The notes beneath the pieces were generated by a model. The model was not told where the DNA came from. It ran no database searches and worked only from the letters and a program-made list of their open reading frames with translations. From IMG/VR virus record IMGVR_UViG_3300037873_000013, positions 1 through 62,071 of that record: 62,071 nt of DNA; one strand, 5' to 3'. The position numbers were made by a program, and so were the translations under genes. Positions 1-62,071 of this stretch are shown here, piece after piece. Source of the stretch: a virus (lineage: Duplodnaviria; Caudoviricetes). Within the stretch, counting starts at the first letter, position 1. Every line of letters starts with the position of its first letter.

Positions 1-127
1 TCTCTCTTGTTGGCAGATCACCTGAGCATGTGCAGAACCTTTCGGATGCAACCCACCGGGCACTATTGGACAGAGACAGTGCAGGTGTGTTCGTCAATGC
101 CATCACTGTCGCAGGATTGACCGTGGT
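1..127. repeat. Terminal direct repeat copy 1 (identical to 61945-62071); circular assembly overlap
   Basis: First 127 nt equal the last 127 nt; the overlap falls inside a continuous ORF. Confidence 0.95.
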
Positions 128-224
128 TGAAAGGCGATGCGCAGCGCGAGGGACAGTCACGGAGAGCCCAGGGGCTCTCTGGGAAGTGCCCGATATCTAC
201 GAGTTGGAGGCTCAAGCAGTATGA
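1..224 (+). CDS. Tail terminator/completion protein, 3' part
   Basis: In frame with ATG 61704 after circularisation. Confidence 0.7.
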   Translation, partial: SLVGRSPEHVQNLSDATHRALLDRDSAGVFVNAITVAGLTVVERRCAARGTVTESPGALWEVPDIYELEAQAV

Positions 225-475
225 GCAACGTCGATCTTGACGTCCCCGCAGGGTGGGTGAGGATGTATCACCCTGAACTTCTGAACGAGCAGGGTGACGC
301 GCCGACCAGCGTCGTCACGTTGGAGTCGTTCGAGGACAACCACAGCGAGAAGGGCTGGGAGAAGGTGCCCGAAGGCGCCGATCTGAAGCCTGTCGAGACG
401 GTGGGAACCGTCGTCAAGTCCAGCAGCCTCAAGAAGGCCAAGCCGGCCAGTGGCGGCACGGGAGGCGGTAGCTGA
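221..475 (+). CDS. Small virion-region protein (84 aa, VxMYH...KGW motif)
   Basis: ATG 221 with GGAGG RBS, overlaps the upstream stop; coupled to major tail gene. Confidence 0.7.
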   Translation: MSNVDLDVPAGWVRMYHPELLNEQGDAPTSVVTLESFEDNHSEKGWEKVPEGADLKPVETVGTVVKSSSLKKAKPASGGTGGGS

Positions 476-951
476 TGGCTCGCTTCTTCCGCCGCGGTCG
501 TACCAAGGTCTTCTGGGTTCCGACGATCGCCAGCGCATCGCTGATCCCCACAGCAGCCGAGGTCAACGCCGGCACCAACATGACAGCGTCGATCGCCGGG
601 ATGGAGGGCTTCTCGTTCCAGAACTCACCCATCCCGACGCCTGACCTGGCCACCACGTTCACGACCACCATCCCGGGTGAGGACACGGCCGACAACCCCC
701 AGCTGACCTTCTACGAGGACACCACCACCAACACGCTGCAGACCACCCTGGCGAAGGGGACCGAGGGATACCCGGTCATCTTCTACGCGGGCACGGCTGG
801 AGCCACGCCTGCAGCCGCCGACAAGGCGGAGGTGTGGAAGGCCATCAGCACGGGTCCCAACCGTGAGTACACGGTTGGCAACGACCCTGCCAGGTGGATG
901 GCTCGGCTGACCCCCAGCGCCCCGCCCAACTTCTCCGCCACTCTGACCTGA
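475..951 (+). CDS. Major tail (tube) protein
   Basis: 158 aa Thr/Ala-rich protein directly upstream of the frameshifting chaperone and tape measure; strong codon bias. Confidence 0.85.
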   Translation: MARFFRRGRTKVFWVPTIASASLIPTAAEVNAGTNMTASIAGMEGFSFQNSPIPTPDLATTFTTTIPGEDTADNPQLTFYEDTTTNTLQTTLAKGTEGYPVIFYAGTAGATPAAADKAEVWKAISTGPNREYTVGNDPARWMARLTPSAPPNFSATLT

Positions 952-958
952 TCTAGGC

Positions 959-1005
959 TCGGGCTGGACTCGGAGCGGCGCCGGTCGCTCCGGGCTCCAG
1001 CTCGA
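959..1005 (+). terminator. Long GC-rich hairpin after major tail gene
   Basis: tcgggctgga-ctcggagcggc / gtcgctccggg-c-tccagctcga inverted repeat. Confidence 0.6.
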
Positions 1006-1036
1006 CAGACGAACGACGTACGACAGGAGAACCAAC

Positions 1037-1630
1037 ATGGTCAAGGCTCTGGACCGTCTTCGATCGCGCAAGAAGGCCACCTCCAAAGACATCCCGATCT
1101 GCATGGATTCGGCGCTGGTTGTTCGCAAAGAGCAGCTGACCGGCAAGCTCGGTCAGCTCAAGGCCAAGCTCAAGATCCGAGCGGACGAGCAGCTTGAGGC
1201 GCAGATCTCCGAGCTGGAAGACGAGCTGGAAGAGGTTCGTGCCGAGATCCTCCGTGCATCGGAGTGGATCAGGCTCACGGCTCTCGCTCCTGACGAGTAT
1301 CAGGACCTGCTCGACTCCCACAAGCCGACCAAAGAGCAGATCCGCGAGGCGCGCAAGCTCCATGGTCCCAGGGCTTCCCTGCAATGGAACACGGACACGT
1401 TCCCCGATGCGATCCTCGTCGAGTGCGCGTCAGTGCTCACGGTGAAGGAGTTCGATCCGGAGACCGATCGTCCTGTGTTCCAGGGAGACGGCGAGAAGTT
1501 CACCGATGAGTTCGTGAAGGAGATGCGCAAGGAAGGTCTCTGGAACTCGGCTGAAGTCAGCACTCTCGTCAACGCTGCCATGCAAGTGAATGAGTCGATG
1601 TCCAACATCGACGCAGCGGGAAACGGATAA
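1037..1630 (+). CDS. Tail assembly chaperone (gpG-like)
   Basis: Between tube and tape measure genes; ends in slippery G GGA AAC (1618-1624). Confidence 0.85.
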   Translation: MVKALDRLRSRKKATSKDIPICMDSALVVRKEQLTGKLGQLKAKLKIRADEQLEAQISELEDELEEVRAEILRASEWIRLTALAPDEYQDLLDSHKPTKEQIREARKLHGPRASLQWNTDTFPDAILVECASVLTVKEFDPETDRPVFQGDGEKFTDEFVKEMRKEGLWNSAEVSTLVNAAMQVNESMSNIDAAGNG

Positions 1631-2049
1631 CGGCAGATCTCTTTCTCCAGATGGAGATGGAGGTTTGCCGGCAATACCAGATCCCATACAGCCACTTCCA
1701 GGGTGGTCCAAGGATATGGGACGATGCAGATAGAGCCAAGGCCATCGCTCATGAGCACTTCCTCAAGACCATATGCCAGCGCTGTGGTAGATCGAGAAGC
1801 GACTACTACGATCATGAGGACCAGCCCCTGGAAGAGCCACTGTGGGCTGTGGTCGTACGTAGGTGCTCTGGTTGTGAGGATATGGGGCGGCTGGAGAAAC
1901 AGCTTCCTGACAAGGCGAGAGAGCAAGGCCAGTTTGTAACCTTCATACCGTCGACAGACTTGACGGATGACGATGACGAAGCCATAGATCAGCTTTCGAC
2001 GCTCGAAGCTGAGACACCATCACCACAGAGGCTTCCAGGTCTGTCATGA
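1624..2049 (+). CDS. Tail assembly chaperone -1 frameshift extension (gpGT-like)
   Basis: -1 frame from the GGGAAAC site is open and continuous into ORF 1651..2049. Confidence 0.8.
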   Translation, partial: RITADLFLQMEMEVCRQYQIPYSHFQGGPRIWDDADRAKAIAHEHFLKTICQRCGRSRSDYYDHEDQPLEEPLWAVVVRRCSGCEDMGRLEKQLPDKAREQGQFVTFIPSTDLTDDDDEAIDQLSTLEAETPSPQRLPGLS

Positions 2050-5000
2050 TCCGTACACTCGCTGTCCTTCTCTCTGTCAAGGGCGGAGCTGGGTTCAAAG
2101 CCCAGATGGCGCAAGCCTCAGGCTCCGTCAAAGCGTTCGAGAAGGGCGTCGAGGGTGCGAGTTCGCGTACCTCGAAGGTTGCCAGTGGTCTGAAGGCTGT
2201 CTTTGCCGGCCTAGCGGTTGCAGCAGCACTGTTCTTCAGTAATGCCATCAGCCAAGCCATCGCCTTTGAAGGGGCGATGCGCAATGTCAACAGCATCAGC
2301 TATCTATCTGAGAGACAACTAGCGACACTCTCAAATCAGGTCATAGCGCTGTCTGTGCGTGTACCTCAGTCAGCGAAGGAGCTGGCTGACGGTCTCTACG
2401 ACATCGCATCCAGTGGGTTTGCTGGTGCTGAAGGCATGAAAGTGCTGGATGCCAGCGCTGTTGCGGCATCGGCTGGTCTAACCAGTACAGCGACATCGGC
2501 CAAGGCCATCACCCAGGTGCTGAACGCCTACGGGTTGTCGGCAGACCACGCGGCAGACGTCTCGGACGTCCTCTTCCAGACCGTCAACCTGGGTGTCGTC
2601 ACCTTCGAGGAACTGGCCACCCAGCTGGGTGACGTCGTCGGCGGGGCTGCAGCTGCTGGTGTGGCGATCGATGAGGTCGGGGCTGCGACAGCAGCCATGA
2701 CCCTGGCCGGTCTGAGCGCGGCCGAGAGCACCACCTCGCTGAACAACCTCATCAGGTCGCTGATCAAGCCCAGCGATGGGCTCGCCAGCGCGTACCAGAA
2801 CCTTGGCATCGAGAGCGGTGCTGCCCAGCTGGAGCAGCACGGGCTCTTCGAGACCATGGAGCTGCTTAGGCAATCCACTGGTGGCAACATCACCACGCTG
2901 TTGCAGCTGTTCCCGGAGATCCGTGCAGCCCGTGGTGCCTTCGCTCTGATGGCCGTTGATGGGCAGAACTACGCCAGGACGTTCGCTGGCATCGCCGATG
3001 AGCAGTCCCGGGCCGGAGCCACACAGCGAGCCTTCAACGAGCAGATGAAGGGCCTGGGACAGCAATGGAAGCTGTTCACCAACCAGGTCAACGCTGTCTC
3101 ACTGAGTGTGGGTGTGGCACTCATCCCGGTGTTGCGGAAAGCACTCGATGCCGTTCGGGAGCTGGGACCGGCGGTAGTCGACTTCTTCAGTAACCTGGTC
3201 TCGATCGGTACCCCAGCTGCCTTGGCGGTCTGGGAGGCGCTGCAGGATGTGTTCGATCTGATCGAGACCATCGGTGATGAGCTGGGGCCCGTAGGGGCTG
3301 GCTTGGCTGCGGCATTCGGTGGTGCAGCGCTAATGACGATCAAGACCTTGGCTCAGGCCATCGGTGCGCTGGCCGGTTTCCTGGCCGATCACCCCGGGCT
3401 CGTGCGAGCTGTGGCGATCGCCTATGGCGGGGTCCTGGTTGGTCGGCTGATGACGGCAGCGGCAGCGCTGATCCAGGTCCAGGGTGGGCTCTTGGCGGTT
3501 AGGGCCGGTCTGCTCGGGCTGTCCATCCAAAGCGCTCTACAGAGTCTTGCCATTCGGGTCATGTTCCTGGGAGACGCTATCTACAGCGTCTTCTCGATGG
3601 GGAACCTGAAGAATCTCAGCAGCTTCAAGACAGCGTTCCAGGGTCTTGGTGGTGTGCTCAGTTCACCAGCGCTGGCCGGAGCCGTGTTCGTGGCCGGAGT
3701 TTACGCCATCACGACAGGGCTCCAGAAGGCCAAGCAGCAAGCTCAAGAGTTCATAGACCTGGTCAATCAGGATCTGAACAAGACGTCTGTAGCGTCATTC
3801 GACACCAAGATCGAACGTCTTCAAGTCAGGATGCGTGGTCTGACTGAAGAATGGGAAGAGATGGGGGCTGACAACAAGCTCTTTGGTGTCCTCAAGGGAA
3901 CACTCGAAATACTGACCCCAATGGAGAACAAGGTTCTAGATAATGCTGTCGCCTGGGATCAGTTGAACGAGGAAATGAAGGAAGCTCAATCGATTCAGGC
4001 TTCGTTGCAGCACACAATAGACACCATCTCCAACATCACAGGGCAGTCGAGAGAGGTGGTTGAGGAGTGGCTATCTACTCTTGAAGACTTTGATCCCTCG
4101 AACATGACCGTACATTCAGGAGAGCTAGCAGAACAGCTCTCCGCCGTGATAGCTCAAGCTCGGTCGGGTAAGCCGGCCACCGACCAGCTCAGAGAGTCTC
4201 TTGTCACGGTCAGCGATGTAACAGCCACGGCTACCGACCGCGTCGGTGCCTTCAGCGATGCACTCGAAGCACTCATTGGGATCTCTCTCGGAGCCTGGGA
4301 CGCAGAGACCAAGCTCGCTGAGGCCATCCAGGGTCTTGGTGACAGCATGAGCGAGAACGGCACCACGTTCGACGCCTGGACGGAGAAGGGACGCGAGAAC
4401 CGAGATGCCCTGAGCGAGACCGTCCAGGCACAGATCGACTATGCAAACAGCATCGCCGAGACCACAGGCTCAGTGCGGGAAGGTGTCGATGCGCTGGTTC
4501 TGATGCGCCAAGGGCTCATAAACCAGCTGGAAGCCAGCGGCATGGCCAAGTCTGCTGCCGAAGAACTCATCAACACTCTGGGGCTGACTCCGGAGAACAT
4601 CGAGACCCTGGTGAGCCTGGAAGGCGCTGACACGGCAGCCAGCAAGCTCGTCGATGTCCAAGCACTGATCGCCACCATCGACAAGGCCAAGGCCACAGGT
4701 ACAGTCGAGCTGGACACCGGGTACTTCGATGGAGATGCTGCAGCGATTACGGAATGGATCGAGCAGATCGCCATAGCGGCACCTGAAGCCACCGTGTTGC
4801 TAGACGGTGCTCCGTTCCAGGCGACTGCAGAGCAGGTCACGGCTTGGGCCCAGGAGTACGACAGCTCCACACCCGAAGCTGAAGCTCTACTGAACGTCAT
4901 CGATCCAGACAACAAGTACCGCTCGCTCGATGACGCAGCGGAGAACTGGGGACGCACGAGCACGTCAGGCACAGCTGGACTCAACAACCTGGCAGCCTCG

Positions 5001-5600
5001 CCGATGGCTCGCAACGCTGCGAACCTCAGCGCATGGAACCGCTCGCGAGGAACAGCCTCCGCCCATCTCACCGACAACGCATCACCAAAGCTCATCAGTG
5101 TCGGGAACCGGCTTGATGAGATCGATGGGCGTCAGGTGCACGCGTCAATCAGCATCAGTGTCACAGCTCAGGGTGACGCGGCTGCGAACATCGCTCTTAG
5201 CAAGCTCGGTGGACAAGGTGGCGGACGACGCTGGGGCGGAGTCCACATGGCCCAGACAGGGATGATGTGGGAGGCACAGATTGCCAACGACCCCACCATC
5301 ATCTATGGCGAGAGGCCAACTGGTGGGGAGGCGATGATCCCCAGACTGGGGATGCGCAACCGGTCGTTGTCCATCCTGGAAGTGGCAGCTGGCTGGTACG
5401 GGATGGACCTGGTGAAGCAGGGTTCCGGAGGCGGTCAGTTCATGTCGACCGTCAACAACATCAACGTGAGTGTTGGTGTGAGTGTCCGAGCTGAAGCAGG
5501 GGTCGACCGTGGTCGGTTGTCCAAGGAGATCAGCAGGACGGTCACCAAGGCTATGGATGGGCAGATGAGGGATCTCAAGCGAGAGCTTTCGAGGCGCTGA
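2046..5600 (+). CDS. Tape measure protein (TP901-type N-terminal core)
   Basis: 1184 aa, Ala-rich helical with central hydrophobic segments; FEGAMRNVNSI...SAKELADGLYDIASSG pattern; C-terminal GERPTGGEAMIP motif. Confidence 0.95.
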   Translation: MIRTLAVLLSVKGGAGFKAQMAQASGSVKAFEKGVEGASSRTSKVASGLKAVFAGLAVAAALFFSNAISQAIAFEGAMRNVNSISYLSERQLATLSNQVIALSVRVPQSAKELADGLYDIASSGFAGAEGMKVLDASAVAASAGLTSTATSAKAITQVLNAYGLSADHAADVSDVLFQTVNLGVVTFEELATQLGDVVGGAAAAGVAIDEVGAATAAMTLAGLSAAESTTSLNNLIRSLIKPSDGLASAYQNLGIESGAAQLEQHGLFETMELLRQSTGGNITTLLQLFPEIRAARGAFALMAVDGQNYARTFAGIADEQSRAGATQRAFNEQMKGLGQQWKLFTNQVNAVSLSVGVALIPVLRKALDAVRELGPAVVDFFSNLVSIGTPAALAVWEALQDVFDLIETIGDELGPVGAGLAAAFGGAALMTIKTLAQAIGALAGFLADHPGLVRAVAIAYGGVLVGRLMTAAAALIQVQGGLLAVRAGLLGLSIQSALQSLAIRVMFLGDAIYSVFSMGNLKNLSSFKTAFQGLGGVLSSPALAGAVFVAGVYAITTGLQKAKQQAQEFIDLVNQDLNKTSVASFDTKIERLQVRMRGLTEEWEEMGADNKLFGVLKGTLEILTPMENKVLDNAVAWDQLNEEMKEAQSIQASLQHTIDTISNITGQSREVVEEWLSTLEDFDPSNMTVHSGELAEQLSAVIAQARSGKPATDQLRESLVTVSDVTATATDRVGAFSDALEALIGISLGAWDAETKLAEAIQGLGDSMSENGTTFDAWTEKGRENRDALSETVQAQIDYANSIAETTGSVREGVDALVLMRQGLINQLEASGMAKSAAEELINTLGLTPENIETLVSLEGADTAASKLVDVQALIATIDKAKATGTVELDTGYFDGDAAAITEWIEQIAIAAPEATVLLDGAPFQATAEQVTAWAQEYDSSTPEAEALLNVIDPDNKYRSLDDAAENWGRTSTSGTAGLNNLAASPMARNAANLSAWNRSRGTASAHLTDNASPKLISVGNRLDEIDGRQVHASISISVTAQGDAAANIALSKLGGQGGGRRWGGVHMAQTGMMWEAQIANDPTIIYGERPTGGEAMIPRLGMRNRSLSILEVAAGWYGMDLVKQGSGGGQFMSTVNNINVSVGVSVRAEAGVDRGRLSKEISRTVTKAMDGQMRDLKRELSRR

Positions 5601-5601
5601 C

Positions 5602-8157
5602 ATGGGACAAATCGAGATCTTCCCAGCTGTGCAGGTGGCATCCAGTGGCACGGTGGTGGCCACAGGCGCAGCCAGCAGCCTCATAGCCTTGAACGACAGC
5701 AGTGACAGCAGCTACATCGTCAACAGCGGATCTTCTCGGGCAAGCCGCGGCTACATGCTCGATGACTTCTCAGGTTCCCTGCCGGCTGGAGCTGTGGTCC
5801 AGTCCGTGCAGATGCGGTTTCGGTACAGTCACGCCAACCGGCCCAATCCATCACCGTACGAGATTCTCAAGCCCGTGACGGTGCTCATTGGCCGACAGGT
5901 GCCCATTGGCGGAGGTGCCTTCAAGTACGTCTATGACGGGTATCACGGTGGACAGCAGATGCTCGATTGGGTAGCGAGTACGAGCATCACCGAGGCCACC
6001 TTCCATCCACGTCAACAAACCTACGCAGGCGAGTACTACGCAGACATCTATGCACGCGGTGGTCGTCGGTTGTTCGTGTCATTGGAGCTGTTGGCTGACA
6101 CCATCCTGAACGTTTCTCGGATGTACAGCATCAGCGTTCTGGTCAACTATAACGAGCTGCCTGTTGTCGCTGTTGTAGATCCGACAGGTACCTACTCGGT
6201 CAGTCGACCGACCATCACATGGACATACAGCGACCCCGACGGGGATTCGCAGACCCTGTTCCATGTGAAGATCTTTACCGATGATCAGGTCGCAGCAGCT
6301 GGATTCAACGTCGACACGAGCGAAGCTCTCTACGATGTCTCTCGTTGGTCATCAGTAACACAGCACACCCCTGAATCCAGCTTCTATGTTGGTGACGGTG
6401 TCTACCGTGCCTATGTGAGAGTGGCGCACAACAACATCGGTAACCAGCAGATGTGGAGTGCCTGGGACTTCAACGATTTCACCCTAGATCTCGAAGAACC
6501 TCAATACCCTGTCATTCTGGCCGAGCACGACGCGTCCATGAACGCTGTCATGATCGAGTTTCAATCGCACGACAACATGCTCGATTGGAACCAGTCGAGC
6601 GGTGAGCTGACCACCACAGCTGGGGTCACGGGCGACACGAACACGACCGTGACCAACACGAGCGCTCAGGCATCCCATGGTGTGCGCAGCTTCCAGTACA
6701 CGAGGACCGGCAGCACGGGCACGGCAGCCTTTCGCACCACAGCCGGCCTGGGAGGCATAGCGGTTCACGAGGGGGATCTGTACATCGTTCTCGTGGATGT
6801 TCGGACCCAGACCACAGCCCGGTCGGTCAGCGTCGGGATCTCCTGGTACGACGCAGCTGGGGCACTGCTCTCGACATCGACAGGTGTCGCCTCGAACGAC
6901 GCGTCAGGAGCCTGGCAACAGCGCTATGTGATCGCTAAGGCGCCCGTGGGTGCGATGACCGCTGCCGTGGTGGTCTCGGCTGCCAGCGTCGCAGTGAGCG
7001 AGAACCACTACGCAGACAAGCTCTCGATCTTGAGAGTGCACCATCACGTCTACCCTCAAGAGAACGCTGCTGACCTGGCACTGTGGCAGGCAGGCACGAA
7101 CACGACTCTCGCTATCAGCACTGCCCAGCGGTACGACGGTGACGCGTCGATGTCGATGACGCGCACCACATCAACGGGCACGGCATCTGGGCACACCTTC
7201 CCGGGCTTGTTCGGTATCCCCGCAGTGGCTGGGGAGATCTATGAAGCAACAGCACAGTTCCGAGCCAGCACGACCGGTCGAGTCTGCTCGATCGTCTTCC
7301 GCTTCTACGACATCTCGCAAGTGATTCTCTCGGCCACGCAAACCCAGGTGTCTCCTACCGACCTGACGACTGGATGGGTTGAAGCCTCGGTGAGTGCTAC
7401 CGCTCCAGCGAACACGGTGTGGGTGGAGATCGATGTTGCGGCTGCTGGGTGTGCTGTGAGCGAGGTGCACTACGTTGATCGCATCACCCTGACGCACTTT
7501 GCATCTCGCACATGGACACGAGGCGGATTCCTGAACGAGACGTCAGTCATGGTGAGAGAACGATCGATCGATCTGGGTACAACCTGGCAGGCGTACCGTG
7601 ACTCGATCTCCATGGATGGGCACATAGAGCACATCGATGGGGAGATCCCCTCAGCTGCTGAGGTGTGGTATCGGGCCAAGGTTGAAGCGGATAACCAAGA
7701 TGGCGAACCCATGACGTCTGTGTACTCGCCTGTTGAACGTATCATCGTCCCTGTCTACACCGCATGGTGGTTGCGGGATCCGCTCGACATGCCCGATAGC
7801 AACATGATCGTGAGGGTCAAGAGTTCGGTTGCCGAGCGGCCCAAGCCCCAAAGTGTCGGGTATCCGCTCGAAGGATCTACAGCTGTCGTCTCGCACGACG
7901 GTGTCAAAGGCAGGGTCTGGTCTCTTGAGATCGATCTTCTCAACGAAGGCGACTATGCAACTTTCTGGCAGATGATCGAAAGCGGGCACACGCTAGTCAT
8001 CCAAGACACCCTTGGGCGCCAGGTGTACGTCCAGCCTGGGGAGACCACGCGTGAAGAGATGATGCGTGCCTACAAGACACCGTTCGAGCAGTGGCCGATC
8101 AGGCATGCCCACACGGTGGAACTGACCTTCATCGAGGTGGAGCGGGCTAGTGGTTGA
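5602..8157 (+). CDS. Minor tail protein (distal-tail-like, two carbohydrate-binding-like repeats)
   Basis: Follows tape measure; two internally similar beta-rich segments (GGIAVHEG / FGIPAVAGE ... HYADK / HYVDR). Confidence 0.75.
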   Translation: MGQIEIFPAVQVASSGTVVATGAASSLIALNDSSDSSYIVNSGSSRASRGYMLDDFSGSLPAGAVVQSVQMRFRYSHANRPNPSPYEILKPVTVLIGRQVPIGGGAFKYVYDGYHGGQQMLDWVASTSITEATFHPRQQTYAGEYYADIYARGGRRLFVSLELLADTILNVSRMYSISVLVNYNELPVVAVVDPTGTYSVSRPTITWTYSDPDGDSQTLFHVKIFTDDQVAAAGFNVDTSEALYDVSRWSSVTQHTPESSFYVGDGVYRAYVRVAHNNIGNQQMWSAWDFNDFTLDLEEPQYPVILAEHDASMNAVMIEFQSHDNMLDWNQSSGELTTTAGVTGDTNTTVTNTSAQASHGVRSFQYTRTGSTGTAAFRTTAGLGGIAVHEGDLYIVLVDVRTQTTARSVSVGISWYDAAGALLSTSTGVASNDASGAWQQRYVIAKAPVGAMTAAVVVSAASVAVSENHYADKLSILRVHHHVYPQENAADLALWQAGTNTTLAISTAQRYDGDASMSMTRTTSTGTASGHTFPGLFGIPAVAGEIYEATAQFRASTTGRVCSIVFRFYDISQVILSATQTQVSPTDLTTGWVEASVSATAPANTVWVEIDVAAAGCAVSEVHYVDRITLTHFASRTWTRGGFLNETSVMVRERSIDLGTTWQAYRDSISMDGHIEHIDGEIPSAAEVWYRAKVEADNQDGEPMTSVYSPVERIIVPVYTAWWLRDPLDMPDSNMIVRVKSSVAERPKPQSVGYPLEGSTAVVSHDGVKGRVWSLEIDLLNEGDYATFWQMIESGHTLVIQDTLGRQVYVQPGETTREEMMRAYKTPFEQWPIRHAHTVELTFIEVERASG

Positions 8158-9337
8158 CGCTGCTCTAGCCGGCCAGGAAAGCGCACAGATCATCTCTCGT
8201 GTGCGCGTCATCGACTTCGATGGAGTCGTTGTTCTCTCCACGGACCCGACGGACGAGGTGCCGATGCTGCACGTGGTTGGTGGCCGTGTGCTTCATGACG
8301 ACACTGCCACCATCAAGACAACGTGCAACGTCACACTGTCCATCGATGCAGAGCACGAGTTCCTTGTGCCTACCGGAGCAGGTGATGCCCTCTCACCGAT
8401 CTCCGAGGTGATGGTCGAGATCTATGTCGGTGTGCTTGACCTGGAGACTGGAGACCCTCAGTTCGAGAAACAAGCAACACTGGAGATAGTTGACACTGAC
8501 ATCACAGAGGATGGTGACGGTCTCAAGATCGATCTCGATCTACAGGACAAACACAAGAAGATCGAGCGTGCTCGATTCTTTGTTGTGCGGAAGATCGGCA
8601 AGAGCACCAACTACGCTGATGCTTTCGTCAACATCCTACAGAACGTGATCCCAGAGTCTGAGATCAACATCACACCTACGACGCACACGACCCCGCTGTT
8701 GTCCTGGGACATCGAAGACGATCGACTTGTTGCGTTCAATGAGATGCAGACATCCATCGGCTATGTCAACAGGTTCGATGGGGACGGCAATGCTCAGATT
8801 CATCCCGACACAGACTCATCGGACGATCCTCTCTGGAGCTTCGCCGAGGGTCCTGGTACAGAGATAGAGACCATCTCTGGGCTGGCTAAGGCTCTCAAGA
8901 CCAAGAGGAAGCTCAGCGACAGCAAGACCTACAACGGAGTCATATCGCTGGGAGAACCCACAGGCGATGACAAGCCTCGTATCCGTGCGGAAGCCTGGGA
9001 CACCAACTCGAACTCCCTGACCTACTTCGATCCGGCCAAGCCCCAGGAATCCAGGTACGGGCCGGTACCGTTCTTCTACTCCAGCCCTTTCATCACGACT
9101 CAGGCACAGGCACTCTCGGCAGCCAAGTCGAGACTGCCCAAGGTGGCTGGAGTGGTCGAGCGAGTGGAGGTGACCACGCTCCCCAACCCTCGTGTCAGGT
9201 GTGGCCATGTAGCACAGATCGAACGGCCACGAATCGGCGCACGGGGGACGTACGTCGTCGAGTCGGTGGATCTACCTCTCCATGCCAGTGATGGCCCGAT
9301 GGTGGTCACGCTAAGGGAACGGAGGCTGTTCGCCTGA
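8150..9337 (+). CDS. Minor tail protein (baseplate hub/Tal-like)
   Basis: Position in the tail module; C-terminal YGPVPFFYSSP...PNPRVRCGH pattern typical of actinophage hub proteins. Confidence 0.75.
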   Translation: MVDAALAGQESAQIISRVRVIDFDGVVVLSTDPTDEVPMLHVVGGRVLHDDTATIKTTCNVTLSIDAEHEFLVPTGAGDALSPISEVMVEIYVGVLDLETGDPQFEKQATLEIVDTDITEDGDGLKIDLDLQDKHKKIERARFFVVRKIGKSTNYADAFVNILQNVIPESEINITPTTHTTPLLSWDIEDDRLVAFNEMQTSIGYVNRFDGDGNAQIHPDTDSSDDPLWSFAEGPGTEIETISGLAKALKTKRKLSDSKTYNGVISLGEPTGDDKPRIRAEAWDTNSNSLTYFDPAKPQESRYGPVPFFYSSPFITTQAQALSAAKSRLPKVAGVVERVEVTTLPNPRVRCGHVAQIERPRIGARGTYVVESVDLPLHASDGPMVVTLRERRLFA

Positions 9338-10542
9338 TGGGTGTGATCACGCGAGAGCTGGCAAATGACCTGACATCCAGTCCGAACAGCCCCTACCAGC
9401 TCGGTCAGGTGGTGGGGTTCGACTTCGATCACCAGCCACCGATGCTCCTGGTCAATGATGTCGAAAGACCCATGAGGTTTCTCGGCAACCTGGTGGACTA
9501 CACCTATTTCGATTCGGTGGTCTACGTCGCCCGGAACGGTGGGCCCCTGGTCATCGGCCGGCTCCCCTACATGGGCGGAGATCTCGAAGACTGGCATCTG
9601 GTAGGAGCTGGGGGAGAGCCAGCGTTTCAGAACAGCTGGGCGAACTTTGGCGGAGCGCACGCTGTGGCTGGGTTCTACATGCAGCCTGATGGGTGGGTGC
9701 GGCTCAAGGGGCTGGTAGCCAGTGGCACGAGCACGTCAACTATCTTCACCTTACCTGAGGGTTATCGGCCACCCTTCAATGCTGTATTCACCTCGGTCTC
9801 GAATGGTGTCCAGTGCGTGATCCAGGTGGACACATCGGGGAACGTCTCCAAGCCGATTGGTGGAAGCAATGCTCATGCCAGTCTTGCTGGAGTGACCTTT
9901 CCCACCCTTTGGAATAGAGCACAGTGGCTGCTACCTGTTCTCGAACAGGCATGGAGTCGCAGTGCCCAGCCAAATCCAACCGTCGAGATGTTCAGAAGAG
10001 ACGATGGTTGGGTCTGGACCAAAGGCATCCTCACTGGCACGTTGAACACCAGAATTCTTGTTCTTCCTGAACAGACTAGAGTACTGTCGAACCATATTCT
10101 CGCTTGTGTCGACATACCGGCGTTCGCTTTCAACCGCGTAGATCTGTTCTACAAGGGTGTCATGACACATGTTGTCGGTGCTACAAACGTCAACCTAGGT
10201 GGGAAGAACTGGTTCACCTCATCTGGTGGCCGCACGTTCGTAGCTCCTACGTTTCTGAACAGCTGGGCAAACTTCGCAACAGACACGGAGAACGCTGGTT
10301 ACTACGTCGATCATCTCGGTGTCTGTCATCTCCAAGGTGTTGTGACAGGAACCAATAATGATCCGATCTTCAACTTACCTGCTGGTGTACGACCCCTGGA
10401 ACAGCACATCTTCTTCACTGTGTCAGCAGGTGAGGTAGTTTGCCGAGTTGATGTACTTGCCAACGGAGATGTCAAACGGGGCTTACCTGTAGCAAATGGC
10501 TATCTGTCACTGAATGGAGTATCATTCAGGGTTGAACAATAG
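9337..10542 (+). CDS. Tail tip/fibre protein with three repeated beta modules
   Basis: Repeated NSWANF...GW/GV.V.LxG...IFxLPxGxRP modules. Confidence 0.7.
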   Translation: MGVITRELANDLTSSPNSPYQLGQVVGFDFDHQPPMLLVNDVERPMRFLGNLVDYTYFDSVVYVARNGGPLVIGRLPYMGGDLEDWHLVGAGGEPAFQNSWANFGGAHAVAGFYMQPDGWVRLKGLVASGTSTSTIFTLPEGYRPPFNAVFTSVSNGVQCVIQVDTSGNVSKPIGGSNAHASLAGVTFPTLWNRAQWLLPVLEQAWSRSAQPNPTVEMFRRDDGWVWTKGILTGTLNTRILVLPEQTRVLSNHILACVDIPAFAFNRVDLFYKGVMTHVVGATNVNLGGKNWFTSSGGRTFVAPTFLNSWANFATDTENAGYYVDHLGVCHLQGVVTGTNNDPIFNLPAGVRPLEQHIFFTVSAGEVVCRVDVLANGDVKRGLPVANGYLSLNGVSFRVEQ

Positions 10543-10554
10543 ACGGGAGACGAT

Positions 10555-11493
10555 ATGACAGACATCTCTGGAGAGCGCCAGAGGCTGGCTGCCCAGGGGT
10601 TGCGACACGAGTTCCGCGAGACCTGGGGGAGCCGGCTCAACTACACATCGGCACGCACGGTCACTCGACCGGCAACCTGGATGTTCCTGCACATTGCCGT
10701 GATCAGTGTCCCAGTCCAGTCCGTGGTGTCCGAGCGACAGGCCATGCGAACGATCGAGAACATCGGCCAAAGTCGATTCGGGATCGGCTGCTCGTACAAC
10801 GAGGCGGCATGCCAGTCGGGCCGGCTCTACGAGCTGCAACCGTTGACGCGGCGCGGCGCACACACCGTCAACGACAAGGTGAACCCCAACTTCCCGACCG
10901 GCTCGCTCAACTACACAGCCCGAGCGCTCGTGCTGCCCCAGAACGTAGGCGATGCTGTCACGGATGCCCAGATAGACGCGGCAGCTCGATGGGGAGCAGC
11001 CTGCATCCGGGCTGGTGAGCTTCGGCCAGGTGCTCGCTGGTACGGGCACCGTGACGTCACGGCGAAGTCATGCCCCGGGCCCATCGCCTATGGCCGGCTG
11101 GCCGAGCTGAACAGCCTCACGAGACACTACGAGACCAACGGACTTGGAGAGGAAGACGACATGCCTTTGACGAAGGACGAGTGGGTTCGGATGTCCAACC
11201 TGGTGGATGGCAGGCTCCGTGACCCTGGCAACCTCAGCGTGATCACCGACGCCGTGGTCGCCCGGCTCAACACTGATCTCGACCCGGAGACCCAGGGAAC
11301 GATGATCCGTCGCACGCTCCTAGAGATGGCGAAGCGCGGTCAGAACGAAGCCCTGGGTGCTGCCCAGGGTGATGCCAGTCGTGGGCTGCTCGAAGCCAGG
11401 CTGGCCGAGATGGAAGCCAGCTTCGAGGGATCGGTTCGCAAGGTGATGCGGGAGATCCTGGATGACAACGCTGTGCCTGACGGTGGCGTGTGA
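10555..11493 (+). CDS. Endolysin, N-acetylmuramoyl-L-alanine amidase (Amidase_2-like)
   Basis: FLH, GAHT, GHRDVTAKSCPG zinc-amidase motifs; follows the tail module. Confidence 0.85.
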   Translation: MTDISGERQRLAAQGLRHEFRETWGSRLNYTSARTVTRPATWMFLHIAVISVPVQSVVSERQAMRTIENIGQSRFGIGCSYNEAACQSGRLYELQPLTRRGAHTVNDKVNPNFPTGSLNYTARALVLPQNVGDAVTDAQIDAAARWGAACIRAGELRPGARWYGHRDVTAKSCPGPIAYGRLAELNSLTRHYETNGLGEEDDMPLTKDEWVRMSNLVDGRLRDPGNLSVITDAVVARLNTDLDPETQGTMIRRTLLEMAKRGQNEALGAAQGDASRGLLEARLAEMEASFEGSVRKVMREILDDNAVPDGGV

Positions 11494-11804
11494 TCCTCTC
11501 GTGGTTCCCCTTCGCAACGCCAACGGTGGCGGTTGTGGTAGCTGCTACGGACGGGCAACCCCTAGCGGTCTGGGGGCCGCTGGGGGTCTGTCTGGCAGCA
11601 GTGGCCTGGTTCATGCGAGAGCTGATCTTGAAGACGATCCAAGACAAGGATCGGGCTATAGCCTCAAACGAGAGGCTCATTGAGCAGTTCATGACTCAGG
11701 CGGTTCCTGCAATGTCCAAGTCGGCGGATGTTATCGAGAAGAGACAGCAACTAGATGAGAAGCTGATAGCACTCCTAGAAGATGTCCGTCGAAAGCTTGG
11801 ATAG
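11490..11804 (+). CDS. Membrane protein, lysis cassette
   Basis: Hydrophobic segment then coiled coil; overlaps the endolysin stop. Confidence 0.65.
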   Translation: MILSWFPFATPTVAVVVAATDGQPLAVWGPLGVCLAAVAWFMRELILKTIQDKDRAIASNERLIEQFMTQAVPAMSKSADVIEKRQQLDEKLIALLEDVRRKLG

Positions 11805-11809
11805 GTGGC

Positions 11810-11965
11810 ATGAGATGGCCATGGAGTCGAGATAAGAAGCAGGAAGAGACAGAGCGACATTCTGAAGAGACTAGAGTCAGCATGGATGAACTGGCTCAGC
11901 GTCTTGAGAGTGTCACTGAGAACTACCTGAACATGCTTCGAAAGAAGGCGGACAATGGAAACTGA
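11810..11965 (+). CDS. Small protein (51 aa, MRWPWSRDKK...)
   Basis: Read manually; fills the gap between ORFs, AGGTGG RBS. Confidence 0.55.
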   Translation: MRWPWSRDKKQEETERHSEETRVSMDELAQRLESVTENYLNMLRKKADNGN

Positions 11966-12347
11966 TGAGGAGGTTGCACAAGCAGCGGCTGCTGTGCAAG
12001 CGCAGTTGTCTGACATCAAGTCCGCCATCGACGCCAACACCAGAGCTACTCAGCGTTCTCGTGTATGGCTGTGGACTCAAGGGCTCATCATCGCTGTTGT
12101 GATTGGTCTGGGGACGTTAACGTGGTGGGACGACCGCCAAGACGATCAGAGAGAAGACAAGAGGGAGCAAGAAGAGGATCGACGCCTGGGAGAAGAATCT
12201 AGACGAGACTGTGTCAACGGTATAGAAATTCGTGAAGAGGGCAGACAGAGACTGCTTGAGATCGCAAGAGAGATCAACAGTCAGCGCCTGACAGACATAA
12301 TTAACGGCAGCTATGAGGACATAGCGCCTCCAGCCGCTTGCGACTAG
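11955..12347 (+). CDS. Single-pass membrane protein, lysis cassette
   Basis: One TM helix followed by a charged domain with two Cys. Confidence 0.65.
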   Translation: METDEEVAQAAAAVQAQLSDIKSAIDANTRATQRSRVWLWTQGLIIAVVIGLGTLTWWDDRQDDQREDKREQEEDRRLGEESRRDCVNGIEIREEGRQRLLEIAREINSQRLTDIINGSYEDIAPPAACD

Positions 12348-12356
12348 GTATCGCTG

Positions 12357-12932
12357 ATGGCTGAGATGGTGGCGGATCCGGCTTCCGGTGAATTGAAGCC
12401 AGTACCGGACCCCACCTTTCTCACAACCCAGAATCTGCTTCGTGAGATTGCTGGGTTACGAGAATTCGTGCTTGGTGAGATTGGTCATGTACGCGAGATC
12501 AGTCAGACCAAGTTTGCAGCTATGGAAGCTGCGTTCGAGGATGTGGCTAGCCGTACTGCAGAACAGAAGACGGATACCAAAGACGCTCTAGATGCAGCAC
12601 TCCAGGCGGCTAAGGATGCTGTCAGTCTCCAGACCGAGGCCAGCGACAAGGCCATCGCCAAGTCCGAAGCGGCCACTACGAAACAGATCGACTCTCTGTC
12701 TGTTCTTGTCGACAAGGCTGGACAGGACACGACAGACAAGATCAACGATCTCAAAGCACGACTCGACAAGCTCGAAGCAAGCATTCAGGGCACTATTCTT
12801 GCAGCACTCACGGACAGCAAAGAGAAGAAGTCGGGTAATATGCTACAGATAGCAGCCTTGGGTGTCTCAGCCTTCTTTGTACTCGTGGCAATAGTCAGTC
12901 TGATGTACACTATCGCCACCACAAGTAGTTAG
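12357..12932 (+). CDS. Coiled-coil protein with C-terminal TM anchor
   Basis: Long Ala/Asp/Lys heptad pattern, C-terminal hydrophobic helix. Confidence 0.7.
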   Translation: MAEMVADPASGELKPVPDPTFLTTQNLLREIAGLREFVLGEIGHVREISQTKFAAMEAAFEDVASRTAEQKTDTKDALDAALQAAKDAVSLQTEASDKAIAKSEAATTKQIDSLSVLVDKAGQDTTDKINDLKARLDKLEASIQGTILAALTDSKEKKSGNMLQIAALGVSAFFVLVAIVSLMYTIATTSS

Positions 12933-12982
12933 AGACCGCAAGTAGCGGGTAACAACATAGCGAAACAAGGAGGTGGGTACCT

Positions 12983-13228
12983 GTGATTTGGGTGCCTGTC
13001 CTAATTGGACTAGCAATGTGCATCGCTGGCTCTTGGATGCTTCTAAGAGCAAACAGCAACGTCGAGCAGTTCGAGACTGACTGCATGAATGTGCAAGACC
13101 ATGAAAAGCGTCTCCAAGACCTGGAGGCGACTGCTCGGCAGCTGCTGCACAGCGGTGAAGTACCAGCACTTGAAGACGCGGGATGGGATCCCGCACAACT
13201 GAACAGGGAGACGATTCTTCGTGACTGA
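12983..13228 (+). CDS. Small membrane protein
   Basis: AAGGAGGT RBS; N-terminal TM helix. Confidence 0.65.
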   Translation: MIWVPVLIGLAMCIAGSWMLLRANSNVEQFETDCMNVQDHEKRLQDLEATARQLLHSGEVPALEDAGWDPAQLNRETILRD

Positions 13229-13598
13229 GATCTTCGCTCCATACCGAGCAGCGATATCGGCTGTGCTCGGTGCCGTTGCCCTGGCCTACGTCAGCGTGAT
13301 CACTGATGATGTTGTTACCAGCTCGGAGCTGGTGGGGCTGTTCCTTGTCGGTGTCGGAAGCTTCATGACCTATCTGCTGCCCAATGCCCCTGGGTACAAG
13401 TGGGTCAAGCTCTTCGCCAATGCTGCCTTCCAGGGCTTGTCCCTGCTCGTGCAGTTCATCGACACAGGGCAGGACATCACAACGGCGATGTGGGCTCAGC
13501 TCGTCATCGCCGTGGCTGTGGCGCTCGGGATCGTCGTGATCCCAAACGACACAGAACCGGCCGTTCCGTCGACAGCCACGACCCCAGGCACCTCGTAG
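13221..13598 (+). CDS. Holin-like protein (4 TM, internal duplication)
   Basis: Four hydrophobic helices; repeated (V/I)T..E/MW....YLLPN/VVIPN motif. Confidence 0.7.
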   Translation: MTEIFAPYRAAISAVLGAVALAYVSVITDDVVTSSELVGLFLVGVGSFMTYLLPNAPGYKWVKLFANAAFQGLSLLVQFIDTGQDITTAMWAQLVIAVAVALGIVVIPNDTEPAVPSTATTPGTS

Positions 13599-13613
13599 AA
13601 TCGTCCTGTTCCA

Positions 13614-13644
13614 GCCTGCCGGCTGCGAGGCGGAGCCGGCAGGC
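13614..13644 (+). terminator. Hairpin ending the late/lysis operon
   Basis: gcctgccggct / agccggcaggc 11-bp perfect stem. Confidence 0.6.
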
Positions 13645-13677
13645 ACACAGACCGAGACGTGAGACAGGGATGAGACG

Positions 13678-14112
13678 ATGGGTGAGCTTCAGCAGGTGAC
13701 CATGACCGTGCAGACGGTCAACGGGCCCGAGGTGATCGAGGGCACAAGGCTCGGTTCGAGCACGAGCCTTCGAGGCCATCACAACCACGAGGGTGGCTTC
13801 GCTCCCCCAGGGCCGGCCACGCGGTGCCCAGCCTGCCGCTGGACACAGATCGACATCGTCTTCGATGAGGGCACAGAGAGCTACGTCGTGGTCATACAGG
13901 GGCGATCCGTGGTGCCCGGTGAGATCGACCGCTGCCGTGTCGAGCGCACCACCTCGCCCCTGTGGGTGATCGAGACGCTCCAGATGCCCCAGCGCCGGAC
14001 CGGGAGCCAACCAAGGCTGACCAAGACCGCCATCAAGGCGATCGCAGAGGCAGCCCGCTACGACGCTGACATCGCCGATGCCTGGCGTGAGCGCCGCCCT
14101 GTGGTAGCCTGA
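13678..14112 (+). CDS. Hypothetical protein (HHNH...CPACRW metal-binding motif)
   Basis: Good codon usage; GAGAC-rich leader. Confidence 0.7.
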   Translation: MGELQQVTMTVQTVNGPEVIEGTRLGSSTSLRGHHNHEGGFAPPGPATRCPACRWTQIDIVFDEGTESYVVVIQGRSVVPGEIDRCRVERTTSPLWVIETLQMPQRRTGSQPRLTKTAIKAIAEAARYDADIADAWRERRPVVA

Positions 14113-14113
14113 G

Positions 14114-14130
14114 TCAAGTTAGCTACTTGA
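14114..14130. promoter_or_regulatory. 17-bp dyad operator TCAAGTTAGCTACTTGA
   Basis: Perfect TCAAGT-N5-ACTTGA; one of ~14 mostly intergenic copies. Confidence 0.75.
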
Positions 14131-14141
14131 CGGGAGACACC

Positions 14142-14387
14142 GTGGGAGACAAGACGGTCTTCGATCCACCTTCCGAGGTGATTGCCATCGGCTATGTCTG
14201 GTCGGATGGGAATGCATCTGGGGGAAGACGTGAACTCTTTGTGTCGCTCGATGAAGCGAAGCGAAGACTCAACCATCTTGTCGACGAGGGGAAGATCAAA
14301 GAGCGCAAGGTAGCTGTGTTCCAGTTGATCTATGGCAAGTGGGAGCCGTTGGAGATCCAGTGGCCTGAGCCTTTGAGGTTGGTATGA
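14142..14387 (+). CDS. Hypothetical protein
   Basis: GTG start after GACGGGAGAC; overlaps polA start. Confidence 0.65.
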   Translation: MGDKTVFDPPSEVIAIGYVWSDGNASGGRRELFVSLDEAKRRLNHLVDEGKIKERKVAVFQLIYGKWEPLEIQWPEPLRLV

Positions 14388-16174
14388 CCGGGCTTGATCA
14401 CGTCAAGCTCCACCTCGTTGACTCGATCGACGCTATGGGTGAGCTCCAACGCTGGATGGGGCAGAGCCGGCCAATCCTCGCTGTGGACACGGAGACGGAA
14501 GGCCTGGAGTGGTGGCACCACAAGCCGCGTCTCATCCAGGTGGGTGACTGTGACGAAGGCTGGGCGATCCCCTGGGATCTCTGGGGCGGAGCTGTGCTCG
14601 ACGCTCTCGCTCAGTATCAGGGCCCGATCGTGATGCACAATGCTCCGTTCGATGTGAAGATCATGGAGAACTGGTGCGGTTCCAAGTTCCCACGTCATCG
14701 CATCCATGACACCCGCGTGCTCACGCACATCCGCGAGCCTCACATGCCGACCGGTCTCAAGGCGGTCACAGCCCGCCTGATCGATGCCAACGCCGCTCGC
14801 TCACAACGCATGTTGGCCGATGCCATGAAAGACAACGGCTGGACCTGGGCAACGGTTCCCCTGGACTTCCAGCCGTACTGGGCATATGCGGCACTGGATA
14901 CCGTGCTCACTGCTCAACTGTTCGAGTTGATATACGACGATGTCATGTTCTCGTCTCCAGCTGCCTATGACCTGGAGATGGGCACCACCTGGTGCATCAT
15001 CGACATGGAGCGCAAAGGTGTTGCTCTCGACGTCGAATGGACCAAAGAGAAGCTCAAGGCGTTTCGCCAGTATGAGGTCCAGGCAGCCGACTGGATCAAG
15101 GAGAACTTCAACCTCACTCCGGGTAAGGCCCAAGAGATCATTGCTCGAATCAAGGCAGATACTGGCTACAACTTCACAGAGAAGACCAATGGCGGCATGC
15201 TCTCGCTCGATCGATCCGTGCTCGAAGACGTCATAGCTGTGACCGGCCATCCGCTGGCCGAGATGGTGCTGAGCCGTCGTCGCATCCAGAAGATGGCCAG
15301 CTCGTACCTCAACAAGTTCCTGGAGATCGAGCACGAGGGACGCGTGCATGCCAGCTACAACCTGCTGAAGAACGAGTGGAGCAAGTACGGTGCCCGCACA
15401 GGGAGAATGAGCATTTCAGAGCCTCCCTTGCAGCAGCTCCCTCGGAAGAACAACGCTCTACCGGCAGCTATTGCCGTGCGCAACTGCTTCACAGCCTCCG
15501 AGGGCAACGTACTACTGATGTGCGACTTCAACCAGATCGAGGCTCGGCTGTTGGCGCACTTCAGTCGAGACCCCGGGTTGATCCAGGCGTTTCTGGCCGA
15601 GGGCGACTTCTTCGTCAACATCGGTCGTCAGCTCTACGACGATCCAACGATGGAGAAGAGCGATCCCAGGCGGACACCAACGAAGAACGCAACCTATGCC
15701 AAGATCTTCTGTGCTGGTGTCGAGAAGTTCGCCAAGACAGCAGGCATCAGCTATGACCAGGCAAACGCGATCTACAGCCGACTGAGTCAACTGTACCCGG
15801 GCATGGATAGCTTTATTCAGCAGGTGATCAATGTTGGTGAGCGTCGATTGAAGGAGACAGGCCAAGCTTACGCTATGTCTCCGCTCACACGACGTAGGTG
15901 GATCGCTGACTCGGACAAGACATACGCACTGGTCAACTATCTCATCCAGGGTGTGGCGGCTGAGGTGCTGAAGTACAAAGATCTTGCCCTCATGCATGCT
16001 GGGCTTGGTCAGTACATGGTGTTGAACGTACACGATGAGGTCATCTTGGATGTGCCCAAGGAAGACGTAGAGGACGTCAGGGTTGCTGTCGAAGGAATCA
16101 TGAACGACGATCAGCTCTTCACTGTGCCGTTGACGGCCGACAGTGACATTGCCTTCAGGTGGGGCGAGAAGTGA
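14384..16174 (+). CDS. polA: Family A DNA polymerase with 3'-5' exonuclease
   Basis: ExoI DTETEG, ExoII HNAPFD, ExoIII YAALD; TGRMS; motif A DFNQIEAR; motif C VHDE. Confidence 0.95.
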   Translation: MTGLDHVKLHLVDSIDAMGELQRWMGQSRPILAVDTETEGLEWWHHKPRLIQVGDCDEGWAIPWDLWGGAVLDALAQYQGPIVMHNAPFDVKIMENWCGSKFPRHRIHDTRVLTHIREPHMPTGLKAVTARLIDANAARSQRMLADAMKDNGWTWATVPLDFQPYWAYAALDTVLTAQLFELIYDDVMFSSPAAYDLEMGTTWCIIDMERKGVALDVEWTKEKLKAFRQYEVQAADWIKENFNLTPGKAQEIIARIKADTGYNFTEKTNGGMLSLDRSVLEDVIAVTGHPLAEMVLSRRRIQKMASSYLNKFLEIEHEGRVHASYNLLKNEWSKYGARTGRMSISEPPLQQLPRKNNALPAAIAVRNCFTASEGNVLLMCDFNQIEARLLAHFSRDPGLIQAFLAEGDFFVNIGRQLYDDPTMEKSDPRRTPTKNATYAKIFCAGVEKFAKTAGISYDQANAIYSRLSQLYPGMDSFIQQVINVGERRLKETGQAYAMSPLTRRRWIADSDKTYALVNYLIQGVAAEVLKYKDLALMHAGLGQYMVLNVHDEVILDVPKEDVEDVRVAVEGIMNDDQLFTVPLTADSDIAFRWGEK

Positions 16175-16653
16175 GATATATGCTTCTCTCGGTTGACCCA
16201 GGAGAGGCGACAGGCTACGGCTGGGTGATCATCGAAGACACACAACTGTTGCACTGGAGCTTCAACGAAGCCACGTTCGAGAAGTTCAACGAGCTGGCTG
16301 ACACGTTTCTACGTTGCACTTACTCCGAAGAGCAGCGAATCGACGTCTACTGTGAACGGTTCGTGATCGGCTCGAACACGCACACCAAGGTCAAAGGTGA
16401 TTGCTATTGGAGCATCGAGACCATCGGGCTGCTCCGCCACGTGTGCCGCGTAACCGGGCACCACTTCGAGCTACAGAGCCAGTCGGACGCCAAGGCGGAC
16501 TGGTCGGACAAGAGGCTGCAACGAGCGGGCTGGTGGATCGAGGGTGACAAGGCAGCCGGGATCAAGGGCACGCACGCCAGGGACGCTGCCAAACACATGC
16601 TGCTCGCGCTCTCGCGGCACCATGCCCAGGTCTACTTCGATCTGGTCAAGTAG
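16171..16653 (+). CDS. RuvC-like Holliday junction resolvase
   Basis: LLSVDPGEATGY, YCERF, HARDA acidic catalytic pattern. Confidence 0.75.
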   Translation: MRYMLLSVDPGEATGYGWVIIEDTQLLHWSFNEATFEKFNELADTFLRCTYSEEQRIDVYCERFVIGSNTHTKVKGDCYWSIETIGLLRHVCRVTGHHFELQSQSDAKADWSDKRLQRAGWWIEGDKAAGIKGTHARDAAKHMLLALSRHHAQVYFDLVK

Positions 16654-16703
16654 GTAGCTTGACAGACTCCGCCAAACCTGCTTTAATCAAGGCATGACGA
16701 GCA
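16646..16703 (+). promoter_or_regulatory. Operator + TTGACA-N17-TTTAAT promoter + leaderless ATGACGAGCA start
   Basis: -35 16659, -10 16682, ATG 16694. Confidence 0.7.
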
Positions 16704-16870
16704 CTCAGAACCTCACTCCGGCCACCACCTTCGTTCTGCAGGACAGCTTGACTGGCAACTTCCGGCCCGAGCGTGTGAGCTACGAAGAGGCCAAGGCCAT
16801 CGCAGCGGCTGATGGTTTCCTGACCGTGCGTCGGCTGGACGAGGTTCTGCGAGAGACCGGGAGGGCCTGA
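16694..16870 (+). CDS. Small early protein (MTSTQNL..., 58 aa)
   Basis: Manual translation; conserved leaderless start cassette. Confidence 0.7.
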   Translation: MTSTQNLTPATTFVLQDSLTGNFRPERVSYEEAKAIAAADGFLTVRRLDEVLRETGRA

Positions 16871-18784
16871 GTGCCAGCAGTTGAGATCGACCCTGCCAAT
16901 GGTGGCAGGGTCATCATCTACGTCAACCACCTCGAAGCTGGGATGATGCAGAGCCTGGCCGGCTCGCGCCACGACAAGAAGCGCTCGACGGTCGAGACCA
17001 CGGTCTACACGGCACCGCTCAGCTGGGGCACGTGCGTCGGGCTGCGCGGGCTCTTCCCCGATGATCTGCAGATCGGGCCCGAGCTGACGCTGTGGGCCCA
17101 GCACGAGCTGTCTGTGCGCATCCAGCCGTGCATGACGATCCGCCAAGCCCTGGACGTGCCCGGAGAGTTCGACGAGCGCCTGAGGCCGTTCCAGCGGGCT
17201 GGTGTGGCCTTCCTGGGGATGGCCGAGCGGGCGATCCTGGGTGATGACATGGGCACCGGAAAGACCGTCCAGGCGATCATGACCCTGCGATGGCTGGCCG
17301 AGTACGGGCACCAGGTATTCCCGATCTGCATCGTCACAACAGCAGCGACCAAGATCCCCTGGCGAGATCACTGGCTGGAGTGGTGGCCGTTCGCTCTACC
17401 GTTCGTGATCGACGGCACACCAGCAAAGCGGCGCAAGCAGTTCGAGGAGATCGCCAAGCACGTCGACGCTGGTGACCCAGTCGTGTGCATCATCAACTGG
17501 GATGCCGTTCGAGCACATAGCCGGATAGCACCTTACGGGTCTTACCGGCTCAAGAAGTGCCGCAAGTGTGGTGGTATCAAAGACGATGTGTCCGAGGCTC
17601 AATGTGAGACACACGTCAAAGAGCTGAACAAGATCTCTTGGCGCTCGGTGGTTGCCGATGAGATCCACAAGATGGGCATGCCGAAGAACAAGTGGACGCG
17701 TGCCGTCTGGGCTGTCCAACACCAAGAGAGCGTGCGCTACAGCTACGGTATGAGTGGGACCATCGGTGAGGATCCCGGCAAGGTCTGGGCAGCGCTTCAC
17801 GGTGTGGCTCCAATGGACTATCCCACGCGTACCGCCTACGAGAACCGGTACTGCCTGAAGACCTGGACACCGTTCGGTGAGTGGAAGATCATCGGACTGG
17901 AGCCGGCCACCCGGAACGAGTTCTACAGGGTCTTTCATACCCGGTTTCGTCGTATCCCCATCGAGCTTGCCGCTCCGTTGCTTCCGCCCGTTGTCCGGTC
18001 TGTTCGTCACGCTGCCATGGGTACGGCTCAAGCCAAGGCATATAAGCAGATGAAGGAAGAAGGTCAAGTTCTGCTCGACAGTGCTGACAGCTCGATCATC
18101 GCAGGATCGAGTTTGGTCCGTGAGACGAGGCTGCTCCAGCTCTCGGCTGCTGTGTGTGAGCTGGTCAACGGCAAGGTGATGCTGACCAAGACCAGTTCCA
18201 AGCTCGATGAGTTCGAAGAGGTGCTCGACGAACTGGGCAACAGACAGGTCATCGTCTGCACGGTCCATCGCCAGTTGATCGAGCTTGCCGGGAAGAGGCT
18301 GGAAGATCGAGGCATCGAGTACCGCCTGATCATCGGCGGGATGTCAGCTTTGGAGAAGGAAGCAAACCGGCAAGACTTCCAGTCAGGTAAGGCACAAATG
18401 CTGTTGTTCACCATGGGAGCTGGTGGTGAAGGTCTCGACATGACCGCTGCCAGTACCATGGTCCGGCTACAACGCAGCTGGTCTCTGATCCAGAACTTGC
18501 AGACGGAACGACGGTTCTGGCGCATCGGATCGGAACGGCATGACCAGCTCAACCTGATCGATATCGTGGTACCCGCCACCACCGAGGTGCGTCAGTTCAG
18601 GGTTGTTGGACAGAAGCTGGCTCGACTGCAACAACTCAATCAGGACATTGCTACCATCATGGCCAATGGTGGGCTCGACCAAGCTCGCTTGATGGCACTC
18701 CAAGCAGAGCAGCAGGCCATCATGGCAGCTGACGATTTGACTCAAGAGGTTGATCACAGTGACGGATCAGACGATGATCTTTGA
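16871..18784 (+). CDS. SNF2/SF2-family helicase
   Basis: LRPFQ, DDMGTGKT, DEIH, MSGT, GGEGLDMT, RFWRIG motifs. Confidence 0.9.
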   Translation: MPAVEIDPANGGRVIIYVNHLEAGMMQSLAGSRHDKKRSTVETTVYTAPLSWGTCVGLRGLFPDDLQIGPELTLWAQHELSVRIQPCMTIRQALDVPGEFDERLRPFQRAGVAFLGMAERAILGDDMGTGKTVQAIMTLRWLAEYGHQVFPICIVTTAATKIPWRDHWLEWWPFALPFVIDGTPAKRRKQFEEIAKHVDAGDPVVCIINWDAVRAHSRIAPYGSYRLKKCRKCGGIKDDVSEAQCETHVKELNKISWRSVVADEIHKMGMPKNKWTRAVWAVQHQESVRYSYGMSGTIGEDPGKVWAALHGVAPMDYPTRTAYENRYCLKTWTPFGEWKIIGLEPATRNEFYRVFHTRFRRIPIELAAPLLPPVVRSVRHAAMGTAQAKAYKQMKEEGQVLLDSADSSIIAGSSLVRETRLLQLSAAVCELVNGKVMLTKTSSKLDEFEEVLDELGNRQVIVCTVHRQLIELAGKRLEDRGIEYRLIIGGMSALEKEANRQDFQSGKAQMLLFTMGAGGEGLDMTAASTMVRLQRSWSLIQNLQTERRFWRIGSERHDQLNLIDIVVPATTEVRQFRVVGQKLARLQQLNQDIATIMANGGLDQARLMALQAEQQAIMAADDLTQEVDHSDGSDDDL

Positions 18785-20555
18785 CAACTGGGCGGATGCT
18801 GTCGTCCACGACCGCAAGGTGCGCAAGAAGCTCACCCGGCAGGAGTACGCGGACCTGACGGAGCTGACCCCAGGTCTGATCCAGGGCGCCGAGAACGGTC
18901 GACGGATGAAGCCGACCACGATCGAGAAGCTCCTTCCTGTGGTGGGAGATCTCCTGCCCGAGAGCCTGGGTGGCACGGGCGCCGATGGTGTGCTGTCGTC
19001 AGACGAGCCTCAGGCTGACGCGTCGTACTCGAACCCTGTCGATCGCATCGACAGCCTGAGCGAGCTGGAGAGGGTTCGAGCTTGGCTCCAGAATCGCTAT
19101 GTGCGTGTGATGGAGCGCCTGGCCGGCAAGCCGGCCCCACCCTTCGGCTTGCCGGGCTCAGGAGGCATGCCGGACACGTGCCAGCCTTCGGAGTTCCAGG
19201 CCTGGGACAGCTGGCTGACCGCCGTGGAAGAGCACCTGGGGCCCGACACGGAAGCTCAGGTCGTCTGGTGGGTGCCCACCGACCCCTACGAGGACGATGA
19301 CGAACGGGACGATGAGGTTGTCGTAGAGACCCCAGCCGGTATCTACACCGACCTTGAGGTGCAACTACACCAGTCAATCGAGCGTGCGAAGAACGTCGAA
19401 AACGCTATGGCTGTGTCGAGCACACCAGACGGCCAGCGCGAGGACATGGAGCCACCAGTACGAGCAGAACGGCTCAAGCTGGGTGAAGTGGTACAGGGGC
19501 CCTGGCAGGCTCTGGATCCTCCCCAGCCTGGGCGTGCTGAGCCAGACAAGCTCGTGTTAGATCCAACGCTTACGTACATAACCAACAGTGCTCTGCAGAC
19601 ATGGAGCGACTGCCGACGGAGATGGTGGCTGGAGCACTACAAGAAGCTCTCTGCCGGGCCTCGTTCGGTCACCGGAGCTGCATCCCTCGGTACGCGGGTG
19701 CATCAGGCTCTCGCGGTCAAGTACGTCCCCGATGGTGAGGACGAAGGGGACGTCTTCGGTGAGCTGGCCTGGACGGTGGCCGACGATCGGCGCTACCTGG
19801 AGTCCATCAACGCTTCAGCTCCCAAGTTCAAAGAGCTGGAAGCAGAGCACGACTTCGCCAAGATCATCATCGAAGGCTACCTGGAGTGGCTCGAAGAAAC
19901 CGGTGCCGACCGTGATTTCCAGGTCATGTCTTCGGAGAAGGGACTGATCGTCCACCCCGGATTCCCGGGGTTGGATGATGTTCGACTGCTCTCGAAGGAA
20001 GACACCCGGCTCTTCCGGAACATCGACAACGCTGTGCTGTTCATCGACCACAAGACCGTTCAGAGCTTCGATCAGATGACCGGATGGGCACACATGAACC
20101 GGCAGATGATCCACTACGGTCTTGTTGAGTTCCTGCTCTTGGCCGAGCAGCAGCACCAGACCATTGGGACAGTCGATGAGCGAGAGATTCGTCGTACTGA
20201 TGGTGCGATCCTCAACATGCTGCGCAAGGTGAAGCGCACAGCCACGTCAAAGCCGCCCTACTACCACCGCCACCAGATCCGCTACAACATCGAGACGTTG
20301 CGCAACTACTGGCGCCAGATCTTCGGAACCATTCGGGAGATCATCGAGGTTTCGGCGAAGCTCGATGCCGGAGCCGAGCACCATGATGTCTGCCCACCGC
20401 GGCCTACGCAAGACTGCAGCTGGAAGTGCCAGTTCTTCACGCAGTGCGCCATGTTCGATGACGGCTCGGACACCGATCGGATGATACAGGAAGTCTTCGT
20501 GACGGTGGATCCGCTCAAGCGCTACGACAACGAGGTTGCGAGGTTCGTCGAATGA
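18759..20555 (+). CDS. Cas4/RecB-like PD-(D/E)XK exonuclease with N-terminal XRE-type HTH
   Basis: ITNSALQTWSDCRRRW, GTRVH, IDHKT, CSWKCQFFTQC; N-terminal LTRQEYADLTELTPGLIQGAENG. Confidence 0.8.
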   Translation: MTDQTMIFDNWADAVVHDRKVRKKLTRQEYADLTELTPGLIQGAENGRRMKPTTIEKLLPVVGDLLPESLGGTGADGVLSSDEPQADASYSNPVDRIDSLSELERVRAWLQNRYVRVMERLAGKPAPPFGLPGSGGMPDTCQPSEFQAWDSWLTAVEEHLGPDTEAQVVWWVPTDPYEDDDERDDEVVVETPAGIYTDLEVQLHQSIERAKNVENAMAVSSTPDGQREDMEPPVRAERLKLGEVVQGPWQALDPPQPGRAEPDKLVLDPTLTYITNSALQTWSDCRRRWWLEHYKKLSAGPRSVTGAASLGTRVHQALAVKYVPDGEDEGDVFGELAWTVADDRRYLESINASAPKFKELEAEHDFAKIIIEGYLEWLEETGADRDFQVMSSEKGLIVHPGFPGLDDVRLLSKEDTRLFRNIDNAVLFIDHKTVQSFDQMTGWAHMNRQMIHYGLVEFLLLAEQQHQTIGTVDEREIRRTDGAILNMLRKVKRTATSKPPYYHRHQIRYNIETLRNYWRQIFGTIREIIEVSAKLDAGAEHHDVCPPRPTQDCSWKCQFFTQCAMFDDGSDTDRMIQEVFVTVDPLKRYDNEVARFVE

Positions 20556-20821
20556 GCTTCACCGAGCAAGAGCTTGAGGTGATGCGCTCGGCCGCTGGCC
20601 TGGTCACGGCGGCGCTCTCCGAGCAGGCAGGCGACCCAGCCGTGACCAACCTCGATGACTTGATCTGGGACAGCGTGCACAACTGCCCACTCATGGCCAG
20701 CACGCTCGTGGGCTGGCTGGCAGCGTTCCTGCTGCAGTACGGAAAGCTAACCGGTCGTGGTGCTCTCGACGTCTGGCAAGGGTTCCTGGCCGATGCGGAA
20801 CGGCGCTGGGGGAGCGTGTAG
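20552..20821 (+). CDS. Hypothetical protein
   Basis: Overlapping start/stop coupling. Confidence 0.65.
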   Translation: MSFTEQELEVMRSAAGLVTAALSEQAGDPAVTNLDDLIWDSVHNCPLMASTLVGWLAAFLLQYGKLTGRGALDVWQGFLADAERRWGSV

Positions 20822-20872
20822 AGTTACCTACTCGAACGGGAGACGGATGAGACACGAGACGAAAGACGGCTG

Positions 20873-21688
20873 ATGTTCGAGACCTTCTCCATCTGCCTGC
20901 ATGCTCACTCGAAGGTAGGGAAATCGACCATCGGAGGCAGTGCGCTCTGGCCGAAATTGATCATCGACGCTGAGGGTTCGACGAAGTTCCTGCCCATGCG
21001 GTTCATATCCTGGGATCCGCACCGCTACAGCCCACCCATCCCCAATGGGACATGGGATGCATGCCGGGTCACGGTCCGACGCATCGAAGACCTGATCCGG
21101 GTCAACGAGGTGCTCCAAATGGGTCTCCACCCATTCGCCTCTATCACCGTCGACTCGATCTCCGAGATCCAACGCAAGCTCAAGGATGGGCTACGCGGCG
21201 TCAACGGCGAGACGGACTGGGACTTCTGGGAGAAGGTGCTTCACCAGATGGACTACTTGCTGCGCCAGATCCGGGACCTGCAGGACCACCCGACCAACCC
21301 AGTCCCGATGACGGTGTTCATCTCCGAAACCATGGTGGGTAAGAGTGGCAAGCTCGTGCCCAACATCCAGGGCAAGATGGGTGTGAACCTCCCCTATCTC
21401 TTCGATGTGATCGGGTACTACGAAGAGGCCATGCAGCCAGGCCCCGATGGGCAACCCCAGTTCGACCTTGCTACTGGAGCTTTCAAGACGCACCGGATCA
21501 TCCACATCAAGCAGGGTCCCCAATGGGAGGCTGGAGAACGTGTGCAAGGCCGGTTCGGGCACCACATCATCGTTCCCGAGATCGACATGATCAACAACCC
21601 TCAACCATCGACACTTCTCACGGATATGTACTTCCATCTCTATCCGCACATGAGACCGCAGACGCAACAAGGAGTTGTGTACCAATGA
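20873..21688 (+). CDS. AAA_24/Sak4-like ATPase (single-strand annealing)
   Basis: HAHSKVGKST Walker A variant, IIDAEGS, ITVDSISE; next to exonuclease and SSB. Confidence 0.8.
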   Translation: MFETFSICLHAHSKVGKSTIGGSALWPKLIIDAEGSTKFLPMRFISWDPHRYSPPIPNGTWDACRVTVRRIEDLIRVNEVLQMGLHPFASITVDSISEIQRKLKDGLRGVNGETDWDFWEKVLHQMDYLLRQIRDLQDHPTNPVPMTVFISETMVGKSGKLVPNIQGKMGVNLPYLFDVIGYYEEAMQPGPDGQPQFDLATGAFKTHRIIHIKQGPQWEAGERVQGRFGHHIIVPEIDMINNPQPSTLLTDMYFHLYPHMRPQTQQGVVYQ

Positions 21689-22581
21689 CAACCATCGATT
21701 GGGCCGGAATGATGGCCAACTCTCAGAAGATCGGTGAGCCGATCCCTGAGGGTGACTACCCGGCCGTCTGCGAAGACGCCAGCTTCACGCAGTCCAGGGC
21801 CGGAGAGCCGCAGTGGAAGATCACGTGGAAGATCGTCGGTGGCGCCCACAACAACCGGCGCGTGCTCGACAGCCAGACCCTGGCCACAGCTCCTGACGAG
21901 AAGGGCGCCCAGCGACGCGGGTTCTTCTTCCGTGACATGAAGTCGCTCGGGATGGACGACTCCTTCTTCGCCCAGATGCCTCCCGGCGAGCTGGTCGCTC
22001 AGCGGATCGTCGGTCTACAGGCGATGCTGACCGTGACCATCAACGCCAACGGCTACAACAACGTTCGTGGCTACCAGGTGGTTGGGCAGGCTGCCCAACA
22101 GCCTCAGCAGGCGATGCAGCCCCAGGGGTTCCAGCCCCAGCAGGCAGCTCAGCAGCCGATGCAGGCTCAGCCTCAGGCGGGCTTCCCCCAGCAACAGCAG
22201 CAGTTCCAGCCGGCTGCAGCTGCTCCTCAGCCCCAGCCGATGCAGCAGCCCCAGCAGTACCCCCAGCAGGGCTTCCAGCAGCCGCAACAGCAGCAGTTCG
22301 GTCAGCCTCAGCAGCAGGGCTTCCCGCAAGCACAGCCCCAGCCGGGCTTCCCCCAGGATCCGACGAACGTGACCCAGACGGCTGGCTACCAGCAGTTGGG
22401 TGGGCCCCAGCCCCAGCAGCAGGGCTTCCCCCAGGCTCAGGCGCCCGCTCAGCAGCCTGTTCAGGGCGTCCAAGGCCCGATGCCGCCCCAGGGCTTCCAG
22501 CAGCCCCAGGAGCCGGCTCAGGACCCCAACCAGCCCCAGCAGAACGGTCAGTTCACGCCCCAGCCTCAGGCGCCCTTTTGA
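21685..22581 (+). CDS. DUF669-like ssDNA-binding protein with long Gln/Pro tail
   Basis: PIPEGDY...SRAGEPQW OB-fold pattern; ~165 aa Q/P-rich tail ending PF. Confidence 0.75.
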   Translation: MTTIDWAGMMANSQKIGEPIPEGDYPAVCEDASFTQSRAGEPQWKITWKIVGGAHNNRRVLDSQTLATAPDEKGAQRRGFFFRDMKSLGMDDSFFAQMPPGELVAQRIVGLQAMLTVTINANGYNNVRGYQVVGQAAQQPQQAMQPQGFQPQQAAQQPMQAQPQAGFPQQQQQFQPAAAAPQPQPMQQPQQYPQQGFQQPQQQQFGQPQQQGFPQAQPQPGFPQDPTNVTQTAGYQQLGGPQPQQQGFPQAQAPAQQPVQGVQGPMPPQGFQQPQEPAQDPNQPQQNGQFTPQPQAPF

Positions 22582-22799
22582 CCGCTGAGGTGTTGCCGAT
22601 GGGGGAGCCGGGCGGAGATCGCCCGGTTTCCTCCACCGTGCGAGACAGCGTCGAGCTTCCCTGTGGCTGTCAGGTACTGCCTGAGCACGAGATCGGTGCG
22701 CGAGCTGTCTCCTGTGCTCACGGGAGGTGGTCGTTGACCGTGCGCAGAGAGGTGATCATCCACTACGACGTCGCGTCTTGCCCTACCCCTATCGAGTGA
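22578..22799 (+). CDS. Small hypothetical protein
   Basis: Fills the gap; LPCGC motif. Confidence 0.5.
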   Translation: MTAEVLPMGEPGGDRPVSSTVRDSVELPCGCQVLPEHEIGARAVSCAHGRWSLTVRREVIIHYDVASCPTPIE

Positions 22800-22813
22800 A
22801 GTAGGTTACTTGA

Positions 22814-23308
22814 ATGCAGGCTCCATCCATACAGACGCCTAGCGTCGAGGTAGCTCTCAGGTCGGCAGGGCATGCAGGGTTGACCATCAAAGAGCTGATG
22901 GATGCGACGGGGCTCTCCGAGACCACCACCAGGCGCAAGGTTGCCGAACTGAAGGTAGCTGGTCAGCTGCACAAGGCTCCGAGCATGGATGGTGCCAAGC
23001 ACTACTGGGGCCCGAGACCTGATGGACGGAGAGCTGTCCCGGTGACCCAGAACGCTGAGGAGGTCGCTCCGAGACGGCGCGAGGCCTACGAGCGCGACAT
23101 GAAGGTGCTGGAGGTGCTCAGGGTCAACGAGCGCATCAGCTGCAACGAGATCGCCCGGATCCTGAACATGCCGGACATCGATGACGATGGCTGGAGCCAG
23201 CTGGCCTACCTGAGTCTCAGACGGCTGCGCAAGAAGGGCTTCACACAACGAGAGATCGTCTGGGAGTACACCGGGCCCAAGGAGGATCTTGACCAGATCG
23301 AAGCGTGA
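22814..23308 (+). CDS. Tandem winged-HTH DNA-binding protein (candidate operator-binding regulator)
   Basis: LTIKELMDATGLSETTTRRKVAEL and ISCNEIARIL...LRRLRKKG; operator 22797-22813 abuts the ATG. Confidence 0.7.
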   Translation: MQAPSIQTPSVEVALRSAGHAGLTIKELMDATGLSETTTRRKVAELKVAGQLHKAPSMDGAKHYWGPRPDGRRAVPVTQNAEEVAPRRREAYERDMKVLEVLRVNERISCNEIARILNMPDIDDDGWSQLAYLSLRRLRKKGFTQREIVWEYTGPKEDLDQIEA

Positions 23309-23316
23309 TGGATGAG

Positions 23317-23350
23317 GAAGCCGGGCCAACAGCCGCTGGTCCGGCTTCTT
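23317..23350 (+). terminator. Terminator hairpin
   Basis: gaagccgggcca / tggtccggcttc followed by tt. Confidence 0.65.
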
Positions 23351-23362
23351 CGCGTTCAGGGG

Positions 23363-23408
23363 TTGACAGTGGCGGCGTTGTTCAAGTAAGTTGTTCGTAT
23401 GACGAGCA
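23363..23408 (+). promoter_or_regulatory. TTGACA-N18-TAAGTT promoter + leaderless ATGACGAGCA start
   Basis: -35 23363, -10 23387, ATG 23399; degenerate operator 23382-23398. Confidence 0.7.
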
Positions 23409-23614
23409 ACGAGAACATCCATCGGGGGAGCCTGACCGAGAAGTACCAGCAGGGGTATAACCACGCTTGCGCCTTCGTCGCAGCCCAGCCGCCCGCTGAC
23501 CAGCAGGGGCGTTGGCTCTATCTGAACGGCTACACCGATGGTGCCAAGAGCGACCAGGTGCAGAAGGCGGTCAAGGCTCTGCAGACCTGCTCGGGTAACG
23601 GTGAGTGGGTGTGA
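23399..23614 (+). CDS. Small early protein (MTSNEN...)
   Basis: Conserved start cassette. Confidence 0.7.
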   Translation: MTSNENIHRGSLTEKYQQGYNHACAFVAAQPPADQQGRWLYLNGYTDGAKSDQVQKAVKALQTCSGNGEWV

Positions 23615-23877
23615 GTTTGCCCGAGGCCATTCAAGACCACGCTCGAAGCATGGGCCTCTCGCTCAAACTGGGTGTGGTCCTGATCGTCCAGACCAAGACC
23701 GAGGGCGGAGCCTGGGAATGGGTCGAGACCGAGCCCTACAGCGATGAGCGAGTCATCGAGCTGCGCGACGAAGGCGCTCATGCTCTGGCTCTGCGGATCG
23801 GCAGCCGACGTGGGCCCATTGCAGACTTCGAGATCTCGGAACTGCTCGACTCGCAAACGGAAGTGAGGATCTTCTGA
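23611..23877 (+). CDS. Hypothetical protein
   Basis: GTGA coupling. Confidence 0.6.
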   Translation: MSLPEAIQDHARSMGLSLKLGVVLIVQTKTEGGAWEWVETEPYSDERVIELRDEGAHALALRIGSRRGPIADFEISELLDSQTEVRIF

Positions 23878-24134
23878 TGACCACCTTCGATGCCAGTACG
23901 GATCCGTTCGAGAGCGACGATGAGTGGTATTCCGAACAGGTCATGCGTCGGGACTGGGAGCGTGGTGTGTTCGAACGAGCTGATGCTGAGGATCGTGCGA
24001 AGGTTCAGGCTTTCCGAGACAACGAGCGATTTCAGGATGCGATCTATCAGCAAGACTTCGACTGGCCGGCTCCCGACGATGAGCGTCGAGTGTCGCAGTT
24101 CGACACGGCGGAAGAGGACAGGGGCGAGCGATGA
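23877..24134 (+). CDS. Acidic hypothetical protein
   Basis: TGATG coupling; very D/E-rich. Confidence 0.65.
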   Translation: MTTFDASTDPFESDDEWYSEQVMRRDWERGVFERADAEDRAKVQAFRDNERFQDAIYQQDFDWPAPDDERRVSQFDTAEEDRGER

Positions 24135-24550
24135 GCGAGTACCCGGAGCACGAGAAGGCTCGACAGGCCCGTGAAACTGGGCATTCTGACGAGATCGGTC
24201 AGTTCATCGAGTGGCTACGTTCAGAGCGCAAGCTCGTGATCGCTCGGTGGGAGGACAAGACTCCCTGTCAAGCCAAGCGTGAGTACCCGATGAAGCGTGC
24301 TTGGAAGTGTGTCGATGGACAGCTGATCGCTGGTGAGCACAACATCTATCACCAGCCTGGCAGTGTCATCGAAACGTGCCCTGATTGCGAAGGTTCTGGC
24401 CTAGTTGATCGGATGGTGCCGATCCTCGTTCGAGCTGGACTGACCATCGAACAGCTGCTCGCCGCTTATTTCGAGATCGATCTTGACAAGCTGGCTGCCG
24501 AGAAAGATCAGATCCTCGAAGACTTCCGACAGGCAGGGTCGAACAAGTAG
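24131..24550 (+). CDS. Hypothetical protein (CPDCEGSG zinc motif)
   Basis: ATGA coupling. Confidence 0.7.
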   Translation: MSEYPEHEKARQARETGHSDEIGQFIEWLRSERKLVIARWEDKTPCQAKREYPMKRAWKCVDGQLIAGEHNIYHQPGSVIETCPDCEGSGLVDRMVPILVRAGLTIEQLLAAYFEIDLDKLAAEKDQILEDFRQAGSNK

Positions 24551-24551
24551 C

Positions 24552-24596
24552 TTGACGAACGGCGCCACCTGTGCGATGATGCAGGCATGACGAGCA
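24552..24596 (+). promoter_or_regulatory. TTGACG-N17-GATGAT promoter + leaderless ATGACGAGCA start
   Basis: -35 24552, -10 24575, ATG 24587. Confidence 0.65.
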
Positions 24597-24982
24597 CACA
24601 AACCAGCCGCAAGCCCCGCACAGAGCGCATCCCGGACGAGTTCGCAGGGCACGGAGCCGTGCGCCAGGGTGGCTCGCTGCCGGTCTACCGCTGCACCACC
24701 TGCAAGCGTGAGGTGGTCTGGGCCACCAGCCGCAAGACCAGTGGCAAGTATCTGGTCAACGTGAGGACCGGCTACAACTTCCAGCGCTTCTACCAGGGCA
24801 ACGACCTGCACAAGTGCGAAGAGTTCACCGAGAAGGACCAGCGAGCCCTGGCCATGGCGCACAACGAGCGGGTTGGCAACGAGATGCTCACCCGAGTGCA
24901 GGCGCTGCGTGAGGCTGGAGCTTCGAAGGAAGAGATCGTCAGTGTTCTGAACGAGTACGACAACCAGTGGATGGAGGTCTAG
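24587..24982 (+). CDS. Early protein (MTSTQT...; CxxC...HxC zinc motif)
   Basis: Conserved start cassette; CTTC...LHKC. Confidence 0.75.
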   Translation: MTSTQTSRKPRTERIPDEFAGHGAVRQGGSLPVYRCTTCKREVVWATSRKTSGKYLVNVRTGYNFQRFYQGNDLHKCEEFTEKDQRALAMAHNERVGNEMLTRVQALREAGASKEEIVSVLNEYDNQWMEV

Positions 24983-24985
24983 GAC

Positions 24986-25240
24986 ATGGGTGACAACATC
25001 AAGCCGGGTACGCGGGTTCGAGTCGGTGGCACCAACAAGGGAGCCACCGTCATCGAGCCCTTGGCCGACCAGTTCCCGTGGTGCGAGCGCATCCAGTTCG
25101 ACAACGGTGATGTGGCGATCCCGCGTCGAGAGTCGCTGACCGTGGTCAAAGAGCGCAAGAAGGCAGCTCCCAAGCCGGCTGGTCAGCCCGAGACGGTTCC
25201 TGCTGTCGAGCCTGACGCACAGCAGGAGATGGAGTGGTGA
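24986..25240 (+). CDS. Small SH3/KOW-like protein
   Basis: IKPGTRVRV...GATV...IQFDNG beta pattern. Confidence 0.6.
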   Translation: MGDNIKPGTRVRVGGTNKGATVIEPLADQFPWCERIQFDNGDVAIPRRESLTVVKERKKAAPKPAGQPETVPAVEPDAQQEMEW

Positions 25241-25902
25241 ATCGCTCTCGTTGGGTCCTGCTGGCCGTCCTGGTGGCCATGGCCGCGTGTGTCGGCTGCT
25301 ACCCCCAGCCGGCTGCCTGGAAGCCCTGGGCGCCCATACCGACCGCTGAGAGCCGTCGGGTGGTGCTCTTCGGGGACTCGCTCGGAGCCATGGCCGAGAG
25401 CACGGTGATGGGGCCCGGCCACGCTGCAGATCGGGAAGGCGAGTCGTGGTCGTACAACGCCATCGGCGCCACGAGAGTGCAGCACTGGCTGGAGCCCATG
25501 GCTGGGGTCACGAGCGAAGACACGGTGGTCTTCGAGTTGGGCACCAACAACGTCTCGCTCGAAGCCATCAACACAGGAGAGCTGTCGGCCAACCTTCATG
25601 CCGGATTCGAAGAGCTGCGGGATGCCCAGTGCGTCGTGGCTCTGACGTTGAACACCACGGGAGGGGATCTCCGAGGTTCTCCCTACGGCACCCGCACTCG
25701 CTGGGTGAACACAGAGCTGCGACGGCTGGTGGCAGAAGGCGTCTACCCTAACCTGGTGTTGCTCGAATGGGATCAGATCTCTGCCGGGCGCGTCGACTGG
25801 CTCGTGAATCCTGTGCCCGGTGGTGACTACGTGCACTACAACACAGCTGGCAACGTGGCATTTGCCGAGCAGATCGCCAGTGCTCCGGGGCTGTGCCCAT
25901 GA
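25237..25902 (+). CDS. SGNH/GDSL hydrolase, predicted lipoprotein
   Basis: Signal peptide with Cys (AMAACVGC); GDSLG, GTNN, DYVHY blocks. Confidence 0.85.
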   Translation: MNRSRWVLLAVLVAMAACVGCYPQPAAWKPWAPIPTAESRRVVLFGDSLGAMAESTVMGPGHAADREGESWSYNAIGATRVQHWLEPMAGVTSEDTVVFELGTNNVSLEAINTGELSANLHAGFEELRDAQCVVALTLNTTGGDLRGSPYGTRTRWVNTELRRLVAEGVYPNLVLLEWDQISAGRVDWLVNPVPGGDYVHYNTAGNVAFAEQIASAPGLCP

Positions 25903-26126
25903 GGCCGGACACCAACGCACGATGCCCGGCCTGCCAGGGTGGCAAGAAGGTGCTCGTTGCTGTCGGTACGTCGACCACAGCAGGGCACACGGCAGTCGGT
26001 CGCAGGATCGTCGACTGTGCCACGTGCGACGACGGAACGGGTCCCACAGGCCTCGCTCTCGTGCCTGGACGACCCAGCGGGCGCCAGGTCGTGGCCAGGC
26101 TCTTCCGGAAGCTGGGGAGCCACTGA
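25899..26126 (+). CDS. Small zinc-finger protein (CPACQG...CATCDDG)
   Basis: Two CxxC motifs; ATGA coupling. Confidence 0.55.
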   Translation: MRPDTNARCPACQGGKKVLVAVGTSTTAGHTAVGRRIVDCATCDDGTGPTGLALVPGRPSGRQVVARLFRKLGSH

Positions 26127-26127
26127 G

Positions 26128-26391
26128 ATGCTCGTGACGGACCTTGAGCTGACACCCTGGTGCCCGGTGCACGTCGTTCCGTTGCAGGTCAGGGGCTGGG
26201 TTACGACAGAACAACCACAGCTCAGATACGAGAAGCAGAAAGGCGTCTGGTTTCTCGATTTGAACGGGATGCAGTGCCCAAAGGCTGTGGTCCAGAGCAA
26301 TTGCATCAATCGATGGATCGCAGACGTTCGATTAGACGAGATCACGCCTGAGCAAGCTCGGGCCCGGATGGAAACGAGACCGAGACAATGA
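26128..26391 (+). CDS. Hypothetical protein
   Basis: ATG right after the upstream stop. Confidence 0.55.
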   Translation: MLVTDLELTPWCPVHVVPLQVRGWVTTEQPQLRYEKQKGVWFLDLNGMQCPKAVVQSNCINRWIADVRLDEITPEQARARMETRPRQ

Positions 26392-26744
26392 CGATTCGAC
26401 ACAAGATTCGCACTGGTCGAGACGTGGACCAGAACATCTACATGCAGGCTGGTGACGAGCCCAGGAAGGGTGATCTCGTCATCGGTCACATCTGCCATGC
26501 CGAGACGGCTCACGACGTGGTCAATGATGTCAACGCCATGGTCGAACGGCGCAAGGAAGATCCGCTCTTCCCGAAGCAGGGTGGGGTTGAACTGCGCGAG
26601 TTCGCCAGCAAGCTGCTTCGAGCTGCGCACTGGTCAACCGAGCAGAGCGACCCAGCCCCCGACTGGGACGGCTTGCTACGTGAAGCCAGCACGGTGATCG
26701 AGCTGTTCAGCTGGCACGTCGACAACGAGGGACGTGTGATCTGA
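26388..26744 (+). CDS. Hypothetical protein
   Basis: ATGA coupling. Confidence 0.65.
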   Translation: MTIRHKIRTGRDVDQNIYMQAGDEPRKGDLVIGHICHAETAHDVVNDVNAMVERRKEDPLFPKQGGVELREFASKLLRAAHWSTEQSDPAPDWDGLLREASTVIELFSWHVDNEGRVI

Positions 26745-26745
26745 C

Positions 26746-27141
26746 ATGGGGGATTGGAGAGACCGGGCGGCATGCGGTTCTCTGCCTCCCGAAGACGCTT
26801 CCCGACTGTTCTACCCAGACGGTGCTTCTTTGAAGTATCAAGACGACATCGATGCGAGCAAGGCGATCTGTGCTGGCTGCCCTGTTCGTGTCGAGTGTCT
26901 CGTCTATGCAACCATCCGTAAAGAAGAGCACGGAACCTGGGGAGGCCTGACAGAATGGGATCGCAGGGGAGGAAGAAGAAAGAACGGGATCAAGAATCGA
27001 ACCACATACACCAAGATCTGTGAGTACTGCAATAACGAGTACGAGACCACTCAGACAGTGCAGAAGACATGCGGTCGACGGTGCTCATCTCTACTGCAAT
27101 CCCGTGAACGTGCTCTAGTGAGAGAAGAGGTGGCATCATGA
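26746..27141 (+). CDS. whiB: WhiB-family transcription factor with C-terminal zinc-ribbon extension
   Basis: WRDRAAC...LFYP...AKAICAGCPVRVECL...GTWGGLTE. Confidence 0.92.
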   Translation: MGDWRDRAACGSLPPEDASRLFYPDGASLKYQDDIDASKAICAGCPVRVECLVYATIRKEEHGTWGGLTEWDRRGGRRKNGIKNRTTYTKICEYCNNEYETTQTVQKTCGRRCSSLLQSRERALVREEVAS

Positions 27142-27437
27142 TGGGTGGCGGCACCCGACACGACACCGGGACCGAGCGACGCCGGCCACAAGCGATCGTG
27201 GATGTCGAGACGGACCTGACCCGCCTGGCCATCGGCGTGTGCGACCGGCTCGTGAAGGTCGCTCTCGACGAACGCCGAGGACTGCTCGCCGACGGCTGGC
27301 CACCGGGTCACTCGTTGTGCGAGGGGCTCGACCAGGTGGCGCTGCGTTGGTCAGGTGAAGGCGACCACCAGCGCCGTGCGTTGCGCAAGCTGCTGGCCGA
27401 GGCTGGCATCCAAGAGGAGGTCCCCGATCGTGGCTGA
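27138..27437 (+). CDS. Hypothetical protein
   Basis: Coupled ORF. Confidence 0.6.
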   Translation: MMGGGTRHDTGTERRRPQAIVDVETDLTRLAIGVCDRLVKVALDERRGLLADGWPPGHSLCEGLDQVALRWSGEGDHQRRALRKLLAEAGIQEEVPDRG

Positions 27438-27756
27438 TTCCTCCACCGGCGCCCGGGTCGACATCACCGAACTGCGACGCCTCCACACAGCGTCGACCAG
27501 GAGCGCCACCAACTACGCCGAGGCGCTCCAAACCGATCAGGCAGCGCAAGAGCTACGGGTGCTGTTCAAGCAGGAGCTGCCGTCGCTGCTCGACGAGCTG
27601 GCCGCCTCCCGCCAGGCCACCCACGAGGTCACCGAAGCCGCACGAGCACTGCTCGCCGCGATCGAAGACGAGTGGCCCGGCCTCAGCAAGCGCAGCAACT
27701 GGCTCGGCTCCCGCGTCGGGGTGCTCCGTGCCGCTCTGGGGGCCAACGATGGCTGA
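27430..27756 (+). CDS. Hypothetical protein
   Basis: GGAGG RBS, GTG start. Confidence 0.6.
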   Translation: MADSSTGARVDITELRRLHTASTRSATNYAEALQTDQAAQELRVLFKQELPSLLDELAASRQATHEVTEAARALLAAIEDEWPGLSKRSNWLGSRVGVLRAALGANDG

Positions 27757-28081
27757 CCCCGACCTGCGCACCGCCGCCCAGGCGCTGCTCGACGCCACGT
27801 GCCCCGTCCGCGGGATCTGTCCGCTGTGCTCCACCGGCGGGTTCGCTCATGCTGACGGCTGCGAGTGGAAAGCCCTGCGTGCTGCTTTGGCCGCGGCCAC
27901 CGAGCCGCCGCTCCGGCTGAACGCTGGCGAGCGGATGACCGTCGCAGCGTTGCTCGAACGGGTCGACGCCTGGGTCGAATCGGTCGAAGGCACGCCTGCG
28001 CCGTGGGCGCTGGTGGGCGACATGGCCGATTTTCTCCGCCGTCTCGCTGCCCACCCACGGAGGGACACGACCGATGGATGA
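27749..28081 (+). CDS. Hypothetical protein (CPLC...HADGC)
   Basis: Coupled ORF. Confidence 0.6.
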   Translation: MADPDLRTAAQALLDATCPVRGICPLCSTGGFAHADGCEWKALRAALAAATEPPLRLNAGERMTVAALLERVDAWVESVEGTPAPWALVGDMADFLRRLAAHPRRDTTDG

Positions 28082-28202
28082 AGCGAACGTGCTCATCCTG
28101 CTCGCCAACCTCGGAGTGCTGGCGCTCAACCTCAAGCTCTACACCGAGTACTTCAAGAACGAGGCCCAGAACGGCCGCAGGAAGGGCACGTCCGATGGCT
28201 GA
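28074..28202 (+). CDS. Small membrane peptide (42 aa)
   Basis: Manual translation MDEANVLILLANLGVLALNLKLY... Confidence 0.55.
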   Translation: MDEANVLILLANLGVLALNLKLYTEYFKNEAQNGRRKGTSDG

Positions 28203-28611
28203 GCCCGACGGTCGACCGCACGCCGTCTCGCTGCCGAGCTTGAGCGTCTGCGGGCTGCGGCGCCAGCCAGCCAGCGAAGACGACTGGGTGCACATCGCCG
28301 ACTGGGACCCGTCGAGGGACGTGTTCTTCAGCATCGGAGAGGATCTGTCGCCCGCTGGCCGAGTTGGCATGACGCCCGTCTACTACCGGCGTGCCGCGGC
28401 GGGTTCACCAACACCCGCACCCACACGCCAGCAGGTACGAGAAGGTAGGTGGGTTAACGATCAAGCTGAGGGCGAAGAGTCAACCATCTGGTGGGAGTTT
28501 GGTGCCGGTGAAGCGATGGAACCTGAACAGGCTCTCCGTAATCATGCCGATAATCAACAGTTCGAAGCTGCTTATCGTGCCCTAGTGGCGTTGATCAATG
28601 GAGATCTGTGA
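28195..28611 (+). CDS. Hypothetical protein
   Basis: Coupled ORF. Confidence 0.55.
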   Translation: MAEPDGRPHAVSLPSLSVCGLRRQPASEDDWVHIADWDPSRDVFFSIGEDLSPAGRVGMTPVYYRRAAAGSPTPAPTRQQVREGRWVNDQAEGEESTIWWEFGAGEAMEPEQALRNHADNQQFEAAYRALVALINGDL

Positions 28612-28790
28612 TGAGCTTTCAAGCTGCGTTTGTTCGATGGTTGGCGATACAGGTCAACGAAGAGATCCAGGCTCGGGATAAGGAGATCGAGAAGCTCAAG
28701 ACGGCACTAGTGGGAGCACAGGAAGAGAATCGAGCACTCTGGGGAATCATCGAACGGCACCGTGATGTGATCAGTCAGGATCTACTCTGA
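28608..28790 (+). CDS. Small coiled-coil protein
   Basis: Coupled ORF. Confidence 0.6.
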   Translation: MMSFQAAFVRWLAIQVNEEIQARDKEIEKLKTALVGAQEENRALWGIIERHRDVISQDLL

Positions 28791-29281
28791 TGGGCTGGGC
28801 CTACGGCAAGAGCTGGGATGATCGAGAGATCGGCTACTCGGTTGAAGCTGTCTGCGACGAAGAAGGTTGCGAGACGGAGATTGATCGAGGGCTCGCGTAC
28901 CTGTGTGGTGATCTCGACCAGGTCTTGAGCAACAACGGCTATGGGTGTGGGAAGTACTTCTGTGGATCGCACCTGTTCTTCTGGTCGCCAGGACATGACA
29001 TCAAGGGTGTGTCACTCTGCGACGACTGTCAGAAGATCCACGGTACGGTTGTCATAGAAGAGTTCACGATGCTGGGTGGCAAGGTGGGCAAGCGGGCTGA
29101 GTGCCCGGTTTGTGCGGATGAAGTAGAGAAGATAACCCAGCCCGAGGCTGACCCTGGTATCGAACTCTACGACGGTAATGTCTTCACACCTTCAGACTTG
29201 AACGCTGAGTACGACCTGCACCCATGCGGCCACAAAGTTGACACCATCAAGCTGAAGACCCTGGGGCAGAGCGATGGGTGA
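28790..29281 (+). CDS. Cys-rich hypothetical protein
   Basis: GYSVEAVCD..GC..IDRGLAYLCG...GCGKYFC..H. Confidence 0.7.
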   Translation: MGWAYGKSWDDREIGYSVEAVCDEEGCETEIDRGLAYLCGDLDQVLSNNGYGCGKYFCGSHLFFWSPGHDIKGVSLCDDCQKIHGTVVIEEFTMLGGKVGKRAECPVCADEVEKITQPEADPGIELYDGNVFTPSDLNAEYDLHPCGHKVDTIKLKTLGQSDG

Positions 29282-29786
29282 CCGGTACCGGTTGCTGGTC
29301 ACGGGCAGTCGATCGTTGCTGACCTGGCGTCCTGTGTACCAGTCGCTGGGGGGCTGGCAGATGTTCCTGGGCACGACACAGCTCGTGGTGGTCCACGGAG
29401 ACGCTCGCCAGGGTGTGGATGCGTATGCTCGGCAGTTCGTCGAGTGGTGCCGCTCACACGGATACAACGTCGATCAGGAGCCGTACCCGGCGGACTGGGA
29501 CGGGCCCTGCGACTTCGAGAGCGGGATGTGCCAGCCTGGGCACAGGCGATCGAGTCGATTCGGGTCTAGCCCGGACTACTGCCCGACGGCCGGCCACAGG
29601 CGCAACGAGGCGATGGTTCGAACCATGCCGATCTCGTATGTGGCGATCACGGATCGTCCATTGAAAGAGAGCAAAGGCACACACGACTGTGTGAAGAGAG
29701 CGGATGCAGCAAGCATCCCAGGTGAGCGGCTGGAGCTGCATCTACCGGCTGGTGTGACGGAGATGCGGTTTGATACTCCGAATTGA
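29274..29786 (+). CDS. SLOG/DUF2493 (YspA-like) protein
   Basis: LLVTGSR, VVVHGDA..GVD, PADW, AG.RRN..M, SKGT.DC. Confidence 0.8.
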   Translation: MGDRYRLLVTGSRSLLTWRPVYQSLGGWQMFLGTTQLVVVHGDARQGVDAYARQFVEWCRSHGYNVDQEPYPADWDGPCDFESGMCQPGHRRSSRFGSSPDYCPTAGHRRNEAMVRTMPISYVAITDRPLKESKGTHDCVKRADAASIPGERLELHLPAGVTEMRFDTPN

Positions 29787-29800
29787 GAGGAGGTGAAACC

Positions 29801-29977
29801 ATGTGGAAGACGAGCAGCTTCTGTCGTACTGACTCAGGCGGCTGGGCTGATTGTGTCGAGACGCTTCGACACGAAGACGGCATCACGCTGCGCGACACCT
29901 CCGGTGATACGGTCACGTACTTGGAGGATGAGTGGCAAGCCTTCATCAAGGGTGTGAAGGCTGGCGAATTCGACTGA
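29801..29977 (+). CDS. DUF397-like protein
   Basis: WKTSSFC...CVE...LRDT...EWQAFIKGVKAGEFD. Confidence 0.8.
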   Translation: MWKTSSFCRTDSGGWADCVETLRHEDGITLRDTSGDTVTYLEDEWQAFIKGVKAGEFD

Positions 29978-30072
29978 CCGGCGCTGAGACGCGTTGGATA
30001 AACCGGTGGCGGCTGTGCGTGCCTGTCAAAGATGAGAAGTAGCGTGCAGTCGCTGCCGTCGACTGGAGACAC

Positions 30073-30444
30073 ATGAGACGTTTCTACCCACCGACAGAAT
30101 CAGACATCTACCACCGGACAACAGCTGGTCGTGTCTATGAGGACGTGCACCGAGAACGGATCCGGGCACACGAGAAGCATGACGACCATGGTCAGTCGAT
30201 GGAGCGCAAGAGTTGGGATGATCCGGCCTGGCTCTCTGTCTTGGTGGAAGAGGTGGGTGAGGTAGCGAAAGAGCTGTGCGAGATGCGCCACGCTGCGCAT
30301 GGCTTCATTGAGAGCCCCGGTATGACTGAGGACGAGTGGAGGGCTGTTCAGGTTGCAGCGATGCTCAAGCTGCGTGAGGAGCTGATGCAGGTTGCGGCGA
30401 TGTCGTGTGCATGGATCGACGCCTGTGATCAAGAACGAGCATGA
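30073..30444 (+). CDS. MazG-like nucleotide pyrophosphohydrolase
   Basis: ERIRAHEKH, LVEEVGEVAKE, EELMQVAAM. Confidence 0.75.
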   Translation: MRRFYPPTESDIYHRTTAGRVYEDVHRERIRAHEKHDDHGQSMERKSWDDPAWLSVLVEEVGEVAKELCEMRHAAHGFIESPGMTEDEWRAVQVAAMLKLREELMQVAAMSCAWIDACDQERA

Positions 30445-30719
30445 ATGAGCTGTACCGCTCGGGTGTGATGCCGTTGGTGCCGCCTGTCGCTCTGGCTGGG
30501 CATGTCTTCGAGCTGCACAGGAGACAGTGGGCCCAGTGCCGGAAGTGCCTGGCAGACGTGCCCTGGTGGGCTCTGGTGGAGCGCAGGTGGGTCGGTGTGG
30601 GGTTCTGGCCTGGCATGGTACGAGGCGAGTGCATGGGAGCTGTGCGGGCTCTGGGGACAAGCCGGGAATCTGGGACGTGGGAACAGGAGATGACGAGATG
30701 GTCGACGCTCGGAAGGTGA
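30441..30719 (+). CDS. Hypothetical protein
   Basis: ATGA coupling; H...CRKC. Confidence 0.45.
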   Translation: MNELYRSGVMPLVPPVALAGHVFELHRRQWAQCRKCLADVPWWALVERRWVGVGFWPGMVRGECMGAVRALGTSRESGTWEQEMTRWSTLGR

Positions 30720-30928
30720 CGCGAGATCAGGTGATCGAGGCTGTGCAGGATGGACTGCAAGAGGCTAAGCAGCTCTATGGGTTGAGCTATGCGGTGCCCC
30801 AGCTCGATCGAGTCGTCAGTCATGTGATGCTTCTTCTGACCGGTGTAGCCGAAGATCCCATCAAGGCTGCAGCTATTGCTGCTCGTAGTGGCACGATCCC
30901 AGGGGAGAAACGCTCTCCGTATCGCTAG
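30698..30928 (+). CDS. Hypothetical protein
   Basis: AGGAG RBS. Confidence 0.55.
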   Translation: MVDARKVTRDQVIEAVQDGLQEAKQLYGLSYAVPQLDRVVSHVMLLLTGVAEDPIKAAAIAARSGTIPGEKRSPYR

Positions 30929-30955
30929 ATGTGGTTTGGTGGTAGTTCGTTCGAT

Positions 30956-30990
30956 TTGACACACGGTGTGGCTATGACGTAATATGTGGC
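30956..30990 (+). promoter_or_regulatory. TTGACA-N18-TAATAT promoter for the HTH-primase operon
   Basis: AT-rich intergenic; ATG 5 nt after -10. Confidence 0.6.
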
Positions 30991-31209
30991 ATGAAGACTG
31001 CTACCGGCGTTGTGGTGGGCTGCAAGGAGATCGCAGAACGCCTCGGAGTGACGCAGAACCTGGTGGCCACCTGGCGGAAGCGAGGACAGCTCCCTGAGCC
31101 TGCAGGGAGCGTCGGTGGGCGCCCAGCCTGGTGGTGGCATGACATCGAAGCCTGGGATCAAGCCGGCAGACCGGCTATGGGTGGTGTGGGTGAGCTGGTC
31201 GACCGGTGA
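30991..31209 (+). CDS. AlpA/excisionase-like HTH protein
   Basis: VGCKEIAERLGVTQNLVATWRKRGQLPEP...W...DIEAW. Confidence 0.8.
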   Translation: MKTATGVVVGCKEIAERLGVTQNLVATWRKRGQLPEPAGSVGGRPAWWWHDIEAWDQAGRPAMGGVGELVDR

Positions 31210-33533
31210 CGGTCATCCAGTTCCCGGAGCAGCCCGGCATGCAACCCGGCTACCAGAACCGACCAACCCCGGAAGAAACCATCGAAGGGGCACGGTACGC
31301 GTTCTCCCTGGGCTTCCAGGCCCTTGGGCTCGTCTACCCCTTCGATGACGCCGGGGCGTGCCTATGCTCGAAGACCGACTGCCACTCTCCGGGCAAGCAC
31401 CCCGCTGGGGGCCCACGAGCCGTCTATAGGTCGATGAACGAGCTTTGGGCAGCCATGGCCGGCTTCGGGGGTGTGCCAGGGCTGTTCGCCCCCACGGGCG
31501 CCGTCAACAGCGTCACGGTGATCGACTGCGACTCGCACGGTGATGGGGATGGCGTCTGGGAGTTCGAGCAGTGGCTCGCAGCGTGCGATGTGGTGCTTCC
31601 CAGGGGCCTACGACAGCGAACACCCAACGGTGAGCATGTCTTCGTCCAGTACGTGCCCGAGCTGAAGGCCAAGACCGGGTTGCGTGGCTGTATCGACATC
31701 CGCAACGATGGTGGGCTGATCGTCATTGCTCCCTCGCTGCATGTGAGCGGACAACGCTACGAGTTCGATGTAAGCGGGGTTGGTGCCCCCAGCCTCCCCG
31801 CCGGCTTCGCTGAGATGCTGCGCTCCGAGAAGGGTAGACGGGTTTCGAGCAACGGTTCCAACGGCAGCGGCCCAGGGCGTGACGATGCGACCAACGCCCA
31901 CGCGTTCCAGTGCAAGAAGCTCGGGATGTCCGAGGCCGATGCTCTTGAGAGCGTGCGCGAGCTGTGGGAGACGTTCGCCCAGCCGCCGGCTGCCTCACAT
32001 CCCTTCACATGGCCTGATGCTGTGGAGAAGGTGCAGAACGTCTATAGGAATCCGGAGATACAACCGGAGCGGGAGCACCATCCCGAGTGGGTGAAGAGCC
32101 TGAGGGTGGGCGAGCGTGACACGGATGAGGTCTACGCGCTAGCGGATGGCCAGCGTCCTACCGATGTCGGCAATGCCAATCGGCTTGTTGCAGTTGCCGA
32201 TGGGCATGTCCGCTACGTGGCGGAGTGGGGTCGGTGGATCGTCTACGACGAAGGCATGTGGCACATCGACAGCGGCAACGTGCGTATGAACGGCTGGGGT
32301 AAACGAGTAGCGAGAAAGATCTTTGCCGATGCTGCGTTGTTGGATGATGTTGGGCAGAGAGACGAGATGTGGAAATGGGCGAAGCGCTCGGAGTCGAGTT
32401 CTCTGATCAACTCCATGGTACGGCTCGCTGCCGATGTCCCAGGTGTGCTCATAAGCCACAACGAGCTTGATCAGTACCCCTATCTGTTCAACGTGCGCAA
32501 CGGAACAATAGATCTGAAGACTGGGAAGCTGCTCGATCACAGCCCTGAGCACCTGCTGACTCGTCAGGCCCCTGTAACCCACGACCAGAGTGCTCGCGCA
32601 CCGCTCTGGGAGCAGTGCCTGAGGCAGTGGCAGCCCGACCCTGAGGTCAGGTCTTACCTGCAGCGGGTGGTTGGGTCGGCTGCCACCGGACATCCGGTCG
32701 AGAAGTTCTTCATCAACCACGGTGAGGGCGGCAACGGCAAGGGCAAGTTCTTCGGGGCTCTCCAGGCTGTCATGGGCCCGTACGCAGGGATCCCGCACAA
32801 GAGCCTGCTCGTCGCCCAGACGCACCAGCAGCACGAGACGGTCGTAGCGGACCTGTTCGGTGTCCGGATGGCCGTAGCGGCGGAGACAGAGGCAGGGGAG
32901 CGCCTGGATGAAGCCTCGATCAAGAGCTTGACCGGTGGCGATCCGCTCAAGGCCAGGCGCATGCGCGAGGACCGCTGGATGTTCAAGCCCAGCCTGACGC
33001 TGTTCCTGCACACCAACCACAGGCCACGAGTTCGAGGGAGCGATGAGGGCGTGTGGCGACGGGTCGAACTGATCCGCTGGGATGTGACGATCGAGCGGAA
33101 GGACGAGCACCTGGCAGCCAAGCTGGAGTCGGAAGGGGCCGGCATCCTCAACTGGGTGGTCGCAGGAGCCCGCCAGTGGGTCTCCAGCGGGCTGCGAACC
33201 CCAGCCTCGGTGATGGCTGCCACATCGGCCTATCGGGACGAAGAGGACCATGCTGGCCGGTTCATCGCCGATCTGCCGGCTGGCTCCAAGCTGGGCCCGA
33301 CGGAGTTCGTGTCGGCTGCTGCTCTCCGGAGCGCCTACGAAGCGTGGTGCGGAGAGGTGGGTGAGAAGCCCTGGAGCCAGCGTGCTCTTGGAGCCGAGCT
33401 GATCAAGCGAGGGTTCGAGAGGAGCAAGCAGGGCAAGGCCAACATCAAGGGCTGGAGAGGTCTCAGTGTGGCGGAGACCGCCACGGATTTGTGGCGGAAG
33501 AGCCTTCCAGGCGGGACTTATCCACAGGTTTGA
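31206..33533 (+). CDS. Bifunctional primase-polymerase fused to D5/P4-type SF3 helicase
   Basis: CLC...CHSPGKHP, VIDCD, TPNGEH, DIR..GG...APS.H; D5_N; GEGGNGKG Walker A; KSLTGGD. Confidence 0.9.
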   Translation: MTVIQFPEQPGMQPGYQNRPTPEETIEGARYAFSLGFQALGLVYPFDDAGACLCSKTDCHSPGKHPAGGPRAVYRSMNELWAAMAGFGGVPGLFAPTGAVNSVTVIDCDSHGDGDGVWEFEQWLAACDVVLPRGLRQRTPNGEHVFVQYVPELKAKTGLRGCIDIRNDGGLIVIAPSLHVSGQRYEFDVSGVGAPSLPAGFAEMLRSEKGRRVSSNGSNGSGPGRDDATNAHAFQCKKLGMSEADALESVRELWETFAQPPAASHPFTWPDAVEKVQNVYRNPEIQPEREHHPEWVKSLRVGERDTDEVYALADGQRPTDVGNANRLVAVADGHVRYVAEWGRWIVYDEGMWHIDSGNVRMNGWGKRVARKIFADAALLDDVGQRDEMWKWAKRSESSSLINSMVRLAADVPGVLISHNELDQYPYLFNVRNGTIDLKTGKLLDHSPEHLLTRQAPVTHDQSARAPLWEQCLRQWQPDPEVRSYLQRVVGSAATGHPVEKFFINHGEGGNGKGKFFGALQAVMGPYAGIPHKSLLVAQTHQQHETVVADLFGVRMAVAAETEAGERLDEASIKSLTGGDPLKARRMREDRWMFKPSLTLFLHTNHRPRVRGSDEGVWRRVELIRWDVTIERKDEHLAAKLESEGAGILNWVVAGARQWVSSGLRTPASVMAATSAYRDEEDHAGRFIADLPAGSKLGPTEFVSAAALRSAYEAWCGEVGEKPWSQRALGAELIKRGFERSKQGKANIKGWRGLSVAETATDLWRKSLPGGTYPQV

Positions 33534-33680
33534 ATCTTCCAATGCTAATTTGGAAGAGTACCTCTGACCAGGGTGGCGACCCCATGCGACCCCATTCTCC
33601 GCATGGCACAGATCTAACTCCCCTCATGAGGGGTTATTGGGAAAAAGGGGTCGCATGGGGTCGCCAAGTACTCTGACCTG
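33518..33680. other. Putative replication origin
   Basis: Consensus DnaA box TTATCCACA 33518-33526; 20-bp perfect inverted repeat 33574-33593/33647-33666; central palindrome CCCCTCATGAGGGG; directly after the primase gene. Confidence 0.6.
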
Positions 33681-33755
33681 GTCTTTTGCAAGAAATTGAG
33701 GGTTGGCGTGCGGTCTCAAGTAGGTTGTTGGAATGACTGACATTAGGAGAGGCAG

Positions 33756-33980
33756 ATGACGGCACCGACCAAGCAGGAGATCGAGGCACTGATCGCCTCG
33801 CTCGAAGGTGAGGCGGAGCCACCTCGGTGGTATCTGCAGCCCAGCACGGAGAGTGAGTTTGCAGCCTCGGTGGTTGTACGGACTGGAGCGACCCCGACAT
33901 ATGACGAAGACGATCATCTGACGGGTATCAGGGGATCGGTCTGCAGCGAGGCACGTAGCTTGACTTTGGGCACCGTTTGA
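33756..33980 (+). CDS. Hypothetical protein
   Basis: AGGAGAGG RBS; operator 33716-33732 upstream. Confidence 0.55.
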   Translation: MTAPTKQEIEALIASLEGEAEPPRWYLQPSTESEFAASVVVRTGATPTYDEDDHLTGIRGSVCSEARSLTLGTV

Positions 33981-33996
33981 AACAACAATTCTTTCA

Positions 33997-34431
33997 ATGG
34001 GCAATGTCGTTCCGATCTCAAATGGAGGAGTGGTTCCGCAGTGCCAGGGCACGACGGGCAAAGGAACGCGCTGCCGTTTCAATGTGCGGCTTGATCTCGC
34101 TGATCCCAAGTTCTGTGCGATGCATCAGCCGAAGGACTTGGAACCTGAGCTGGTTGTCAAGAAGATGACCATGGCTGAGCAGCTCAAGGCTGCTGAGCAG
34201 CAGATCATGGATCTCGTGCCTGTTGCGATGCAGGCGCTGATTGATGTCCTGACTGGAGAAGACACCAAGCCGGCTGATCGCATCAAGGCAGCTCAGATGG
34301 TGATCGACCGGAGTGTTGCTCAGCGCATCCAGGTGGAGACCATGACCACCGATGTCCGCGACCTGGATGACGAGATCGAAGAGGCACTCGAAGAAGTGCG
34401 CGACAACCTGAGGACTGGGACGGATGGATAA
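33997..34431 (+). CDS. Candidate terminase small subunit (N-terminal CxGxTxxGxRC...CxxH finger)
   Basis: Zinc-finger-like N-terminus plus helical AMQALIDVL...DRIKAAQMVIDR region resembling small terminases; no TerS next to TerL. Confidence 0.5.
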   Translation: MGNVVPISNGGVVPQCQGTTGKGTRCRFNVRLDLADPKFCAMHQPKDLEPELVVKKMTMAEQLKAAEQQIMDLVPVAMQALIDVLTGEDTKPADRIKAAQMVIDRSVAQRIQVETMTTDVRDLDDEIEEALEEVRDNLRTGTDG

Positions 34432-34702
34432 CCCGAACATCAGACCTGTGCCCGAGACGATCAAACGTATCTGTGTAGAGCCCAAGTGCGCTATGCACAA
34501 CCTGGAAGTGACGAAGACGCATCAACACATGATCATGCCAGAGCCCTGGAGCTTCGAGGTGGAGAAGGTGGGTGTCATCTTCGTCTGGTCGATCAGTGAT
34601 CCGGATGAGCAACTACTCGTTGGGACCACCACCAAGGATCCGAGCGATCTGTTGAGCGGGATCGTCAGCGACCACAACCACTCGATCGACTGCATGGATT
34701 GA
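34424..34702 (+). CDS. Hypothetical protein
   Basis: Coupled ORF. Confidence 0.6.
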   Translation: MDNPNIRPVPETIKRICVEPKCAMHNLEVTKTHQHMIMPEPWSFEVEKVGVIFVWSISDPDEQLLVGTTTKDPSDLLSGIVSDHNHSIDCMD

Positions 34703-35139
34703 TGAAGCCGGTTGCTCAGACCAAGATCCACATCCCAGGCGAGCAAGACGGGAACTGCTTTGCCGCGTGCATCGCTTCGCTCTTCGAGATGGAGCTTGAG
34801 TGCGTGCCTAACTTCGTCGAATTCCAGGGCCCGTTGGGTTGGTGGGATGCAGCTCGGGCATGGTGTCGTGAGCGGGGTTATGACATCGCACGTATCGAGA
34901 AGCTCAGCGATGTGCTGGTGTGGGCTGACTGCCCACCTGGGGATCACGCGCTGGCAACGATCAAGAGTCCGAGAGGTGATTGGCCTCATGTCGTGGTGAT
35001 CGACCGATGCGGAGTTGTGGCCCACGATCCCTATCCGGATGCGCCAGTTGGTTATGAGCCTGACGAGATCATCGAGCTTGAGCTGATCACTGCTCCGTAT
35101 GAGCCTTACCCGACACAACCCATGGATCTTGTCGAGTGA
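34699..35139 (+). CDS. Hypothetical protein (GNCFAACIAS...HVVV...HDP; papain-like Cys/His pattern)
   Basis: Conserved-looking Cys and His motifs. Confidence 0.65.
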   Translation: MMKPVAQTKIHIPGEQDGNCFAACIASLFEMELECVPNFVEFQGPLGWWDAARAWCRERGYDIARIEKLSDVLVWADCPPGDHALATIKSPRGDWPHVVVIDRCGVVAHDPYPDAPVGYEPDEIIELELITAPYEPYPTQPMDLVE

Positions 35140-35480
35140 GCGACTACCGCCAAGCCTGGGAGCAGGACCGAGATGAGATCGATGATGTGATCTGGGATTT
35201 CGCCCGTGGTCGCAGCGATGTGCGCAGGGTGCATGACCCCCTGGTGACCCGGATCTTGGAACTTCGAGGGCACAAGCCCGCCGGTCCGCCCCGCGAGAGG
35301 CGGCTCAGAGAGCCTGGGAGCCCCGATCCGGACAGTCCGGCAGCACGGCGCCTGGAACGGGCTGAACGGGCAGCAGAGCGGCTCCAGGGCTCGCTGACGA
35401 GCCCTCAGCGGGCTGCGCTGGCCCAGCACGAGGCGGACATGCGACAGCTCAGGGAGCGCTTCGAGGGTGGCGGAGTCTGA
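35136..35480 (+). CDS. Hypothetical protein
   Basis: GTGA coupling. Confidence 0.6.
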   Translation: MSDYRQAWEQDRDEIDDVIWDFARGRSDVRRVHDPLVTRILELRGHKPAGPPRERRLREPGSPDPDSPAARRLERAERAAERLQGSLTSPQRAALAQHEADMRQLRERFEGGGV

Positions 35481-35527
35481 CAAGTAGGTGTACTGTGTCC
35501 TTCACCCAGACGAAAGGACACGGCGGA

Positions 35528-35848
35528 ATGCGACGAAAGTTGACGACGCTCGGAGCCATGCTGGCTCTGGTGGTGAGCTTCTCGGTAATGGGTGCAAGCC
35601 CAGCCGATGCAGCCAGCTTCAACCCCTATGCAGCCTGGAGCTGTGGCGCCACCCGGCCGCACGAGGAGTACACCCTCACCAGGGTGACCGTTCTCTCCAT
35701 CGGGGTCTACTCCAACAATGTCTCGTGGTTGCGAGCCTCGTGCTTCGCCAGAGCGGAGAACAGGATCTGCAACTGGATCTCGGAGTCCCGATCGAACGGT
35801 GTGCACTTCGTCTATTCCGGGTACAGCTGCGCTACGGTGCCCGGCTGA
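35528..35848 (+). CDS. Secreted Cys-containing protein
   Basis: Sec signal MRRKLTTLGAMLALVVSFSVMGASPADA; four Cys. Confidence 0.7.
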   Translation: MRRKLTTLGAMLALVVSFSVMGASPADAASFNPYAAWSCGATRPHEEYTLTRVTVLSIGVYSNNVSWLRASCFARAENRICNWISESRSNGVHFVYSGYSCATVPG

Positions 35849-36028
35849 TGACTCGTGACGAGAAGGCAGGGGCGTAGACGCACAAGGCCAAGCGAAGGCC
35901 CGTCAGCGAGAGCATGAAGAGAACCAGCACGAGAAGGCCGGTCTTCCTCGCAAGCACGTCGAGGCCGACGACATCCCCGATGACGGCACACTCGGCTAGG
36001 CTCTAGCAGCTCCCCTCCTCAGGAGCGG

Positions 36029-36066
36029 ACAGCCCATCGAGCAACGCCCCCGCTCGGTGGGCTGTC
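36029..36066 (+). terminator. Hairpin terminator
   Basis: gacagcccatcgagc / gctcggtgggctgtc. Confidence 0.6.
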
Positions 36067-36080
36067 TCGCGTCTACGTGC

Positions 36081-36203
36081 TTGACAGCCCACCAGTCCAG
36101 CAACTAACTTGACGTCTGCCGCCACGGCGGGGCCGGAGTACAGGACAATCGAGGGCTTGCCCGTGTGCTCCGGCCCCAACCGCCCTCGAAGACGGGAGAC
36201 GTC
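36081..36203 (+). promoter_or_regulatory. TTGACA-N18-TAACTT promoter with operator (36096-36112) and structured 5' leader
   Basis: 13-bp stem 36129-36141/36165-36177; loop 36149-36156 complementary to 36182-36189. Confidence 0.6.
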
Positions 36204-36665
36204 ATGCCAGACGAGCAGAAGGCTCAGCGGGAGCCGATCGAGATCCTTGACGAGCTGGCCACGGTCACCGAGAAGCAGTTTCAGCAGATCCAGCACGGTC
36301 GTGGCTTCGGCAAGCGAGTACGAGCCGCAGCCGCCACTCAGCGCACGGTGATCGATGCACCTGATCGCAAGGAGCTTCGCCCAGCCAAGCGAGGCGGGCG
36401 CCCTGCTGGTCATCGGCTGCTCCAGGTCGAGCGGCCGGTTGGCTCGACTAGTCGAGCCAAGCCCCGTGGTTCGTTAGCGAGCTTCCCTCGTGCGACCGCT
36501 GGCATGGTCGTGTGGCGCGAGATCCCGAGCTGGCACCAGAAGCGTGAGCCCAACAGTGCTGCAGCTCTCCTGAGCCCCACGAAGTCTCCGCCCTGGGTGC
36601 GCAAGCGTCGTGCTCGGGCCAAGTCCAAACTTCAGAAGGCGAGCAGGGTGGCGAACCGTGGCTGA
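36204..36665 (+). CDS. Basic (R/K-rich) hypothetical protein
   Basis: GACGGGAGAC before ATG; C-terminal RKRRARAKSKLQKASRVANR. Confidence 0.65.
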   Translation: MPDEQKAQREPIEILDELATVTEKQFQQIQHGRGFGKRVRAAAATQRTVIDAPDRKELRPAKRGGRPAGHRLLQVERPVGSTSRAKPRGSLASFPRATAGMVVWREIPSWHQKREPNSAAALLSPTKSPPWVRKRRARAKSKLQKASRVANRG

Positions 36666-36894
36666 ACCCACCGAGCCCACCAAGCCCGCACACGAGGCTA
36701 TTACCCGTGAGCCCTTCTCGTTCATCGTGCGTGATGGCGAAGAGCTAGGCATCGAGGAGGCTGTGTTCCAAGCCTTGGGTGCAGCCTCGATGTGCTGGAG
36801 CGAAGCACCGCACGGTGTGTTTGATAGTCGGAAGGCTGAGGAGATCGGCCAAGCGCTGATCCAAGTCATCAGTGAGAGGCTTGGCAATGCTTGA
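36658..36894 (+). CDS. Hypothetical protein
   Basis: EAVFQALGAASMCW...GVFDS. Confidence 0.65.
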   Translation: MAEPTEPTKPAHEAITREPFSFIVRDGEELGIEEAVFQALGAASMCWSEAPHGVFDSRKAEEIGQALIQVISERLGNA

Positions 36895-37009
36895 CGACAT
36901 CATCGCCTGGGCTGGCAAAGGCTTCGGCTTCATGATTGGTATCTGTCTGTTTGTACTCTGTGTTGTCGTGTTCAGGTGGTCTTACCTTCTCGTAGAAGGA
37001 TTGATCTGA
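36887..37009 (+). CDS. Small membrane peptide (40 aa)
   Basis: Manual translation, one TM helix. Confidence 0.5.
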   Translation: MLDDIIAWAGKGFGFMIGICLFVLCVVVFRWSYLLVEGLI

Positions 37010-37608
37010 TGACGTTCAGCACGAGACAGCTTCCCGATGGCCGCGAGCTGCGCATCGAGACCCAGCAGGTTGAAGCCACGGATATGGGTGGCTCGGAGCC
37101 TGATCCTGAGTGGTCGTTTACCGACAGACATGGTCACGTGCACACGCACAGCTCGGGTACCTGGCACTGGGTGCAAGACGACCCTGATGAAGAGACCTGG
37201 ATCGATGCGGACGGCGATGAGCACGAGCCTGACGGCCACTATCAGTGCAACGTCAAGATGTTTGGATCGATGCGTTGCGGTGCGCTTGTCGAACCTGGTT
37301 ACAAGTATCGGTCGGGTAGCTCATTCAGGCAGTACATCCCAGGACACACGAGCTACTACCTCGATGACAAGCCGATCACTGAGGAAGAAGCCAAGGAACT
37401 TATGGCTGAACTCTCCAATGTCTATCGGTTGTCGTCGGTGTCCCGTGAGGACGAGATCCGTGCTCGACTTGAAGCTGACCCAGAGCACCAGCGTTATAAG
37501 AAGCTGGTCGATGAGAGCAATGAACTGATCACGCTGGCTGCCCGGAAGAACGAGACGGTGGTCGAGCGGGTTGCTCGATGGCTGTTGAGCGTTTGGAGGC
37601 GGGGCTGA
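37009..37608 (+). CDS. Hypothetical protein
   Basis: TGATG coupling. Confidence 0.65.
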   Translation: MTFSTRQLPDGRELRIETQQVEATDMGGSEPDPEWSFTDRHGHVHTHSSGTWHWVQDDPDEETWIDADGDEHEPDGHYQCNVKMFGSMRCGALVEPGYKYRSGSSFRQYIPGHTSYYLDDKPITEEEAKELMAELSNVYRLSSVSREDEIRARLEADPEHQRYKKLVDESNELITLAARKNETVVERVARWLLSVWRRG

Positions 37609-37904
37609 TGGAGGAGTATGCTGAGCTTGAGCTTGGACTTGCTACAACTCGGCAGCTCCTGAAGGAACTAGAAGCACGTCTCGATGTGTCAGCGACTATT
37701 GATGACACAGATGTGCGAGCGAGGACGGCTCTCTATCACGTGCGTCGTGCCTATTCAGCGCTTGATGATCGACACTTGAGCTACAAGACGGTTGACACTG
37801 GTGAGCATGACGTCATTGAGTGCAACCGACCAGCACACCAAGACGGACACCACGGGCCCGCGTGCTACGGGATCCAGATGAGACGGGAAGAGACGCATGA
37901 GTGA
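37608..37904 (+). CDS. Hypothetical protein
   Basis: LGLATTRQLLKELEAR; coupled. Confidence 0.65.
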   Translation: MEEYAELELGLATTRQLLKELEARLDVSATIDDTDVRARTALYHVRRAYSALDDRHLSYKTVDTGEHDVIECNRPAHQDGHHGPACYGIQMRREETHE

Positions 37905-38364
37905 TGATCCGAACGGCGAGAGCAAGGCACAGACTGAGCGCATCCTCAACCAGCCTGGCTCCGAGCCGTACACGCTGACCGAAGATGACATCAACGGCTG
38001 TCGTGGGTTGCTCAAGCAGCTACTCGAAGCGGACGAGCGCACAGGTCCCTACGCCATCACGTCGATGCAGGGCTACCAGCGCAAGGCGTCAGCTGTGGTG
38101 GAGTTCAACCCTGGCGGAGGGCCTGAGGCCAACGCTCGTGGGCTTGAGCTTCTGATCGAGTCAGGGCCCAAGCTCGGTCAGCTGTGCAAGAAGGTCATCG
38201 CCCACTGGGACTCACGACCACAAGATGTGCAGTTCAACCAGATGTGGGAGCGGATGCAGAAGCTCGAAGCGTTCCTGGCTGCTCATGACGCTGTCGAGTG
38301 CAGCCCGGGATCCTATGACGATGCTGTTATGCGGCTTCGTGCGGCTCGAAAGGCTCTCGGATGA
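37897..38364 (+). CDS. Hypothetical protein
   Basis: Coupled ORF. Confidence 0.65.
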   Translation: MSDDPNGESKAQTERILNQPGSEPYTLTEDDINGCRGLLKQLLEADERTGPYAITSMQGYQRKASAVVEFNPGGGPEANARGLELLIESGPKLGQLCKKVIAHWDSRPQDVQFNQMWERMQKLEAFLAAHDAVECSPGSYDDAVMRLRAARKALG

Positions 38365-38591
38365 ACCTCACCGAGGCATGCAGCTACCTGGGACGCACAA
38401 TCCGGGGTTCGGTTATCGACGATGTGCAGGTGCACCGGGCTGACCCTACCGACGGACGCATCTACCTGATGTCAGGTGGAGAACGCGTCATCGAGGTGGC
38501 TGGGGCAACGCACGAGCACATCGATCAGCTGGGCAAGCGTGAAGCCCGAGGTGGGAGACCACCTCATGTGCGACCGATGGTGACCATATGA
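38361..38591 (+). CDS. Hypothetical protein
   Basis: ATGA coupling. Confidence 0.6.
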   Translation: MNLTEACSYLGRTIRGSVIDDVQVHRADPTDGRIYLMSGGERVIEVAGATHEHIDQLGKREARGGRPPHVRPMVTI

Positions 38592-38977
38592 GTAGACAAC
38601 CTGTGCAGATGACGCTACAAGGCGCTGTACGTTGCTGCTTCTGTCGTACCGACTACAACGATTACGCTTTGCCTCCTGATGACAGCAACCCGATCTCTGA
38701 AGTTCACTTCGGAGTGCGTTTCCCGATGACGCTGGCTGGGATGAACTCGGTGTGGAAGGCTCGTGTTCTGTTCAATGGTGATGATGTCACAGCACAGTGC
38801 TTCGAGGGCGAGGCTGGTGACAAAGGCTGGGTAGCGCTCTACGCACTGAATCGCAAGGGTGAGCGATTCATCTGTGGCAACGGTGAGCACCCTCTCGCCT
38901 ACATGGAACACGGCAAGGTTCAGTTCCTGAAGATCCCCAATGATCCAGCTGCTGACTCAGCGGCACCGATCGAGTAG
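38588..38977 (+). CDS. Hypothetical protein
   Basis: ATGA coupling. Confidence 0.65.
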   Translation: MSRQPVQMTLQGAVRCCFCRTDYNDYALPPDDSNPISEVHFGVRFPMTLAGMNSVWKARVLFNGDDVTAQCFEGEAGDKGWVALYALNRKGERFICGNGEHPLAYMEHGKVQFLKIPNDPAADSAAPIE

Positions 38978-38988
38978 GGTTCCACCCG

Positions 38989-39477
38989 ATGGAATGGGAC
39001 CTGGGTGACGTCGTCGCCAGCTTCAACCTCAGGGTGAAGGGGCACCAGCGCTACGGCATCCGTCTGCGCAACAGCGTGCCCGAGCCCACCGAACCAGCCG
39101 AGCGCGTGCAGCGAGGAACTGTGCGGCCGGCACGTACGAGAGGAACCGTGATCATGGATCTTGGCGCCGACCAGAAGACGACCGCTTCCGTTCAGTGGAC
39201 CGATGAGGTGGGCAACGAGGTGCCGACCCCTGCTGGTGCGACCGCCGACTACGCCAGCTCGGACACCAGCATCGTGGCCGTGAACGATCTGGGCGATGGC
39301 ACGGCGGAGTTCGTGGCTGTCGGCACGCTCGGCAGCTCGGTCGCCTCGGTGCACGTGAGCGATGGCTTCGGCAACGAGCTGGACGGTGAGGAGACCATCA
39401 ACGTCGTGGCCGGCATGGCCGAGCGTGTGAAGCTCAACTTCAGCGCTCCTGTCGAGTCGACCCCTGACGACGTCTGA
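38989..39477 (+). CDS. Protein with C-terminal Ig-like (Big_2-like) domain
   Basis: YASSDTSIVAV...GTAEFVAVGTLGSSVASV beta-sandwich pattern; true start could be ATG 39154. Confidence 0.6.
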   Translation: MEWDLGDVVASFNLRVKGHQRYGIRLRNSVPEPTEPAERVQRGTVRPARTRGTVIMDLGADQKTTASVQWTDEVGNEVPTPAGATADYASSDTSIVAVNDLGDGTAEFVAVGTLGSSVASVHVSDGFGNELDGEETINVVAGMAERVKLNFSAPVESTPDDV

Positions 39478-39668
39478 TCTCAGCGAAGAGAGCGGGCTCA
39501 GAGTGCCCAGGGCTGGCCGGAAGCACAGCTCTGGGCACTTCCGCGTGCTGCAGCCTCTGGCCTTTGCTGTGGGGCTGGCTGTGGTGCTCTGGGGCCCTCC
39601 ACTGTGGAGCCTGCTCGTGGGAGGCGTGGCGCTCTTCCGCTTCGCTGCCTGCATGGACTGGAGGGTGG

Positions 39669-39713
39669 TTGACACGGCGGAGTCGAGTAGGTAACTTGAA
39701 CATATGACGAGCA
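39669..39713 (+). promoter_or_regulatory. TTGACA-N17-TAACTT promoter + operator (39683-39699) + leaderless ATGACGAGCA start
   Basis: ATG 39704, 6 nt after -10. Confidence 0.75.
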
Positions 39714-39874
39714 ACCGAACCGAACGCATGATGGGAGCCACCACACCCATCGTTGGTTGGCGGAAGATGGATGCCGGGAGCGTTCGTTTCAACACACCGA
39801 CCAAGGCTCAGAGGCGACGGATCGTGCGACGGATCGAAAAGCGCACTTGGACTGACGAAGAGACGAGCGAATGA
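39704..39874 (+). CDS. Small basic early protein (MTSNRT..., 56 aa)
   Basis: Manual translation; conserved start cassette. Confidence 0.7.
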   Translation: MTSNRTERMMGATTPIVGWRKMDAGSVRFNTPTKAQRRRIVRRIEKRTWTDEETSE

Positions 39875-40311
39875 CGACCTACGCAGACTTGCTCTACGAC
39901 ACGGCTGAGATGCTTCGAAAGCAAGCACAAGTTCAGAAGCAGCAGGGCAAGCACCACTTGGCCAGTGCCAACGAGCTTCAAGCTCAGAAGATCCGTGAAG
40001 CGCTTCGTACGCGCTCCACCTACCCGGCCATGAGCACGGAAGACGTTGAGCAGATCAAAGCGAGGTATGACCCATATCCTTCTGATGCGCAAAGAGGGAT
40101 GCTGCAAGACATTCGTGCTCTGGCTGATAGCCACGAGGCCATCCGACGAGAGAGGGACACGGCGGAGTCGATCGCTGAACGTTTAACGCTTGGCTATGAG
40201 CCTATTGATGGGGAAGAGCTGGGTTGGACATGGTTATTAAGTCAAGGTTTGGGGCATATTGACCGAATGACCAACGACCAGATCGACTGGTTCAAGAGGC
40301 ACAAGGCGTGA
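39871..40311 (+). CDS. Hypothetical protein
   Basis: ATGA coupling. Confidence 0.65.
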   Translation: MTTYADLLYDTAEMLRKQAQVQKQQGKHHLASANELQAQKIREALRTRSTYPAMSTEDVEQIKARYDPYPSDAQRGMLQDIRALADSHEAIRRERDTAESIAERLTLGYEPIDGEELGWTWLLSQGLGHIDRMTNDQIDWFKRHKA

Positions 40312-40874
40312 GTGTTATCTCTGTGCTGAGGCACAACGGTCGAGTGTTCATGGCTGCCGACTCGATGAGCACAGACCAAGCTGGCATGATCTGGGATGGC
40401 TCGGGCAAGATCTTCGAGAAGATCCTTGAGGATGGTACGAGGCTGATCTGTGGGTGTACCGGGAACATCTCGACCGGCGCTCTCTTCCAGTTCGACAAGC
40501 ACACCAAGGCTGGACCTGAGAAGACAGATGATCAGGAGTGGTACCAGGCTCTGGCTATGCACTTGACGGCGCTTTGTCATGAGTGTCGGGAGGTGCAGAG
40601 TGATGGGGATGTGCCGCTCTCGCTCTTTGTTGCCTGTGGTCCTGATATCTTCGAGATCGGACCCAACTATGCTCAGCCGATCGAGCACTATGCGGCTATC
40701 GGTAGTGGCGGACTGGTTGCCATGGGAGCGTTATGGAACGAGCTGGAGCGGTTCGGTGGCTACTACCGTCCGGCTGACGATGAGGTTGCTCAGACGATCG
40801 TAGATCGTGCTGTGCGTGCCGCGTGCCGATGGGAGCGCTCGTGTCGCGAGCCCGTGAACTTCTTGGCCACCTGA
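40308..40874 (+). CDS. Ntn-hydrolase / HslV-proteasome beta-like protein
   Basis: N-terminal strand ..VFMAADS, KIF, GCTG, AIGSGG, AVRAAC. Confidence 0.75.
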   Translation: MSVISVLRHNGRVFMAADSMSTDQAGMIWDGSGKIFEKILEDGTRLICGCTGNISTGALFQFDKHTKAGPEKTDDQEWYQALAMHLTALCHECREVQSDGDVPLSLFVACGPDIFEIGPNYAQPIEHYAAIGSGGLVAMGALWNELERFGGYYRPADDEVAQTIVDRAVRAACRWERSCREPVNFLAT

Positions 40875-40900
40875 AACGCTCGGCTGAAGCGGTTCGGGAT

Positions 40901-41023
40901 ATGTTCAGCGTCGAGCGGCAGATGTCGTTGGAGGCACAGGCTGGGCACCAGGAGTGGCTGGCCGAGACCGAGCCTGTACGAGAAGGCTTCATGGACGATA
41001 TACGCGGGAGAGATGACCGATGA
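40901..41023 (+). CDS. Small hypothetical protein
   Basis: Fills the gap, coupled to next ORF. Confidence 0.45.
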   Translation: MFSVERQMSLEAQAGHQEWLAETEPVREGFMDDIRGRDDR

Positions 41024-41259
41024 AGAGAACGTTCGTGATCTGCCGTACGTTCAACGATTTCCAGAACTGGCGACACAGCATCAACTATTCGATCCCAAAT
41101 CGAGAGTGTGTTGCTGTGCTCACTGGTGTTGCCGGGTTCAGTGATCGTCTTCGAGGTTATGTGATCACCGAAGAGCAGGTGGTCCGTTTCCAGGACTACC
41201 ACAAGGGCCCATTCTGGCATGACGTTGAAGATCATCTTGCATTTGCATTGCGTCAATGA
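41020..41259 (+). CDS. Hypothetical protein
   Basis: ATGA coupling. Confidence 0.6.
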   Translation: MKRTFVICRTFNDFQNWRHSINYSIPNRECVAVLTGVAGFSDRLRGYVITEEQVVRFQDYHKGPFWHDVEDHLAFALRQ

Positions 41260-41501
41260 CCGAGCGCCGATCAGGTGAGCACAAGAGGTTGCTCATGGGC
41301 TTCTTGCTGTGTCTGATCAGCCTGTTGCTCGTGGTAGCTGCACCCTGGGACAGTGTGTCCGGCTGGTGGCTGGCTCCATGGGGAGCGCTCGTACTCACAG
41401 GTACGGGGCTCCTGCTGTGGGACGACTGGCACCACTTGCCAGACAAGGGCTCCGGGTGCGATGATCAAGCAACTGACTCGAACGAGGGAGACAGCTCGTG
41501 A
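41256..41501 (+). CDS. Two-TM membrane protein
   Basis: Two hydrophobic helices. Confidence 0.6.
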   Translation: MTERRSGEHKRLLMGFLLCLISLLLVVAAPWDSVSGWWLAPWGALVLTGTGLLLWDDWHHLPDKGSGCDDQATDSNEGDSS

Positions 41502-41899
41502 GCAGGTTCGCAGACTGGATCGCCAAGCTGTGGCGGAAGCCGATCCCCTGGGAGATCCGGACCGACGATCGACGGGTGCGCCTAGGGCAGCTCAGGCAGC
41601 GTGTGCTGGCTGTCGGCGGGTTCCGGGCTTGGCAGTACGTTCCGCCTGTCGAGACGCCTGAGCGGCCCTTCCGCCCGTTGTGGGTGGACGTGCCGGCCAG
41701 CTCGGAACTGCACATCAATCCGATGTTCGAGGGCAAGCGACTCGGCCAGCTGGGCGAGGAGTTCCGCCGATCGCGGGTAGCTGATCGTGCGCTCACGCAG
41801 CTTACCGAGATGGTCGACCGGATCGAGGTCGCAGCTGACCGGATGTGGGCCCAGCTGCTCGAAGACGTCGGGGCTCCGTCGCAGGGCTGGGCGACTTGA
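41498..41899 (+). CDS. Hypothetical protein
   Basis: GTGA coupling. Confidence 0.6.
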   Translation: MSRFADWIAKLWRKPIPWEIRTDDRRVRLGQLRQRVLAVGGFRAWQYVPPVETPERPFRPLWVDVPASSELHINPMFEGKRLGQLGEEFRRSRVADRALTQLTEMVDRIEVAADRMWAQLLEDVGAPSQGWAT

Positions 41900-42007
41900 T
41901 CAAGACGTGGAAGGGCTGATCTCAGCTCCCACAGCGGGATGTGGCCAGGGCCTACGGGCCCTAGCCCTCCCGTTGTAGACTCCGGCCAGTCTGACCAGGG
42001 AGATCGC

Positions 42008-42478
42008 ATGGCCAACTTCGTAGCGAACGCAGCCAAGGGCCGGCTCATCGAGCTGTACCGCAACGTCGATGCCAACAGCCCCACCGGTTGCGCGTTCCTG
42101 ATCGTGGCCTTCACTGGTACGGCGCTGACCGAGGCCGGTGGTCAGGATCTCGACACTTTGGCCGATGTCGAGGGATCTGCTCTGGCTGAGGTGTTGATAG
42201 CTCACACCGGGTATGCCCGGAAGGTGCTCGTAGCTGCCGATCTGGCAGCCCAGGCTGTTGACGACACCAACAATCGGCAGGCGTTCACCCTGCCGGCCCA
42301 GAGCTGGACGCTCACGGCTTCGGGCACAGCCTGGTCTCAGGTGGGGCTCTTCTATCGTCCGAGCGCTGCACCTGCTGACTCGGCCATCGAGTTCTGTGGC
42401 ATGTGGGACTTTGCGACCACGGGTGGGATAGCGACCGAGACCATCACGTTTCCGGATCCTGTCTACACCGCAACGTGA
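42008..42478 (+). CDS. Virion structural protein (fibre base/decoration-like)
   Basis: MANFVANAAKG...TGYARK...DDTNNR pattern resembling actinophage structural genes upstream of terminase. Confidence 0.6.
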   Translation: MANFVANAAKGRLIELYRNVDANSPTGCAFLIVAFTGTALTEAGGQDLDTLADVEGSALAEVLIAHTGYARKVLVAADLAAQAVDDTNNRQAFTLPAQSWTLTASGTAWSQVGLFYRPSAAPADSAIEFCGMWDFATTGGIATETITFPDPVYTAT

Positions 42479-42496
42479 TGACATAGGAGCGCTCTC

Positions 42497-44761
42497 ATGA
42501 CCGCTCCCGTTGTAGCGTCAGAGGCTTCCAGCAGCGAGGACGCCAACACCACCACCCACACGGTGGACATGCCATCAGGCATCGTCTCTGGGAATCTCTT
42601 GGTATTGGCGTTCGCTCTTGACAGTCGTGCGAACGTTTCTGGTCAGATTGCCGATGACTGGGTTCAAATAGCGAATACTGCCCACTCCGGCGATCTCGCT
42701 AGCATCCGAGTATTCTCGAAGACTGCAACAGGATCCGAAGGCGCTTCACAGTCGATCACAACAGCAGCTAGTGAGTGCTCTGCGCATCATGTGTGGCGTA
42801 TCACCGGGTCGACCGGGACCCCTGAGGCAGCGATCTTTCAGGGCAACGTCGACACCAGTCTTGATCCTCCAGCATTGAACCCAACAGCTTGGGATGTCGA
42901 GGACACGCTGTGGCTCGCGCTGTCGTCGAGTGACGATGCAACATCCACCGTCACAGGGTTCCCTACGAGCTACACGGGCACGGGCCAGGTCAACGCTGCC
43001 GATTCGGCAGACGGCGTAACCCTAGGTTATGCAGTTAGAGCCAACGCTACAGCCAGTGAGGATCCGAGTCCGTTCACGATCTCGGCAGCTGAGGCGTTCT
43101 GCACTGTCACCGTCGGAATTCGACCGGTTCCTGACTATCCAACTCTTCAAGCAGAAGGCACTCAGCCGGCAAACGTCACCACAGGGAACCTGACGCTTAC
43201 CCTCCCCACACATCAGGCTGATGACATCCTTGTCGCCATCGTGGCGATCTGGGCGCCGAACACCGCCGGGTCGCTCGCCGCCATCCCGGCATTGACCGAT
43301 TGGACCAAGCAGGGTGCAGTCAACTTCCCGGGCACGCCTGATGGAGAGATAGCGTTCTTCTGGCGAAGAGCGACAGCCTCGGGAACCACTAACCCTACAT
43401 TCACGCGAGGGGCGAGCTGGGACACCGGCACAGACACCGCGTACGGGGGCCGGGCGTTCGTGATCCGTGGTTGCGTGACCACGGGGGATCCGTGGGACGA
43501 GTTCGACCCGACAGCGGCGCTCACCGGCGCCAACGGATCGGTCGACGCGGTCACGGTCTCCGCGGCGAAGCGGACCGTCATCCAGTTCCTGGGCAAGACC
43601 GACGACTTCGTCACCGGCCCGACGGTCTCGGGGTGGACACCTGGCGTCCAGACCGAGCAGACCGCTGGGACCGACACCAGCTTCGGGACGTTCCGCAAGG
43701 AGAACGTGTCGGCCTCGACGACCGCCGACGCCTCGACGGTGGAAGCCCCGGTGGCCGGGGCGTACGTGTTCTTCGGGGTCAGCTTCAAGCCTCCGGTTAC
43801 TGGGACACCACCTGTTGCAGCCCTTGCTGAGATCGATGCTCTTCTCTCCACCAGCAAGAGCAGCGACAGAGCAGCGGTGCTGCTGGCCGAGACGGATGTC
43901 CTGGTCACAGCCTCTCGAACGCACACCCTGGAAGCCACGGCGCTCGCTGAGCTGGATGTTCTTCAGCCTGTGGCGCGCACTGGCGCTCCCACGATCACAG
44001 CTCTCGCTGAAGTCGACGTGCTCTCGGCTGTCGCTCGATCGAGCGTGCAGACCGTGGCTGTGCTCACCGAGGCTGATGCGCTCACGGCAGCTCCGGCTGT
44101 GCATGCCCAGACTGTGACGTTGCTGGCCGATGCCGAGCAGTTGTTGAGCGTTACCAAGGCTTCGGATCGACCAGCCGGTCTGCTGACCGAGGTGGATGCT
44201 CTCCTGACCGTGGCTCGGTCGAGCAGCTACCAGCTCGGAAGCTGGGCAGAGGTTGACGCTCTGGTTGCTGGGCAGCGCTCGGGTAGTCAGTTGGCCGGAG
44301 TGCTGGCCGAGCTGGATGCGCTCGAAGCTCTGGCTGCTCCTGACGCTGTTGGGGCTCTGGCCGAGATTGATCAGCTTCTCGCTGTAGGGCACGAGACCAC
44401 GCGCCCGGTCACTTTGCTCAGCGAGATCGATGGGTTGCTCGTCGTCCAGCGCTCCACCACACAGGCTGTGAGCCTGCTGAGCGAGCTGGAACAGCTTCTG
44501 GCTCCCACACGGGCTACCGAGCAGTCAGCAGCGCTCCTGAGCGAGCTGAACGCACTCCTGGCGCCGATCGTGGTTGTGGTCGACGTGCAAGTGACCGTTG
44601 GCGAGTTGCGACGTCGACTGGTAGTGCTCGATCCCGCACGAAAGAAGCGCACGATAGGAGTGCTCGATCACAGGGCCCGGCCTGGAGAGCTGAGGGCACA
44701 CAGCATCCAGGGTGAGCTGACTCGACGCTACGATGTCGGCGAACTGGAGGATGAGCTGTGA
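42497..44761 (+). CDS. Fibre-like virion protein: two beta domains plus 13 x ~20-aa repeat stalk
   Basis: Two related Thr/Ala-rich domains; C-terminal L(A/S/T)ExDxL repeats at 20-aa period. Confidence 0.7.
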   Translation: MTAPVVASEASSSEDANTTTHTVDMPSGIVSGNLLVLAFALDSRANVSGQIADDWVQIANTAHSGDLASIRVFSKTATGSEGASQSITTAASECSAHHVWRITGSTGTPEAAIFQGNVDTSLDPPALNPTAWDVEDTLWLALSSSDDATSTVTGFPTSYTGTGQVNAADSADGVTLGYAVRANATASEDPSPFTISAAEAFCTVTVGIRPVPDYPTLQAEGTQPANVTTGNLTLTLPTHQADDILVAIVAIWAPNTAGSLAAIPALTDWTKQGAVNFPGTPDGEIAFFWRRATASGTTNPTFTRGASWDTGTDTAYGGRAFVIRGCVTTGDPWDEFDPTAALTGANGSVDAVTVSAAKRTVIQFLGKTDDFVTGPTVSGWTPGVQTEQTAGTDTSFGTFRKENVSASTTADASTVEAPVAGAYVFFGVSFKPPVTGTPPVAALAEIDALLSTSKSSDRAAVLLAETDVLVTASRTHTLEATALAELDVLQPVARTGAPTITALAEVDVLSAVARSSVQTVAVLTEADALTAAPAVHAQTVTLLADAEQLLSVTKASDRPAGLLTEVDALLTVARSSSYQLGSWAEVDALVAGQRSGSQLAGVLAELDALEALAAPDAVGALAEIDQLLAVGHETTRPVTLLSEIDGLLVVQRSTTQAVSLLSELEQLLAPTRATEQSAALLSELNALLAPIVVVVDVQVTVGELRRRLVVLDPARKKRTIGVLDHRARPGELRAHSIQGELTRRYDVGELEDEL

Positions 44762-45075
44762 GCGTGGTTCTCGAAGCGGAATCGATCGAGCGACTGATCC
44801 AGGACATCAAGGCTGATCTCGATCCGACTGTCAACGATCCTGAGTACGCGTTCACACAGGGCACCGAACGGCCGGACACGTGGACAGCAGGCGCCTGGGA
44901 CGGAGATGCCACCCAGTCAGGCAGCACCTGGAAGGCGCGAGCGATCACGCCGCTGCTCGGAGCCTCGGGAGCGGAGGTACAACTAGTGGCTGGGAGCTGG
45001 GTGCCCTGGCTGCGACTCACCATCTCCGATGAGGTGGTCGTGACCAAGTTGACGAAGCTGACCGTGAGGGGTTGA
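44758..45075 (+). CDS. Small beta-rich structural/adaptor protein
   Basis: GTGA coupling to the fibre gene. Confidence 0.6.
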   Translation: MSVVLEAESIERLIQDIKADLDPTVNDPEYAFTQGTERPDTWTAGAWDGDATQSGSTWKARAITPLLGASGAEVQLVAGSWVPWLRLTISDEVVVTKLTKLTVRG

Positions 45076-45102
45076 CAGGCGATGCTCAAGTTAGTAACTT
45101 GA
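45072..45102 (+). promoter_or_regulatory. TTGACA-N17-TAACTT promoter overlapped by operator TCAAGTTAGTAACTTGA, driving the ncRNA locus
   Basis: -35 45072, -10 45095, operator 45086-45102. Confidence 0.7.
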
Positions 45103-45188
45103 CCTGTGCCAACCAACTACGAGCAAGGAGGTGGCCAGCTCCGCCATGCAGACCATCTGTGACTTGACGTAGTAGGAAGGCGTGCTCC

Positions 45189-45246
45189 GTGTTGCTGGTA
45201 GCCGATTGTCCCCATCCGAAACCCCACGGTTGGCTACCAGCAGCAC
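45189..45246 (+). ncRNA. Long hairpin with C-rich loop in the ncRNA leader
   Basis: ~21-bp stem (with G-U pairs) and loop CCCCATCCGAAACCCC. Confidence 0.55.
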
Positions 45247-45252
45247 AAACAA

Positions 45253-45345
45253 GGGGATTGGTGTAAGTGGTGCACGCGGTGTCGTAGCTTCACTGCTCGT
45301 CAAGCTCTGCCGTAGAGCCCGGTTCAACTCCGGGCATCCCCACCA
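45253..45345 (+). tRNA. Atypical tRNA-like RNA with enlarged anticodon arm (no assignable standard anticodon)
   Basis: Acceptor GGGGAT/ATCCCC-A-CCA; D arm GTGT-AAGTGGT-GCAC; T arm GCCCGG-TTCAACT-CCGGGC; 26 nt where a 7-nt anticodon loop is expected. Confidence 0.75.
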
Positions 45346-45377
45346 ACAGAGATCTGTCGTCCCCAGCCGGCAGAAAG

Positions 45378-45417
45378 CGACTCCCCTGGTCATCTTCCTG
45401 CGGCCAGGGGAGTTGCG
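45378..45417 (+). terminator. Hairpin closing the ncRNA locus
   Basis: gcgactcccctggtc / ggccaggggagttgc. Confidence 0.6.
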
Positions 45418-45444
45418 CGTCACCGGTCAAGTAACCTGCTCGAT

Positions 45445-46983
45445 GTGAGCAGTCTCGTTACCGTGCCGAAGAACTGGAGAGAGCTGGATCTCGCTGCCAA
45501 GGCCCGGCTCAGGTGGCGGCTCAAGTCCAGGGCAAAGCAGCTCACTCCATCCGAGCACGCCCTGTGTGAGGACCCTGACCTGTGCGGGGAGATCATCAGG
45601 CAGAGTTTCAAGAAGTGGCCCATGCGTTTCCAGGCACCCGAGCGCGAGCACTTCCAGTTCATCAATGGACATGTGCCCTGGTTCGTTTGGTTGATCCTTG
45701 CTGGGCGTGGCTGGGGGAAGACTCGGACTGGTGCTGAAGATATAGCCAAATCGATGAACGAGAAATCGATTCGGGTGGCTCTCGTTGGGCCAACCTTTGC
45801 CGACGGTAGAGACACCATGGTAGAAGGTGAATCAGGGCTGCTCTCAGTTCTACCCAAGAGCTTGATCGAGAATTGGAACCGTTCCATTGGCGAACTGGTG
45901 TTGCGCAATGGCAGTAGAGCTAAGATCTTCTCAGCAGAAGAACCTCAGCGGTTGCGCGGGCCCCAGCACCATCGTGCTTGGTGTGATGAGATAGCCGCCT
46001 GGCGTTACCTGCAAACCACCTGGGACATGCTGATGTTCGGCTTGCGACTGGGGCGTGAGCCGAAGGTGATCATCACCACTACGCCCAAGCCCTATCGCTT
46101 CATCCGGCGTTTGGTGGCTCAGTCGACCGATCGTAGCCAGAAGGTGGTCCTGACAACTGGGAGCACCTTCGAGAACAAGCGCAATCTTCCCACCGTGGTC
46201 ATCAACAAGCTCACCGAGACGTACGAGGGCACGCGGCTGGGACGCCAGGAGCTTGACGCTGAGGTGCTCGAAGACCTGGCTGGTGGGATCATCAGGCTTG
46301 CCGATATCGAGGCCATGCGGCTCTCGGTGGGAGATGTCCGAGCAGCGTTTCCGACTGCTGACATCAAGGATCTGATGGATCGGATCGTGGTCGCAGTCGA
46401 CCCTGCTGTCACCTCGAACCCCACGAGCAACGAGACAGGCATCGTGGTGGCCGGACGTTCGATGGGCCCCTGTCCGATCTGCAGCCCTGTCGAGAACCCC
46501 CGTCGACGCTCACACGCGTTCGTGCTCGAAGACGCTACGGCTGCTCGACGGGTGACAGAGGCGGAGTGGAGCAGCAACGTGGTCTTGACCTACCGGCGTT
46601 GGTGGGCTGACAAGGTGGTCGGCGAGGTCAACAACGGTGGCGATCTGGTCGAGGCTGTGATCCGAGCTGTGGACGGCACGCTGCCCTACGAAGCTGTTCG
46701 AGCGTCGCGAGGCAAGGTGCAGCGGGCGGAGCCCATCGGAGCGCTCTACGAGCGTCACGAGGTCCACCACGTAGGGACGTTCCCAAAGCTGGAGGACCAA
46801 CTGTGCCGGCTGGGGATCGACCCTGAAGACGAAGAGGATCCGGACCCCGATGACGAAGACAGCAGCTCACCAGACCGGGCTGACGCCTGTGTGTGGGGTC
46901 TCACCGAGCTGATGATCCCCGATGCTCGGATCACGACTACGACCGGCCAGGCAGAGGATGAGCGGGGCTTGAGCGACCGGTAA
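45445..46983 (+). CDS. terL: Terminase large subunit
   Basis: AGRGWGKT, LRGPQ, WCDEIAAW, ITTTP, VAVDPA, SPDRADA. Confidence 0.95.
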   Translation: MSSLVTVPKNWRELDLAAKARLRWRLKSRAKQLTPSEHALCEDPDLCGEIIRQSFKKWPMRFQAPEREHFQFINGHVPWFVWLILAGRGWGKTRTGAEDIAKSMNEKSIRVALVGPTFADGRDTMVEGESGLLSVLPKSLIENWNRSIGELVLRNGSRAKIFSAEEPQRLRGPQHHRAWCDEIAAWRYLQTTWDMLMFGLRLGREPKVIITTTPKPYRFIRRLVAQSTDRSQKVVLTTGSTFENKRNLPTVVINKLTETYEGTRLGRQELDAEVLEDLAGGIIRLADIEAMRLSVGDVRAAFPTADIKDLMDRIVVAVDPAVTSNPTSNETGIVVAGRSMGPCPICSPVENPRRRSHAFVLEDATAARRVTEAEWSSNVVLTYRRWWADKVVGEVNNGGDLVEAVIRAVDGTLPYEAVRASRGKVQRAEPIGALYERHEVHHVGTFPKLEDQLCRLGIDPEDEEDPDPDDEDSSSPDRADACVWGLTELMIPDARITTTTGQAEDERGLSDR

Positions 46984-46990
46984 CGCGAAA

Positions 46991-47020
46991 GAGCCGGGCC
47001 CTAGCGGCGGGGCCCGACTC
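46991..47020. terminator. Hairpin between convergent genes
   Basis: gagccgggccc / gggcccgactc. Confidence 0.55.
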
Positions 47021-47039
47021 TCAGCGCGGCGGAGATTAA

Positions 47040-47282
47040 TCAGAGCTTGAACAGCTGCTCGACCTTACGGAGAGCGAAGGCTCGCCAGGCGTCAGTCTCT
47101 TCGACCGGACGACCAGCCTTGACCAGTTCATCGGCGAAGCCAAGCACGAGCTTGGTGAAGTGCGTAACGTTGGTGGCTTCGCCCACGATCCGATTCCAGA
47201 TGTGGTTGAAGCGATCGAACAGCTCATCAGTGAACTGATCGGCGAAGGGGTTGGTTCCGAAGTTCTGAGTGGTGCTCGTCAT
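47040..47282 (-). CDS. Small early protein (MTSTTQNF..., 80 aa)
   Basis: Minus-strand TTGACA(47318)-N18-CATACT-6 nt-ATGACGAGCA; operator 47315-47331. Confidence 0.75.
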   Translation of the reverse strand: MTSTTQNFGTNPFADQFTDELFDRFNHIWNRIVGEATNVTHFTKLVLGFADELVKAGRPVEETDAWRAFALRKVEQLFKL

Positions 47283-47399
47283 GCCCGTAGTATGCGCAGA
47301 CCTGGTGCCGTTTGTCAAGTAGCTAACTTGAAGAACCTCGGAGGGACCAGGCCAGCACGAACAGGCTGAGGGTTGCCAACACAGCGCAGGCGAGCCAGA

Positions 47400-47627
47400 T
47401 CACTCGTCCACGTCCACCTGTGGGCGGAGAGCTTCGAGCACGGCCATGGCCGCACCGCACAGGAACAGGCCGGGTCCGAAGAGCCAGCAGAGCCCGCCGA
47501 TCATGCCCCAGGTGTTTGAGGTCTGACCGGCGTTGTACATCGGGGTGATGACCGAGCCAACTGCGAACAGCATGGCACCAGCCAACAGCATCAGGAATGC
47601 CCATTGGTTACGCGTCATGGCGCCCAT
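47400..47627 (-). CDS. Two-TM membrane protein
   Basis: GAGGAGG RBS; two hydrophobic helices. Confidence 0.65.
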   Translation of the reverse strand: MGAMTRNQWAFLMLLAGAMLFAVGSVITPMYNAGQTSNTWGMIGGLCWLFGPGLFLCGAAMAVLEALRPQVDVDE

Positions 47628-47784
47628 CGTAAGCCTCCTCAATGTCGAGTGCTCGAATGTTGTAGTTCCGTGCGAGTAGCCGTGCTCGTAGCCAGTAGAT
47701 GGCTCGGGTCTTGTTCAGGGTGAACCGAGCATCGATCAGGCCAGGCTCACACTCGGCCATTTTGCAGACCTGAGACCAGGTCAT
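47608..47784 (-). CDS. Small hypothetical protein (58 aa)
   Basis: Manual translation MTWSQVCKMAECEPG...; ATGA coupling. Confidence 0.5.
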   Translation of the reverse strand: MTWSQVCKMAECEPGLIDARFTLNKTRAIYWLRARLLARNYNIRALDIEEAYDGRHDA

Positions 47785-48065
47785 GCCAGATCACAGCCTT
47801 CCTGGTGGCCTTCATCGGCCACGATCTGGCCGGGGCAACCACAGGGGAGCACACCGTCAGTCGATCGGTAGAAGTAGTGCGTGCCGCCACGAGGGCCCGA
47901 GCGCTCTTCACGTAGCGCGTAGCCCTTGTCAACCAGGTGCTCACAGGCGCCGACACAACGGATCAGCGTGCTGGGGACCCAGCGGTTGCCGTTGCCGCTC
48001 AGGCGTTGGAGCCGCCCATACACTTCCTTCTGGTGCGGAGTGAGCCGCTTCTTGGTGCTCGTCAT
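47781..48065 (-). CDS. Early winged-helix-like protein (MTSTKKRLT..., 94 aa)
   Basis: Minus-strand TTGACT-N17-TATGAT-7 nt-ATGACGAGCA; LT.HQ.EV...HLVDKGY..RE...YFYR. Confidence 0.7.
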   Translation of the reverse strand: MTSTKKRLTPHQKEVYGRLQRLSGNGNRWVPSTLIRCVGACEHLVDKGYALREERSGPRGGTHYFYRSTDGVLPCGCPGQIVADEGHQEGCDLA

Positions 48066-48141
48066 GTAGGTGATCATACTCCGCCGAAGAAACCGAGTCA
48101 AGTAGGTTGACAAACTCCGCCGGATCTGATTAGCTGTGGTC
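48066..48141. promoter_or_regulatory. Back-to-back divergent promoters
   Basis: TTGACT (minus, 48096-48101) and TTGACA (plus, 48107-48112), each with CTCCGCC in the spacer. Confidence 0.7.
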
Positions 48142-48460
48142 ATGGACAGCGGGACGCCGCTGGTGAGGAGGGGTGATCCCGCCTTCAATGCTCCCACGGG
48201 ATACATGCCGGCCCTGGTTGGGCGATGCAGCGGAAGAGCTAACTCTCTTCCACAGGGTTCGATTCCCGCTGACGGCACGAGCCATCACGTAGTTCCCGGA
48301 ACAGGGTCTTAAACCGATCTCTGAGCCTCCCATCAACGGTCCACCGTCCCAAGGCGACGTCATCCGGCCCGACGGCACTTGCCGCCAACCCCGGAACCCT
48401 CGCAGGGTCACAGGATGTCAGTGCAGGGCGCGAGCTGCGGATCGGGCGTGATGGCTTTCA
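48142..48460 (+). ncRNA. Putative large structured ncRNA (two closed domains)
   Basis: Long-range pairs 48147-48154/48264-48271 and 48280-48289/48447-48456; several internal hairpins; T-loop-like GGGTTCGATTCCC. Confidence 0.5.
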
Positions 48461-48490
48461 TTCGAGACAGAGACGAGCAGGAGACGAGAG

Positions 48491-49000
48491 ATGAAACGAT
48501 CCGAACTAAGTCCTGGACTCGAAGTTGAGCGCAAGCAGGGCAGAGAGTACCCGAGCTTCACCACAGGCATCATCGTGCTCGATGACCACAATTGGGATTC
48601 AGTTCCGAGATGGCGACGCAGAAGCCCTGACCATGTGTACGAGCCTGCACAAGGTCCGAAGGATTACGCCGCTCATCGTGGGATTCCTTGTGCTGTGCGA
48701 GTCGGCACGGAGTGGCGACCCAAGCTGATCCGAGCACAGGAGCTGGTGCCTGCTGGTTCAGCTGCTACGCACGATGCTGCTCAGCAGCAAGCCAAAGAGC
48801 GACAGAACAACCTCGAACAGCAGCGCAACGAGAGACTGCAGAGCCTCAAAGAGCGTTCGGGTGTCGAGATGTTGCGATATGCCACCGGTTGGCAGAACAT
48901 CGACTACACCAGCGTCACACTCTCGATCGAGGACTTCGAGCGTGTGCTCTCCGATGCTCTCGAAGCTCGGACAGCTCGGGCTGCTGGCAAGATCAGTTGA
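48491..49000 (+). CDS. Hypothetical protein
   Basis: AGGAG RBS in a GAGAC-rich leader. Confidence 0.7.
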   Translation: MKRSELSPGLEVERKQGREYPSFTTGIIVLDDHNWDSVPRWRRRSPDHVYEPAQGPKDYAAHRGIPCAVRVGTEWRPKLIRAQELVPAGSAATHDAAQQQAKERQNNLEQQRNERLQSLKERSGVEMLRYATGWQNIDYTSVTLSIEDFERVLSDALEARTARAAGKIS

Positions 49001-49009
49001 TCAACCTAC

Positions 49010-49054
49010 TTGACAACCTCCGCCAACCGTGACATGCTTCTCTCATGACGAGCA
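49010..49054 (+). promoter_or_regulatory. TTGACA-N17-CATGCT promoter + leaderless ATGACGAGCA start
   Basis: ATG 49045. Confidence 0.7.
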
Positions 49055-49374
49055 CCCAGCACCTCCCCACCGACACCATTGCTGCCCACTCGGCCAAGCT
49101 GGCCGGGCCCCGCGGCTACATCGACGGTCTTCTTGTCTTCATCCCGGGCTCAGCCTTCTTCGTGGCCAATGGCCAGCCCATGCGGACCGGCACTTTCGTG
49201 CCCGTCAACCGCTCGGGCATCTGGGCCACCCTGGATGACAATGGTGACGTGCTCGTGCAGGTCGGCTCGGAAGGTGAGCAGGTCGTTCGCACGTCGGGCT
49301 GCTCGACTGAGCTGCAGAAGCTGGGTGTGCCCACCTATCACCACGGGCAGCAGCTCGACTTCCAGGCGGCATGA
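49045..49374 (+). CDS. Early protein (MTSTQHL...)
   Basis: Conserved start cassette. Confidence 0.75.
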   Translation: MTSTQHLPTDTIAAHSAKLAGPRGYIDGLLVFIPGSAFFVANGQPMRTGTFVPVNRSGIWATLDDNGDVLVQVGSEGEQVVRTSGCSTELQKLGVPTYHHGQQLDFQAA

Positions 49375-50324
49375 CCGCTCAACTTAGCCAGAGGGAGCTG
49401 TGTGCTCTCTCTGGCTGTTTCGCTCCACCCATGTATCTGAGCATGCCTCGATGCGGATATCCAGATTGTGGGGCAGTCCTAGTGGGAGAGTGGAACGAAC
49501 GGTTCTCTCAGTGGGATTGGATTGATCTGGATGGCCACATGCTTGTGCATCACGACTGGGTTGACGAGATCTACAAGAGACTCGAAGACGTTGGCGAGCG
49601 GAGTCTCTCAAAGAGCAAGAAGGTCAGGCGGACAGTCACAGACGATCAAGCAGCTTGGTACTCGGAGACTCGTGCTGCTCTCGATCTAGGTTGGATACAT
49701 ACCTTCCACCAGCACTGCCCAGTAGGTGGTAAGACCGACGGATCAGGGCCTTGGTGCTGTGCTCAGCCGATGCAATGGACAGAGCCAGGGTGGCGCTGTC
49801 GAGTGCGCAAGGAGACGATCGTGCAAGCTGTCAGCGATGCTGTCTGGGTGCTTTGGGGTCTCCAGCGAACCACCAACGAGCTGTCACAGCTCCACAGGGG
49901 CCTGTACGAGAGCTGCAAGCACGCCCAGCCAGGATGGGCAGCAGATGGCTGGATCACGGGCCCCTACCGCGAGGGCTTCGAGCCCAAGGCGCTCTTGCTC
50001 ATCCAGTCGAACAGGTTACTTGACAATGACCGCCAAGTGAGCGAGACTGAGCCCATGACGAGCACGATCGGACAGCGAGAGGCGACCAACCGAGCGATCA
50101 AGGCCACGGCCATCCTGGCTGTGCTCGATGGCTTCAGTCTGAGCGCTGACGAAGTGGAGCGGCTGGATGACGCTGGTTGGCAGGCAGCTGCGCAGCTCGC
50201 TGCGAAGCGCCAGAACCCTCCGGCTGAGTGGATCGATGCCAGTCCTACCACCCGAGCCACGGTCATCGGAACGCTTCGCCAGCGCGAGGCGACTCCGAAC
50301 GAGTTCGAGGGGTTCCCGCAGTGA
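49371..50324 (+). CDS. Cys/Trp-rich hypothetical protein containing an internal promoter and in-frame restart at 50055
   Basis: ATGA coupling; internal cassette at 50007-50064. Confidence 0.6.
   Translation: MTAQLSQRELCALSGCFAPPMYLSMPRCGYPDCGAVLVGEWNERFSQWDWIDLDGHMLVHHDWVDEIYKRLEDVGERSLSKSKKVRRTVTDDQAAWYSETRAALDLGWIHTFHQHCPVGGKTDGSGPWCCAQPMQWTEPGWRCRVRKETIVQAVSDAVWVLWGLQRTTNELSQLHRGLYESCKHAQPGWAADGWITGPYREGFEPKALLLIQSNRLLDNDRQVSETEPMTSTIGQREATNRAIKATAILAVLDGFSLSADEVERLDDAGWQAAAQLAAKRQNPPAEWIDASPTTRATVIGTLRQREATPNEFEGFPQ
50055..50324 (+). CDS. Early protein (MTSTIGQ..., 89 aa), nested in frame
   Basis: TTGACA(50020)-N17-GAGACT-6 nt-ATGACGAGCA. Confidence 0.65.
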   Translation: MTSTIGQREATNRAIKATAILAVLDGFSLSADEVERLDDAGWQAAAQLAAKRQNPPAEWIDASPTTRATVIGTLRQREATPNEFEGFPQ

Positions 50325-50530
50325 GCCGAGACCGGCATCATCGTGTGACTCCAGGTATGCCGATGACGGAGCACGAGGACGGACGACTCCAGGCCAGGGA
50401 GCAGATTCGATCAGCTCGGGAACGTCTAGCAATCACAGTTCATCTACATCGGGCTGATGAGGCTCAGTGGGCTTCAAAGTCGAGTGAGTGGCAGCGTGGC
50501 TATGACGACGGCTGGAAGTCGATGACATGA
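50321..50530 (+). CDS. Hypothetical protein
   Basis: GTGA coupling; WQRGYDDGW motif. Confidence 0.55.
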   Translation: MSRDRHHRVTPGMPMTEHEDGRLQAREQIRSARERLAITVHLHRADEAQWASKSSEWQRGYDDGWKSMT

Positions 50531-50757
50531 ATCTCTGTCGCGAGACAGCCTTTCGAGAAGGGCTTAGCGATCCGGAGTTCTGGGAACATGTGTTACTGGG
50601 TGGCAGTGCTCCGGGGCCTGACTACGACATCGATCTCGATGACATCCAGCAAATGCAGGGCTCACCCTGCAGCGTTTGTGGCCAGCCTGGAGCTTGCGCC
50701 TATGACGCAGACGGACGACCGATGGTCCATACGACGGAAGACGAGACGGAGCTATGA
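50527..50757 (+). CDS. Small zinc-finger protein (CSVCG..GAC.YD..GRP..H)
   Basis: ATGA coupling. Confidence 0.65.
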   Translation: MNLCRETAFREGLSDPEFWEHVLLGGSAPGPDYDIDLDDIQQMQGSPCSVCGQPGACAYDADGRPMVHTTEDETEL

Positions 50758-51650
50758 GACAAGCCTTCATCAGCTGGACACCGCGAGGTGAGTCGGCTCG
50801 ACTGGTCGACCATGCAGACACCATCTGTGCGGATTACCAGCAGCAAGGGTACGATCTGACGCTTCGTCAGCTCTACTACCAGTTCGTAGCTCGGGATCTC
50901 ATCCCCAACACGCAGAAGAGCTACAAGCGACTGGGCTCGATCGTCGACAGCGCTCGCCTGGCTGGCATGCTCGACTGGGATTACATCGTTGACCGTACGC
51001 GCAATGTGTACCGGACCGATGGCAGAGACACGAGCCCGGCTTCCGCTGTCGAGCAGACGGCAGAGAACTACGCACGAGAACTCTGGGAAGCTCAGCCCAA
51101 CCATGTGGAAGTCTGGGTGGAGAAGGAAGCTCTGGCAGGCGTGGTCGAGCGTGCTGCTGGAGCTACCGGCATCAACTACTTCTCGTGCCGTGGCTATGTC
51201 AGCCAGAGCGAGATGTACTCAGCTGGTCGACGCTTCCGCCGCTACAAGAGTCTCGGTAAGTCGGTCTACATCATCCACCTGGGTGACCATGACCCCAGTG
51301 GGATCGACATGACGCGGGACATCGAAGAACGCCTGAACATGTTCGGTAGCTATCCCGAGATCCGCCGCATCGCTCTCAACATGGATCAGGTGAACCAGTA
51401 CAACCCTCCGCCGAACTTCGCCAAGGTCACGGATACCCGGTTCCAGGCGTACCAAGAGCTGTACGGAGATGAATCCTGGGAGCTTGACGCTCTCGACCCT
51501 GCAACGCTCAATGATCTGATCACCAACGAGGTTCTGAGCCTCCGTGACGAAGAGCTGTGGGCAGAAGCCCGAGATCAACAGGAGACCGAGCGAGAGCAGC
51601 TCCAGCGAGTGTCGGACATGTGGGAAGACGTAGTGGAGCTGATCGGATGA
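50754..51650 (+). CDS. Topoisomerase VI-A/Spo11-like (Mini-A type) TOPRIM protein
   Basis: Winged-helix TLRQLYY (candidate catalytic Tyr), VWVEKEAL, RGY, GDHDPSG, RIAL, WELDAL. Confidence 0.8.
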   Translation: MRQAFISWTPRGESARLVDHADTICADYQQQGYDLTLRQLYYQFVARDLIPNTQKSYKRLGSIVDSARLAGMLDWDYIVDRTRNVYRTDGRDTSPASAVEQTAENYARELWEAQPNHVEVWVEKEALAGVVERAAGATGINYFSCRGYVSQSEMYSAGRRFRRYKSLGKSVYIIHLGDHDPSGIDMTRDIEERLNMFGSYPEIRRIALNMDQVNQYNPPPNFAKVTDTRFQAYQELYGDESWELDALDPATLNDLITNEVLSLRDEELWAEARDQQETEREQLQRVSDMWEDVVELIG

Positions 51651-51865
51651 CTGACAAGAAGAAGCGTATCTACATCGATGAGATAGAAGGTCGGATAGAA
51701 GAGATTCGTGCCGTCGCTCGCGACTACGAGAGGGCTCATTCCATGGAGGACGATCTCTTTCGTGATGTGCTGGCTGCTATCGCTGACGGGCAGCAGAGTG
51801 CCAGAAAACTGGCAATTGAAGTGCTCAAGTCAAGAGAGATCGAGTTCCCGAGGTACTCTGCATGA
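51647..51865 (+). CDS. Hypothetical protein (D.E.AH..ED.L...VL)
   Basis: ATGA coupling. Confidence 0.65.
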   Translation: MTDKKKRIYIDEIEGRIEEIRAVARDYERAHSMEDDLFRDVLAAIADGQQSARKLAIEVLKSREIEFPRYSA

Positions 51866-52392
51866 CCATCAAGACAACTGACGGTTTCTGGCGTAGCCAC
51901 GACCGAGACCATGAAGCACTGCCCAAGCCCAGTGATGAGACTGATCCGCTGAAGGTGACGCAGCACAACGGACCACATGCCCGAGTCCTCACGTGTGGTG
52001 TCTGCGGGATGCCAGCCCACTTGGAACACCACAAGCTCTTGAAGGCAGGCACCCAAGGCATGCTGCCAGTGCCTCCTTTGGCGTTCGGTCGGTTGGACCA
52101 GAACATCTGGGTTCCGAGGCATGGGCCGGCTCCCTACAGCTCGCGCACCTACCGGGAAGAGCTGCGCGGCACCACACCCGTGATCGAGCTGCCCGACGCC
52201 ACGGTGATGGTCGACATCAGCCAAGGCAAGCGACACCTTCCCAGGCGTGGCACCGAGCGCAAGCGCGGTGCCACGGACACCGCTCAGGTGCTCTGTGAGA
52301 CGGTGACCGGATGGCACTGGAAGATGCAGCTTGGCGACTGCTGGCACGCGGAGGTTTGCAAGTTCTGCCTGGAGAACCCTGCTCAGATCTAG
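51862..52392 (+). CDS. Hypothetical protein with Cys/His motifs
   Basis: ATGA coupling. Confidence 0.6.
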   Translation: MTIKTTDGFWRSHDRDHEALPKPSDETDPLKVTQHNGPHARVLTCGVCGMPAHLEHHKLLKAGTQGMLPVPPLAFGRLDQNIWVPRHGPAPYSSRTYREELRGTTPVIELPDATVMVDISQGKRHLPRRGTERKRGATDTAQVLCETVTGWHWKMQLGDCWHAEVCKFCLENPAQI

Positions 52393-52451
52393 TCGACCAA
52401 CTTACTTGACAGACTCCGCCAACAGGCGTATAGTCACCTGCATGACGAGCA
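52393..52451 (+). promoter_or_regulatory. Operator + TTGACA-N17-TATAGT promoter + leaderless ATGACGAGCA start
   Basis: -35 52406, -10 52429, ATG 52442. Confidence 0.75.
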
Positions 52452-52720
52452 CCACCGCTCCCCAGCCCACCAGCACTCCGCATGAGGAGCTGGGCGCCAC
52501 CACCCTGAACCAGCTGGTTCGAGCTTTCAATGCTGACCCTGGTCTCATCCAGGTGAACTTCGATGGCCGGGCCCTGGGCTCACACGTGGTGGTCGACGGT
52601 GAGCGCATCGAGATCGACATTGTGCACGTCAAGGAGCGGGACCTGCATCTGATCCATCAGCTCGACGCCACGCGGTTCGGTTCGCTGGACGAGTGCGAGA
52701 TCTGCAAGGCGGAAGGCTGA
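52442..52720 (+). CDS. Early protein (MTSTTAPQ..., 92 aa)
   Basis: Conserved start cassette. Confidence 0.75.
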   Translation: MTSTTAPQPTSTPHEELGATTLNQLVRAFNADPGLIQVNFDGRALGSHVVVDGERIEIDIVHVKERDLHLIHQLDATRFGSLDECEICKAEG

Positions 52721-53021
52721 TGCCGACCCTGGCCACGATCCATTACTGCGAGCGCCGTGACCAAGGCTGGGCACAGTGTGTTCGTGGGACGGGCAAGCCG
52801 ACACGGAAGAAGTGTGGTTTCTGTGGCGGTCGGATCCTGATCGAGCGTGGGCTTTGGACGGTTCGTGTGTGTGGCGCCAGGATGACCGGTACACGGATGT
52901 CGAGACCGTGAAGACTTTCCGGACCGAGAAGGCTGGCTGGAGCTTCCTGAACGGCAACACGGGCGAGAACTGGGTGCTGCACTGGGTGCGCTCGGGCCCG
53001 GCTGAGGTGCACCAGCCGTAG
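52720..53021 (+). pseudogene. Zinc-finger gene apparently split by a (GT)4 slip
   Basis: Removing one GT at 52865-52872 joins ORF 52720..52911 to the frame ending at 53021 (99 aa). Confidence 0.5.
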
Positions 53022-53064
53022 CACGTTCAGGGTGGTGGTGCTCGTGGTCATCTAGGATGGCCGA

Positions 53065-54810
53065 GTGGCTAGCCTGAGCGACACCGTCATCGACATGTAC
53101 GGGCCCCTGACATACAAAGGCTCGTTTCGCAACAACAGCAATGAGCTGCTGGCCACTCACTGGGTGCCACAGGAGCACCAGCGCCGTCTGCGCGCCTACA
53201 CCGTCCTCTCCGCCTATCTGAGGAACATGTCTCGGGAGCTTCTCGAAGGGGAGAAGGCTCGGCAGAACCGGCGGGAGTACGGAGACCCCTGGTTGCTGGT
53301 CGAGACCATCGTCGCAGCGATCATGGGCGAAGAGACCACGATCATGGTCGACGGTGCCGGAGCCACCGAGGGTGAGAACAACACTCCGGTCAATCCCGAT
53401 GCCGATGCCATCCAGGAGTGGTTCGACGGCTGGGGTGACGATGAACACCCCCTGCTCGCCATCACCGAGGGAGAGACGGATGCCGTAGGGCTTGGCGATG
53501 GCGTCTGGGAGGTGACGTGGGATGGGCAGAAGAAACGCCCTCGCGTCACTGTCTATGACCCAGGCTGGTACTTCCCTGTTCTGATGACGATGGAGCAGTC
53601 GAACTCTGACTTCCCGACACGCATCCATGCCGCCTGGGAGTTCGAGCGCTGGGAGCTGGACAGCAATCAGCAACGGGTACCGGTCAAGTACGTCAGGAAG
53701 ATCACCTGGAATCTGGTTGATATCCCAGGGTTGGCGAAGCGGCATCCTTGGAATGACGAACCCACCGATTTGACCTGTCTCAAGACGGATGCAACCTGGA
53801 AGTTCCAGGACATCGGTCCTCGCACAGCCGAAGACTTCGATCTCAGCAAGGCGACCATTGCGACCATCGTCGGTCCCGATGGGCAGCTGATCGAGGTTCG
53901 AGACCTTGATCTTGATCTCGACTTCATCCCGGTGGTGCACCTCCCCAACACCATCGCACGCAAGGAGCACTTCGGACTCAGCTCATTGGCCATGGTCCTG
54001 CAGATCCTGGATGACCTGCAGTCGGCGGACACGGACCTTGCGTTGGCCAGCCGGACCACGGGCACACCACCTCTCTGGTCAAAGGGGAGCTTTGCTCAGG
54101 CCAACGGCGCTGGGCAGACCGAGGCTGGCAAGAAGGTCACGACGTATGGGCCTGGTCAGCTCTTCGATGGTGAGGTTGGGATCGTCGACACTTCGAGAGC
54201 GCTTGATGCACTCCTGAAGTACGTCGAGTTCCTTCTGAGGCGTCTCAGCTCGAACGTCCAGCTGCCGGAAGCCTCCCTTGGCCGGCTGGACCCATCCAAG
54301 ATCGACGCTGGTGTCATCATGTCGCTGAGCTTCGGTCCGCTCTCTCGCATGGTCAAGAAGATGCGGCTGGTACGGGACGAGAAGTACCCACTCTTGCTCA
54401 AGATGGTGGCTCGGACGGCTCTCAAGTACCAAGCCCTTGAAGGGATCACGAAAGCCACGGAGATGCCGGCTATCCGTCTGGTCTTCGGTCGCTTCATGCC
54501 GCTCGATCGTGCTGCCGTGACAGACATGGCCATCAAGCTCTTCGAGGCTAAGCTCGTCAGCCGACTGACCGCCATCAAGATGCTGATCGAAGAGGCTGGG
54601 CTCTCCATCGAAGAGGCCAACGAAGAGCTTGAGCGCATCGAGCACGAGGACTTCGAGGGTGCCGGAGAGCTGGCCGATGCGAGCGACGACATCAACGCTG
54701 CACGTGCCCGCCTGGGGCTCGCACCGCTGCCTGAGGACCAGGCCAGGCCCCAGCCTCCGTCGCTGAACCTCCCGGAGCCTGAGCCGGGTGAGCTGGGTGC
54801 TGACCAGTGA
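53065..54810 (+). CDS. Portal protein
   Basis: 581 aa heading the head module; GLGDGVW.V.WD, FIPVVHLPN...HFGLS, helical C-terminus. Confidence 0.85.
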   Translation: MASLSDTVIDMYGPLTYKGSFRNNSNELLATHWVPQEHQRRLRAYTVLSAYLRNMSRELLEGEKARQNRREYGDPWLLVETIVAAIMGEETTIMVDGAGATEGENNTPVNPDADAIQEWFDGWGDDEHPLLAITEGETDAVGLGDGVWEVTWDGQKKRPRVTVYDPGWYFPVLMTMEQSNSDFPTRIHAAWEFERWELDSNQQRVPVKYVRKITWNLVDIPGLAKRHPWNDEPTDLTCLKTDATWKFQDIGPRTAEDFDLSKATIATIVGPDGQLIEVRDLDLDLDFIPVVHLPNTIARKEHFGLSSLAMVLQILDDLQSADTDLALASRTTGTPPLWSKGSFAQANGAGQTEAGKKVTTYGPGQLFDGEVGIVDTSRALDALLKYVEFLLRRLSSNVQLPEASLGRLDPSKIDAGVIMSLSFGPLSRMVKKMRLVRDEKYPLLLKMVARTALKYQALEGITKATEMPAIRLVFGRFMPLDRAAVTDMAIKLFEAKLVSRLTAIKMLIEEAGLSIEEANEELERIEHEDFEGAGELADASDDINAARARLGLAPLPEDQARPQPPSLNLPEPEPGELGADQ

Positions 54811-56078
54811 TCGATCCCGTGGTCATGTACCACATCGACAGGCCCATGGATACAGCCACCGTCGAGCGAGAGGCTTATCGAACCGAGTGGTTCCCGAAGA
54901 ACTGGCGTTCCGACGACGATCCGAGCTTCACGGGTACCGAGTTCGACGATCTCATGAGGTTCGTCGAGACTCGACCGGCCTGGGGAGACCAATGGCGTGC
55001 TGCACGACAGCTCGGTGGTGGTCGACTGGTGCGCGTGCTGATCCTGGCAGCTTCCATAGGGGCAGGACAGCTGGCCACTGACGTCGCAGCCAAGTCATGG
55101 CCCAATCTGCTGAGGATAGCTTTACAGTCCAAGTACGGCGATGGCGGAACAGGGTTCATGTCTCCGGACTGGAGAGCTGCAGTCATGCCTAACAGCGGTG
55201 TCTCGTCAACAGGTTCGTGGACCGATGTCCAGAGCCCTGGTCCACCAGCAGTTAATGAAGGTGGGATCGGCGCTTATTCAGTTCGACCGACCACGTCTGG
55301 CAACGGTGCCACTTTGACCTTCACATTTCGAGGTACGACGCTCGACATCTTCACCAAGACTGACCCTGCATATGGACGAGTCGATTACAACATCGACGGT
55401 GCTGGAGCAGTACAGATACCGCTCAACAGTGCAGTGTCGATCAATACGACTACAGTCTCCGGACTGAGCGCAGGAACGCACACTGTAGTGCTGACTGCAG
55501 CCGCTGGGACATCACGTATTTATGGGATTCGAGGGCGCAACGCCACTGGGGTCATTGTCGACAATGTATCGTCTGGTGGTCGCAGCATTCAGGACATGGC
55601 ACGAGCGACCACCAATCTGAGTGGACACAACGCCATACAGGACACGGTAGCTGCCATCGGTGCGATAGACTTGGTCATCATTTGTCTTGGTCCGAACGAC
55701 GTGATATTCGACGAGAGCACCACGATACAAGACTCTCTGTGGGATGCTCTCGAAGAGATACACAACTATCTGATCAAAGGTGGATTGAGCCTGGCTGTAC
55801 CACCCACCATTTGCACCATGCTCGAGCACATCGGGACGGCTGATACCATACCAGGGTTTGGATTCCTGAAGCGTGATTGGATTCAACTCTCCTCAGTTGT
55901 CCGAGACTTCTCTGATGCTACGACAGCTGCCCTGGTTGACTATTGGTCTGCTGGTAGACATTCGTGGGACTATTGGGCAGCCAAGACGTACTGGGGAGCT
56001 GGCAACACAGACGGAGTGCATCCCAACGACGTCGGGCATCAGGCGTATGCTTCACCGCTCATCGATCTATTGACATAA
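54807..56078 (+). CDS. SGNH-type esterase with beta insert, probably virion-associated
   Basis: LILAASIGAG (block I variant), SGG, LGPND, DGVHPN. Confidence 0.7.
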   Translation: MIDPVVMYHIDRPMDTATVEREAYRTEWFPKNWRSDDDPSFTGTEFDDLMRFVETRPAWGDQWRAARQLGGGRLVRVLILAASIGAGQLATDVAAKSWPNLLRIALQSKYGDGGTGFMSPDWRAAVMPNSGVSSTGSWTDVQSPGPPAVNEGGIGAYSVRPTTSGNGATLTFTFRGTTLDIFTKTDPAYGRVDYNIDGAGAVQIPLNSAVSINTTTVSGLSAGTHTVVLTAAAGTSRIYGIRGRNATGVIVDNVSSGGRSIQDMARATTNLSGHNAIQDTVAAIGAIDLVIICLGPNDVIFDESTTIQDSLWDALEEIHNYLIKGGLSLAVPPTICTMLEHIGTADTIPGFGFLKRDWIQLSSVVRDFSDATTAALVDYWSAGRHSWDYWAAKTYWGAGNTDGVHPNDVGHQAYASPLIDLLT

Positions 56079-56098
56079 CCGCATAGGACGGATGACAA

Positions 56099-56830
56099 AT
56101 GACGGATACCTCGAACACCGGTCAACAGCCTCCTGCAGGCACGCCTGCTCCGGTCCCAGCTGTCCCGAGCCATGACCAGCTTGCTGCCATGGGCCCTTTC
56201 CAGAACCAGTTGACCTGGGTGGGAACCGAGCAGTTCGCTCGCGGCCAGCAGGACGGAGCCAAGAAGATCGCCGAACAGCTGGGGATGACGGTCGATGAGG
56301 CTGTCGCCAAGCTCAAGGGCACGCAGCCGCCTGACCAGAGCCAGCAGCAACAGCAGGGGCAGTCGAACCCTGACCTGGAGCGGCGCATCGCCGAACTGGA
56401 GCAGCGACAGACCAAGCTCGATGAACGCGAGGGCAAGCTCACCACCCGTGAGGCTGCCATCCAGCTGGCCGAGCAGGATGGTCTACGCATCACGGCGCTC
56501 GAAGCCCTGGGCATGACGCGTGACCAAGCCCAGTCCGCCAAGGCCATGCTGCAGCTCCCCCAGGGTGTGACCGAGATGACCGCCGACCTGGCCAAGGCTT
56601 CCGCTGAGCAGCTCAAGACGACGTTCCCGGGCCTGTTCCCGGCTCAGCAGGAGAACGGACAGCAGCAACAAGGTCAGTCAGCTGGGCAACAGAACGCTGG
56701 TGGTCCCCCTCCAAGCACGCACACTGCTGGCACGCAACAGCCCGCTGGTGGAGGAGCAACGGTGTCGGCGGAGGACCGTGCCAAGAGCCGTCTCACGGCT
56801 CGTGGGCATGTGAAGCCCACTATGAGCTAG
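56099..56830 (+). CDS. Scaffolding protein
   Basis: Gln-rich coiled coil upstream of decoration/capsid genes; ..FPGLF motif. Confidence 0.75.
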   Translation: MTDTSNTGQQPPAGTPAPVPAVPSHDQLAAMGPFQNQLTWVGTEQFARGQQDGAKKIAEQLGMTVDEAVAKLKGTQPPDQSQQQQQGQSNPDLERRIAELEQRQTKLDEREGKLTTREAAIQLAEQDGLRITALEALGMTRDQAQSAKAMLQLPQGVTEMTADLAKASAEQLKTTFPGLFPAQQENGQQQQGQSAGQQNAGGPPPSTHTAGTQQPAGGGATVSAEDRAKSRLTARGHVKPTMS

Positions 56831-56832
56831 AG

Positions 56833-56849
56833 TCAAGCAACCAACCTGA
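56833..56849. promoter_or_regulatory. Degenerate operator TCAAGCAACCAACCTGA upstream of capsid genes
   Basis: Similar to the 17-bp dyad family; intergenic. Confidence 0.5.
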
Positions 56850-56933
56850 CCGGTCAGGCAGAGACAGACCGGATGACGCAGGCTCGATAGACGGGCCCCA
56901 ACCGAACCAATCGAACAAACGGAGGGCCCCTCC

Positions 56934-57662
56934 ATGGGCTTTGACCTGAAGTTCGAGCAGGACGGAGCGTTTTCCGGTACTTCCAAGGCCTGGCTTGCCA
57001 GCCGCATGGGAGTGGACATCTGCCGGGGCATCACGCTCGCTCTCGAACTCTTCAACCCGGCAACGCACTACCCCAACGGGTTCATCCCGTCGGGCATGTG
57101 TCTCGGCAAGGTGACGACCGGCGGTCTGATCGGGCTCTATGGGCCCTATGGCGGACTCGCCAACGAGGTGCAGACCGTCAACCTGGGTGCTGCTTCGGCT
57201 GGCACGGTCACGATCACCTTCCAGGGGTCGACCACCGCTCCGATCGCCTTCGATGCGACGGTCGCCCAGGTGCAGGCTGCTCTCGACGCGCTTCCCAACA
57301 TCGGACCTGGTGACGTCACGGTGACCGGTGGGCCCTGGCCTGCCACGGACCTGACGCTGACCTTCAGCGGTCAGTACGCCGGAGTCAACGTCTCGCCGAT
57401 CACCGTGGATGGTGCTGGTGCGACCGGTGAGACCATCACCATCGCCAGCCCCACCGCTGGTGGCTCGGCTGGTCTGGCCACGCTCGACGTCCTGACCGGG
57501 CACCTGCTCGACGATGTCAAGGTTCGCACCACCAACGGCGCTGGTCGGTCGGTCGGTACGCTCTACTGGAACGGCATCGTGGTCGAGAGCCGGCTTCCCG
57601 CCAACAGCGGCATCGACACCAACGGCAAGGCGGATGTGGCTGCCCACATCCGCTACGAGTGA
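56934..57662 (+). CDS. Head decoration protein with inserted surface domain
   Basis: YPNGFIPSG..LGKVT..GLYGPY and GHL...G.V.ESRLP flank a NEVQTV...TTAPIAFDATVAQVQAAL domain. Confidence 0.75.
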   Translation: MGFDLKFEQDGAFSGTSKAWLASRMGVDICRGITLALELFNPATHYPNGFIPSGMCLGKVTTGGLIGLYGPYGGLANEVQTVNLGAASAGTVTITFQGSTTAPIAFDATVAQVQAALDALPNIGPGDVTVTGGPWPATDLTLTFSGQYAGVNVSPITVDGAGATGETITIASPTAGGSAGLATLDVLTGHLLDDVKVRTTNGAGRSVGTLYWNGIVVESRLPANSGIDTNGKADVAAHIRYE

Positions 57663-57679
57663 TGGAAGGGAGCTGAGCT

Positions 57680-58789
57680 ATGACCATCATCTACGATCTG
57701 GTCGACCCTTCCGAGATGACCGCCTACGCGCGGCAGTTCAACGAAGAGGTTCTCCGGGCACGGTTCGTGCTGGATCAGATCCTGCCGAACGTGCTCCAAG
57801 AAGACCTGGAGTTCCGAGTGCGCTCGGGCCAACTGCAGGACGTCGACATCGCCGAGTTCCGGGCGTTCGACGTGCAGCCTCGCATGCTCGGTCGGCCCGG
57901 TGTCGTCCGCAAGCGTGGTGAGCTTCCGCCTCTCGGCATCCAGGTGCCGCTTCTGGAGGAAGAGTCGCTTCGGCTCCGCACCCTGCAGTCGGGGAATCAG
58001 AACCCCATCATCGATGCGATCTACGACGATGTTGAGCGCGTGACGCGCTCGATGCAGGGGCGCGTTGAGGCTGCACGAGCTGACGTGCTCATCGACGGCA
58101 TCGTGACCATCGCCGAGAACGGTGTGGCGATCACGGTCGACTTCGGCATGCCTGCTTCGCATCGTCCGGTCATCGCTGCTGGCAATACGCAGTGGACTTC
58201 GGCCAATGCTGCTACTGCCAAGCCTGTGGACAACCTGCTGGCTTGGCTGGAGATCTACTCGGCTGACACGGGCACGATCCCTCGCGGCATGATGATGAGC
58301 CGAACGCTGTTCGCTGCGCTCGCAGTCAACACGCAGATGCTGGCCTACGCCCAGGCTGGTGCTGCGACGGCGCCGACCCGGCTCGATCTGGTGACGATCA
58401 ACAACATCTTTGCCAGCTTCGGGATCCCGCCCATCACCAACCTGGGAGCCAACGATCTCGGTCGCCAGGTTCCTGGTGCTGGCACGCCAACGAACCCGTT
58501 CTATGACGTTCAGGTTCGTGTCAACGGTGTGCAGACGCGGCTTCTTCCCACTGACAAGGTCGTGTTCGTTCCGCCCACCGATACCCCCGTGGGTGCCACG
58601 TTCTACGGCACCACCGCTGAGGCTGTGCGGCTGGTCGAGCGCAACCTGATCCAGCGTGAGGCTGCTCCGGGCATCACCGTGCTGGCACTGCAGAACGAGA
58701 ACCCTGTGCAGACGTTCACCGTCGGCTCGGCCATCGCTCTGCCGGTCATCATCAACCCTGAGTACCTCTTCACGGCTGACGTGGCCTGA
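57680..58789 (+). CDS. Major capsid protein (lambda gpE-like)
   Basis: AEFRAFD, ELPPLG, R.EAARADVL.DG, VDFGMP..H, C-terminal ALPV..NP. Confidence 0.9.
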   Translation: MTIIYDLVDPSEMTAYARQFNEEVLRARFVLDQILPNVLQEDLEFRVRSGQLQDVDIAEFRAFDVQPRMLGRPGVVRKRGELPPLGIQVPLLEEESLRLRTLQSGNQNPIIDAIYDDVERVTRSMQGRVEAARADVLIDGIVTIAENGVAITVDFGMPASHRPVIAAGNTQWTSANAATAKPVDNLLAWLEIYSADTGTIPRGMMMSRTLFAALAVNTQMLAYAQAGAATAPTRLDLVTINNIFASFGIPPITNLGANDLGRQVPGAGTPTNPFYDVQVRVNGVQTRLLPTDKVVFVPPTDTPVGATFYGTTAEAVRLVERNLIQREAAPGITVLALQNENPVQTFTVGSAIALPVIINPEYLFTADVA

Positions 58790-58804
58790 TCGGAGGAAGA
58801 TGCC

Positions 58805-59290
58805 GTGACCGTTGTCAACCGCTACATCAACGTCGGCCGAATGGTCGATGGGAAGCAGGAGACCGTCGATCTCGTGCCCGGTCAGGAGGCTCCTGACTGG
58901 GCGGTCAAGCTGATCAAGCCCGAGATGCTCGGTGATCCTCGTGACCCCTTCGAAGAGCAAGACCAGTTCCTGACCGCCTTGCGCGAGACGGCCACCCGAG
59001 AAGGCATCGAGTGGACTCCCGAGTGGCGCAAGGAGCATCTGACGCAGGCCATCACGGCGAAGCGCCAGGCAGCCTCAGGAGGCGTCTCGCTCGACATGAG
59101 CCAGTTCGGTCCGCCCGGTGCCCAGGCTCCTGTACAGACCGACTCTGGCGACCAGCTGAAGGCACTCGACAGCATGTCCCGTGACGAGCTGGAGGCGGAG
59201 TACGTCGAGCGCTACCACGAGAAGCCCCATCATGCCCTGAGCGACAACAACCTTCGTGCCCGTGTGGGCGAAGCCAGGGACAAGGGCTGA
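58805..59290 (+). CDS. Head-associated protein with helix-extension-helix-like motifs
   Basis: PGQEAPDWA; MSRDELEAEYVERYHEKPHH...LRAR. Confidence 0.65.
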   Translation: MTVVNRYINVGRMVDGKQETVDLVPGQEAPDWAVKLIKPEMLGDPRDPFEEQDQFLTALRETATREGIEWTPEWRKEHLTQAITAKRQAASGGVSLDMSQFGPPGAQAPVQTDSGDQLKALDSMSRDELEAEYVERYHEKPHHALSDNNLRARVGEARDKG

Positions 59291-59293
59291 GTC

Positions 59294-59638
59294 ATGGCGC
59301 TGGACCCAGAACAGCTGGCTGAAGTCCGAGACGAGATCGGTGCGGCTGATCCTCCCTCGGATTCCGACCTGGACGACATCCATGACCGCAAAGGCGGTCT
59401 CGTGGGTGTGGTCCGAGCTGTCTGGGCCCAGCGCCTGGCGAACTTCCTGGCCGACCCAGCAACATTCTCCGTCTCAGGTGAGTACTCCCAGAGCGTCAGG
59501 GACAACATCGAGGGCATCCAGAAGCGGTTGGCCGAGTTGGCTGATGTGTCTGACGATTCAGACGAGATACCACCCAAGGGTGAGGTGGTCGCTGTGATCA
59601 ACAGTTACGAACTCGTGCGGCCGGACTGCGGACGGTGA
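59294..59638 (+). CDS. Head-to-tail adaptor
   Basis: Position after capsid; VRDEIG..DP pattern. Confidence 0.65.
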   Translation: MALDPEQLAEVRDEIGAADPPSDSDLDDIHDRKGGLVGVVRAVWAQRLANFLADPATFSVSGEYSQSVRDNIEGIQKRLAELADVSDDSDEIPPKGEVVAVINSYELVRPDCGR

Positions 59639-59642
59639 ACCG

Positions 59643-60548
59643 GTGCCGCAACCGGCTGAGGTCAGACGACAAGCTGACAGGCTCGCTTCCACCTACAAGC
59701 GAGCCTGGCTTGAGATCATGGAGCGACAGCGACAGGTTCTAGCTCTCCGTGGTAGTCGAAAGCGTCGGCTTCTGCGCATTGTCGAGAACCGAATCGAAGA
59801 GTTGCTCGATGAAGTTGATGCTGTAACTCGCCGATGGATAGCAGAAACCTATCCCACCATCTACAGGCTGGGTGCGGTCACTGGTGCGCGTGCAGCTGCA
59901 GCAGTTTTCGACGAGTGGACCGACCTTCATCTGAATGCTATCGAGCGGATAGCAGCCGATCTGTTCGATGATCTGCTCCAAGCCACAGCGTTCGTAAGAG
60001 CGGACACCAGGCGATTCATTCAGGAATCAACCAAGATCGTGAGCGATGCGGTCGTTCGTGGGACTCCAGCTCTTCGAGGTGGGACACAGCTGGAGCGTGT
60101 GCTGTCCGAACGGGGGATAGCAGCCGTCATCTATCGAGATGGTAGTCGGCATGGGCTGGCTGAGTACTCGCAGATGGTGATTCGCACCAAGACAGCTGTT
60201 GCCTACAACACGGCAACACTCAATGCTGGGAAGTTGGCTGGAGTCCAGTTCTACGAGGTGTTCGACGGACCTGATTGCGGACTAACTAGGCATGACGATC
60301 CTGATACCGCATTGGGCAAGATCATCTCATATGAAGAGTCATTGACATGGCCGATCTCACACCCCCAGTGTCGTCGCAGCTTTGGCGCCAGACCGGAGAT
60401 CCGTACGGCGGATCAGGCAGCCTTAGCCGGGCGCTCAGTGACCCCAGAACAGACGGCAGACATTCGACAGGCTGACGCAGTCCGAGCGGCAATCAGAAGC
60501 CGCAGAGCCCAGCGAGCACGCCAGAGACAGAGGAGACAAGCAGCATGA
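59643..60548 (+). CDS. Minor capsid / MuF-like protein
   Basis: YRDGSRH.L.EY..M..RT; HPQCRRSF. Confidence 0.75.
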   Translation: MPQPAEVRRQADRLASTYKRAWLEIMERQRQVLALRGSRKRRLLRIVENRIEELLDEVDAVTRRWIAETYPTIYRLGAVTGARAAAAVFDEWTDLHLNAIERIAADLFDDLLQATAFVRADTRRFIQESTKIVSDAVVRGTPALRGGTQLERVLSERGIAAVIYRDGSRHGLAEYSQMVIRTKTAVAYNTATLNAGKLAGVQFYEVFDGPDCGLTRHDDPDTALGKIISYEESLTWPISHPQCRRSFGARPEIRTADQAALAGRSVTPEQTADIRQADAVRAAIRSRRAQRARQRQRRQAA

Positions 60549-60889
60549 GACGAGTGACCATCAAGGGTGATCGGGCGGCTGGGTACGAGACGGTGATCGA
60601 CGGTCTCGACATCAGTGATCAGCTCCATGGGCTCCAGCTGGTCTTGGGTGGCGGACAGCCACCCGTTGTCACGGTCAGCACGGGAGCGGGGCGCGTCGAG
60701 TTCGAGGGTGACGCCACTGTGATCTTGGAGGATCCCGAGGCGGAGAAGCGAGCCATCCTGACCTTCCTCGAAGGCATCGATCCTGTGGGGCTGGAGGAAG
60801 CCATGCTCGGTGGCGACATGGGTTCCAGCCCTGCTCAGATGGTGCTCAGCACGCTCCGTCGACTGGCGATCGAGAGCTACGGAGGCTGA
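60545..60889 (+). CDS. Hypothetical protein
   Basis: ATGA coupling. Confidence 0.65.
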   Translation: MRRVTIKGDRAAGYETVIDGLDISDQLHGLQLVLGGGQPPVVTVSTGAGRVEFEGDATVILEDPEAEKRAILTFLEGIDPVGLEEAMLGGDMGSSPAQMVLSTLRRLAIESYGG

Positions 60890-60892
60890 CCG

Positions 60893-61318
60893 ATGCCGCT
60901 GGATCTGCGACGCGTACAGACCAGGGTGGGTGAACTGCTCATGGTCGACGTGTGCACGATCTGGCGCGACCCCGAAGGTACGAGAGACGACGTGCTGACC
61001 CCTGACGGGCTCTCCTACGTTCTGCCCGATGACGCTGTCGCAGTCGAAACAGACCTTCCTTGCAACGTGAAATGGGTGAATCGGTACCCGCACACAGGAG
61101 AGAGCGGACAGAAGATCACCATCAGCGAGTACATGGCCAAGTTTCAGATGCCGTTCGACAACATCGAAGACGGAGATCTGATCGAAGTCACAGAGTCGGT
61201 GCACGACGAAAGGCTGATCGGCAAGTACATCAAGGTCATCGAAGTCGTGCATGGCTCTCTTGCCGTGCTGCGCAAGGCGCGAGCACAAATGCGTGAGAAG
61301 GCGGTTGACCAGCCATGA
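60893..61318 (+). CDS. Head-to-tail stopper (DUF6093-like)
   Basis: LMVDVCTIWR...PCNVK...GDLIEVTES..D..L.GK. Confidence 0.7.
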   Translation: MPLDLRRVQTRVGELLMVDVCTIWRDPEGTRDDVLTPDGLSYVLPDDAVAVETDLPCNVKWVNRYPHTGESGQKITISEYMAKFQMPFDNIEDGDLIEVTESVHDERLIGKYIKVIEVVHGSLAVLRKARAQMREKAVDQP

Positions 61319-61704
61319 TCCATATGTCTGTTGTCGGCGCCAAGATCATCACGGCAGCCTGGGACACGGCCTCAGCGACAGTCGAGAAGCGAACAGACAG
61401 CCGTGCCCATTACTGGGGCATGATGCTGGAGACCAAGATCAAGGGGCGTGCCTCCGGGCGCCCGGGTCCGCGCATCATCATAGGCGACTACCGACGAAGC
61501 TGGACCACGCAACGGATCCGTGGTGGAGCCATCGTGGGCACCAACAAGGTTCAGGGTCCCAGGCTGGAGCACGGGTTCAACGGAACCGACAGCCTGGGGC
61601 GGAACTACAACCAACCTCCATACCCACATGTCCGACCGGCTGCTGACGAGATCGAGCAGCAGTACGCACCGGACATGTTCCGAGTGATGACCCTGGGTTT
61701 GTGA
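61315..61704 (+). CDS. HK97 gp10-like neck protein
   Basis: GRPGP...GDYRRSW, VGTN..QG.RLEHG, QPPYPHVRPA. Confidence 0.8.
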   Translation: MIHMSVVGAKIITAAWDTASATVEKRTDSRAHYWGMMLETKIKGRASGRPGPRIIIGDYRRSWTTQRIRGGAIVGTNKVQGPRLEHGFNGTDSLGRNYNQPPYPHVRPAADEIEQQYAPDMFRVMTLGL

Positions 61705-62071
61705 TGACACTACTCATCGCTCGGTCTCCTTTGACGGAAGCAGTCAAGACGACGCTCAATGCCGTGTTGTCGGCAGAGAGTGGAGCAGTACCCAGATTCG
61801 ACGTAGGACGGGCGCCAGACAATCCGCCCAAAGACAGGCAAGAGCGCCTGGTTCATGGCTATGGCCTCATTTGGCCATTGGTCAGTCCGATCATGTGGGG
61901 TTCGCTTGCGAACCCTGAAGACGTGCTGACAGCTGTCTATCAGATCTCTCTTGTTGGCAGATCACCTGAGCATGTGCAGAACCTTTCGGATGCAACCCAC
62001 CGGGCACTATTGGACAGAGACAGTGCAGGTGTGTTCGTCAATGCCATCACTGTCGCAGGATTGACCGTGGT
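61704..62071 (+). CDS. Tail terminator/completion protein, 5' part (continues across the junction to 224)
   Basis: ATG 61704 overlaps the upstream stop; frame stays open across the junction into ORF 30..224 (~154 aa); lies between neck gene and major tail gene. Confidence 0.7.
   Translation, partial: MTLLIARSPLTEAVKTTLNAVLSAESGAVPRFDVGRAPDNPPKDRQERLVHGYGLIWPLVSPIMWGSLANPEDVLTAVYQISLVGRSPEHVQNLSDATHRALLDRDSAGVFVNAITVAGLTV
61945..62071. repeat. Terminal direct repeat copy 2
   Basis: Exact match to 1-127. Confidence 0.95.

What the first reader, a model, noticed from the sequence alone, without database searches (positions are those of the whole stretch)
45253..45345. tRNA-shaped RNA whose enlarged anticodon loop is antisense to the shared 5' end of nine leaderless phage mRNAs
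Seen: the element has an acceptor stem with encoded CCA, a D arm and a T arm, but 26 nt sit where a 7-nt anticodon loop belongs. These fold as AGCTT(45286-90)/AAGCT(45302-06) around an 11-nt loop CACTGCTCGTC. TGCTCGTCA (45294-45302) is the exact reverse complement of nt 2-10 of ATGACGAGCA, the 10-mer that starts nine promoter-proximal genes (16694, 23399, 24587, 39704, 47282-, 48065-, 49045, 50055, 52442). The mRNA conservation ends at nt 10, exactly where complementarity ends. A given 9-mer is expected in a 93-nt RNA about 85/4^9 (~3e-4) of the time at uniform composition. The RNA has its own operator-overlapped promoter (45072) and a downstream hairpin. Inference: a tRNA-mimic guide RNA, possibly matured by host tRNA-processing enzymes, recognises a whole regulon of leaderless early mRNAs. 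It could silence them at the early-to-late switch or help load them on ribosomes. I know of no described system like this.
Basis: partly seen in the sequence, partly recalled or inferred. Interest (0 to 1): 0.95.

Follow-up and report, generated by a model that had tools for sequence, protein, structure and literature searches.

The report
tRNA-shaped phage RNA with antisense loop
A phage carries one odd tRNA-shaped RNA gene whose enlarged anticodon arm displays nine bases exactly complementary to the identical first ten bases of nine leaderless phage genes, which may make it a tRNA-scaffolded antisense regulator, though this is not yet shown.

Summary
45253-45345 is a real, non-canonical tRNA-shaped element with a 6-bp acceptor stem plus encoded ACCA, a D arm and a consensus T arm. 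A 5-bp anticodon stem encloses 28 nt instead of 7. A T-arm/acceptor/CCA scan hits only this site in the window and 1 of 300 random windows. ARAGORN at default settings and Rfam do not call it. Both ORFs across it look non-coding.

ATGACGAGCA occurs 9 times (0.24 expected), always 6 nt behind a TTGACA/-10 promoter, and +1 to +10 is invariant. The only tenth copy of the 9-mer in the genome is the antisense one in the apical hairpin of the element. I estimate about 1e-3 by chance for this element.

Function is not shown. No RNA data exist either.

Best reading (about 0.4): a tRNA-scaffolded antisense RNA that pairs with nt 2-10 of the nine leaderless mRNAs and blocks their initiation.

Rivals are a tRNA-like RNA with another role and chance complementarity, a DNA-level protein site (operator half-sites cluster here), and an insertion-bearing tRNA-Thr.

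Weakening details: the loop is partly paired in the best fold, and the RNA shares its targets' operator. An unrelated phage has a similar odd tRNA-like element without visible targets.

The parts
45072..45103 (+). Putative promoter of the RNA unit. It has -35 TTGACA at 45072-77, a 17-nt spacer and -10 TAACTT at 45095-100, overlapped by the operator-like palindrome CTCAAGTTAGTAACTTGAC at 45085-45103. The expected start is about 45107-45108.
   Evidence: sequence. One search finds the palindrome with 1 mismatch to GTCAAG-N7-CTTGAC (13 such sites against 3.0 expected). The same layout and the same -10 hexamer stand in the cassette at 39704. The generic promoter scan does not call it.
45108..45252 (+). 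Leader of the unit. It holds an AGGAGGTG box, an 8-codon ORF (45146-45172) and a long hairpin 45189-45203/45232-45246.
   Evidence: inverted repeat I2, 15 nt, 93% complementary. The 318-nt transcript model 45108-45425 folds with z = -5.56, and 0 of 100 shuffles fold as well.
45253..45345 (+). tRNA-shaped RNA with these parts: acceptor 45253-58/45336-41, discriminator A45342, CCA 45343-45, D arm 45261-75, stem 45276-80/45309-13, and T arm 45317-22/45330-35 with loop TTCAACT.
   Evidence: fold. (module scan: the only hit in the window; 1 of 300 random windows). ARAGORN at default finds none. Rfam has no match at gathering scores, and no tRNA match even at E up to 10. Relaxed ARAGORN calls tRNA-Thr(CGT) with a 21-nt insert, but that setting gives 60 calls over the window.
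45286..45306 (+). Hairpin that replaces the anticodon loop. The stem is AGCTT/AAGCT. The apical part 45291-45301 has UGCUC (45294-98) open.
   Evidence: This fold (-37.4) beats a type II tRNA fold (-30.5 kcal/mol).
45294..45302 (+). TGCTCGTCA, the reverse complement of nt 2-10 of ATGACGAGCA. It overlaps the operator half-site GTCAAG at 45299-45304.
   Evidence: The cost of opening is 3.7 kcal/mol for all nine bases and 0.2 kcal/mol for UGCUC alone.
45377..45416 (+). G+C-rich hairpin behind the tRNA-like part, a possible terminator without a T run.
   Evidence: I3, 13 nt, 92% complementary. It is not called by the terminator scan, which needs a T run.
45436..45452 (+). Hairpin CTGCTC/GAGCAG round the GTG start (45445) of the large terminase gene. 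GAGCAGU (45447-53) is also complementary to ACUGCUC (45292-98) of the element.
   Evidence: Read. The N-termini of relatives support the start at 45445.
16694..16703 (+). ATGACGAGCA at the start of a 58-aa gene.
23399..23408 (+). ATGACGAGCA at the start of a 71-aa gene.
24587..24596 (+). ATGACGAGCA at the start of a 131-aa gene.
39704..39713 (+). ATGACGAGCA at the start of a 56-aa gene.
47273..47282 (-). ATGACGAGCA at the start of an 80-aa gene.
48056..48065 (-). ATGACGAGCA at the start of a 94-aa gene.
49045..49054 (+). ATGACGAGCA at the start of a 109-aa gene.
50055..50064 (+). ATGACGAGCA at the start of an 89-aa gene.
52442..52451 (+). ATGACGAGCA at the start of a 92-aa gene.

Best explanation
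The element is a small non-coding RNA built on a tRNA scaffold. Its acceptor stem, T arm, D arm and encoded CCA would give it the maturation and stability of a tRNA, through RNase P at the 5' end and trimming back to CCA at the 3' end (inferred). Its anticodon loop is replaced by a hairpin, so it cannot decode in the normal way (inferred from the fold).

The open apical bases UGCUC start pairing with the 5' end of the nine leaderless mRNAs, all of which begin AUGACGAGCA. The helix then extends to nine pairs over nt 2-10 of each mRNA (inferred). A leaderless mRNA is recognised by the ribosome through its 5'-terminal AUG. Covering U2 and G3 of that codon and the next two codons would therefore block initiation of the first cistron, and could mark the duplex for cleavage (inferred).

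The RNA is transcribed from a promoter that carries the same operator as its targets. A long-lived tRNA-like RNA would accumulate and damp these short-lived mRNAs with a delay (inferred).

Shown here: the shape is non-random, the match is exact and unique in the genome, the target motif is invariant at nucleotide level, and the region does not look coding.
For: - Shape. The T-loop/T-stem/acceptor/NCCA module is found once in the window, at 45253-45345, and in 1 of 300 random windows. All four stems are intact, which argues against a decaying pseudogene.
- Coding. The codon score is -0.12 for the plus-strand ORF and -0.05 for the minus-strand ORF across the gap. Right-frame pieces of known genes score 0.31 +/- 0.12, and wrong-frame pieces -0.35 +/- 0.24. 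The plus ORF has only itself in the 5.8-billion-protein set. The minus ORF has no kin: one unrelated hit at E = 6e-5. Neither ORF matches PHROGs.
- Target motif. There are 9 copies against 0.24 expected. Positions +1 to +10 are 9 of 9 identical, while the 6 nt between the -10 box and +1 vary. The same Thr and Ser codons are used in all nine genes, so the constraint is on nucleotides, not on the peptide.
- Match. The antisense 9-mer in the element is the only non-cassette copy in the window. The 8-mer has 8 non-cassette copies and the 7-mer is common. I estimate about 1e-3 for such a match in a given 93-nt RNA.
- Access. UGCUC is open (0.72-0.93 unpaired). Opening costs 0.2 kcal/mol for this seed and 3.7 kcal/mol for all nine bases.
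- Own unit. There is a promoter-like site with an operator upstream and a strong hairpin downstream.
Against: - I have no evidence of expression and no relatives to test covariation.
- In the best fold, G45299, U45300 and A45302 are mostly paired.
- The element's fold energy is ordinary (z = -1.75), and the cloverleaf is not kept in the best fold of the whole 318-nt transcript model.
- The promoter is not called by a generic scan, and the hairpin lacks a T run.
- GTCAAG inside the match is an operator half-site, one of four within 45098-45431. Part of the match may therefore be there for a DNA-binding protein.
- The same 9-mer is a native part of a family of phage tRNA-Asp genes, 7 of the 13 hits. 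tRNA-derived sequence can therefore carry it for other reasons.
- A similar ARAGORN-negative tRNA-like element with a 31-nt loop lies in a phage that shares only the terminase with this one. It shows no repeated complementary target in its 26.8 kb; that record is rated 57% complete.
- The RNA is co-regulated with its targets, so it gives no obvious temporal switch.
- The finding is post hoc.
Confidence: 0.4

Rival explanations
1. This is a tRNA-like RNA with a role that needs no pairing with the nine mRNAs. It could be a processing and stability module in the transcript upstream of the terminase gene, with RNase P and 3' trimming cutting the transcript at defined places. It could also be a decoy or mimic for a host enzyme that binds tRNA. 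Under this reading the 9-nt complementarity is coincidence.
For: - The tRNA shape is solid, while the antisense match rests on a single post hoc coincidence of about 1e-3.
- The element sits 100 nt upstream of terL, between two strong hairpins.
- A phage that shares only terL with this one has a comparable odd tRNA-like element, with encoded CCA and a 31-nt loop, and no visible target set.
- TGCTCGTCA occurs natively in phage tRNA-Asp genes.
Against: - The 9-mer is unique outside the cassettes. It lies at the apex of the one hairpin that replaces the anticodon loop.
- The invariant 10 nt of the nine mRNAs still need some trans-acting reader.
- None of the 239 terL-relative loci carries a canonical tRNA. 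Two more distant relatives, L178 and L276, have nothing tRNA-like upstream of terL. A general 'terL leader processing' role is therefore not conserved.
Confidence: 0.27
2. The recognition is at the DNA level. ATGACGAGCA at +1 to +10 of the nine promoters is a protein-binding site, for example a repressor that sits on the start point, or part of the initially transcribed region that the polymerase needs. The tenth, inverted 9-of-10 copy inside the RNA gene is another such site, or part of the local cluster of operator half-sites.
For: - Double-stranded DNA carries the site in either orientation.
- Four CTTGAC/GTCAAG half-sites lie within 45098-45431, where about 0.3 is expected from the window's 53 copies. 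One is 45299-45304, inside the match.
- A 25-nt inverted repeat holding half-sites brackets the whole unit, 45094-45118 with 45411-45435.
- An HTH protein is encoded at 22880-23308.
- Full palindromes of the type GTCAAG-N7-CTTGAC overlap the promoters: 13 sites against 3.0 expected.
Against: - The half-site explains only GTCA of the nine bases. TGCTC next to it is still about a 1-in-1000 event.
- A site at about +190 of the RNA unit has no obvious role.
- I identified no protein that binds it.
Confidence: 0.13
3. It is a working or recently disabled tRNA gene with an insertion. On this reading it is tRNA-Thr(CGU), which reads ACG, the second codon of all nine genes. It carries a 21-nt hairpin inserted after position 37, which is either removed by an unknown activity or tolerated. 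A variant of this reading is a type II (Leu/Tyr-like) tRNA with a 9-nt anticodon loop.
For: - Relaxed ARAGORN gives tRNA-Thr(CGT) with a 21-nt insert between A37 and U38.
- The acceptor/T-loop/CCA pattern of the element is shared with phage tRNA-Leu (9 of the 20 hits) and tRNA-Tyr (3 of 20).
- The length of 93 nt is in the type II range.
Against: - At that ARAGORN setting the window gives 60 calls, so the call carries no weight.
- Default ARAGORN, with or without introns, finds nothing.
- Rfam's tRNA model does not match even at E up to 10.
- The type II fold is 7 kcal/mol worse.
- 21 nt is far too short for a self-splicing group I intron, and I see no bulge-helix-bulge motif in the fold (inspection).
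- No RNA ligase, splicing endonuclease or CCA enzyme was found among the 43 proteins scanned with Pfam.
- The acceptor has G2-C71, not the C2-G71 that I recall as a Thr identity element (from memory).
Confidence: 0.1
4. It is a relic without function: a captured host or phage tRNA gene, or the tRNA part of an attachment site, that has been scrambled by an insertion.
For: - It is the only tRNA-like gene in the genome.
- It is not recognised by the standard tools.
- The minus strand of the insert reads like a collapsed promoter cassette, CTTGAC fused to GACGAGCA (my reading).
Against: - All four stems and the insert hairpin are intact.
- The cloverleaf is complete, not a 3' fragment as in attachment sites.
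- No integrase was found among the 43 proteins scanned.
- It sits in a promoter-to-hairpin unit.
Confidence: 0.1

Closest known systems
Trans-encoded base-pairing small RNAs of bacteria and phages that block translation initiation (general class; recalled, not tested here)
   Same: It is a short RNA with its own promoter and a terminator-like hairpin. An exposed loop seed is exactly complementary to the initiation region of several mRNAs.
   Different: The scaffold is a tRNA cloverleaf with encoded CCA. The targets are leaderless, so the RNA would cover the 5'-terminal start codon itself rather than a Shine-Dalgarno region. All nine targets share one invariant 10-mer. My four literature searches (listings and abstract starts only) showed no such case.
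Engineered 'tRNA scaffold' for expressing recombinant RNAs, where a hairpin is inserted in place of the anticodon stem-loop (recalled from memory; no paper opened)
   Same: The architecture is the same: an intact acceptor, D and T arms, with a foreign hairpin carried on the anticodon stem. The rationale there is processing and protection by the tRNA machinery.
   Different: That scaffold is a laboratory construct. This would be a natural example with a regulatory loop.
Viral tRNA-like RNAs joined to hairpins (TMER RNAs of murid herpesvirus 68) and mascRNA-type tRNA-like small RNAs (recalled from memory)
   Same: They are non-decoding tRNA-shaped RNAs flanked by hairpins. They are cut out by tRNA-processing enzymes and carry CCA.
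   Different: Those are eukaryotic systems in which the tRNA part serves as a processing signal for neighbouring hairpins. None has an antisense loop in the anticodon arm.
Bacterial Y RNAs (YrlA) that mimic tRNA (PMC4201824; I saw only the search listing and the start of the abstract)
   Same: It is a non-coding RNA with T-arm and D-arm mimicry, known also from phage-rich actinobacterial settings (the last point recalled).
   Different: As I recall, in YrlA the 5' and 3' ends lie in the Ro60-binding stem on the anticodon side, with no free acceptor-CCA end. Here the ends form an acceptor stem with CCA. Rfam, which would include a Y RNA family if it curates one (I recall that it does), gave no match. 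No TROVE/Ro60 protein was found among the 43 proteins scanned.
tmRNA, including two-piece forms
   Same: GGGG at the 5' end, a T arm and ACCA at the 3' end. The T arm plus ACCA gives a weak partial match to the permuted tmRNA model (14.1 bits, E = 0.61, against a gathering score of 47).
   Different: There is no G3-U70 pair, no tag reading frame, no pseudoknots, and a normal D arm and anticodon stem. ARAGORN's tmRNA search finds nothing here at default settings or at 80% on the region. At 85% it lists only a spurious permuted call among 7 in the window.

Membership tests
Canonical tRNA | Recognised by ARAGORN at its default score and by the Rfam tRNA covariance model. | tested here: not met
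   ARAGORN finds 0 genes in the window. Rfam gives 0 matches at gathering scores, and no tRNA match at E up to 10 in 45150-45450.
Canonical tRNA | A 7-nt anticodon loop on a 5-bp stem. | tested here: not met
   28 nt lie within the 5-bp stem 45276-80/45309-13. The alternative type II fold has a 9-nt loop and is 7 kcal/mol worse.
Canonical tRNA | An acceptor stem with discriminator and CCA, a T arm with a T-loop consensus, and a D loop with GG. | tested here: met
   There are six Watson-Crick acceptor pairs, A73, CCA, the T loop TTCAACT on a 5-6-bp stem, and the D loop AAGUGGU.
Intron-bearing tRNA (group I, or archaeal bulge-helix-bulge type) | A self-splicing group I fold, or a bulge-helix-bulge motif at the exon-intron borders together with a splicing endonuclease and ligase. 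| tested here: not met
   The insert is 21 nt. Rfam gives no intron match. I see no 3-nt bulges flanking a 4-bp helix in the fold (inspection). No ligase or endonuclease family was found in the 43 proteins scanned. The relaxed ARAGORN call is at noise level, with 60 calls in the window.
tmRNA | A tRNA-like domain with G3-U70, a tag-peptide reading frame and pseudoknots. | tested here: not met
   The third pair is G3-C70. There is no tmRNA call. The only match is a 14.1-bit partial one over the T arm and ACCA.
Bacterial Y RNA (YrlA) | A Ro60-binding stem formed by the two ends, and a Ro60 gene in the genome. | tested here: not met
   The ends form an acceptor stem with CCA. No Rfam match. No TROVE-domain protein was found among the 43 scanned. 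Not all ORFs were scanned.
Trans-acting base-pairing small RNA | A seed complementary to its targets at a functional site. | tested here: met
   Nine exact pairs with nt 2-10 of nine leaderless genes. The seed UGCUC is open.
Trans-acting base-pairing small RNA | Its own transcription unit and a detectable transcript. | tested here: inconclusive
   A cassette-type promoter and a hairpin are present but are not called by the generic scans. No RNA run holds the sequence.
Trans-acting base-pairing small RNA | Seed and target conserved or co-varying in relatives. | not testable with these tools
Phage attachment site carrying a tRNA fragment | Only the 3' part of a tRNA, next to an integrase gene. 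| tested here: not met
   The cloverleaf is complete. No integrase or recombinase family was found in the 43 proteins scanned.

The most novel reading that the evidence does not exclude
This is a natural tRNA-scaffolded antisense RNA. The phage would use the cell's tRNA maturation and protection machinery to make a stable guide. The displayed loop of that guide would pair with the invariant first ten nucleotides of a whole set of leaderless mRNAs, and so switch off (or otherwise steer) ribosome loading at their 5'-terminal start codons. The same loop also matches 7 nt at the start of the neighbouring terminase gene.
Probability: 0.35. Interest if true: 0.85.

Novelty: new variant of a known kind. 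Interest (0 to 1): 0.62.

Why it matters
If the pairing is real, it would be the first natural case, as far as my four literature searches reach, of a tRNA cloverleaf used as a carrier for an antisense loop. It would also be the first small RNA that governs a regulon of leaderless mRNAs by covering the 5'-terminal start codon.

That would bear on an open question: how leaderless mRNAs, which are common in actinobacteria and archaea, are regulated after transcription. It would also be a natural precedent for the engineered tRNA scaffold.

Even if the pairing is chance, two things deserve an explanation. One is the invariant 10-nt start shared by nine promoter cassettes. The other is the existence of ARAGORN-negative, CCA-ended tRNA-like genes with enlarged anticodon regions in two phages that share only their terminase.

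Tried and rejected
Relatives
- megablast of 44000-47000 against phage records found nothing, and neither did tblastn of the 754-aa neighbour.
- The best tblastn hit for terL was 45% identical.
- terL in viral contigs reached at most 50%.
- The genome-contig scan returned relatives at 56% or less.
- The exact 25-mer of the T arm and acceptor found 0 contigs.
- The promoter-plus-motif pattern found 16 contigs with one match each, which I judge to be about what chance gives (no expectation was computed).
- A clade-specific terL N-terminal pattern found one distant contig, L276, with no tRNA-like element upstream.
- The run search listed one DNA run, probably the source, and no RNA holder. Laying that run showed only the source contig and no variant.
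- Earlier notes of this scan hold no look-alike stretch in other genomes.

Spurious-ORF route to relatives' sequence
- The plus-strand ORF across the element matched only itself.
- The minus-strand ORF had no kin.
- The 131-aa early protein matched only itself.

Rejected ideas
- The leader 7-mer ACGAGCA as a 'self-target'. The 7-mer occurs 39 times in the window.
- Interaction energies from duplexfold. Control gene starts scored as well or better, so the measure does not discriminate.
- A second tRNA-like element at 48206-48277. The fold is weak (z = -0.97), the T stem has only 3 bp and there is no CCA.
- Homology between the window's element and the one in L002/G001. Only the T loop is shared, and only terL of the window's 98 proteins matches that record well.
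- blastn of the element against phage records found only a 28-nt T-arm match.

Supplementary files of papers were not consulted, and no paper was opened beyond search listings.
Full report
What the window is. The window is a complete virus record of 62,071 bp with direct terminal repeats and 60% G+C. It encodes a family A DNA polymerase, an SNF2 helicase, a primase-helicase and a T4-type large terminase, whose gene (terL) lies at 45445-46983. No phage record is close: DNA searches found nothing and the best terL hit is 45% identical.

The element. The stretch 45076-45444 lies between a 105-aa gene and terL. Two long ORFs cross it, one on each strand. Their codon scores are -0.12 and -0.05. Pieces of established genes in the right frame score 0.31 +/- 0.12, and wrong frames score -0.35 +/- 0.24. 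Neither ORF has a family match or any relative in the large protein sets. I therefore treat the stretch as non-coding.

It has a 6-bp acceptor stem followed by A and CCA, a D arm whose loop holds GG, and a T arm with loop TTCAACT. A 5-bp stem stands where the anticodon stem belongs, but it encloses 28 nt. These 28 nt form the hairpin AGCUU/AAGCU.

A simple scan for a T loop, a 5-bp T stem, an acceptor with at least 6 of 7 pairs and NCCA finds this site and no other in the window. It finds a hit in 1 of 300 random windows of the same first-order composition. On bacterial loci the same scan picks out ARAGORN-confirmed tRNAs almost exclusively. The tRNA shape is therefore not an accident.

It is not a standard tRNA, however:
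- ARAGORN at default settings finds nothing.
- Rfam finds nothing at gathering scores.
- At E up to 10 no tRNA model matches. The only related hit is a 14-bit partial match of the T arm and ACCA to the permuted tmRNA model.
- With the threshold lowered to 80% and introns allowed, ARAGORN calls tRNA-Thr(CGT) with a 21-nt insert after position 37. A comparable setting (85%) produces 60 calls over the window, so that label has no weight.
- A type II (long variable arm) fold, noted by another first-stage entry, is 7 kcal/mol worse than the extended-arm fold.

The motif. ATGACGAGCA occurs nine times against 0.24 expected. Each copy stands 6 nt behind a TANNNT box that follows a TTGACA-type box. Position -1 is a pyrimidine in all nine copies (C in 7, T in 2). 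The transcripts should therefore begin at the A of the ATG, which makes them leaderless.

Positions +1 to +10 are identical in all nine copies, while the preceding 6 nt vary. Position +11 is shared by 7 of 9 and +12 by 6 of 9. The nine products are small proteins of 56-131 aa that all begin MTST or MTSN. All nine use the same Thr and Ser codons, so the constraint acts on the nucleotides.

The promoters carry an operator-like palindrome of the type GTCAAG-N7-CTTGAC (13 sites against 3.0 expected). The putative promoter of the RNA unit, TTGACA 45072 - 17 nt - TAACTT, carries the same palindrome at 45085-45103. It has the same layout as the cassettes at 23399 and 39704. A generic sigma-70 scan does not call it.

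The match. TGCTCGTCA at 45294-45302 is the exact reverse complement of nt 2-10 of the motif. It is the only copy of the 9-mer outside the nine cassettes, and shuffles give 1.27 copies per window on both strands. The 8-mer has 8 further copies, and the 7-mer has 39 copies in all.

From the shuffle rate, an antisense 9-mer inside one given 93-nt RNA is expected about once in a thousand.

In the fold, the five bases UGCUC are open (0.72-0.93 unpaired). G45299, U45300 and A45302 are mostly paired. Opening the seed costs 0.2 kcal/mol, and opening all nine bases costs 3.7 kcal/mol. That is small beside a nine-pair helix.

What speaks for a function. All four stems and the insert hairpin are intact, which a decaying pseudogene would not keep. 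The element has a promoter-like site upstream and a 13-bp G+C-rich hairpin downstream. The modelled 318-nt transcript is far more structured than shuffles (z = -5.56), although this is driven mainly by the two flanking hairpins. An anticodon loop replaced by a hairpin rules out ordinary decoding. What remains is a tRNA body that presents a loop.

What speaks against, or for something else.
1. I could not test conservation.
   - terL relatives at 89, 86, 84, 69 and 68% identity exist in the protein collection.
   - The two most informative distant kin, L178 and L276, have nothing tRNA-like upstream of terL.
   - None of the 239 terL-relative loci holds a canonical tRNA.
2. There are no RNA data.
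3. The bases GTCAAG at 45299-45304 form an operator half-site. Four half-sites lie within 334 nt here, against about 0.3 expected. A 25-nt inverted repeat containing half-sites brackets the unit. Part of the match may thus serve a DNA-binding protein. A protein that reads the 10-mer as double-stranded DNA would explain ten sites in either orientation.
4. The 9-mer is native to a family of phage tRNA-Asp genes, where it spans the D-stem 3' strand, G26 and the anticodon-stem 5' strand (7 of the 13 hits).
5. The scan of 255 loci found one more ARAGORN-negative tRNA-like element with encoded CCA, at L002 473-574. It has a 7-bp stem that encloses 31 nt.
   - Its phage shares only terL with this one.
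   - Its 26.8-kb record, rated 57% complete, shows no repeated sequence complementary to the loop.
   - Such elements may therefore exist for reasons unrelated to antisense control.
6. The RNA shares its operator with its targets, so it would act as a delayed damper rather than an early-to-late switch.

A further detail. The GTG start of terL lies in the hairpin CTGCTC/GAGCAG (45436-45452). GAGCAGU at nt 3-9 from that start is complementary to ACUGCUC of the element's loop. A TAACCT box 7 nt upstream could make terL leaderless too, and its relatives begin MT or MS a few residues before the conserved core. This is a 7-nt match seen after the fact, and I give it little weight.

Verdict. I put it at about 0.4. 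The rivals are:
- a tRNA-like RNA with another role and a chance match (0.27);
- a DNA-level site (0.13);
- an insertion-bearing tRNA (0.1);
- a relic without function (0.1).

Known analogues are ordinary base-pairing small RNAs, the engineered tRNA scaffold and viral tRNA-like processing modules; these are recalled from memory. Bacterial Y RNAs are another analogue, for which I saw only a listing. Four full-text searches listed no phage tRNA-like antisense RNA against leaderless mRNAs (listings and abstract starts only). I class it as a new variant of a known kind. The decisive test is the comparison with the five closest terL-bearing contigs.

Noticed in passing
L002 473-574 (= G001:C1:15890-15991): A second ARAGORN-negative tRNA-like element with encoded CCA lies in a 47% G+C phage that shares only terL with the window. 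It has a 7-bp acceptor, a D arm with a 6-bp stem, a 7-bp 'anticodon' stem that encloses 31 nt, and the T loop TTCAACT. With introns allowed, ARAGORN calls tRNA-Leu(CAA) plus a 26-nt insert. No complementary repeated target was found in its 26.8-kb record.
   Followed up: partly
window 45085-45444: There is a cluster of operator half-sites (CTTGAC/GTCAAG at 45098, 45163, 45299 and 45426). A 25-nt inverted repeat, 45094-45118 with 45411-45435 and 76% complementary, brackets the whole RNA unit.
   Followed up: partly
window 45436-45452: The GTG start of the large terminase gene sits in the loop of a 6-bp hairpin CTGCTC/GAGCAG with no Shine-Dalgarno box. A TAACCT box 7 nt upstream suggests that terL may itself be leaderless.
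   Followed up: no
window 48206-48277: There is a weak second tRNA-like shape behind the promoter at 48107. It has an acceptor with 6 of 7 pairs, a 7-bp hairpin with a 6-nt loop in the anticodon position, the T loop TTCGATT on only 3 bp, and no CCA. The fold has z = -0.97. GACGAGCA also stands at 48472, just before the GGAG box of the gene that starts at 48491.
   Followed up: partly
window 14113, 16645, 22796, 24538, 36095, 39682, 45085, 47314, 50006, 52392 and others: Palindromes of the type GTCAAG-N7-CTTGAC occur 13 times at up to 2 mismatches, against 3.0 expected. Most overlap the -35 box or lie between the -35 and -10 boxes of the cassettes. The HTH protein encoded at 22880-23308 is a candidate binder.
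   Followed up: partly
L360, L364, L365, L367, L368, L369, L371: A family of phage tRNA-Asp(GTC) genes carries TGCTCGTCA as the D-stem 3' strand, G26 and the anticodon-stem 5' strand. The window's start motif is thus also complementary to that part of those tRNAs.
   Followed up: no
window 45182-45448 (+): The public gene call for this DNA includes an 88-aa ORF that runs through the tRNA-like element and ends in GTGA on the terL start. Its codon score is non-coding-like and it has no relative, so it is probably a false gene call.
   Followed up: yes
window 42497-44761: A 754-aa protein just upstream has no Pfam or PHROGs family and no tblastn match in 50,697 phage records.
   Followed up: partly
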